DNA of 35,961 bases from an uncultured Bacilli bacterium. Lineage in GTDB: Bacteria; Bacillota_I; Bacilli_A; RF39; UBA660. Made by a program: the position numbers and the translations under genes. Positions 1 through 35,961 of the stretch are shown piece after piece. Position 1 is the stretch's first letter, and each line of letters opens with the position of its first letter. The stretch lies in NCBI GenBank assembly GCA_944359025.1, contig CALVSM010000003.1:1-35961 (forward strand), written 5' to 3'. The notes beneath the pieces were generated by a model, which ran no database searches, was not told the DNA's origin, and worked only from the letters and a program-made list of their open reading frames with translations.

Positions 1-434
1 GCTATTTTTTCTAACAAGTCAACTTGTTCTTTTTTTATTTCCTCCACTTTATCTTGTTCTTTTTGAATTTCTCTTTGTTTATTTACTAAATTATTTTCTC
101 TTTCTTCTAACATTTGCTCACGATTTTGTAAAGTTTGATCTCTTTTATCAATATTGCTTTCTCTTAAAAGTAATCTTTCTTCTGATTCTTTTAATTCGTT
201 TTTCTTTTCTTTCATTTCCTTTTCAAAATCTATTTTTAATTTATGAGCTTCTTCTTTAGCATCTAATAAATAATTTTTCTTTATTTTATCTGCTTCTTTG
301 TTAGCTTTATCGATAATTGATTCAGCTTTTTTACCAGAAATATTAGTTTTGATATAATTTAGTACAATCATAATAATGATTCCGACAAAAAGTCCCAATA
401 TTACAAGTAAAATGGAGAATATAACATCATTCAT
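1..434 (-). CDS. rny: Ribonuclease Y, N-terminal part (runs off the window)
   Basis: Not in the ORF track. Manual translation from ATG at 434 (RBS GGAGG): MNDVIFSILLVILGLFVGIIIMIVLNY...KAESIIDKANKEADKIKK...AKEEAHKLK...ERLLLRESNIDKR...LLEKIA. This is the N-terminal TM helix plus coiled coil typical of RNase Y. It lies near recA, as in Bacilli. Confidence 0.92.
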   Translation of the reverse strand, partial: MNDVIFSILLVILGLFVGIIIMIVLNYIKTNISGKKAESIIDKANKEADKIKKNYLLDAKEEAHKLKIDFEKEMKEKKNELKESEERLLLRESNIDKRDQTLQNREQMLEERENNLVNKQREIQKEQDKVEEIKKEQVDLLEKI

Positions 435-474
435 ATATTACCTCCACTTTCCTTAGAGTATCAACTCTATTATT

Positions 475-503
475 ATTTTAATATTTATGGAAAGATAAGT
501 CAA
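475..503 (-). promoter_or_regulatory. Sigma-A promoter for rny
   Basis: TTGACT (503-498), N17, TAAAAT (480-475) on the - strand. A small inverted repeat TAGAGT/ACTCTA (454-469) lies in the leader. Confidence 0.7.
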
Positions 504-585
504 GTATAAGTATTTTTCTAAATAAACTAGATTTTTAGATTAAAATAAGATATAATTATTTATAGAATAAATGAGGGTGAATAAT

Positions 586-2331
586 ATGTTAGGAAAAATA
601 GTTTATATCAGTAACAATATGGCGCATGTTCAAATACCACCAAATGTTAAAGTTTCAACTAACTTAATGAATATGCATGTTATATTTGAAGACGAAAAGA
701 AAAAAGTTTTAGGAGAAATTGATGATATTGGTAAAGACTTAATTAAAATTAGGTTCTTAGGCGAAATAGTTAACAATCAATTTGTCGGTGGGGTTATTAG
801 AAAACCTACTATTGAATCTAATATTAGAATGATTAATAGTGAGGAATTAAAATTAATCATCGGCGCTAACGATAAGAATAGTTTTATGTTAGGAACTAGT
901 GCTTTATATGATAATTATCCAATCATGGTCAATATCAATGAATTATTTTCTAACCATATGGCTATTTTTGGTAATAGTGGTTCAGGTAAATCATGTGGCG
1001 TAGCTCGGCTTTTACAAAACGTATTTAAAAATCCTAATTTTAAACCATATAAAGCCAATATTTTTATTTTTGATGCATATGGTGAATATCACAATGCGTT
1101 TTCTAATTTTAATTCCATCGATCCTAATTATCAGTTTAAATATTATACAACCAATAAACATGACACAATAGGGCAACCATTATTAATACCATTATGGTTA
1201 TTAGATAATGATGATTTTGCTATTTTATTAAATGCAAGTGAACATGCGCAATTACCAATTATCGAAAGAACTTTAAAGTTAGTTAAAATTTTTGCGGCTA
1301 GTGATGAAACAGCTTTAAAATATAAAAATCATTTAATTGCTAAAGCAATTATGAATATTTTATATACTAATCAAAGTGCGAGTAGTAAAAGAAATGATGT
1401 CTTTGCTATTTTCAATTCTTGTTCAACGCCACAATTTAACCCTGAAGCCGTTGTTCAAGGTGTTGGCTATACGCGAAAATTTAGAGAATGTTTTTTAATT
1501 AATGATCAAGATAATTTTTCAGAAAGTGTTTTATTATCCGAATATGTCTCTAGTTTTATCGATGAAAGTTTAGATCAATATGAAGAAAAAGAAATAAATT
1601 ATTTTACTTTAGAAGATTTAGAAAAAGCTTTAAACTTTACTTTAATTTCAGAAGGACTACTTAGAAATGAAAAAGCTTATAACAGTGCGGTTACCTTAAA
1701 AGTAAGACTTCATTCTATAATTATTAGTGAATATGCAAGATATTTTAATGTTCCTGAATTTATGACAATCGATCAATATATTGCTAGTCTAATTAGTAAT
1801 AATAACCATAAAGCCCAAATAATTAACTTTAATTTAGAAGATGTCGAAGATTGGTTTGCTAAATTTGTGACTAAAACTTATGTAAAATTATTATTCGATT
1901 ATACTAAAAATATGAGCAATAGAGCTACCATACCATTTCATATATTTATTGAAGAAGCACATAGATATGTTCAAAAAGATAGTGATACTTTCCTTTTAGG
2001 TTATAATATATTTGATCGCGTCGCTAAAGAAGGGCGTAAATATGGACTTATTTTAGATTTAATTTCCCAAAGACCAGTTGAATTATCTGATACTGTTATC
2101 TCACAAATGTCTAATTTTTTGATTTTTAAAATAACCCATCCTTTAGATGTTGAATATATTCAAAAAATGTTACCTAATATCAGTATCGATATTGTCGAAA
2201 AGCAAAAAAGTTTACAACCTGGTACCTGTATGGCTTTTGGTCGTGCCTTTAAAATTCCTATGATTGTTAGAATGCAAATGCCTGATCCAATGCCGGAAAG
2301 TAGTAACTGTGATATCATAAATACATGGTAA
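586..2331 (+). CDS. HerA/DUF87-family (FtsK-HerA superfamily) P-loop ATPase
   Basis: Walker A GNSGSGKS preceded by HMAIF, then IFDAYGEY, Walker B HIFIEEAHRY, and EGRKYG...ISQRP (Arg finger/sensor). Beta-rich HAS-barrel-like N-terminus. Start moved to ATG 586, downstream of RBS GAGGGTG. Confidence 0.88.
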   Translation: MLGKIVYISNNMAHVQIPPNVKVSTNLMNMHVIFEDEKKKVLGEIDDIGKDLIKIRFLGEIVNNQFVGGVIRKPTIESNIRMINSEELKLIIGANDKNSFMLGTSALYDNYPIMVNINELFSNHMAIFGNSGSGKSCGVARLLQNVFKNPNFKPYKANIFIFDAYGEYHNAFSNFNSIDPNYQFKYYTTNKHDTIGQPLLIPLWLLDNDDFAILLNASEHAQLPIIERTLKLVKIFAASDETALKYKNHLIAKAIMNILYTNQSASSKRNDVFAIFNSCSTPQFNPEAVVQGVGYTRKFRECFLINDQDNFSESVLLSEYVSSFIDESLDQYEEKEINYFTLEDLEKALNFTLISEGLLRNEKAYNSAVTLKVRLHSIIISEYARYFNVPEFMTIDQYIASLISNNNHKAQIINFNLEDVEDWFAKFVTKTYVKLLFDYTKNMSNRATIPFHIFIEEAHRYVQKDSDTFLLGYNIFDRVAKEGRKYGLILDLISQRPVELSDTVISQMSNFLIFKITHPLDVEYIQKMLPNISIDIVEKQKSLQPGTCMAFGRAFKIPMIVRMQMPDPMPESSNCDIINTW

Positions 2332-2362
2332 AAAAAATTGGCTTTTATAAAACCAATTTTTT
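2332..2362. terminator. Bidirectional intrinsic terminator between herA-like gene and recA
   Basis: AAAAAATTGG...CCAATTTTTT inverted repeat with A/T tracts, between convergent stop codons. Confidence 0.7.
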
Positions 2363-3377
2363 ATTTTTCTTCTTTTTTATTTTCTTTTTTTAGACCAAAA
2401 TGAATTCTTACTCTATCCTCTATTTCTTTAGATAATTCAGGGTTCTTTTTTAACAAATCTTTAACATTCTCTTTACCTTGACCAATTTTTTCCCCTTTAT
2501 ATGAATACCAAGCACCACTTTTTTCAATAATATTGGCTTCACTTGCTAAATCGACCAATTCACCTTCGTGTGAAACTCCTTCGCCATACATAATATCAAC
2601 AGTACAAGACTTAAAAGGGGGCGCCATTTTATTTTTAACTACTTTAATAGTTGTTTTATTACCGACAATATCAGTTCCTAATTTAATAGCTTCAGCTCTT
2701 CTAATTTCTAATCTAATTGAAGAATAGAATTTTAAAGCGCGACCACCTGGAGTGACTTCAGGGTTACCAAACATAACGCCAACTTTTTCTCTTAATTGAT
2801 TAATGAATATTGCAATTGTATTTGTCTTATTAATAACACCCGCTAATTTTCTTAAAGCTTGACTCATTAATCTAGCTTGTAGTCCAACATGGGAATCACC
2901 CATTTCGCCTTCGATTTCTGCTTGGGGAACTAAAGCCGCAACCGAATCAATTACAATAACACTAATAGCACCACTTCTTACTAAGGCTTCACATATTTCT
3001 AAAGCTTGTTCGCCATTATCTGGTTGTGATAATAATAATTCATCTATATTGACGCCTAATTTTTTAGCATATTGTGGATCTAAAGAGTTCTCGGCATCAA
3101 TAAATGCTACTCTACCACCTAATTTTTGAGCTTCAGCAATCGCATGTAAAGCAAATGTTGTTTTACCACTTGATTCAGGACCATAAATTTCAATTATTCT
3201 TCCCTTTGGATATCCACCAATACCTAAAATCATATCTAAAGCAATTGAACCACTAGGAATTACATCTATTTGTCTAACTTCGTTAGAACCTAATTTCATT
3301 ACCGAACCTTTACCAAATTGTTTTTCGATATCTTGTAAAACTTGGTCTAAAGTTTTATCACTACTACTTTTTGTCAT
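2361..3377 (-). CDS. recA: Recombinase RecA
   Basis: GPESSGKTT Walker [27 protein letters not shown]; RBS GGAGG. Confidence 0.99.
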
Positions 3378-3408
3378 ATTTCCTCCTCTATTTAACTCCT
3401 ACAGTCTA

Positions 3409-3437
3409 ATTATAAACTATTTAAAAAATAAAGTCAA
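3409..3437 (-). promoter_or_regulatory. Sigma-A promoter for recA
   Basis: TTGACT (3437-3432), N17, TATAAT (3414-3409). Confidence 0.85.
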
Positions 3438-3445
3438 TAGAAAAA

Positions 3446-3459
3446 CGAACTAAAGTTTG
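3446..3459. promoter_or_regulatory. LexA (Cheo/SOS) box upstream of recA
   Basis: CGAAC-TAAA-GTTTG, one mismatch from the Gram-positive consensus CGAAC-N4-GTTCG, just upstream of the recA -35. Confidence 0.75.
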
Positions 3460-3473
3460 CTTTCTTGCTTAAT

Positions 3474-3499
3474 TAAAAAGATAGCCTATCGACTATCTT
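3474..3499 (-). terminator. Intrinsic terminator of the stalk-domain protein gene
   Basis: - strand AAGATAG-tcgatagg-CTATCTT followed by a T tract, overlapping the stop codon. Confidence 0.6.
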
Positions 3500-5328
3500 A
3501 TATGATCATATTCATCTTCCCCGATATAAACGCGATTACCATTTTCATCATAATAGTAAGCACCATCGTAATTATTATAATCATCATTATAATCATCGTT
3601 ATAATCGTCGTCAATTGTATAACCATAACGATTTAATAAGGCACTATTAGTTGCTTGATCCCAACTAATACTTGTACCAAACATCGCTGATATATCACGG
3701 GCAGGAACGTAAGTTGTTCCATTAATAATATATACTTCTGTTTTTTGACCATTAGTTAATTGTGGTGTATATAAATTACCATTAAAATAAATATTTACAC
3801 CGATAGCAGCTGTTACTTCTTTTTTAGTTAATGTTTTACTTGGTTGTTCATTAGATACAGGTACCGCTGGATAATTTTTAAAATATACTTTATTGCCATT
3901 AGCATCAATATAAAATTCATTACTGATATTATTGTTAGATTGAATATAAACTGAATTATTTTTCCATTCGACATCCGCACCATATAAAGTTGAGATAGCT
4001 GCAATTGGTAAATAAGTTGTTCCATTATGAACAAATGGAGTTATCTTGTTACCATTAGCATCTTTTGGTGTATATAATATTCCATCGACATAAATATTAA
4101 CACCAGTATAAGCATCTATTTTAACATTTTTTAATTGACTTGGATTAGTAACAGCACTAGATTGTAAATCTTTAGTATCTAAATAACCACGGTCGATAGT
4201 TAATAATGTTTCATTGCCATTTCTATAATAAACAAAGCCTTGTTCTTCACTAATTCTAACAGGTTTATTGTTGATAGAATATTCGACATAATCACGATAA
4301 TTAATACGACTAGAATTTTTATTATATACCTTTGATACCATTAAAGATTGTTTATAATTCAAATATTGATTTAAAGCTGGTTTTAAATTTTGATAATAAG
4401 CATATTTATTATTGATAGTTTGACTAATTAAATTAGTATCACCATAAATAGCTAAAAGGACATCTTCTTTTGAACTGTTGCTGATATTATAATTACCAGA
4501 ATTAATAGCGCTTTCTATTTTGTCATAGAATATGTCAATATCACGCATTGCTTGAAGACACATATTTTCATTATTTTTAGGAATAACTACTGTATCATAT
4601 TCCGTTTTAAAATTAGGTCTTGTTCCACTATATGTCACATCTAAATTAGGAATAACTACTAAAGTTTTATCTTTGCTTAATTTAGAATCATCTAAAGTAA
4701 TTATTCTTGAATCAATAATTTGATTATTTCTTAATTCATATACTCCAATATTCACTAAATTATTATTACCAATACTATTAGCAAATACACAAGTATAATC
4801 ATCATCATAATCATTTAAGTCTCTAACCGAAATGTTAGTAACACTAGAAAAAACTAATTTACTTTCGTTAATTTTACTATCTAAATATTTTTTAATAATT
4901 TGTTTTTCCGTGCTGTTTAAATCATCCATTACTTCTTCATATTCATTTTCAATTAAATTAATGCTAGCTAACATTCTTGCCATACTATTAGCTTTTCTAC
5001 CAGTATGGTTAATATTCATTCCTCCATTAGCTAAAACCGTATAAATTTCTTGAAAATCATCATCGATATCTTCGATAATTGCATTTAATTCTCTAGCTTG
5101 GCGATCGGTAACATAACTTGATTTATATGTTCCTTCATTAACATATTCATTATTGCCACTATAAGTAATATTTATCGTTGGAAATTCAATATTAGCAGCT
5201 TCAGCTTTAGTAGCACCAGCGCCAACGACAAAACCAGTTGCTAAAACAAAAGGTAGAGCTTTTTTTAAAATTAAATTTTTGCCATTATGGACAAGTTCGT
5301 TAATTTTTTGTCTATTAATATTAATCAT
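3493..5328 (-). CDS. Secreted/surface protein with two C-terminal copper amine oxidase N-terminal (stalk) domains
   Basis: Signal peptide KKALPFVLATGFVVGAGATKAEA. Two stalk repeats: VNIYVDG...PFVHNGTTYLPIAAIS...VEW and VNIYFNG...YIINGTTYVPARDIS...ISWD. Confidence 0.75.
   Translation of the reverse strand: MININRQKINELVHNGKNLILKKALPFVLATGFVVGAGATKAEAANIEFPTINITYSGNNEYVNEGTYKSSYVTDRQARELNAIIEDIDDDFQEIYTVLANGGMNINHTGRKANSMARMLASINLIENEYEEVMDDLNSTEKQIIKKYLDSKINESKLVFSSVTNISVRDLNDYDDDYTCVFANSIGNNNLVNIGVYELRNNQIIDSRIITLDDSKLSKDKTLVVIPNLDVTYSGTRPNFKTEYDTVVIPKNNENMCLQAMRDIDIFYDKIESAINSGNYNISNSSKEDVLLAIYGDTNLISQTINNKYAYYQNLKPALNQYLNYKQSLMVSKVYNKNSSRINYRDYVEYSINNKPVRISEEQGFVYYRNGNETLLTIDRGYLDTKDLQSSAVTNPSQLKNVKIDAYTGVNIYVDGILYTPKDANGNKITPFVHNGTTYLPIAAISTLYGADVEWKNNSVYIQSNNNISNEFYIDANGNKVYFKNYPAVPVSNEQPSKTLTKKEVTAAIGVNIYFNGNLYTPQLTNGQKTEVYIINGTTYVPARDISAMFGTSISWDQATNSALLNRYGYTIDDDYNDDYNDDYNNYDGAYYYDENGNRVYIGEDEYDHIR
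3574..3609. repeat. 3 x 12-bp in-frame tandem repeat encoding (DDYN)3
   Basis: attataatcatc / attataatcatc / gttataatcgtc on the + strand. Confidence 0.85.
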
Positions 5329-5360
5329 AATGATTCCCCCTTTAATTAATATTGTCTTTT

Positions 5361-5389
5361 ATACTAACACAAACAAATTTAAAAGTCAA
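5361..5389 (-). promoter_or_regulatory. Putative sigma-A promoter for the stalk-domain gene
   Basis: TTGACT (5389-5384), N17, TAGTAT (5366-5361), with a TG extended -10. Confidence 0.55.
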
Positions 5390-5413
5390 ATTAAAGAACT
5401 GAAATCTAAGATG

Positions 5414-6727
5414 TCAGTTCTTCATGCTTTTTTCTAATAATTCTTCATATTTATTTTGTAAAACATAAATATCTTTGCTACTCATAAAAATAAGAACAGC
5501 ATTTTTATGTTTTAATAATTTATCAGCCATATCTAAATTTATATATTCGCCATTATCTAATTTATCTAATATAACTTGACAAGTTACATCATCATAACCG
5601 ATTTCTTCGCGATCAACACCGACATCCATCACATAAGCTTTATCAGCTAAATTTAGAGCATCAGCAAATTCTTGAGCCATTTCTTTAGTTCTTGATAAAG
5701 TATGGGTTTTTAATATAGCGACGATTTCTTTATCAGGATATTTTTGTCTTGCCCCTTTAATTGTTACTTTAACTTCGGTTGGATGATGAGCATAATCATC
5801 GATTGTAACAATATCGCCAATTACTTTTTCTTTAAATCTTCTTTTAGCTCCTTTAAATGTTTTTAAATATTTAGCTACTTCTTTAGCTTCCAATCTTTCA
5901 TAATAACAAACCCCAATTACAGCTAAAGCATTCAATAACATATGTTTACCATATAGCGGTAAATCAAAGTGACCATAATAATTATCTTCAATAAACACAT
6001 CAAAACTTGTTCCTTCATTAGAGTATTCAACATTTTTAGCGATAATATCATTATCTTCATTTAACCCATAGAAAAATATTGGAACATTTACTTCAATGGT
6101 GTGAGTATATGGATCATCCCCACAAGCAATAACCATTTTTTCAGCTAATTTAGCATATTCTTGATAAGCGGATACAACATCGTCAATATCTTTATAATAA
6201 TCGATATGATCTAATTCAATATTAGTTATAATGGCATAATATGGTGTATAACTTAAAAAATGTCTTTTATATTCGCAAGCTTCTAAAGCAAAATATTCAT
6301 TATCTTTATTAGCATCACCAGTACCATCACCAATCAAATAATTACAACCTGTAATGTTTTTTAAAACATGACTTAACATAGCAGTAGTTGTTGTTTTTCC
6401 ATGACATCCAGCAATAGTAATAGTTTTAAACATTTTTGTTAATTTGCCAACCATTTCTTGATAAGAATATATTTTTAAACCTAATTCTTTAGCTCGAACT
6501 ATTTCTTCATGAGTATCTTTAAAAGCATTCCCTTGAATAATAATCATATCCTCTTTAATATTATCTTTATTAAATTCATAAATTTTTATTTCTTTATCAA
6601 CTAAAGCTTGTTCGGTAAAGAAATGATCTGGTTTATCACTACCTTCAACTTCATAACCCAAGCCATCGAGAATTTGCGCTAAAGCACTCATTCCTGTTCC
6701 TTTTATTCCAACCAGAAAGTATTTCAT
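5414..6727 (-). CDS. murC: UDP-N-acetylmuramate--L-alanine ligase
   Basis: GIKGTGMSALA, GCHGKTTTT, EACEY, DDYAHHPTE. Confidence 0.97.
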   Translation of the reverse strand: MKYFLVGIKGTGMSALAQILDGLGYEVEGSDKPDHFFTEQALVDKEIKIYEFNKDNIKEDMIIIQGNAFKDTHEEIVRAKELGLKIYSYQEMVGKLTKMFKTITIAGCHGKTTTTAMLSHVLKNITGCNYLIGDGTGDANKDNEYFALEACEYKRHFLSYTPYYAIITNIELDHIDYYKDIDDVVSAYQEYAKLAEKMVIACGDDPYTHTIEVNVPIFFYGLNEDNDIIAKNVEYSNEGTSFDVFIEDNYYGHFDLPLYGKHMLLNALAVIGVCYYERLEAKEVAKYLKTFKGAKRRFKEKVIGDIVTIDDYAHHPTEVKVTIKGARQKYPDKEIVAILKTHTLSRTKEMAQEFADALNLADKAYVMDVGVDREEIGYDDVTCQVILDKLDNGEYINLDMADKLLKHKNAVLIFMSSKDIYVLQNKYEELLEKSMKN

Positions 6728-6794
6728 TAATTAACCATCTCCTATTATTATTTTACACCATTTAGAAGTAAAAAGTCCATAATTTTAACTAAAA

Positions 6795-8063
6795 TTATTC
6801 TTTATATTCAAATTCTAAATCTAATATTCTAATCGTATCGCCTTCTAAAGCACCTAATTCTCTTAACTTGTCGTCGACACCATATTTTCTTAATTTATTA
6901 GCGAATCTATTAGCCGCTTCGTCAGTATTAAATTTAGTCATTTTTAATAATTTTTCTATTTTTTCGCCTTTTACTACCCAAGTATTTCCTTCTTTAGTAA
7001 TCGTAAATGGTTGTTCCTCTTTAAATTTATATAAAACATGGCTTTCAAATTTTTCTTCTTCATATAATGGTTCTTTAGCAATAGTTTCTAATTTTTTAGC
7101 TAAAGCTTCGACAACTTCTTTTAAACCTTCATTATTGATTGCTTTTACTGGATAAACATCTATTTTTACTTTCTTTTTAAATTCTTCTAAATTCTTTAAA
7201 GCTGATGGCATATCCATTTTATTAGCAATAACAATTTGGGGTTTATCTAATATTTTAGGGTTAAACTCTTTTAATTCATTATTAATTATAATATAATCTT
7301 CGTAAGGATCTCTTCCTTCAGTAGCTCCCATATCGATAACGTGTGCAATAATTCTTGTTCTTTCGATATGTTTTAAAAATTGATCACCTAAACCATCTCC
7401 TTTAGATGCTCCTTCGATTAAACCTGGTAAATCGGCTACAACAAAAGAAGTATTATTTGCTTTAACAACACCTAAATTAGGTTTTAAAGTTGTAAAATGA
7501 TAAGCGGCTATTTTAGGTTTAGCAGCCGAAATTTGCGAAATTATCGTCGATTTTCCAACACTTGGCATCCCAACTAAACCAACATCAGCTAGTAATTTTA
7601 ATTCAACTTTTACTCTTCTAACCTCTCCAGGTTCGCCGTTTTCAGCAAAATGCGGAGCAGGATTAGACTTAGTAGCAAAAGCAATATTTCCTCTTCCACC
7701 TCGGCCACCATTAGCAACAACAACTTCATCGTCTTTTTTAGTTAAGTCAGCTATTATTAAACCGGTATCTAAATCGGTTATGACCGTACCTAAAGGAACA
7801 TTTATTATAATATCGTCAGCTTTAGCGCCATTCATCCCTTTTCCTAGACCATTATTACCTTTTTTACCTTTAATTTGTTTTTGATATCTTAAATCGATCA
7901 AAGTATTTAAACCTTCATCAACCCTAAAAATAATATCGGAACCTTTACCACCATTTCCCCCGTATGGTCCACCCATTTCAACAAATTTTTCTCTTCTAAA
8001 AGCCATACAGCCATCGCCACCAGCTCCGGCTATCAGTTCTAATACTACTTCATCAATAAACAT
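6795..8063 (-). CDS. obgE: GTPase ObgE
   Basis: MFIDEV start, Gly-rich Obg domain, GMPSVGKST, DLPG, NKMD, and the C-terminal OCT domain (LRKYGVDDKL...GDTIRI). Confidence 0.98.
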   Translation of the reverse strand: MFIDEVVLELIAGAGGDGCMAFRREKFVEMGGPYGGNGGKGSDIIFRVDEGLNTLIDLRYQKQIKGKKGNNGLGKGMNGAKADDIIINVPLGTVITDLDTGLIIADLTKKDDEVVVANGGRGGRGNIAFATKSNPAPHFAENGEPGEVRRVKVELKLLADVGLVGMPSVGKSTIISQISAAKPKIAAYHFTTLKPNLGVVKANNTSFVVADLPGLIEGASKGDGLGDQFLKHIERTRIIAHVIDMGATEGRDPYEDYIIINNELKEFNPKILDKPQIVIANKMDMPSALKNLEEFKKKVKIDVYPVKAINNEGLKEVVEALAKKLETIAKEPLYEEEKFESHVLYKFKEEQPFTITKEGNTWVVKGEKIEKLLKMTKFNTDEAANRFANKLRKYGVDDKLRELGALEGDTIRILDLEFEYKE

Positions 8064-8111
8064 AGTTACCACCCATTTAAATTATACACTAAAAGAAAAA
8101 AATAGTCATTA

Positions 8112-8498
8112 CTATTTTTGTTCTCTTAATACTAATTTATCGATACTAGTTTTAATATCTTTTTCACTAAATGGTTTGTTTAAAACATCGACGATAGGAT
8201 ATTTAAAGACTTTATCGATAGAATCTTTCGTATCATCACCAGTTAAAATACATACAGGTATTTTTTCAAACAAATGGTTTTTTTCAAATATTTCTAACAC
8301 TTCAAAACCATTTAATTTAGGCATATTTAAATCTAACAACATTCCGATAAATTGTTTATCAAAATTGTTGCGAATAGCATCGATTGCTTCAATACCATCT
8401 TTAGCCAAAATAACATTAAATTCATCTTTAAATATCTTATTTACAAAGCTTGTAATTATACTTGAATCATCAACAACTAATAAAATTTTTGTTTCCAT
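8112..8498 (-). CDS. Stand-alone response regulator receiver domain (CheY/Spo0F-like fold)
   Basis: LVVDD, LLDLNMPKLNG (phosphoacceptor Asp), ILTG, KPF; no output domain; RBS GAGGT. Confidence 0.88.
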   Translation of the reverse strand: METKILLVVDDSSIITSFVNKIFKDEFNVILAKDGIEAIDAIRNNFDKQFIGMLLDLNMPKLNGFEVLEIFEKNHLFEKIPVCILTGDDTKDSIDKVFKYPIVDVLNKPFSEKDIKTSIDKLVLREQK

Positions 8499-8548
8499 AT
8501 AATCTACCTCTATTTTTATTATATCATAATAAGAAAAAAAAAGATAGA

Positions 8549-8839
8549 TTATTTAGTAGCATAAACACTTACTTGTTTTCTATCTTTTCCAACTCTTTCA
8601 AATTTTACATATCCATCAATTTTAGCATATACAGTATCATCTGAACCGATGCCAACATTTACACCTGGATAAATTTTAGTTCCTCTTTGACGGTATAAAA
8701 TTGAACCGCCAGTTACAAATTCACCATCACTAGCTTTAGCTCCTAGTCGTTTAGCAATTGAATCACGACCATTTTTAGTAGAACCTTGTCCTTTTTTGTG
8801 AGCAAATAATTGTATATTTAATTGCATCAATTTTAACAC
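8549..8839 (-). CDS. rpmA: 50S ribosomal protein L27 with Prp-cleaved N-terminal extension
   Basis: [18 protein letters not shown]...RQRGTK. GTG start at 8839 after RBS AAGGAGGTG. Confidence 0.97.
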
Positions 8840-8841
8840 AA

Positions 8842-9144
8842 TTAACACCTCCTTATTTCTATATATTTAGGATATTTTTTTTCTAATTCTTTTAACAATT
8901 CAATTAAATTTAAAATTAGTTTATCAATTGTTTCATCATGCTTTAAGATATTAATAGTAACACCATTGTTTTCGTCAAAATTAACAGCTTCACTATCAAT
9001 TCTTATCATCGCATTGACACTAGTAATCACTATCGAAGAAACAGCTGCACAAACAATATCTTGTCCTTCAAAAGCATAACCAGAATGTCCTTTAACTGTT
9101 ATTTTATCAATAACATCTTTACCTTTAATATTTACTTTTATCAT
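8842..9144 (-). CDS. prp: Ribosomal-processing cysteine protease Prp (YsxB)
   Basis: GHSG...DIVCAAVS catalytic His/Cys, located between rplU and rpmA. Confidence 0.93.
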
Positions 9145-9446
9145 TATTTTTCAACAATTTTTTTAATTTCTACTTTAGTGTAAGGTTGACGATGACCTTG
9201 AGTTTTGTGATAATTCTTTTTAGGGTTATATTTAAATATTTTTATTTTCTTACTTTTACCATTTTTAACTACTTCACCATCAACAGTAACATTGCTTAAA
9301 TAAGGACGTCCAGGATTGCCATTAACCATTAATACTTTATCAAATTTAACTTTACTTCCTGGTTCTAAATCTAGTTTTTCAACATAGATAACAGACCCTT
9401 CTTCAACATAATATTGTTTACCACCAGTTTCAATAACTGCTTTCAT
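9144..9446 (-). CDS. rplU: 50S ribosomal protein L21
   Basis: MKAVIETGGKQY...GHRQPYT. True start at 9446 after RBS AAGGAGGT. Confidence 0.97.
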   Translation of the reverse strand: MKAVIETGGKQYYVEEGSVIYVEKLDLEPGSKVKFDKVLMVNGNPGRPYLSNVTVDGEVVKNGKSKKIKIFKYNPKKNYHKTQGHRQPYTKVEIKKIVEK

Positions 9447-9461
9447 TAATATACCTCCTTT

Positions 9462-9535
9462 TATCTCAGACTCGCCATTAAGGTAATAAATTTTTAAACC
9501 TTTTCTGTGCGGTTGTAGAGAGGTCTCTACACAGT
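9462..9535 (-). promoter_or_regulatory. L21 ribosomal leader RNA
   Basis: 5' UTR of rplU with hairpin TGTAGAGA/TCTCTACA (9514-9531) and the CGCAC...GGCGAGTCT elements characteristic of Firmicutes L21 leaders. Confidence 0.75.
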
Positions 9536-9540
9536 TTTTA

Positions 9541-9569
9541 ATTTTAGCACATTTAAGCCTTTTTGTCAA
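9541..9569 (-). promoter_or_regulatory. Strong sigma-A promoter for rplU-prp-rpmA
   Basis: TTGACA (9569-9564), N17, TGcTAAAAT extended -10, overlapping the end of spoIVFB. Confidence 0.85.
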
Positions 9570-10281
9570 ACAACTTTTTCATAATTTCCCTTTCAGTAAA
9601 ATAGCTATTACCAATTTTAAAAACATGTTTAGTTTGTTTTTGCATTTTTTGAATATTTTTTATTATTTTTTCTTTTTTATAGTTTGGATAATATAAATAT
9701 CTTTCTAATAAAAAACGGTTAAAATAATAATTATGTTTTTTTATTTCTTTAATTAATTTTAAAATAATAAAAAATAAAATTAAATAAAACAATAAATTAT
9801 ATTTTATATTAAAAATTAAAATTATTAAAGTTAAAAAAGAAATATATAAGGTTAAACAATGACTAAATTTAAAAGAAAATAATTTATTAAAGATAATATT
9901 AATAATTTTACTACCATCTAAAGGATATATAGGCAATAAATTAAAAAACAAAATTAATAAATTATATTGTTTAAAAACTAAATTATTAGAAAATAATAAA
10001 CAAAATACCATTTGAAATAAAGGACCTAATATAGCAATAATAAATTCTTCTTTTAAAGATTTATCAATTTTTTCTTTAAAGATAGTTATTCCCCCAAAAG
10101 GTAATAAAATAATTTTTTCAATTCGCCATTTGAAAATAAGGGCACCGACAATGTGACCTAATTCGTGAATAACAATAATCGCACTAAAAATAATAAAATT
10201 TTTAAAGTTAGCGGTTATAAAACAAACAAAAGCAACCAAATAAAATAAAAAATGAGTTTTAAATATATTTTTGGTAATCAA
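9553..10281 (-). CDS. spoIVFB: SpoIVFB-like M50 intramembrane metalloprotease
   Basis: HELGH, LPFGG, AILGP, NLLPIYPLDG, FLLERY. Synteny spoIVFA-spoIVFB-rplU as in Bacillus. Confidence 0.85.
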   Translation of the reverse strand: MITKNIFKTHFLFYLVAFVCFITANFKNFIIFSAIIVIHELGHIVGALIFKWRIEKIILLPFGGITIFKEKIDKSLKEEFIIAILGPLFQMVFCLLFSNNLVFKQYNLLILFFNLLPIYPLDGSKIINIIFNKLFSFKFSHCLTLYISFLTLIILIFNIKYNLLFYLILFFIILKLIKEIKKHNYYFNRFLLERYLYYPNYKKEKIIKNIQKMQKQTKHVFKIGNSYFTEREIMKKLFDKKA

Positions 10282-10789
10282 CTATTTCACCGTTTTCACT
10301 AAAAACTAAATATAGTTTATCATCGACACTTCCAATTAAATTACCTTCTTTTATGTAATCATAAAGTTGTAAATTGATCTCTTTTAAATTGGAATACCAT
10401 ACATCAACACCGTTTTCTTGCTGTATTATAACAGTTTTACCATACCCTTCTTTTTCCCCAATAAAAATAACGATACCATTATCCAAGGAAGGTACTAAAT
10501 AATCATACCCAACAGTTAAAGCTACACCATTCTTATAAATATTAGCTGCACTATAATTTAACTGTTCTTTAAAAACAGGGGAAGTTTCTTCTAAATATTC
10601 ACTAAAAGGTAAAGTAGAACCAAATTTAGATTTATACCAATTATTTATTTTAGCAAATGAAATATTATCCTCATAAACATATTTATAAAATATTATTTTA
10701 AACGGCTCATTGTTTTTTAAAACAAACAAAGTTATCATTGTCAATATTACTAAAATTAAAAATTTTAAAGCGGTTGTTTTTTTTATCAT
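10259..10789 (-). CDS. spoIVFA: SpoIVFA-like membrane protein with degenerate M23 domain
   Basis: N-terminal TM, WYKSKFG, GIVIFIGEKEGYGKTVIIQQ...WYSNL (no HxH Zn motif). Directly upstream of spoIVFB. Confidence 0.75.
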   Translation of the reverse strand: MIKKTTALKFLILVILTMITLFVLKNNEPFKIIFYKYVYEDNISFAKINNWYKSKFGSTLPFSEYLEETSPVFKEQLNYSAANIYKNGVALTVGYDYLVPSLDNGIVIFIGEKEGYGKTVIIQQENGVDVWYSNLKEINLQLYDYIKEGNLIGSVDDKLYLVFSENGEIVDYQKYI

Positions 10790-10813
10790 TATCTCACCTT
10801 TAACATTATATGA

Positions 10814-10840
10814 AGAAAAAAACCAAATAATTAATTTGGC
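10814..10840 (-). terminator. Intrinsic terminator after the rnfD-G fusion
   Basis: - strand CCAAAT-taatt-ATTTGG followed by TTTTTTT, overlapping the stop codon. Confidence 0.6.
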
Positions 10841-12216
10841 TTATAATCTTCTAAAACATTACTAACTAACTTTTTTAAAGCTGTACTTGTTACAGTTGCG
10901 CTACTTACAGTATCTAGATTATCTAAATTATCTTGATTATCGATCAATTGGTTAATATAATTACTGTCTAAAACTAATTGATATCGATTAGGGGTTTCGT
11001 GTTGGGATGTTATCTCAATTCCCGTAATACGGTCATTCTCAATAATAACTTGAGCTTTTATTCTACCACCATAACCTTTTTGGGCTACATTATAAATTGT
11101 TTGATTACCGATTTTTTCTTTGCTTTCAATATCAAAATCAGGATCAGTTACCCCATCGGTTTTATTAGTTATAGCTAAAGCAATCGTTAAAATAATAATT
11201 ATTAACCAAGCTATAACAAACCAAATAATCGATTTTAATAAATTAAATCTCGCGCTCATACCAACTTTATCTAAAACAAATACTAACATGTTAACAATTA
11301 AAATACTAAAAGCAACACCTTCAACCCCAGTAAATCTAAATATTACCGTAATAATACCTAATAATATACCTTGTAATACTTGGCCAATTGGCGTAACACA
11401 ACTAGTTACAGGATCGGTTGCCATAAATACCGCCCCAAACATCAAGCCACCGCTTAAAATATGAAACAATGGATAGTATAAATCTTGGCCTAACATTCTA
11501 CCAACACCTAAAGTAATAACAAATACCGTGGTGATGTAAGCTAAAGGTATTTTCCACTTAATGCTTCTTGTCGCACATAAATAAATATACGAAATTATAC
11601 ACAATAAAGCACTTGTTTCCGCTAAACTACCAGGAATAGTACCGATTAAAAAATTAGATAAATCACCATAAGGTTCAACTAATTCTTCATAGCTACCAAT
11701 ACCTGATACCATCGAATTATTAGTTAAAGGGGTCGAACTAGATATAGTATCTAATTCATAAGCATTAAAATAATTATCCGTCGTTAAAATACTTGAAAAA
11801 ATTAAAATAATAAATAAATAACCGACTAAGGCAGGATTAAAAATATTTTTTCCAAAACCACCAAAAATCAATTTACTTACACTAGCTACGATACTGCCGA
11901 TAACAATAACATAAATCGGTGTATGTAAAGGTAAAATTAAAGCTAAAAACATTCCTGGGAAAAAGGCATAAGCTCCTTTTATATAGTTCTTTTTCTTAAA
12001 AATTAAAGCATATATACTTTCAATAACTAAAGAAGTCAAAGCACCAATTAAAATATTAATTAACGGGTTAAACATTTCAATAAAGCTAATTAAGCCTTTA
12101 CTGTAAGGAATATATCCGTTTTTATAAATAGAAAAGATAACAATTGGTAATAAAGCGATTATTAAATGTAACATTATTTTATTGGTACTATGTTTACTTC
12201 TAATAAATGGACCCAT
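10831..12216 (-). CDS. RnfD/NqrB-family membrane subunit fused to a C-terminal FMN-binding (RnfG-like) domain
   Basis: RnfD motifs FGGFGKNIFNPALVG, DTISSSTPL, GSLAETS, GGLMFGAVFMATDPVTS, EGVAFSIL. Then an extra TM helix and KGYGGRI...ETP...DTVSSATVTS (FMN_bind flavinylation motif). Confidence 0.88.
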   Translation of the reverse strand: MGPFIRSKHSTNKIMLHLIIALLPIVIFSIYKNGYIPYSKGLISFIEMFNPLINILIGALTSLVIESIYALIFKKKNYIKGAYAFFPGMFLALILPLHTPIYVIVIGSIVASVSKLIFGGFGKNIFNPALVGYLFIILIFSSILTTDNYFNAYELDTISSSTPLTNNSMVSGIGSYEELVEPYGDLSNFLIGTIPGSLAETSALLCIISYIYLCATRSIKWKIPLAYITTVFVITLGVGRMLGQDLYYPLFHILSGGLMFGAVFMATDPVTSCVTPIGQVLQGILLGIITVIFRFTGVEGVAFSILIVNMLVFVLDKVGMSARFNLLKSIIWFVIAWLIIIILTIALAITNKTDGVTDPDFDIESKEKIGNQTIYNVAQKGYGGRIKAQVIIENDRITGIEITSQHETPNRYQLVLDSNYINQLIDNQDNLDNLDTVSSATVTSTALKKLVSNVLEDYKPN

Positions 12217-13463
12217 TATTTATCACCCCTTACTATATTTTTAGCTTCACTAACTCTTTCTCTTACAAATAATTTAGCAGGACATATATATGAACATAAA
12301 CCGCAACTAATACATTTTTCAGGATGATATGATTTAAGTTTTTTACTATCTTTGTTTTTTAATTTCATTATTAAAACAGGACTTAATTTAACAGGACAAA
12401 CACTAACACATTTACCACAATCGATACAAGCTGTTACTTTATCGATATTTTCCTTTAAAGCTAAAACACAATTTAAATTAGAAGAGATAACTAAATCATC
12501 GACTTTGGTTCCCATCATCGGACCGCCAGCTACAATAATACTATTTTCGTTTATTTTTAATTCTTCTAATACTTCTTGAACTGGTGTTCCGATTTTAACT
12601 AAAACATTAGCAGGATTTTTTAAGCCTTCGCCTGAAAAAGTTACAATTCTTTCAATCAATGGTTTATTATACTTTAAAGCTTCATATATTGCATAAATCG
12701 TCGAAACATTATTGACGATTATTCCTATTTCACTTGGATAATTAACATAATCTTTACCAGTAACTTGTTTAACTAAAGTTTTTTCCCACCCCATCGGATA
12801 AACATTAGGAACTAGTTTTATTTTTATTTTTAAATAAGTCCCGATAAAACTATCAAAAATTTGTTTTAAAGCAACATTTTCTTTTTTAATAGCTATGATA
12901 GCTTCTTTAATTTTATTTATCTCTAATATGGCATCGATCGTTTCTAATATTTCCTCACATTTAACTTTAGCTAAAGCGTAATCAGCCATAATATATGGTT
13001 CACATTCGACCGCATTTATAATTAAAGTATCGATATTTTTAGCTTCATACTTAACATAAGTTGGAAACCCAGCTCCACCCATACCGATAATACCATTTTC
13101 TTTTATTAATTCTAAAAATTCTTCTTTAGAATATTTATTAATTATTTTTTTAATATTTAGTTTATTTTCGATTTTTTCTTTAAAATCATTTTCGATAACG
13201 ACACATTTTACTTTATCGCCGTTATAACAAGTTCTTTCCTCAAAATCTAAAACCGTTCCACTGACACTAGCATGAATCGGTATACGAAAATCACCTTTTC
13301 TTTTAGCAATAATACTTCCTTTATAAACATATTCGCCTTTATTTACTAATATTGTAATATTTGTATCATTACCACTTATCAAAGGAATATATACTTTTTT
13401 AGGTTTATTATAAACAATTAATTCTTCTTTGGTTAATTTATGCTTATCAATTTTTACTTTCAT
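12216..13463 (-). CDS. rnfC: RnfC/RsxC electron transport subunit (NADH/FMN-binding, 2x[4Fe-4S])
   Basis: PIHASVSGTV, GIIGMGGAGFPT, ECEPY, YPMGWEK, GGPMMG, CIDCGKCVSVCP and CISCGLCSYICP. Confidence 0.93.
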   Translation of the reverse strand: MKVKIDKHKLTKEELIVYNKPKKVYIPLISGNDTNITILVNKGEYVYKGSIIAKRKGDFRIPIHASVSGTVLDFEERTCYNGDKVKCVVIENDFKEKIENKLNIKKIINKYSKEEFLELIKENGIIGMGGAGFPTYVKYEAKNIDTLIINAVECEPYIMADYALAKVKCEEILETIDAILEINKIKEAIIAIKKENVALKQIFDSFIGTYLKIKIKLVPNVYPMGWEKTLVKQVTGKDYVNYPSEIGIIVNNVSTIYAIYEALKYNKPLIERIVTFSGEGLKNPANVLVKIGTPVQEVLEELKINENSIIVAGGPMMGTKVDDLVISSNLNCVLALKENIDKVTACIDCGKCVSVCPVKLSPVLIMKLKNKDSKKLKSYHPEKCISCGLCSYICPAKLFVRERVSEAKNIVRGDK

Positions 13464-13499
13464 AATATTTCCCTTTCTATAATTGTTACCTTAAAAATA

Positions 13500-13528
13500 A
13501 TTATACTAGATTACTAATTAATTTTCAA
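13500..13528 (-). promoter_or_regulatory. Sigma-A promoter for rnfC
   Basis: TTGAAA (13528-13523), N17, TATAAT (13505-13500). Confidence 0.7.
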
Positions 13529-13531
13529 GCA

Positions 13532-13565
13532 AAATAAATTAACTATACTTAATTGTATAGTTAAT
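13532..13565 (-). terminator. Intrinsic terminator after pgsA
   Basis: ATTAACTATAC-aattaa-GTATAGTTAAT 11-bp hairpin followed by TTATTTT on the - strand. Confidence 0.7.
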
Positions 13566-14151
13566 CAAATAAAACTTTTTTATTTTGTTGATAATATTGG
13601 ATACCTGAATAAACTGATAAAACAGTTGCAATAATAAGTAATACATCAGATACTTTAATGTTAATAAGTTCAAAAGGTAAATTGTTAAATAAGGTTAAAG
13701 CTATTCCTAACATCATAAAAATTGTTTTAACTTTACCAGATAAAATAGCAGCTACCACTTCTTTTTTAGCGCCGACAATCATTTTAATAATGTCAACTAC
13801 GGTATCACGAGTTACAACGATAACAGGAATAATCGGATGAATTAACCCTTGACTAGCTAGTATAATTAAAACCGAATTAACTAAAAATTTATCAGCTATC
13901 GCATCTAACATTTTACCTAAATCGGTTACCATTTTATATTTTCTAGCTATATAACCATCGATAAAATCTGTTAAAGAAGCAATTATAAATAAAGCACCAG
14001 CAATAAAATATTTAATATCGACAACCATAGCCTCATTAATGAATAATTTAGTAGCATTTAAACCAACAGCATCAAAAGGAAATAGTAAGATAGTTACAAT
14101 TAAAACTGTTAAAAAGATTCTAATTAAAGTTACCTTGTTGGGCAAATTCAT
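13561..14151 (-). CDS. pgsA: CDP-diacylglycerol--glycerol-3-phosphate 3-phosphatidyltransferase
   Basis: MNLPNKVTLIRI, TDFIDGYIARK...GKMLDAIADK (CDP-alcohol phosphotransferase motif). Confidence 0.96.
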   Translation of the reverse strand: MNLPNKVTLIRIFLTVLIVTILLFPFDAVGLNATKLFINEAMVVDIKYFIAGALFIIASLTDFIDGYIARKYKMVTDLGKMLDAIADKFLVNSVLIILASQGLIHPIIPVIVVTRDTVVDIIKMIVGAKKEVVAAILSGKVKTIFMMLGIALTLFNNLPFELINIKVSDVLLIIATVLSVYSGIQYYQQNKKVLFD

Positions 14152-14611
14152 ATCTTACACCTCCTAATAAATTTTCCTCATTTTCATCGTCATCAGTTAA
14201 AATAGTATATAGAAGAAAAGCGATTGTTATCAATAAAACAACGATAGCAATATAGATAAAATTTTGATAAACTTTTTCTCTTTTTCTTTCAACTGTATAA
14301 GGAGATTTTATTTTATTCTCTTCTTTTTTATTTTTTACTTCACTTTTGATATCTTCAAGGGATAATTTAGAAGTGTAATCGAATAAATATTCATTAAAAT
14401 CATCGACGATTTCTTCTTTATCTAATCCTAAGTATTTAGCATAATCACGAATAAAATATTTTAAATTAAAAACATCTTGAAAAGATTCAACATTACCATT
14501 TTCAATAGCTATTATCTGTTCGGGAGTAATTTTTAAATCTTCGCTAGCTTCTTCGATAGAAACACCGATGCTTTCTCTAGCCGTTTTTAACTTTTCACCT
14601 ATTTCTTTCAT
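14120..14611 (-). CDS. RodZ/YmfM-like HTH membrane protein (short)
   Basis: IGEKLKTARES...IAIENG...YAKYLGLD (HTH_25), single TM, immediately upstream of pgsA as for ymfM/rodZ. Confidence 0.8.
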   Translation of the reverse strand: MKEIGEKLKTARESIGVSIEEASEDLKITPEQIIAIENGNVESFQDVFNLKYFIRDYAKYLGLDKEEIVDDFNEYLFDYTSKLSLEDIKSEVKNKKEENKIKSPYTVERKREKVYQNFIYIAIVVLLITIAFLLYTILTDDDENEENLLGGVRYEFAQQGNFN

Positions 14612-14637
14612 CTATTCACCTCAAAAACTAAAAAAAA

Positions 14638-14979
14638 TAATACTTATAAGCCATGTTCTGTCCTTTTTATAAAAGGGGCAAACATCTATCTACCAATACT
14701 GGTTCTAAAGCAAGTTACTAATTCCCTGCTTTAAACTCCCCTACCATAATTTGGGTTTCTTGCTTGTGGGGTTTACCGCGTTTCACTTTTCTATCACTAG
14801 AAATATCGTCTCTGTGGCACTTTATATCTAATTATACCCTTATAGGGTATTTTCGATGCCGTTAGGTTTTAAAACCTACCATAGGTTATTTTTTCCCTAT
14901 GCACAATCACTACTACCATTTCAGGATAGTGCAAGCATGGACTTTCCTCTACAAAAAATGCAGCGTTTGCCAAGTATTA
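14638..14979 (-). ncRNA. rnpB: RNase P RNA, bacterial type B
   Basis: - strand GAGGAAAGTCCATGCT, AGTGCCACAG, GAAACGCGGTAAACCCC and ACAGAACATGGCTTA conserved regions. P1 helix TAATACTTG/TAAGTATTA. Downstream of gpsB as in Bacillus. Confidence 0.97.
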
Positions 14980-15303
14980 TTCTTTACCATATATTATTTT
15001 TTCTAAATTAGACAATCTTTTTAAAACATCGACACTATTAGTTCCTTCACCATCAGCACTTTCTTTTAAAATATCTAATTTCATTTTTAAATTTCTAATT
15101 TCTTGTTTTAATTTTATATTATCATTAGTTAACTCTCTAATTTCATTGCTTAATTCTTTATTGATAGCCATAAATTCTTCGTAATCACGCATAATAACAT
15201 CTAAAAATTTATCGACTTCTTGAGGACGATATCCTCTTGTATCTAACTTAAACTCTTTTTCAAAAATATCTTTGACAGTAAGCATAATTCTATCTTGATA
15301 CAT
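14977..15303 (-). CDS. gpsB: Cell division regulator GpsB (DivIVA domain)
   Basis: LTVKDIFEKEFK...RGYRPQEVDKFLDVIMRDYE and C-terminal DVLKRLSNLEKIIYG. Confidence 0.93.
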   Translation of the reverse strand: MYQDRIMLTVKDIFEKEFKLDTRGYRPQEVDKFLDVIMRDYEEFMAINKELSNEIRELTNDNIKLKQEIRNLKMKLDILKESADGEGTNSVDVLKRLSNLEKIIYGKE

Positions 15304-15319
15304 AATACCACCCATATAA

Positions 15320-15349
15320 ATTATATAACATGAACGTCTTTTTTGTCAA
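15320..15349 (-). promoter_or_regulatory. Sigma-A promoter for gpsB(-rnpB)
   Basis: TTGACA (15349-15344), N18, TATAAT (15325-15320). Confidence 0.75.
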
Positions 15350-15356
15350 CTGAAAG

Positions 15357-15446
15357 TTATTTTCTAATATTTCTAAAATAAGTAGCTAATTTAATTGTTT
15401 TTACATCCTCTAACATCGAATTAAATATCGTTTCAATATGGTCCAT
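15357..15446 (-). CDS. Putative small protein, 29 aa (MDHIETIFNSMLEDVKTIKLATYFRNIRK)
   Basis: Manual translation. RBS-like GGGTGA 5 nt upstream of the ATG (alternative ATG at 15452). Fills the gpsB-recU gap. No recognisable family. Confidence 0.45.
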   Translation of the reverse strand: MDHIETIFNSMLEDVKTIKLATYFRNIRK

Positions 15447-15490
15447 CTTCATCACCCAATATTATTAAAACACAGTTTTTTTTAAGTTTC

Positions 15491-15522
15491 ATCTAATTCG
15501 ACAAAACTTGTCAAAATTAGAT
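15491..15522. promoter_or_regulatory. Imperfect inverted repeat containing two Spo0A-box-like heptamers
   Basis: ATCTAATTCGACA-aaact-TGTCAAAATTAGAT. TTCGACA (15497-15503) is the reverse complement of TGTCGAA, and TGTCAAA (15509-15515) has one mismatch. Confidence 0.45.
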
Positions 15523-15573
15523 TACTATCTTTTAAAAATTAGAAATATATAGTATAATAATAATGGTGAAATT

Positions 15574-16131
15574 ATGAATTATCCAAACGGAATAAAAAAA
15601 GCATTTAAAATAAATACCAGTAACCGTGGTATGACTTTAGAACAAGATTTAAACGATACTAATTTATTTTATCGTAATAACGATATTGCTATAATTTATA
15701 AAAAACCTACACCTATTACTATCAATAAGGTAGATTATAAATCAAGAAAAGATGCGGTTATTAAAGAAGCACATTTTATCGTTCCTTCTACTACAGATTA
15801 TAACGGTATTTATCAAGGTATGTATATCGATTTTGAGGCTAAAGAAACAAGAAAAAATTATTTTCCTTTAGCTAATATTCATAATCACCAAATCGAACAT
15901 TTACGAAAAATTAAAAAATGTGGAGGAATTGGTTTTATAATTGTTAGGTTTACATTGAAAAATCATACCTACTTACTAGAAATTGACAAATTGGATAAAT
16001 TTTTAGATAATAATAAGCGTAAATCTATTCCAGAAGAATATTTTATAAAAGAAGGATATTTAATCAAACAAGGATATAATCCTTATTTAGATTATTTAAA
16101 AATAGTTGATATTATAAGAGGTGAAAGATGA
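15574..16131 (+). CDS. recU: Holliday junction resolvase RecU
   Basis: NRGMTLE, KKPTP, STTDYNG, DFEAKET, HQIEHL; recU-ponA operon. Confidence 0.97.
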   Translation: MNYPNGIKKAFKINTSNRGMTLEQDLNDTNLFYRNNDIAIIYKKPTPITINKVDYKSRKDAVIKEAHFIVPSTTDYNGIYQGMYIDFEAKETRKNYFPLANIHNHQIEHLRKIKKCGGIGFIIVRFTLKNHTYLLEIDKLDKFLDNNKRKSIPEEYFIKEGYLIKQGYNPYLDYLKIVDIIRGER

Positions 16132-18962
16132 AAAAATTTATAAATAAAAATAAAAAAACAATTGTTTTAGCTTTAATAAGTTTTATTCTTTTAATAGTTG
16201 GTTCTTTAACAATTAGTTTTATTCCAACTGTATTAATTTTGGTTATTTTAGGTCTTATTTATTATTTTGTTAGTAAACCTAAAAATAAAAGAAAAAAAAC
16301 AAGCGGTAAAGAAATCTTTAAAACTATTTTGATTTTCGGCTTTTGTTTTATGATTTTCTTTTTAATTGCTGGCGTTAGTTTTGGGGTCTATATTATATCT
16401 ACAGCTCCAAAATTTTCCGAAGAAAAACTATACAATAAGGATGCGACTATTCTTTATTTAGCTAATGGCGAGGAATTTGCTAAAATTGGTGATGAGATGC
16501 GGCAAAAAGTTACTTATGACGAATTATCGCAATCTTTAATCGATGCAATCATTGCCACAGAAGATTCAAGATTTTTCCAACACAGTGGTGTCGACTTACC
16601 AAGATTTATCAAAGCTTCAATTAGTCAATTATTAGGTCAAGGTGGCGGTGGCGCTTCAACCTTAACTATGCAAGTTTCTAAAAATGCTTTCACTTCAACG
16701 GAAGATACAGGAATAGAAGGTATTATCCGTAAATTTACCGATATTTATGTGTCAGTATTTGAAATTGAAACGCACTATACTAAAGAACAAATTATTGAAT
16801 TTTATGTCAATTCTAATAATTTAGGAGGAAATAATCGTGGCGTTGAACAAGCTAGTCAAGATTATTTTGGTAAAAGTGCTAGTGAATTAAATGTCGCTGA
16901 AGCAGCAATGATTGCAGGACTTTTCCAAGCTCCTAACGCTTATAATCCTTATCTTTATCCTGAAGCTTGTGAAGAAAGAAGACAAACCGTTTTAAGTTTA
17001 ATGTTAAGACATGGTTATATTACTGAAGAAGAATATAATATTGCTAAAGAATTAACTGTGGAAAAATTATTAGTTAATGATATAGAAAGTGAATCATCTG
17101 ATTTATATGATGATTTTATCAATACCGTTGTCGAAGAGGTTATCGAAAGAACGGGTAAAGACCCTTATTCAGTACCAATGAAAATATACACTACTATGGA
17201 TAAAGATATGCAAGAAGTTATGACAGGCGTTATGAATGGGACTTCTTATGAATGGGAAAATGATGAAATTCAAGCAGCTTCGATTATTATCGATGTTAAT
17301 AATGGGGAAATTAAAGCTGTCGGTGGTGGTCGTAATCGTGTAGCTAAAGGCGTTAATTATGCTACTGGTGTAGCAAGACAAATTGGTTCAACAGCTAAAC
17401 CTTTATATGATTATGGTCCTGGTATCGAATACAACAACTGGTCAACTTATACTCCATTTACCGATGAACCTTATACTTATTCTGATGGAACTAAATTAAA
17501 AAACTGGGATGGTAAATTTTATTACTTCCAAACTTTACACGATGCTTTAAAACATTCGCGAAATATTCCAGCTATTAAAGCTTTTCAAATTAATGATAAT
17601 TCTAAAATAAAAGAGTTTGTTACTAATTTAGGCTTATCACCTGATATTGCCGATAATGGTTTAATTTATGAAACACATGCTTTAGGTGGTTATGAAGGAG
17701 AAACACCAATGAGTCTAGCTGCTGCTTATGCTGCTTTCTCTAATGGGGGTTATTATATCGAACCTCATAGTTTTACTAAAATAGAATATACGGAAACTGG
17801 CGATACTTACGAAGTAAAACCGATAACAAGAAGAGCAATGAGTGAAGCAACAGCTTATATGATTACTAAAATATTAGAAGATACATCTAGTTATGCGATT
17901 GGTCGAAGTGTTAACGGTGTCAATTACGCTGGTAAATCAGGTACCAATAATTTAGATGCCGAAACTATTGATAAATTTGATTATCCTTCTAATGCTATTA
18001 AGGATAAATGGATTGCTAGTTTTAATGATTCATATGCTATTACTGTTTGGTATGGTTATGAAGAATTGAGTAAAGAACATTATATGACGGCTAACAACTA
18101 TAATATTAAAGATGTCTTCCAAATTATTGCTAAATCGGCTTATACTAAAAATTCTACTTGGGAGCAACCTGATAGTGTCGTTAAAGTTACGGTGGAAAAT
18201 GAATTACCTACTGCTTTATTAGCTAGTGAATTTACTCCTAAATCACAACAAGTGACGGCTTATTTTAAAAAAGGTTTTGAGCCAACTGAAACATCAACTA
18301 GATATAGCCAATTAGAAAATGTTACTAATTTAAATTATGATTCTAATACTAGTACATTAACTTGGGATGCAATAAAAACACCTGATTTCATCGATAATGA
18401 TTATATTAACGAATTATTTACTAAACTATATACTGATGAAAAGACAAGACAAGATGAAATAGCTGATCGTTTAAGTTATAATCGTAAAAATATCGGTACT
18501 GTCGTTTATAATGTTTATACTAAAGATGAAGCCGGTAATTTAAATCTAATTACTACTACTAGTAACACGCAATTTACTTATCCAGTAACAGGACCTACTA
18601 CTTTTGTTGTTAAATCTACTTATACAATATTTAAAGATAATATGAGTAGCGGTGCGGAATTTACTGTAAATGGTAGTTCGGCAGTTATCAGTTCAGAAAT
18701 TAATGGTGATTATACTGTTATCTTAAATGTCGGTGATGAATATGTTGAGCCAACAAAGCCAGTTATCGTTTTACAAGATGGTATCAACGATGTTACTAGT
18801 TTAGCTACTATTACTTTTACTGTAATGCGTAACTCCGATGGTCAAGTATATAATAGTACATCTTACATTAATACTAGTGTACCTGAAACTTATACAATAA
18901 CTTATCATGTCAAATATGGTAATTATACAAATACTTTAACTAAAATGGTTCAAATACAATAA
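16128..18962 (+). CDS. ponA: Class A penicillin-binding protein (PBP1A) with C-terminal beta-rich/Ig-like domains
   Basis: Transglycosylase EDSRFFQHSG and GASTLTMQ; transpeptidase STAK, SRN, KSG; C-terminal LNVGDEYVEP...TYTITYHV (Ig-like). Confidence 0.95.
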   Translation: MKKFINKNKKTIVLALISFILLIVGSLTISFIPTVLILVILGLIYYFVSKPKNKRKKTSGKEIFKTILIFGFCFMIFFLIAGVSFGVYIISTAPKFSEEKLYNKDATILYLANGEEFAKIGDEMRQKVTYDELSQSLIDAIIATEDSRFFQHSGVDLPRFIKASISQLLGQGGGGASTLTMQVSKNAFTSTEDTGIEGIIRKFTDIYVSVFEIETHYTKEQIIEFYVNSNNLGGNNRGVEQASQDYFGKSASELNVAEAAMIAGLFQAPNAYNPYLYPEACEERRQTVLSLMLRHGYITEEEYNIAKELTVEKLLVNDIESESSDLYDDFINTVVEEVIERTGKDPYSVPMKIYTTMDKDMQEVMTGVMNGTSYEWENDEIQAASIIIDVNNGEIKAVGGGRNRVAKGVNYATGVARQIGSTAKPLYDYGPGIEYNNWSTYTPFTDEPYTYSDGTKLKNWDGKFYYFQTLHDALKHSRNIPAIKAFQINDNSKIKEFVTNLGLSPDIADNGLIYETHALGGYEGETPMSLAAAYAAFSNGGYYIEPHSFTKIEYTETGDTYEVKPITRRAMSEATAYMITKILEDTSSYAIGRSVNGVNYAGKSGTNNLDAETIDKFDYPSNAIKDKWIASFNDSYAITVWYGYEELSKEHYMTANNYNIKDVFQIIAKSAYTKNSTWEQPDSVVKVTVENELPTALLASEFTPKSQQVTAYFKKGFEPTETSTRYSQLENVTNLNYDSNTSTLTWDAIKTPDFIDNDYINELFTKLYTDEKTRQDEIADRLSYNRKNIGTVVYNVYTKDEAGNLNLITTTSNTQFTYPVTGPTTFVVKSTYTIFKDNMSSGAEFTVNGSSAVISSEINGDYTVILNVGDEYVEPTKPVIVLQDGINDVTSLATITFTVMRNSDGQVYNSTSYINTSVPETYTITYHVKYGNYTNTLTKMVQIQ

Positions 18963-18987
18963 AGCTCTACTAAAAAGTAGAGTTTTT
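18961..18987. terminator. Bidirectional terminator between ponA and nth
   Basis: AAAGCTCTACT-aaaa-AGTAGAGTTTT hairpin between convergent genes. Confidence 0.75.
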
Positions 18988-19587
18988 ATATTTACAAATA
19001 TCCTTTAATTTACAACTATTGCAACTAGGGTTACTAGCTTTACAATAATATCGACCAAATAATACTAACTGATGATGTAACCGACATAAATCATAATCTT
19101 TAAATTTTTTAGTTAATTTTTTTTCTGTTATTAAAACATCATCATTTTTATTAGCTATTCCTAATCTAATACTAACGCGATGAACATGGGTATCAACAGC
19201 AATACATTGTTTATTATAAATATTACTTAATACAACATTGGCCGTCTTTCTTCCCACTCCTGGTAAACTTTCTAAAAATTCGCGATCGTTAGGCACAATA
19301 TCGCCAACATTTTCTAATTTTTTAGCTATTTCAATAACATTATTAGCTTTTTTATTAAATGTTCCTATTGGTCTAATAATATTGATAATATCTTCTATTT
19401 TAGCTTGTCTTAATTTAGCTAATGAATCATATTTTTTAAATAAAATACTTGTTACTTCATTAACTCTTTTATCGGTTGTTTGCGCGCTTAACATCGTTGC
19501 TAATAATAATTCATAGTCTTTATTATAATTTAATTCACATTTAGGATTAGGTATCAGTTCATCTAAATAATCAACTATCTTGTTCAT
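18970..19587 (-). CDS. nth: Endonuclease III
   Basis: LSAQTTD, HhH LPGVGRKTANV, VDTHV, C-x6-C-x2-C-x5-C cluster. Confidence 0.97.
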   Translation of the reverse strand: MNKIVDYLDELIPNPKCELNYNKDYELLLATMLSAQTTDKRVNEVTSILFKKYDSLAKLRQAKIEDIINIIRPIGTFNKKANNVIEIAKKLENVGDIVPNDREFLESLPGVGRKTANVVLSNIYNKQCIAVDTHVHRVSIRLGIANKNDDVLITEKKLTKKFKDYDLCRLHHQLVLFGRYYCKASNPSCNSCKLKDICKYKNSTF

Positions 19588-20203
19588 TTAACCAATCATA
19601 ATCAAATAATTTTTTAGTTTGTTTTTTACTTTGAAAGTTTTTACGATCATTGATGATATCTTGTTCATTTTTAATACCTTTCCTATTCCATTCAATCAAT
19701 ATTTTGTCGATATATCTTATGTTATTAACGCCATTAAAAACAGCTTCTTTTAAGGCTAATAAAATTAATTCATCATTATATTCATCTTGCCAACGACTAA
19801 TATGTTCATATTCCATTGGTGACAAGGTTCTAGCAAATTCTTTTTCAAATATATCAAAAATATTTTTTTTATCTTCTTTTATTTCGCCATTGATAACAAC
19901 AAAACCTAATTTTTTATATAGACCTTCTAAATTAATAATTTCTTCTCTAACTTTTTTATTAACAATATCGATTTTTAATATATCTTTTTCTGTTAAAGAA
20001 GATATTATATCCATCACTTCATTCAAATTAAAATTTAAATCTTTAGCAATCAATTTAGGATTAAAGCTATTATCAGTATTGATTAAGTAAATTAGAATAA
20101 TTAATTCATTATCACTTATATTCAATTTACGATAGTTTTTCAACAATATATTGGGAATATAAAATGGGTTATTTTGAATTAACTCTATTACTTTACCTAA
20201 CAA
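19571..20203 (-). CDS. dnaD: Replication initiation protein DnaD
   Basis: LLKNYRKLNIS, FEKEFARTLSPMEYE, LALKEAV...YIDKILIEW. TTG start after RBS GGGGGTG. dnaD-nth synteny. Confidence 0.9.
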   Translation of the reverse strand: MLGKVIELIQNNPFYIPNILLKNYRKLNISDNELIILIYLINTDNSFNPKLIAKDLNFNLNEVMDIISSLTEKDILKIDIVNKKVREEIINLEGLYKKLGFVVINGEIKEDKKNIFDIFEKEFARTLSPMEYEHISRWQDEYNDELILLALKEAVFNGVNNIRYIDKILIEWNRKGIKNEQDIINDRKNFQSKKQTKKLFDYDWLNEQDS

Positions 20204-20204
20204 A

Positions 20205-21146
20205 TTAATCACCCCCGAAATCTTGACATAATTTATCTAGTTCTTCTAACATTTTATCAACATCACTAAAGGTTTTAGGGCGAGCGCCACTTGCATATAT
20301 ATGCCCACCACCGTTATAATGACTAGCTATTTCATTAATAATTGGTCCTTTAGAACGAATCGAACATTTTATATAATCTTTATCTTCACTACAAAAAGCC
20401 ACCACTTTAATTTTATCGACGTTGTTGTAATTCTCAATCAAATTGCCCGCAGTTGAGGAATCAACTTCGTATTTTTTTAATATATCATCAGTTAATTTTA
20501 TATAAGCTAACCCGTTATTTGTTATATGCATATTTAACGAAATAAAACCGGAAAAAATAACTTCTTTTAACGATTTTGTATATAAATTATCATAAAGGCT
20601 AGTAAATTTTAAGTTAGTTTTTTTAATTAACCAAGCGACTAATTCTAATGTTTTATAAGTTGTATATTCGTATAAAAAGCGATTAGTATCGGCTACAACC
20701 CCTAAATATAGTTTACTAGCGATATCTTCGTTTAATTTATAATGATTTTTTTTAGCTAATTCAATTACTAATTGACTAGCACTACTAGCTTTATCATCGA
20801 TTAATTCAATATCGGCAAACTTTTCCACAAAGGGATGATGGTCTATTTTAATAACTTTGGCAAATTTACTATAGTCAACGCCATCAATTCTTTTTATATC
20901 TGGTGTATCAGTCACAATTAATAAAGCTTTATCATATTCGATTTCTGGCAATTTATCGACATTACCTAAATATTTAAATCGCGAAGCTGGAGCACCAACT
21001 GCATAAACTTGTTTTTTAGGAAAATTATATAAAATTAATTCTTTTAAGCCAATTGAACTGCCTAAAGCATCAGGATCAGGTCCAATATGTCTAGCAATGA
21101 CAATTATTGAATGTTTTTTTATTTCTTTCGCAATTTTTTTATACAT
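20205..21146 (-). CDS. nrnA: DHH/DHHA1 phosphoesterase (NrnA-like oligoribonuclease/pAp phosphatase)
   Basis: HIGPDPDALGS, IDHH, DTNRF, SIRS...GGGH...ASG. Confidence 0.88.
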   Translation of the reverse strand: MYKKIAKEIKKHSIIVIARHIGPDPDALGSSIGLKELILYNFPKKQVYAVGAPASRFKYLGNVDKLPEIEYDKALLIVTDTPDIKRIDGVDYSKFAKVIKIDHHPFVEKFADIELIDDKASSASQLVIELAKKNHYKLNEDIASKLYLGVVADTNRFLYEYTTYKTLELVAWLIKKTNLKFTSLYDNLYTKSLKEVIFSGFISLNMHITNNGLAYIKLTDDILKKYEVDSSTAGNLIENYNNVDKIKVVAFCSEDKDYIKCSIRSKGPIINEIASHYNGGGHIYASGARPKTFSDVDKMLEELDKLCQDFGGD

Positions 21147-21205
21147 AACTTCACACTTTCTATCAAGTTTTATTATACTATATTTTGAACAAGAAAAAAA
21201 GGCTT

Positions 21206-22384
21206 TTAGCCTATTAAATTATAAGTATCACGAGCTATCATAACTTCTTCATCAGTTGGAATAATATAAACTGGTACACTAGAATCGCTAGTAGTGATTA
21301 ATTGTTCTTTACCACGTACATTATTTTTTTCTTCATCTATTTTTATTCCTAAAACAGCTAATTTTTCGATAATGCCTTTGCGAATATCGATAGAATTTTC
21401 ACCGATACCAGCAGTAAAAGCAATAGCATCGACACCATTTAATAACACATAGTATTTAGCGATATAGTCAACTACTCTTCTAATAAACATATGTTGCGCT
21501 AAAAGGCATCTTTCATTTCCTTGTTTAATACCATCTTCAATATCTCTTGAATCGCTACTAACACCACTAATTCCTAAAAAACCACTTTGTTTATTAATAG
21601 CATTATCGATATCTTGATAAGTCATATTCGTTTTTTTCATCATGTAAGGAATAATACTAGCATCAATATCGCCACAACGCGTTCCCATAATTACTCCAGC
21701 ATTAGGCGTAAATCCCATAGAAGTATCGACACATTTACCATCTTTAACAGCGGTAATACTGCCGCCATTACCTAAATGACAAACGATAACTCTACAATCT
21801 TTTTTGTTTAAAATTTCACTTAATCTATTAGCTACATAGTTATGACTTGTTCCATGAGCACCATATTTTCTTACTTGATAATCAGTATACCAATTATATG
21901 GCAAAGCATAAAGATAAGTTTCTTTATCCATTGTTTGATGGAAAGAGGTATCAAATACAGCTACGGCTTGAGCCGTAGGAATTATTTCTTTAAAAGCTTT
22001 TATTCCTGTAACTGCGGCTGGATTATGTAAAGGAGCTAAAGATGATAATTCGGAAATTATTTCTACAACTTCATCATCAATTAAAACTGATTTATCAAAT
22101 TTATCAGCTCCTTGAACCACACGATGACCAATTCCTTTTATTTCATCTAATGACTTAATTACATTATTATCTAATAATTCTTCCACTAAAATTCTAACAG
22201 CTTCTTTGTGGTTAGGTAACTCGGCTTTTTTAGTTATTTTTTCACCATTTATCTTAATAGTATATAAACTATCATTAATTCCAATTCTTTCAAAAACTCC
22301 TGATATTAAAACTTTTTCTTCTGGCATTTCATACATTTGAAATTTCAAAGATGAGCTTCCAGCATTTACAGATAATATTTTCAT
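21206..22384 (-). CDS. ackA: Acetate kinase
   Basis: NAGSSSLK, GHRVV, APLHNP, FDTSFH, HLGNG, TAGIGEN, PTDEE. Confidence 0.97.
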   Translation of the reverse strand: MKILSVNAGSSSLKFQMYEMPEEKVLISGVFERIGINDSLYTIKINGEKITKKAELPNHKEAVRILVEELLDNNVIKSLDEIKGIGHRVVQGADKFDKSVLIDDEVVEIISELSSLAPLHNPAAVTGIKAFKEIIPTAQAVAVFDTSFHQTMDKETYLYALPYNWYTDYQVRKYGAHGTSHNYVANRLSEILNKKDCRVIVCHLGNGGSITAVKDGKCVDTSMGFTPNAGVIMGTRCGDIDASIIPYMMKKTNMTYQDIDNAINKQSGFLGISGVSSDSRDIEDGIKQGNERCLLAQHMFIRRVVDYIAKYYVLLNGVDAIAFTAGIGENSIDIRKGIIEKLAVLGIKIDEEKNNVRGKEQLITTSDSSVPVYIIPTDEEVMIARDTYNLIG

Positions 22385-22393
22385 AAAACCTCC

Positions 22394-22927
22394 TTATATA
22401 TCATATTCAAAAATTTCACAATTCCTAATTGTTATTTCGCTTAAAATACCATTATCCGGTATTCCTTTAAAATAATAATACAATACCCTCATAATACCAC
22501 TATGAGTGACAATTATAACATTTTTACCAGCATATTTTTCTTTAATTTCTTCAACCAATTTAGCAACTCGATTATATAAATCTTGAACACTTTCAGCTCT
22601 TTTATATTGGATATTTTTATTATAATTCCAATATTCGTCAAAATTAATTGATTCTTTAGGTTTGCCAGTAAATTCACCATGGTCGCGACCTAATAAACTA
22701 TCCGAATAAATAATTGGTATTTTATTATTACTAATTATTTCTGAAGTTTGTCTACACCTATCTAATGGTGAACTAACGATTAAATCAATATTTTTATCTT
22801 TGAAGTATGCACTAACTTTTTTAGCTTGGTTAATTCCTTCAGCAGTTAAAGAACTATTAATTCGGCCTACTAAACAATTATTAGCATTTTCTAATGTTTC
22901 GCCATGTCTAACTACATATAATTTCAT
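22394..22927 (-). CDS. Histidine phosphatase family protein
   Basis: VRHGET, SSPLDRC..T, ES...RV, VTHSG. Confidence 0.9.
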   Translation of the reverse strand: MKLYVVRHGETLENANNCLVGRINSSLTAEGINQAKKVSAYFKDKNIDLIVSSPLDRCRQTSEIISNNKIPIIYSDSLLGRDHGEFTGKPKESINFDEYWNYNKNIQYKRAESVQDLYNRVAKLVEEIKEKYAGKNVIIVTHSGIMRVLYYYFKGIPDNGILSEITIRNCEIFEYDI

Positions 22928-22941
22928 CTTTTACCTTCACT

Positions 22942-24438
<1,497 letters not shown>

Positions 24439-26481
24439 TTACTCTTTAAAATCTACAACGCCACAAAATGGATTATCCACATCATAGCCATTTTGATTAC
24501 CTAAAAACATATCCATTAAGAAAGCTAATATAAATGGTACTAAAAATAATAATGCTGCTGATATAAGTCTAGTTGAAAAACGTTTAAAGGTATTTTTCAT
24601 TTCTTTATCGGCGTCACCACTAGCGACTGTTCTAATAAAATCTAAAGTACCTAAACCTAAAGCAAGTAATGGTCCAGCTATTTTAATAATATCTAAAAAC
24701 CATATTAATTTTTCGACAAATTCATTAGATAAAACATCACAATCGACTGTTAAATCGTCAATTATACCATTAGATACTAAACTTTCATAAAATTTATGAA
24801 ACTGAATACATTCTTCCATTCTACCAATATATGAAGAATTATTTAATTTAGTACTATTGTATCCACCATATATTTCATTGCAATAAGTAACAATTTCTTT
24901 TATCTTTTTTTCAGTAACATAAGTTATAGATTTTTGACATTCCTCATCATTACAAGAAAAACCTGTTTTTATATTCCAACCATTTTCACATTGATTATTT
25001 ATTAAATTAGTTATTTTAAAAGTTTCTTTGCTAGAACCATTATAATCATAAAAAGTAATATTTTCTGTTAAATTAAGTAAACTATTAGTTGTTAAAGCGT
25101 TTAATCGATCACCTAATTCACACATCATAAATTTATACATATACCCATTATATTTAGACATTCCTAGTTCAATAGTTGTACGATCCATTTCATTAAGTAC
25201 AGCATTTTGAACTAACCTAGTTGAACCGGAAAATTGAGTTGCCGATATTTTGCAATCAGTCGTATCGCCATCTAAACAGTCGGTATATAAATATGGCAAA
25301 TCATCACAAGATTCCATTAGTTTTCCACTTGGAATATCTATTTCTCCAGGCATTGGAATACCTTCTGGACTCGTATCGTTTATAAAAATTTGGTAAAATG
25401 ACGACTCCCCAAACGGTTTAGTTTCTCTAACTGAATAATACCAATTATCTAAATTCTCCGCCATTTCCGATTCAATTCCATAATTACAAATTTGACCTTG
25501 TTCATCTTCACCTTTATCAAAATCGATGAAACTAGCACTTTTAGTTAAACTATAAGCTTCTTGATATTCTGCATTGTTAACTTCTTCCATCAAAGCATCT
25601 AAATCAGAAACAGTTTTTGAATCTAAATAACGATCTAATTCACTAGTTGGAAAGCCTATAGCCACTTGTGAGTCCCAAACATGGGTTGGTGACCAAGCAG
25701 GAGTTAAAGATTCTGAACTATAACCTAACATTATCATTGTTGGACAAGAAAATGCTTTAGTTTCGCTATACCAAAATACTCGTGGGTTTAATAAATCATA
25801 TACTTCTAAAGATTGCATCATCCCCGCTAAAGAATACCAACCATTAGCATCAGCTGAAACATCTCCTTCATAAAAATATTTAATATTACCACTACTTTCG
25901 CCCATTAATGAATAACTATAACCATCGCCTTCTTTTTCTAAACGATAAATAATTGTATCGGGAGCAAGAGTTCCTTCAATATTTCCTTGATAAGTACAAA
26001 CTAACTCATTTAATATAGCATTATTTGAAGTATCTTGATAATTTTCTACAAGGCTAAGACGCGCTATTTTATCAGTTCCACTTATACTTTGATTACTACT
26101 ATTGCTAAAAAACCAGTTATCTAATCCCGCAGGAGCTTGCCAATAAAGATAATTAAAGCAGCCTTCTTCCTCAATTATTTCATGATTAAGTTTATCTCCA
26201 TCATAAGGACTATTACTGTCTTTTACTTTAATTGTCGCACCAAAATCATAAGAAGTCCACAAATCGTCGTTGCCATAATTCTTATTCAATTTATCAACTC
26301 TTACATCATCTAATGGTTGAATATAAACAGAATCTGAATCATAAATACGGACAAATACTTTAAATTTTGAACCATCATCATTTTTTCCTTCATACATACA
26401 TCCAAGATCTTGGGCTTCAACTTTGTCTATAAACCCCAGACACAAAATAAGTGTGAAAAAAGCAAATATCCATTTTTTCAT
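24439..26481 (-). CDS. Cys-rich secreted protein anchored by a C-terminal two-TM pilin-like hairpin
   Basis: Signal peptide ending VEA; 16 Cys in the mature part; C-terminal IIKIAGPLLALGLGTLDFIRTVASGD...KRFSTRLISAALLFLVPFIL; RBS GGAGG. The function label is inferred. Confidence 0.6.
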   Translation of the reverse strand: MKKWIFAFFTLILCLGFIDKVEAQDLGCMYEGKNDDGSKFKVFVRIYDSDSVYIQPLDDVRVDKLNKNYGNDDLWTSYDFGATIKVKDSNSPYDGDKLNHEIIEEEGCFNYLYWQAPAGLDNWFFSNSSNQSISGTDKIARLSLVENYQDTSNNAILNELVCTYQGNIEGTLAPDTIIYRLEKEGDGYSYSLMGESSGNIKYFYEGDVSADANGWYSLAGMMQSLEVYDLLNPRVFWYSETKAFSCPTMIMLGYSSESLTPAWSPTHVWDSQVAIGFPTSELDRYLDSKTVSDLDALMEEVNNAEYQEAYSLTKSASFIDFDKGEDEQGQICNYGIESEMAENLDNWYYSVRETKPFGESSFYQIFINDTSPEGIPMPGEIDIPSGKLMESCDDLPYLYTDCLDGDTTDCKISATQFSGSTRLVQNAVLNEMDRTTIELGMSKYNGYMYKFMMCELGDRLNALTTNSLLNLTENITFYDYNGSSKETFKITNLINNQCENGWNIKTGFSCNDEECQKSITYVTEKKIKEIVTYCNEIYGGYNSTKLNNSSYIGRMEECIQFHKFYESLVSNGIIDDLTVDCDVLSNEFVEKLIWFLDIIKIAGPLLALGLGTLDFIRTVASGDADKEMKNTFKRFSTRLISAALLFLVPFILAFLMDMFLGNQNGYDVDNPFCGVVDFKE

Positions 26482-26492
26482 ATAAAGCCTCC

Positions 26493-27056
26493 CTATACTT
26501 TTTCAATTCTTGTCCCTGTAAACTTATCGGCAATTCCCTGTCTGTTCTTACTATATAATACCATAAAAGCATTGATAATTACCACTAAAATTTGGAAAAA
26601 GCCCAATAAATTAATCAAAATGAAATAAATATTATCATTTGTTAAATATAAAATTATAAACATAAAAAACATATAACCTAAACCATTGATAATAACTGCT
26701 CTTCCAACATAGTCTTCAAGTTGGATATTTTTTTTAGTTGTTTTTATTTTCAATATTTTTTGTCCAATAGTTTGACCATTACTCATAAAAGGAATAATAA
26801 CAAAAAATATAACTATCAAAACTGTTCCAATGATATTTATCCCTAAATTATTTTTATCGATATTATGAGCAAGAATTATTGACTCATTAAAATAATCATC
26901 TATGTTTATTTTTTGCTCTAAATATTTTTCGTTTAAATTATTTAATTCTATCTCATATTGATTAATTGGTAAAGCTAATTTTATTAAACTTACTATAATA
27001 AAAATTAATGCCATATCAATTAGATAAGCTAACATTCTTTTAACTGCTATATTCAT
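26493..27056 (-). CDS. RDD family membrane protein
   Basis: KRMLAYLID, GQTIGQKILKIK, RQGIADKFTGT. Confidence 0.88.
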   Translation of the reverse strand: MNIAVKRMLAYLIDMALIFIIVSLIKLALPINQYEIELNNLNEKYLEQKINIDDYFNESIILAHNIDKNNLGINIIGTVLIVIFFVIIPFMSNGQTIGQKILKIKTTKKNIQLEDYVGRAVIINGLGYMFFMFIILYLTNDNIYFILINLLGFFQILVVIINAFMVLYSKNRQGIADKFTGTRIEKV

Positions 27057-28008
27057 TTCTTACCTCACTAACCAACTTTATAAATTCTTCCTTTTTATTA
27101 ACTTTCATAAATTTTTGTTTATATTCTTTAGATATATTTTTTAAATAGTAACAAATATGTGTTCTCATCTCTAAAATAGCTATTCTTTCTGGTTTAAATT
27201 CTAGTAAATAGTTTAAATGTTTTAAAACCATATCTAACCGTTCATCGATTGTTACCTCTTTTATTTCTTGATTATTTAAATAATTTATACAATCTCTTAT
27301 TAACCAAGGATTACCTAATAAACCTCTACCAATCATAACAGCATCACATTTAGTTTCTTCTAACATTCTTTTAGCATCATAGCAAGTTTTAATATCACCA
27401 TTACCGATAACTGGAATACTTACATTTTCTTTTACTTGTTTTATAATATTCCAATTAGCTTTACCAGAATAACCTTGAGCTCTTGTCCTTGGATGAACAG
27501 TTATTGCGCTAGCACCTGCTTTTTCAACTATTTTAGCTATCTCTAAAGCATTGATACTTTTTTCATCCCAACCGCTTCTAATTTTCACTGTAACTGGAAT
27601 ATCTACGCTTTCCACTACGGCTTTTACTATTTCATACACTTTATTAGGATCTTTAAGTAAGGCACTACCTGCTTGCGCACGGGTGGCTACTTTGGGAACA
27701 GGGCATCCCATATTGATATCGATGATATCAGGATGCATATTTTTTTCAATATATTTAGCAGCATAAACAAAAGATTCTTTATCACTGCCAAATATTTGTT
27801 GGCTAATTGGTCGTTCCTCATCTTTCATATATAACATATCAATGGTTTTTTGACTGCCATAAAAAATAGCTTTATCACTGACCATTTCAGCAACTACTAA
27901 ACCACAGCCCATTTCTTTAGCAATTCTTCGAAAAGCACTATCCGAAATACCAGCCATTGGCGCCAAAACAATTGGGTTTTCTATTTCTACATTGCCTATT
28001 TTCCACAT
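27040..28008 (-). CDS. dusB: tRNA-dihydrouridine synthase B
   Basis: LAPMAG, DINMGCPVPK, VTVKIR, HPRT, GNGDI, MIGRG..GNPW. Confidence 0.95.
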   Translation of the reverse strand: MWKIGNVEIENPIVLAPMAGISDSAFRRIAKEMGCGLVVAEMVSDKAIFYGSQKTIDMLYMKDEERPISQQIFGSDKESFVYAAKYIEKNMHPDIIDINMGCPVPKVATRAQAGSALLKDPNKVYEIVKAVVESVDIPVTVKIRSGWDEKSINALEIAKIVEKAGASAITVHPRTRAQGYSGKANWNIIKQVKENVSIPVIGNGDIKTCYDAKRMLEETKCDAVMIGRGLLGNPWLIRDCINYLNNQEIKEVTIDERLDMVLKHLNYLLEFKPERIAILEMRTHICYYLKNISKEYKQKFMKVNKKEEFIKLVSEVRNEYSS

Positions 28009-28056
28009 CTAAAACCACCATCATTATTATATCATTTTTTTATAATTAACAAAAGT

Positions 28057-28084
28057 AAAAAATCAAAGTTAAAAGCACTTTGAT
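28057..28084 (-). terminator. Intrinsic terminator after the phosphodiester glycosidase gene
   Basis: ATCAAAGT-N7-ACTTTGAT hairpin followed by a T tract on the - strand. Confidence 0.65.
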
Positions 28085-29080
28085 CTATTTTACTATCCAA
28101 GCATTAGGTAAACTTCGCTCACCTGTAGCTGAATAAGCAACTGGATGATTATAAACTTTACCATTAATGGCTAAAACACTAGAAGCACCACCATCTAAAT
28201 TAGCAGCATTATATGCTCCATATCTTTTAAAAATATTAATCATATCGATAACGGTAGCACCACCTCTAAAGCCATATTTATTGCCATTTCCTTCAATAGT
28301 TAAAAATAAAATTATTCCATCTTTTCTTTGTCCAATAGCTGTTCTTGGATTAACGCCATATCCACCATTACCTTGCGTAAAAGATGCTTTACCATTAACA
28401 ATTAAAAAGGGACCAAAACAAACAGCATCTCTAATTCCCATTTTAATAGCTTCTTCAGCTGTCATATAACCTAAAGTTAAAACATTATCTTTACTTATGC
28501 CAATAACTGAGTCTCTAATTCCATTAGCATCTTCAATTATTTTACCATTAGATATAAATATAGAATTAGCTTTAGCGCCATTACCCTGACCGCCCACATC
28601 AGAAAATCTACCACCATTAATAGCAACTATTGCATTGTTTTCTTGAGCCATCACGGATAAATGTTGTCCTTTAGTTCCATAAAATCTACTTTTAACGGTT
28701 GACACTCTAGAAGCATCATAAATAACGGTTAAATAAACGTGGTAATCTTTTTCATCAAACTCGATTATTTTATATAATTGACCTTCATCTCTTTTTAATA
28801 TTTGTTCTTCATAAATTGATTCATAAACAAGAGGATCATCATTATCAAATTCTATTTCTCCCGGATTAGTTTCTTCGCCAGTTTCTTCTAAATAATTTTT
28901 ACTTAAAATTTCTTTAATCTGTTCATCACTATATAAAATATAAGCTAAATACTTATGGCTTTTAGTATCCATCGCAGTTGTGACAAACATATCACGAAAA
29001 CCACTATAAGGACCATATGCTAACAATAAGCAAAAAATAGCAATAATATCCAAAATAGCTAAAATTATTACTTTTTTCAT
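28085..29080 (-). CDS. Phosphodiester glycosidase (NAGPA/DUF2233, EpsL-like) family membrane-anchored protein
   Basis: VTTAM.T.SH.YLA, AINGG.F, GPFLIVNG, NPRTAIGQ..DG, AANLDGGASS. Confidence 0.88.
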   Translation of the reverse strand: MKKVIILAILDIIAIFCLLLAYGPYSGFRDMFVTTAMDTKSHKYLAYILYSDEQIKEILSKNYLEETGEETNPGEIEFDNDDPLVYESIYEEQILKRDEGQLYKIIEFDEKDYHVYLTVIYDASRVSTVKSRFYGTKGQHLSVMAQENNAIVAINGGRFSDVGGQGNGAKANSIFISNGKIIEDANGIRDSVIGISKDNVLTLGYMTAEEAIKMGIRDAVCFGPFLIVNGKASFTQGNGGYGVNPRTAIGQRKDGIILFLTIEGNGNKYGFRGGATVIDMINIFKRYGAYNAANLDGGASSVLAINGKVYNHPVAYSATGERSLPNAWIVK

Positions 29081-29177
29081 ACGACATCACCTCATGGTTA
29101 TATAAAAATAGATAAATCTTCCAACGTAAAAAAATACCATAAAACTTAAAAATATTATGCTAACAGTTATAAAAATT

Positions 29178-30665
29178 TTAGTTATTTTTTCTTTCAATTA
29201 GAATTTCCCCTGTCATTTCTTTAGGTATTTTTTCCTTTAATAAATAAAGTATGGTTGGAGCGATATCTCCCAATTTACCATTTTTTAATTTACAATTTTT
29301 CGTTATTAAAAACGGTACTTTATTAGTGGTATGACTTGTTAAAATATTATTATTAGAATCGATCATTTCTTCACAATTACCATGATCAGCAGTAATCATC
29401 ATTATTCCATTTAAACTAATAATTTTTTCATATAGTTTATATACACATTCATCTAATGTTTCCACAGCTTTAATCGCCGCATCTAAATTACCGGTATGAC
29501 CTACCATATCACCATTGGCAAAATTCAAAATTATAATATCATAATTATCTATTTTTTCTAATAAAGTATCGGTTATTTCATAAGCGCTCATCTCTGGCTT
29601 TAAATCATAAGTAGCTACTTTAGGGGAAGGTATTAATATTCGATCACAGTTTTTTAAATCTAATTCTTTTCCCCCATCAAAAAAATAAGTAACATGAGCA
29701 TATTTTTCTGTTTCGGCAATTCTTAATTGTTTATATCCTAATTTAGAAATATATTCACCTAATGGGTTAACTACTTCATTTAATTCATATATAGTATCAT
29801 TAATTACTTCATCACTTACTGGCATCATCGTTAATAATTTAATATTAACTTGTTTTTTTCTTTTAAACCCTTTAAAGCCTTTATTACTTAAAGCACTCCC
29901 TAATTCTCTTAATCTATCCGGCCTAAAGTTGAAGAAAATTATTCCATCATTATCATTAACGATACCATCTTCATCGATTAAACCAGGTAAAATAAATTCA
30001 TCAGTTATATTATTTTCATAATTAGATTTAATAGCTTCTTTAACACTTAAATATTTACTATCAGATGTACCAGTTATAACATCATATGTTTTTTCAATAC
30101 GATCATATCTATTGTCTCTATCCATCGCATAATATCTACCACTTATACTGGCTATAATACCATTTTTTAAATCTAATGATTCGATATAACTTAAACTACT
30201 ATTAGGTAAAGTATCTCTACCATCAGTAAAAATATGTAGACAAAAATTGACCTTGTTTTTATAACATAAATTAATTAAAGCTTGTAAATGATTTAAAGAT
30301 GAATGTACTCCGCCATCACTAACTAGTCCCATTAAATGTAATTTACTATTATTCTTTTTAACATAATCAAACATAGCTAATATTTTTTTATTTTGATTAA
30401 AGTTTTTATTTTTTATTTCTTGATTAATGTATTGAATACTTTGATAAACTATTCTTCCTGCGCCAATATTAGAATGCCCGACTTCACTATTACCCATTTG
30501 TCCTTTAGGTAGTCCTACTTTTTCTCCACTAGCTTCTAGTCTAGAACTAGGATACTTCTTAAATAATTCATCTAAATGCGGAGTATTAGCTAGTTTATAA
30601 GCATTTCCTTTAATATTTTTATTAATTCCTACTCCATCTAATATACATAATAATAATGGTTTCAT
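29178..30665 (-). CDS. gpmI: 2,3-bisphosphoglycerate-independent phosphoglycerate mutase
   Basis: ILDG, MGNSEVGH, GRYYAMDRD, AETEKYAHVT, DMVGHTG, TADHGN. Start at 30665 after RBS AGGAG. Confidence 0.97.
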   Translation of the reverse strand: MKPLLLCILDGVGINKNIKGNAYKLANTPHLDELFKKYPSSRLEASGEKVGLPKGQMGNSEVGHSNIGAGRIVYQSIQYINQEIKNKNFNQNKKILAMFDYVKKNNSKLHLMGLVSDGGVHSSLNHLQALINLCYKNKVNFCLHIFTDGRDTLPNSSLSYIESLDLKNGIIASISGRYYAMDRDNRYDRIEKTYDVITGTSDSKYLSVKEAIKSNYENNITDEFILPGLIDEDGIVNDNDGIIFFNFRPDRLRELGSALSNKGFKGFKRKKQVNIKLLTMMPVSDEVINDTIYELNEVVNPLGEYISKLGYKQLRIAETEKYAHVTYFFDGGKELDLKNCDRILIPSPKVATYDLKPEMSAYEITDTLLEKIDNYDIIILNFANGDMVGHTGNLDAAIKAVETLDECVYKLYEKIISLNGIMMITADHGNCEEMIDSNNNILTSHTTNKVPFLITKNCKLKNGKLGDIAPTILYLLKEKIPKEMTGEILIERKNN

Positions 30666-30721
30666 TAAATCAACTCCTATTATATTATACATTATTTAAT
30701 CTAAAATTCAAACCAATTATT

Positions 30722-30749
30722 TAAAAACCTTGTCTTTTAAAACAAGGTT
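30722..30749 (-). terminator. Intrinsic terminator after the HD-domain gene
   Basis: AACCTTGT...ACAAGGTT hairpin followed by TTT on the - strand. Confidence 0.7.
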
Positions 30750-31635
30750 ATCTAATAGTAATTCCATCACTATTTTTAACTTTTTCATCTAACTTTTGAA
30801 TCGTAACATCAAAAGCATCTAAAACATAAGGATTATTTCTTTTTTCTTTGAGACGATGTAATATATTTTCTTCTTTAATCACTTCGGCTACACTTAATAA
30901 TTTAATTTGATTAATAAAGCTTAATCTAACTAATTCTCCGACATTATTGTTCCATAAGCCTTTTGCTTTTAATTCAGCTATATTTAAATATTCTCCTTTA
31001 TAAAACATAGCAAACACTTTAGAATCTATTTTAGAATCACATTTACTAGGTGTCCAACGACCATCCAAGATTTGATGATATATATCAAGACGATCGACAT
31101 CTTGAACAATTTGGGTAATTGTATCGATTACTTTTCTTTTAGTATCTATATCGGCTTTTAAGAAAAATTCATAAGCATCTTCACTTTTAAGTAAATCACT
31201 ACATAAAACTAACAAAGATTTTGAATCGACGATTTTAGTTACATGGTCGTTAACAACATCGCTAATAGCTTCATCAAATACTCTCGTATTAGGAATTTGT
31301 TGTTTAATTAACCCCGATAATAAAACTACTTTACCTAAATCACCATGATTTTTATAACCATAATTAATTAATTTAGTATCATCAAAAGTAGCAGTATAAC
31401 GGGCCTGTCTAAATCGGCCAATATCATGATCTAAAAAAGTTATACGCGCTAATTCTTTAAAAGAATCATTAAAGCCTAATTTTTCTAAAACTTTAGTTCC
31501 ATCAGATACAACTTCATGGGAATGAACTATTTTCCGTTCCATTAAAGCTATAATTTGATCTTTGTCGCCAATGATACTCTTTTTTTCTAATTCAATATGC
31601 TTTTTAAAATATTCTAATGCATTTAAGTATAGCAT
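30748..31635 (-). CDS. HD-domain phosphohydrolase
   Basis: K..HS..V, HDIGRF.Q, HG..G, H...D.DRLDI pattern of HD proteins. Confidence 0.8.
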   Translation of the reverse strand: MLYLNALEYFKKHIELEKKSIIGDKDQIIALMERKIVHSHEVVSDGTKVLEKLGFNDSFKELARITFLDHDIGRFRQARYTATFDDTKLINYGYKNHGDLGKVVLLSGLIKQQIPNTRVFDEAISDVVNDHVTKIVDSKSLLVLCSDLLKSEDAYEFFLKADIDTKRKVIDTITQIVQDVDRLDIYHQILDGRWTPSKCDSKIDSKVFAMFYKGEYLNIAELKAKGLWNNNVGELVRLSFINQIKLLSVAEVIKEENILHRLKEKRNNPYVLDAFDVTIQKLDEKVKNSDGITIR

Positions 31636-31662
31636 AATCATCCCTCTTTTAATTAGGGCTTT

Positions 31663-31691
31663 ACTTTATCATAAATAATAACTATTGTCAA
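31663..31691 (-). promoter_or_regulatory. Putative sigma-A promoter for the HD gene
   Basis: TTGACA (31691-31686, overlapping the rbfA stop), N17, TGaTAAAGT. Confidence 0.6.
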
Positions 31692-32032
31692 ATTTCGTCT
31701 TCGTGAATTTTATCGATTATATCTTCTATTTTTTTACCATATTCAATCGATTCATCATAGACAAATTCTAATTCGGGAGTATGTCTTATATCGATTCTTT
31801 CCGCTAATTCACGACGGATAAAGCCACTAGCATCTTTTAAAACCTTTAAAGTAGTTTCTTTTTTAGCATCATCTAAAACAGTAACGTATATTTTAGCATA
31901 ACTTAAATCACTACTTAATTTACAATCAGTAACAGTTACGAATTTAATATCAGCATCTTTAATCTCATAAGCTAAAATATAACTTATTTCTTTAACAATA
32001 TTACTAGCAATTCGGTCTATTTTAACACTCAT
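31688..32032 (-). CDS. rbfA: Ribosome-binding factor A
   Basis: [41 protein letters not shown]. Confidence 0.96.
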
Positions 32033-34101
32033 CTTTGAATCTCCACCATTTCATAAGCTTCGATGATATCGTTTTCTCTAATATCGTTATAGTTTTCAAT
32101 TGTAATACCACATTCTAAACCTTTTTTAACTTCTTTAACGGAATCTTTTTCTCTTTGAATAGAATTGATATTACCATCATAAATAACGACACCATCGCGA
32201 ATTAAACGTACTTTACTATCTCTTTTAATAATACCATCAGTTACATAAGATCCAGCAATAGTTCCCACTTTTGAAAATTTAAATATTTTTCTAACCTCAG
32301 CTGTACCTAATATTTTTTCTTCAAAAATAGGTTCTAGCATGCCTTTCATTGCTGCTTCCATTTCTTCAACTACTTTGTAAATGATATTATATAATCTAAT
32401 TTCGACACCTTGATCTTTAGCGTATTCTTTTAAAGTATTATTTGGTCTTACATTAAAACCAATTACAATAGCATTACTAGCTTTAGCTAAGACAATATCA
32501 CTTTCTTTAATAGCACCAACACTACTTCTTATTACATTAACTTTAACGCCTTCAACATCTAGTTTTTCTAAAGCATTTTTAACAGCTTCACTACTACCAT
32601 TAACATCAGCTTTGATAATAACATTTATTTCTTTATTACCTTCTTTAATTTTATTAAATAAGTCATCTAAAGTAACGGCTTTAGTTGGATTTTGGTCTTT
32701 AATTTTAGCCATTTCTTTTCTTTTGATAGCAATATTACGTGCTTCTTTTTCTGATTCAAATGCCATAAATTTATCCCCAGCATTAGGTACTTCATTAATT
32801 CCTGTAATTTCAACTGGTTGTGATAAATAAGTGGAAGTTAAGTCCTTACCTTTATCATCTTTTAAAGTTCTAATTTTACCATAAGCATGACCAACGACAA
32901 TTGGATCACCTAATCTTAAAGTACCGTTTTGAACTAAAACTGTTACAATTGGACCTAAATGTTTATCTAATCTTGATTCTACTACTGTTCCAACGGCATA
33001 ACGATTAGGGTTTGCTCGATAATTATTCATCTCTGATACTAATAAAATATTATCTAATAAATCACTAATGCCTTCGCCCGTCTTAGCCGAAATCAAACTA
33101 ACTAAAGTATCTCCTCCCCAAGATTCAGGAGTAAGCCCATGTTCAGTTAATTGGGTTAAAACTCTTTCGACATTAGCTTCTGGTTTATCAATTTTATTAA
33201 TAGCGACAATAATTGGTACATTAGCAGCTTTAGCATGATCAATTACTTCTTCAGTTTGTGGCATAATACCATCATCAGCAGCAACTATAATAACAACAAT
33301 ATCAGTAATACTAGCTCCCCTAGCTCGCATTTCGGTAAATGCTGCATGCCCTGGAGTATCGATAAAAGTGACATAATTATCATTAACTTTTACTTGATAG
33401 GCACTAATAGCTTGCGTAATTCCGCCAGCTTCACCACTTGCAACATCCGTTTTTCTAATCGCATCTAATAAAGTTGTTTTACCATGATCAACATGGCCCA
33501 TAACCGTTACAACAGGTGGTCTTTTAATTAAATCTTCTTCTTTGTCGATTATTTCGTATTCTTCAAAATTAGTAACATCAGCAGTTTCTTCTCTTTTTAA
33601 TTCTTTGTTATAATCGATAGCCAATAATTCTGCATTTTCAAAACTAATACTATTATTAATAGTTGCCATAATACCTAAAGAAAACAACTTTTTAACTAAT
33701 TCACTACTATTTACTCCCAAACTATTTGCAAGTTCGCCAACAGTCATATTATCTTTATATAAAACAACATTATCATCACTAGCATTAGTCATTAATTTAG
33801 ATTTGTTTTTATACATTTCTTTTTTCTTTTGTTGAAAATCTTTTTTACTAGGTTTAACATCTTGTTTTTTCTTTAATTTTTGTTTACTAACTGAATCTTC
33901 AACTTTAATATTTTTATTTTCGATAATTTCTTCGACAATATCGTCCATTTCTTCAAAATCAGCATTATCCAACATTACGATATCATCTTCACTCAATAAA
34001 TCATTTTCATCGGTAGCATCAATTCCTAACTCCTCACACATTTTAAGAATGTCTGCTATTGTTTTGTTTACATCATTAGCGTATTCTAATACACTCATCA
34101 T
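32029..34101 (-). CDS. infB: Translation initiation factor IF-2
   Basis: [38 protein letters not shown] at 34101 after RBS AGGAGGTG. Confidence 0.98.
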
Positions 34102-34113
34102 AATAAACACCTC

Positions 34114-34371
34114 CTATAATAAATTTTTTAATTCGTCATAAATCGCATCCTTAACCTCAATTTCTAAAATTCTATCTAAAATTTTACTTTTTTTAGCTTT
34201 TTCAAATACAGCTAAATCTTTTTTTAAATAAGCGCCACGTCCATTAGCTTTACCAGTTAAATCAATTACTACATCGTATTCTGGTGTCCTAACTACTCTA
34301 ACCAATTCCATTTTGGGTAATTTTTCTTTAGTTACAACACAAGTTCGCATTGGTATTTTTTTTACTTTCAA
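34114..34371 (-). CDS. ylxR: YlxR/RnpM (DUF448) nucleic-acid-binding protein
   Basis: KKIPMRTCV...LVRVVR...GKANGRGAY. TTG start after RBS GAGGTG. Confidence 0.92.
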   Translation of the reverse strand: MKVKKIPMRTCVVTKEKLPKMELVRVVRTPEYDVVIDLTGKANGRGAYLKKDLAVFEKAKKSKILDRILEIEVKDAIYDELKNLL

Positions 34372-34384
34372 ATTACTCACCTCA

Positions 34385-35542
34385 TTATGCGACAATATTA
34401 ATGCCCATTTCTTTAGCTTGTTCGATTGTTTTGATATCTAATTTATATTTAGTTAATCTTGAAGCTAATTTAACATTTAAACCTTTTTTCCCGATTGCTA
34501 AAGATAAATTATCATCATCAACGACAACTAAAGCTTCTTGTTTTTTCTCGTCAGTTATAAAAACATGTAGATTTTTAGCTGGTGATAAAGCATTTTCAAT
34601 AAATTTAACTTTATCAGTTGTATAAGCTACTATATCAACTTTTTCTGGTCCTAATTCTTTTAATATATTAGCGATTCTCATTCCTTTTTCACCAATACAA
34701 GAACCAATTGGATCGACATTAGAATTTTCGGAATAAACAGCTATTTTAGTTCTAACACCAGCTTCACGTGCTACACTGTAAACTAAAATAATACCTTCGT
34801 TAATTTCAGGAATTTCTAATTCAAATAATCTTTTAACAAACCCATAATGATTACGTGATAATAAAATAAATGGTCCTTTACTTGTACTTTCCACTTTAGT
34901 GACATATACTTTAATACTTGAACCCATTTTTATTTTCTCACCTGGAATAATTTCTGATTTTGGTAAAATTCCTTGGGTTCTTCCTAAATCAATATAATAG
35001 TTTCTTACATCTTCCATAGCAACTAAACCAGTAACTAATTCATCTTGTTTGTCAGCAAATTCATCCATAATAATCGTTTTTTCAGCTTCTTTTATTTTTT
35101 GAATAACTACTTGTTTAGCTGTAGCAGCTGCAACTCTACCAAAATCTCTTGGGGTTACTTCTTCTTCGATTGTTTCACCAACATTTATATCAGGTACAAT
35201 TTTTCTAGCTTCTTCTAAAGTAATATGAATACGTGGATCAAAAATATAAGGTTTTTCAACTTCAATCATTTTTCCTTCTTCTTCTGATTCTGTATCTTCT
35301 ACTTCGATCATAATTGGCTCTAAGGCTTCGTGTTCCTCATCTAAAACAACAGTCTTATAAGAATATACATGAATTTCTCCTTCTTCTTTATCAATAGAAA
35401 CCCGAACATTAGTTAATGATTTATAATTTTTTTTATAAGCTGATGTTAAAGCTAACTCTAATGCTTCATAAATAACATCTTCTTTTATTCCTTTTTCTTT
35501 AACTAATAAATTAACTGCTTTTTTAAACTCTTTAGTGTCCAT
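34385..35542 (-). CDS. nusA: Transcription termination/antitermination factor NusA
   Basis: FGRVAAATAKQV, S1 domain, REAG.RTKIAV, IGEKG.RI, LAIGKKGLNVKLA (KH domains). Start MDTKEF after RBS GGAAGTG. Confidence 0.97.
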   Translation of the reverse strand: MDTKEFKKAVNLLVKEKGIKEDVIYEALELALTSAYKKNYKSLTNVRVSIDKEEGEIHVYSYKTVVLDEEHEALEPIMIEVEDTESEEEGKMIEVEKPYIFDPRIHITLEEARKIVPDINVGETIEEEVTPRDFGRVAAATAKQVVIQKIKEAEKTIIMDEFADKQDELVTGLVAMEDVRNYYIDLGRTQGILPKSEIIPGEKIKMGSSIKVYVTKVESTSKGPFILLSRNHYGFVKRLFELEIPEINEGIILVYSVAREAGVRTKIAVYSENSNVDPIGSCIGEKGMRIANILKELGPEKVDIVAYTTDKVKFIENALSPAKNLHVFITDEKKQEALVVVDDDNLSLAIGKKGLNVKLASRLTKYKLDIKTIEQAKEMGINIVA

Positions 35543-35543
35543 T

Positions 35544-35795
35544 TTATTCACTTCCTTTCTCTTTAGAACAAATATCCACAATATAACTTTCGTCGATAAA
35601 ATCAATATTGTCTAAAATTGGGTCTAAAACTTCATTAACTTTAACACAATCGTTAACATTAATTAACCCTTCGTTTTTATCGATAACGATTCTTAAAAAA
35701 TTAGTATTGTTTTCTTGGATGTACATAACATCATCTAAAATATACCCTGCATCAATAATTGGTTTTTCAATTAAATCTCTTATTTTTTCTATCAT
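35544..35795 (-). CDS. rimP: Ribosome maturation factor RimP, N-terminal domain only (83 aa)
   Basis: GYILDDV...FLRIVIDK..G.INVNDC..V...LD...YIVDICS. First gene of the nusA operon; RBS GGAGG. Confidence 0.8.
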   Translation of the reverse strand: MIEKIRDLIEKPIIDAGYILDDVMYIQENNTNFLRIVIDKNEGLINVNDCVKVNEVLDPILDNIDFIDESYIVDICSKEKGSE

Positions 35796-35811
35796 AATTC
35801 CTCCAACTATA

Positions 35812-35840
35812 TTAAAGAGTGGGATTAAGTCCCACTCCTC
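35812..35840 (-). promoter_or_regulatory. rimP leader hairpin (attenuator-like)
   Basis: GAGTGGGA-cttaa-TCCCACTC followed by TTT, the conserved hairpin found upstream of rimP-nusA-infB. Extended -10 TGgTATAAT at 35862-35854. Confidence 0.8.
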
Positions 35841-35909
35841 ATGTAACACCAATATTATACCATATTTTTTTATATTTAAAACATTTTTATTAAAATAATA
35901 TGATTTCTT

Positions 35910-35960
35910 CTATAATTTTTTTAAAATCCCATTCTCAAGATCATCAATGTTATATATTGT
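35910..35960 (-). CDS. Possible 3' end of an upstream gene (...TIYNIDDLENGILKKL*)
   Basis: Open frame from the window edge to TAG at 35912-35910; too short to identify. Confidence 0.3.
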   Translation of the reverse strand, partial: TIYNIDDLENGILKKL

Positions 35961-35961
35961 T

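Follow-up and report, generated by a model that had tools for sequence, protein, structure and literature searches.

A two-gene Rnf half in an uncultured Bacilli bacterium: RnfC and an RnfD-FMN fusion as a candidate wire from NADH to an extracytoplasmic flavin

The window (the whole analysed stretch of 35,961 nt) harbours a two-gene locus that encodes RnfC and an RnfD protein fused to an FMN-binding domain, with no gene for RnfA, RnfE or RnfB beside them. We propose that the two proteins act as a stand-alone, Rnf-derived wire leading from NADH to an extracytoplasmic FMN, and rate this reading slightly above even, at a probability of about 0.55.

Both genes are on the minus strand, rnfC at 12216-13463 (415 aa) and the rnfD::FMN_bind fusion at 10831-12216 (461 aa). 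The stop codon of the former and the start codon of the latter share one nucleotide at 12216 (junction TAATG); the ORFs, their domain matches and this junction bear out the two-gene arrangement that a first-pass annotation had described. Domain matches also recover the flanks named there, pgsA and spoIVFA: on one side lies a pgsA-like CDP-alcohol phosphatidyltransferase gene (13561-14151), on the other an M23 peptidase gene followed by an M50 peptidase gene, resembling SpoIVFA/FB. The promoter proposed upstream of rnfC corresponds to a promoter-like site of the sigma-70 type (TTGAAA-17-TATAAT, 13500-13528, minus strand), the best of its kind between 10200 and 14200, which agrees with the consensus at 11 of its 12 positions. 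It counts for little as a promoter, because such matches are common in AT-rich DNA: the region holds 34 promoter-like sites, against 27.8 +/- 5.6 in shuffles. Similarly, the terminator claimed behind the fusion gene is a weak candidate. By eye, an AT-rich hairpin overlapping the stop codon and followed by a run of seven T is seen at 10816-10840 (minus strand; hairpin proper 10823-10840), and the 60-nt stretch folds at -9.6 kcal/mol in RNAfold (no shuffle control), but a terminator scan reported none after rnfD::FMN. As the next gene begins 41 nt downstream, read-through is possible. None of the five sequencing runs (two studies) that contained 0.21-0.44 of the sampled words was an RNA run.

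The RnfC ORF is intact and encodes RnfC_N, an FMN domain of the Nuo51 type and, at the C-terminus, a ferredoxin-like domain holding a 4Fe-4S dicluster (TIGR01945, PF13375, PF01512, Fer4). It scores 348.3 bits against TIGR01945 (rnfC; cut-off 245.95), and residues 23-411 align to 7zc6_C with an E value of 3e-71. The motif GMGGAGFPT (residues 127-135; 13059-13085, minus strand), which we take from the NuoF/RnfC literature to be the NuoF-like FMN/NADH site, is kept in nearly all of the 28 RnfC rows covering this stretch, with slight variation only and in half and full forms alike. Two CxxCxxCxxxCP motifs (regular-expression matches at residues 346-357 and 384-395; 12279-12428, minus strand), predicted to bind the two 4Fe-4S clusters, are both present in 29 of 29 aligned RnfC sequences.

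For the fusion protein (AF2 model with pLDDT 84.2 and pTM 0.79), a Pfam scan returned PF03116 and PF04205 and nothing else. Its RnfD core (residues 2-322; 11251-12213, minus strand) matches PF03116 with E 2.2e-74 and 7zc6_D with E 3.7e-38 (phmmer); in Foldseek, its fold reaches target-normalised TM-scores (TMt) of 0.82 to 9eri_D and 0.84 to 7zc6_D. Against TIGR01946 the fusion obtains 190.1 bits, just below the cut-off of 207.05. The appended FMN-binding domain is minimal (residues 361-458; 10843-11136, minus strand; PF04205 E 2.4e-13 at 381-456) and resembles the flavinylated FMN domain 8p2b_A (TMt 0.83) rather than 7zc6_G (only 0.39), its score against TIGR01947 (rnfG) being 26.3 bits, far under the cut-off of 102.

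Two atypical flavinylation-type sites, DTISSSTPL in RnfD and DTVSSATVTS in the FMN domain, had been pointed out before, and both hold up. Their threonines T162 (codon 11731-11733, minus strand) and T441 (in DTVSSAT; codon 10894-10896, minus strand), the predicted attachment sites of covalent FMN, are invariant among the 26 sequences of alignment A1. DTISSSTPL aligns with LDGVTTATPL of 7zc6_D, and T162 presumably corresponds to the FMN-bearing threonine of RnfD. Most fused relatives retain the motif DT[VI]S[SG]xT, with deviations at the second or fourth position in G022, G010 and G025. In RnfD, the flavinylated threonine carries FMN and the protein has ten transmembrane (TM) helices (PMC12174285, excerpt). 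In the fusion, the AF2 model adds an eleventh (residues 326-351; 11164-11241, minus strand), which joins RnfD to the FMN domain. This extra helix mirrors the anchor at the N-terminus of RnfG; since the RnfG domain is extracytoplasmic, the FMN domain is predicted to lie outside as well. The stretch behind the helix is acidic (K+R 2, D+E 5, compared with K+R 2, D+E 1 before it); together with the helix count of ten plus one, this argues against a cytoplasmic FMN domain.

The first-pass annotation saw no further rnf genes around the locus, and our searches agree for the genome as assembled: PF02508 (RnfA/E) had no match in it, and a family-tailored RnfA/E profile gave a best E value of 0.099 among 3144 six-frame ORFs. 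This assembly is 72% complete, so that the case for absence rests on relatives, most of which are draft assemblies from metagenomes. PF02508 was detected in three of the 30 genomes of the genus (intact in G016 and G041, degenerate in G021) and in two of the nine that are at least 90% complete; the custom profile found the same three and nothing at E <= 0.1 in the other 27. TIGR01944 (rnfB) was above cut-off in none of the 30, an N-terminal RnfB piece of about 90 aa occurring beside rnfA in G016 and G041 only. A complete Rnf whose rnfA/E/B merely reside elsewhere is thus not what these genomes suggest.

All 30 genus genomes encode PFOR, whereas an FeFe hydrogenase was found in only five, so reduced ferredoxin needs a sink; at least 22 of the 25 genomes with PFOR and no hydrogenase found also have no RnfA/E/B matches. 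Flavodoxin (PF00258) was found in none of five genomes, and a 298-aa thioredoxin-reductase-like ORF, below the TIGR01292 cut-off, is a candidate TrxB or ferredoxin:NADP reductase. The need for a ferredoxin sink raises the question if the locus still belongs to a ferredoxin:NAD+ oxidoreductase, in which unrecognised, non-homologous or very diverged membrane partners replace RnfA/E/B. PF02508 can indeed miss diverged forms, such as an RnfA-like ORF of G021 that BLAST and the custom profile found, and two relatives (G032 and L097) carry two unfamiliar membrane ORFs in the place of E/A. We consider such a replacement improbable: in the window, the M23 gene follows the operon immediately, 27 of 30 genus genomes were negative with the tailored profile, and phmmer searches of the own genome with seven diverged or unknown candidates returned noise (best E 0.002, a 92-aa ORF). 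Moreover, the RnfE/A homologues of G021 retain only one of four conserved cysteines, an intermediate state that points to cluster loss rather than replacement.

How the two-gene form arose can be read from G041, where the gene order is rnfC-D::FMN-E-A-miniB-M23-M50-rplU-ysxB-rpmA. The window has this order minus E-A-B at the same chromosomal site and therefore represents a clean deletion of E-A-B. The fusion is a conserved architecture, being full-length in 26 of the 30 genus genomes and in 24 of 151 genomes of an order-wide sample. It is not a special mark of the half system but the usual form of the family inside complete operons, since 18 of these 24 genomes have RnfA/E. The remaining six, the half forms, fall into four groups (g1; G101, whose sister G066 is complete; g24; f2). 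At least four lineages have thus lost A/E but retained C and D::FMN, and parsimony on the RnfC+RnfD::FMN tree gives five state changes, losses being counted on a gene tree and not on a species tree. Among relatives, RnfD bears one or two FMN domains, in some cases alongside a separate RnfG. What looked like fusions in Proteobacteria, Bacteroidales, Leptotrichiaceae and further groups turned out to be tblastn joins, local HMMs finding separate, adjacent rnfD and rnfG. G032 and L097 were rejected as half forms; their two unfamiliar membrane ORFs at the place of E/A have cysteines in RnfA/E-like positions (by eye).

That the module can decay is evident from two species of the genus, G006 and G024, which have RnfC and a truncated RnfD (304 and 274 aa, respectively) with the FMN domain missing. 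The fusion search gave no match in G007 and G012, and RnfD pseudogenes with stops occur in the order (G054, G134). A functionless relic, on its way to being lost after deletion of the rest of the complex, is nonetheless a very improbable explanation and largely refuted by the substitution pattern. In an 11-species clade whose members all lack A/E, dN/dS is 0.03-0.18 for both genes (10 pairs) and 0.05-0.16 for the TM+FMN part alone (4 pairs), and there are no stop codons; rnfC and rnfD::FMN are under purifying selection after A/E loss. In addition, all cofactor motifs are kept, ApbE is present in each of the six half-form genomes of the order sample, and the same reduced state has been reached independently.

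The genome does encode ApbE, on contig C22 (PF02424 E 1.2e-65), and a lipobox LTGC read from its sequence identifies it as a lipoprotein. The cluster there reads apbE-eetA-eetB-FMN lipoprotein, with matches to PF07009 (E 3.2e-28) and PF07456 (E 6.6e-39) beside apbE. PF07456 corresponds to EetB, the FAD-export subunit (PMC9973259, excerpt), and the PF07009 ORF is probably EetA, judging from gene position. The lipoprotein is PplA-like: it has one domain, scoring 21.6 bits against PF04205 (marginally below the cut-off of 22), while the excerpt of PMC9973259 gives two flavinylation sites for PplA; its lipobox Cys and T130 within TD[AS]V[ST]G[CVA]T show no variation among 17 sequences. Exactly two FMN_bind ORFs are present in each of five genus genomes, the sole other one of the own genome being on a different contig from the fusion. 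In L097 and G032, the lipoprotein, rnfC, rnfD::FMN, apbE, eetA and eetB form one cluster. Across the order sample, ApbE was found in 23 of 24 fusion genomes versus 9 of 127 others, and the PplA-like lipoprotein in 22 of 24 versus 2 of 127, counts that overstate independence, the genomes of a family being related to each other. Any flavinylated RnfD would be accompanied by ApbE, whatever lies downstream, and the lipoprotein is not specific to the half form, as it also accompanies complete Rnf operons.

From these parts the following path can be proposed. The gene content of the locus, its ancestry and conservation, the selection acting on it and its co-occurrence with other genes are established here; which way electrons flow, what accepts them and whether an ion is coupled are what we infer. 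Deletion of rnfE-rnfA-rnfB from a complete operon would have left a stand-alone Rnf half, in which NADH would be oxidised at the FMN of RnfC and electrons would pass through the two 4Fe-4S clusters of RnfC to RnfD. They would cross the membrane inside RnfD via riboflavin and then the covalent FMN on T162, to arrive at the covalent FMN on T441, in a domain tethered outside by the fused eleventh helix. The lipoprotein ApbE would attach both flavins on the outside of the cell, using FAD that EetB delivers. The retained segment, NAD-FMN(C)-2x[4Fe-4S](C)-riboflavin(D)-FMN(D)-FMN(G), is contiguous and forms part of the established Rnf path (PMC12174285, excerpt). With neither the [2Fe-2S] cluster of RnfA/E nor RnfB, electrons could not return to ferredoxin, so the chain would end at the outer face. 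From there, electrons would most likely go first to the flavinylated PplA-like lipoprotein that co-occurs with the fusion and then to external acceptors, soluble or solid, and a fermenter without quinone prenyltransferase would gain an extra outlet for NADH. The conduit suggested by the first-pass annotation is supported insofar as we found neither intact rnfA/E/B elsewhere, nor signs of a cytoplasmic FMN domain, nor a lack of ApbE; its function as a wire is a prediction from sequence.

If, and to which extent, such a wire would serve bulk disposal of NADH is a separate matter. LDH-like and Fe-ADH genes are each present in four of five genomes, so NADH has ordinary sinks, and no large extracytoplasmic reductase was found: fumarate-reductase-like acceptors (PF00890) were rejected, as only the first 30-47 profile positions, the N-terminal Rossmann stretch, match, in unrelated FAD enzymes, and the FMN_bind ORFs number two in each of the five genomes. 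The same wire might then be used for extracytoplasmic housekeeping (repair or detoxification at the surface, oxygen scavenging, reduction of ferric iron so that it can be taken up) or for inward flow to NAD+, and Méheust et al. tie some partial NQR/RNF clusters to iron assimilation (PMC8238504, excerpt). We regard this as unlikely, though worth serious consideration; no iron transporter or repair enzyme adjoins either locus (window, C22), and inward flow requires a low-potential external donor, of which there is no indication.

The locus might also encode an NQR-like NADH:quinone oxidoreductase working on environmental quinones, with RnfD as the quinone site. NqrB, the RnfD homologue, hands electrons from riboflavin to ubiquinone (PMC12174285, excerpt), and some lactic acid bacteria are described as using exogenous quinones for extracellular electron transfer. 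The quinone site of NqrB, however, consists of two extra N-terminal helices missing in RnfD (PMC12174285, excerpt), and our fusion starts in RnfD fashion, its residue 2 aligning to residue 12 of 7zc6_D. A UbiA/DmkA prenyltransferase (PF01040) was found in none of five genus genomes, and continued selection on the outer FMN domain and its threonine would be left unexplained, which makes a quinone reductase quite improbable.

The wire from NADH to the outer FMN also has a bolder version, which we hold to be doubtful: together with the PplA-like lipoprotein it might constitute a quinone- and cytochrome-free respiratory chain, in which RnfD alone pumps Na+ or H+ and the 4Fe-4S clusters of RnfC also accept electrons from PFOR-reduced ferredoxin. 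Such direct entry at RnfC, if true, would explain the 25 of 30 genomes with PFOR and no hydrogenase found. The route of the coupling ion in Rnf and Nqr is debated between RnfD/NqrB models and RnfA/E models (PMC12174285, excerpt). A selected complex of C, D and an FMN domain without A/E/B offers a ready-made minimal system for this question and lets one study the half-reactions on the NADH side by themselves; if pumping through RnfD alone were true, it would be a natural deletion experiment separating the two types of model. The relatives further provide a stepwise dismantling series, from the complete operon via A/E homologues with lost cysteines and the two-gene form to RnfC plus an RnfD without FMN domain or flavinylation threonine. 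More generally, the locus suggests that fermenting Bacilli with reduced genomes, in which no quinone prenyltransferase was found, can send electrons to the cell surface; flavin-based extracellular electron transfer would then be expected from a broader set of organisms.

With the complete Rnf complex RnfCDGEAB (7ZC6, 9ERI, 8AHX), the window system has in common the homology of RnfC and RnfD, the cofactor motifs, the flavinylation threonine and the C-then-D order, and its direct ancestor was a complete operon at this locus. It differs in lacking RnfA, RnfE and RnfB, hence the membrane [2Fe-2S] cluster and the ferredoxin port, and in having, instead of RnfG, a shorter FMN-binding domain appended to RnfD at the C-terminus. 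Judging from gene content, ferredoxin:NAD+ exchange along the known path would be impossible. As regards Na+-NQR, the fusion starts RnfD-like and stays far under the cut-offs of the NCBIfam nqrB models (e.g. 144.5 bits versus 414). A precedent for an RnfC-type NADH module that can function apart from a full Rnf complex is PrdC, an electron-transfer protein of proline reductase resembling RnfC; it is presumably soluble and without an RnfD partner, and the window RnfC scores 158.1 bits against TIGR04481 (PrdC), far short of the required 490.

In Listeria, extracellular electron transfer based on flavins (Ndh2, demethylmenaquinone, FmnB, EetA/EetB, PplA) follows a similar overall logic, from NADH to a surface flavoprotein, and our genome likewise clusters apbE/fmnB, eetA, eetB and a small lipoprotein with a flavinylation motif. 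Its membrane-crossing step would, in contrast, be RnfC-RnfD::FMN instead of Ndh2 plus quinone, in keeping with the missing UbiA/DmkA matches in the five genus genomes. Extra FMN-binding domains on Rnf were proposed by Méheust et al. 2021 (PMC8238504, excerpt) as a second path to extracytosolic acceptors. Those multi-flavinylated-RnfG complexes are complete, whereas the window keeps only the outward branch and has lost the ferredoxin branch.

Our literature searches turned up complete rnfCDGEAB operons, or RING-finger proteins that have nothing to do with Rnf. No system of RnfC and RnfD only, or with fused RnfD and RnfG, was retrieved, while the cluster listing in Supplementary file 1 of PMC8238504 might contain the type. 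Closest in kind are the two-subunit NQR/RNF-like systems (PMC8238504, excerpt; modelled in 10.1101/2024.03.13.584918), which, like the window locus, are partial Nqr/Rnf forms keeping one of two transmembrane paths. According to the same excerpt, they combine an RnfD-like domain fused to a cytosolic C-terminal PF00175 with a separate FMN_bind subunit, lack the RnfD flavinylation threonine and occur mainly in Actinobacteria and the candidate phyla radiation. In the window, a separate RnfC equipped with FeS clusters would be the entry point for NADH, and it is the FMN domain that is fused; the RnfD threonine is kept, the Pfam scan shows no PF00175 in the fusion, and the cluster has no separate FMN_bind subunit. 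The definitions in the excerpt of PMC8238504 (RnfB for RNF, PF00175 for NQR/RNF-like) would place it in neither class. Of the undescribed system that the first-pass annotation thought possible, the idea of a one-way partial Nqr/Rnf conduit is already in print (PMC8238504, excerpt), with an architecture other than the separate RnfC plus RnfD::FMN of the window.

The half-Rnf of the window consists of two genes on the minus strand, rnfC (12216-13463, an ORF of 415 aa) and rnfD::FMN (10831-12216, 461 aa), which overlap by one base (TAATG) and are flanked by a pgsA-like gene and by M23/M50 peptidase genes. In a family scan, the RnfC protein comprised RnfC_N, a Nuo51-type FMN domain and a 4Fe-4S dicluster domain. 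It scored 348.3 bits with TIGR01945 (cut-off 245.95), and its residues 23-411 align with RnfC of the Rnf structure 7zc6 (E 3e-71). In the second ORF, RnfD (PF03116) takes up residues 2-322 (E 2.2e-74); a match to FMN_bind (PF04205) follows at residues 381-456 (E 2.4e-13). In an AlphaFold2 model built from 26 sequences (pLDDT 84.2, pTM 0.79), an additional helix (326-351) joins the RnfD part to a small beta/alpha domain (361-458). Foldseek comparisons (target-normalised TM-score, TMt) gave 0.82 and 0.84 for the N-terminal part against RnfD of the Rnf structures 9eri and 7zc6. The C-terminal part resembles the flavinylated FMN domain 8p2b_A (TMt 0.83), whereas its similarity to RnfG of 7zc6 is weak (TMt 0.39); the fused domain is thus predicted to be a minimal FMN-binding domain at the RnfG position rather than a full-length RnfG. 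The first-pass annotation had also placed a promoter and a terminator around the two genes. The promoter-like site (13528-13500) is the best of the region (11/12), although such sites are frequent in the DNA of the window; the proposed terminator amounts to an AT-rich hairpin and a run of seven T, which went unreported by the scanner, and the next gene follows after 41 nt.

The same annotation saw no further rnf genes at this locus, and searches of the own genome brought up none elsewhere. The organism is an uncultured, commensal-type bacterium for which metagenome assemblies are the sole source. The window (GC ~27%) is contig C3 of a draft genome of 993,644 bases on 82 contigs (completeness 72.2%, contamination 3.3%), in which PF02508 (RnfA/E) had zero matches. 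Of 3144 six-frame ORFs, the best match to a tailored profile made from the family's own RnfA/E, degenerate ones included, had E 0.099, and phmmer searches of this genome with seven diverged or unknown candidates returned noise only. Since this assembly is incomplete, the case for the absence of rnfA, rnfE and rnfB is carried by the relatives. Among the 30 genomes of the genus, PF02508 matched three: G016 and G041 have two intact genes each, and G021 yielded one weak match; the tailored profile found these three again. Of the nine genomes at least 90% complete, two had a PF02508 match. TIGR01944 (rnfB) exceeded its cut-off in none of the 30, and the sole RnfB-like pieces in the genus are ORFs of ~90 aa adjoining rnfA in G016 and G041, the latter matching PF04060 only. 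The complete operons of this family close with mini-RnfB proteins of this kind (88-93 aa), as in G041 (L043:3613-3894) and G066 (L042:7593-7859); these proteins have the PF04060 FeS domain alone, without ferredoxin-like Fer4 domains, which is unusual for RnfB. The full-length fusion occurs in 26 of the 30 genomes, two others (G006 and G024) have a truncated RnfD, and in the incomplete genomes G007 and G012 no fusion was found.

How the two-gene form arose is suggested by G041, where the order is rnfC, rnfD::FMN, rnfE, rnfA, mini-rnfB, M23, M50, rplU, ysxB and rpmA. Because the order in the window is identical except for the missing E, A and B, with 56-90% identity between the common neighbours, the window form is a clean deletion derivative of the complete operon. 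In an order-level sample of 151 genomes, 24 have the full-length fusion, and since RnfA/E adjoins it in 18 of these, the fusion is older than the loss of A/E. The six fusion genomes of this sample without A/E fall into four groups: G000 (the own genome) and G018 in the window's genus, G101 (sister to G066, a complete form), G052 and G180 in another genus, and G025 in another family. In a tree of RnfC plus RnfD::FMN built by maximum likelihood (25 rows), the window lies inside a clade of 11 species, all without A/E (support 100/100), with the complete forms G016 and G041 just outside. The tree omits G019, G006, G024, G002 and G003, in which one gene is partial or missing. Parsimony on it gave five state changes over 23 scored rows, a number that has to be taken as an estimate because this is a gene tree. 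A scan with one genome per species recovered a fused ORF in 24 of the 80 loci listed; 18 of these have RnfA/E in the locus, three run off a contig edge, and in L073, L086 and L097 no A/E was present within ~6 kb downstream of the fusion.

Within the A/E-less clade, dN/dS (Nei-Gojobori, 10 pairs) was 0.03-0.14 for rnfC and 0.06-0.18 for rnfD::FMN, and 0.05-0.16 for the TM-plus-FMN part alone (4 pairs). With dS values of 0.5-1.6, the species have diverged substantially since A/E was lost. Both CxxCxxCxxxCP motifs of RnfC are conserved throughout the aligned rows, as are GMGGAGFPT and NAVECEP in nearly all of them. The flavinylation-type sites had been called present but atypical. The predicted covalent-FMN threonines, T162 of RnfD (D-T-I-S-x-x-T-P-L) and T441 of the FMN domain (D-T-V-S-[SG]-A-T), are invariant in an alignment of 26 sequences, and the sole oddity is Ser in place of Gly.

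Several relatives show other states of the system. Downstream of rnfD::FMN, G021 has RnfE- and RnfA-like ORFs (L022, G021:C36, 46-1069) that retain one of the four Cys residues conserved across all ten intact RnfA/E aligned, and it is an apparent intermediate between complete Rnf and half-Rnf. These four residues are ligands of the [2Fe-2S] cluster in RnfA/E. In two other species of the window's genus, G006 (L031, 3558-4472) and G024 (L032, 3571-4395), an intact rnfC adjoins a shortened RnfD (304 and 274 aa, respectively) without FMN domain; in these species the module is in decay. G084 (L045, G084:C11, 3087-5466) and its congeners G154 and G126 have RnfC plus an unfused RnfD of ~370 aa, and neither RnfA/E nor ApbE was found in these three genomes. 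In G084, RnfD is missing its flavinylation Thr (the site reads SSVVNIEY) as well as the FMN domain; this type is a still more reduced form. Eight loci (L039, L042, L024, L079, L081, L090, L103 and L113) have a tandem pair of FMN_bind domains on RnfD (573-621 aa), and L103 and L113 additionally a separate RnfG.

The flavin transferase ApbE, for which a search had been proposed, is present in the own genome. Outside the window, four adjacent genes on contig C22 (locus L020, 9779-12040) encode a lipoprotein ApbE, an EetA-like NusG_II protein (PF07009), a PF07456 protein and a 148-aa lipoprotein that matches FMN_bind weakly; a two-component system comes next. According to the available part of PMC9973259, PF07456 corresponds to EetB, the Listeria ECF-S subunit that exports FAD, often found beside apbE and eetA. 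This cluster probably serves the half-Rnf as its flavinylation module. In each of five genomes of the genus, the fusion and the lipoprotein are the only two FMN_bind ORFs, and the lipobox Cys and T130 (TD[AS]V[ST]G[CVA]T) of the latter are invariant in 17 relatives. In the order sample, ApbE occurs in 23 of the 24 fusion genomes, all six half forms included, versus nine of the 127 others, and the FMN lipoprotein in 22 of 24 versus two of 127; because these genomes are related, the counts cannot be taken as independent. The lipoprotein also occurs alongside complete Rnf operons. In L097 (a Culicoidibacterales metagenome-assembled genome) and L025 (G032), a single cluster holds the FMN lipoprotein, rnfC, rnfD::FMN, a separate FMN_bind gene, apbE and eetA (followed by eetB in L097), together with two unknown membrane ORFs of ~175 aa each, which may be very diverged RnfE/A.

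As laid out in the available part of PMC12174285, electrons in Rnf pass from ferredoxin via RnfB, the RnfA/E [2Fe-2S] cluster, RnfG FMN, RnfD FMN, RnfD riboflavin, two RnfC 4Fe-4S clusters and RnfC FMN to NAD+; RnfD has 10 TM helices, and RnfG, with a single TM helix at its N-terminus, has an outer domain resting mainly on RnfD. Exactly the NAD-side segment of this path is retained. Ten RnfD helices plus one would put the FMN domain on the side of RnfG's outer domain, and for these two reasons we read the pair as a putative wire that carries NADH electrons to an outer FMN, in line with the conduit proposed earlier. The most plausible first acceptor beyond this FMN is the FMN lipoprotein; no fumarate-reductase-like enzyme was found, and UbiA prenyltransferase was found in none of five genus genomes. 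Whether the half-Rnf still moves ions depends on which published model holds, the one placing the ion path in RnfD or the one placing it in RnfA/E.

The half-Rnf no longer has Rnf's ferredoxin branch; RnfA/E occurs in three of the 30 genus genomes. PFOR is present in all 30 (own copy G000:C5:4220-7570), FeFe hydrogenase in five, and a small 4Fe-4S ferredoxin is encoded in the own genome (G000:C34:3186-3413); flavodoxin was found in none of five genus genomes. A thioredoxin-reductase-like ORF below the profile cut-off might be a ferredoxin:NADP reductase, and a bold possibility is that ferredoxin is reoxidised by entering directly at RnfC. As LDH-like and Fe-ADH genes exist, the conduit would be an additional, not the sole, outlet for NADH.

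Elsewhere in the window, two minus-strand ORFs, 24439-26481 (680 aa) and 30748-31641 (297 aa), matched no Pfam family at E <= 0.001. A probable surface protein of 611 aa (3493-5328, minus strand) has a single Pfam match, at its C-terminus, to a copper amine oxidase N-terminal-like domain. Between rpmA and obg, a position presumably occupied by spo0B in Bacillus, lies a stand-alone response-regulator receiver domain of 128 aa (8112-8498, minus strand).

Our searches of the literature, supplementary tables aside, turned up no account of a system built from RnfC and RnfD::FMN. The nearest comparison is with the NQR/RNF-like clusters of Méheust et al. (PMC8238504), of which the available part of that paper reports 127, chiefly from Actinobacteria and the candidate phyla radiation; there, a PF00175 NAD-binding domain is fused to an RnfD-like domain, the FMN_bind subunit is separate, and electrons are proposed to flow from NAD(P)H in the outward direction only. 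[quoted passage not shown] In the portion available of a later preprint (10.1101/2024.03.13.584918), the NQR/RNF-like system is described as having lost the RnfD flavinylation Thr. The two systems have their logic in common but not their parts: the half-Rnf has a stand-alone RnfC, its FMN domain is the part that is fused, and it keeps the RnfD Thr.
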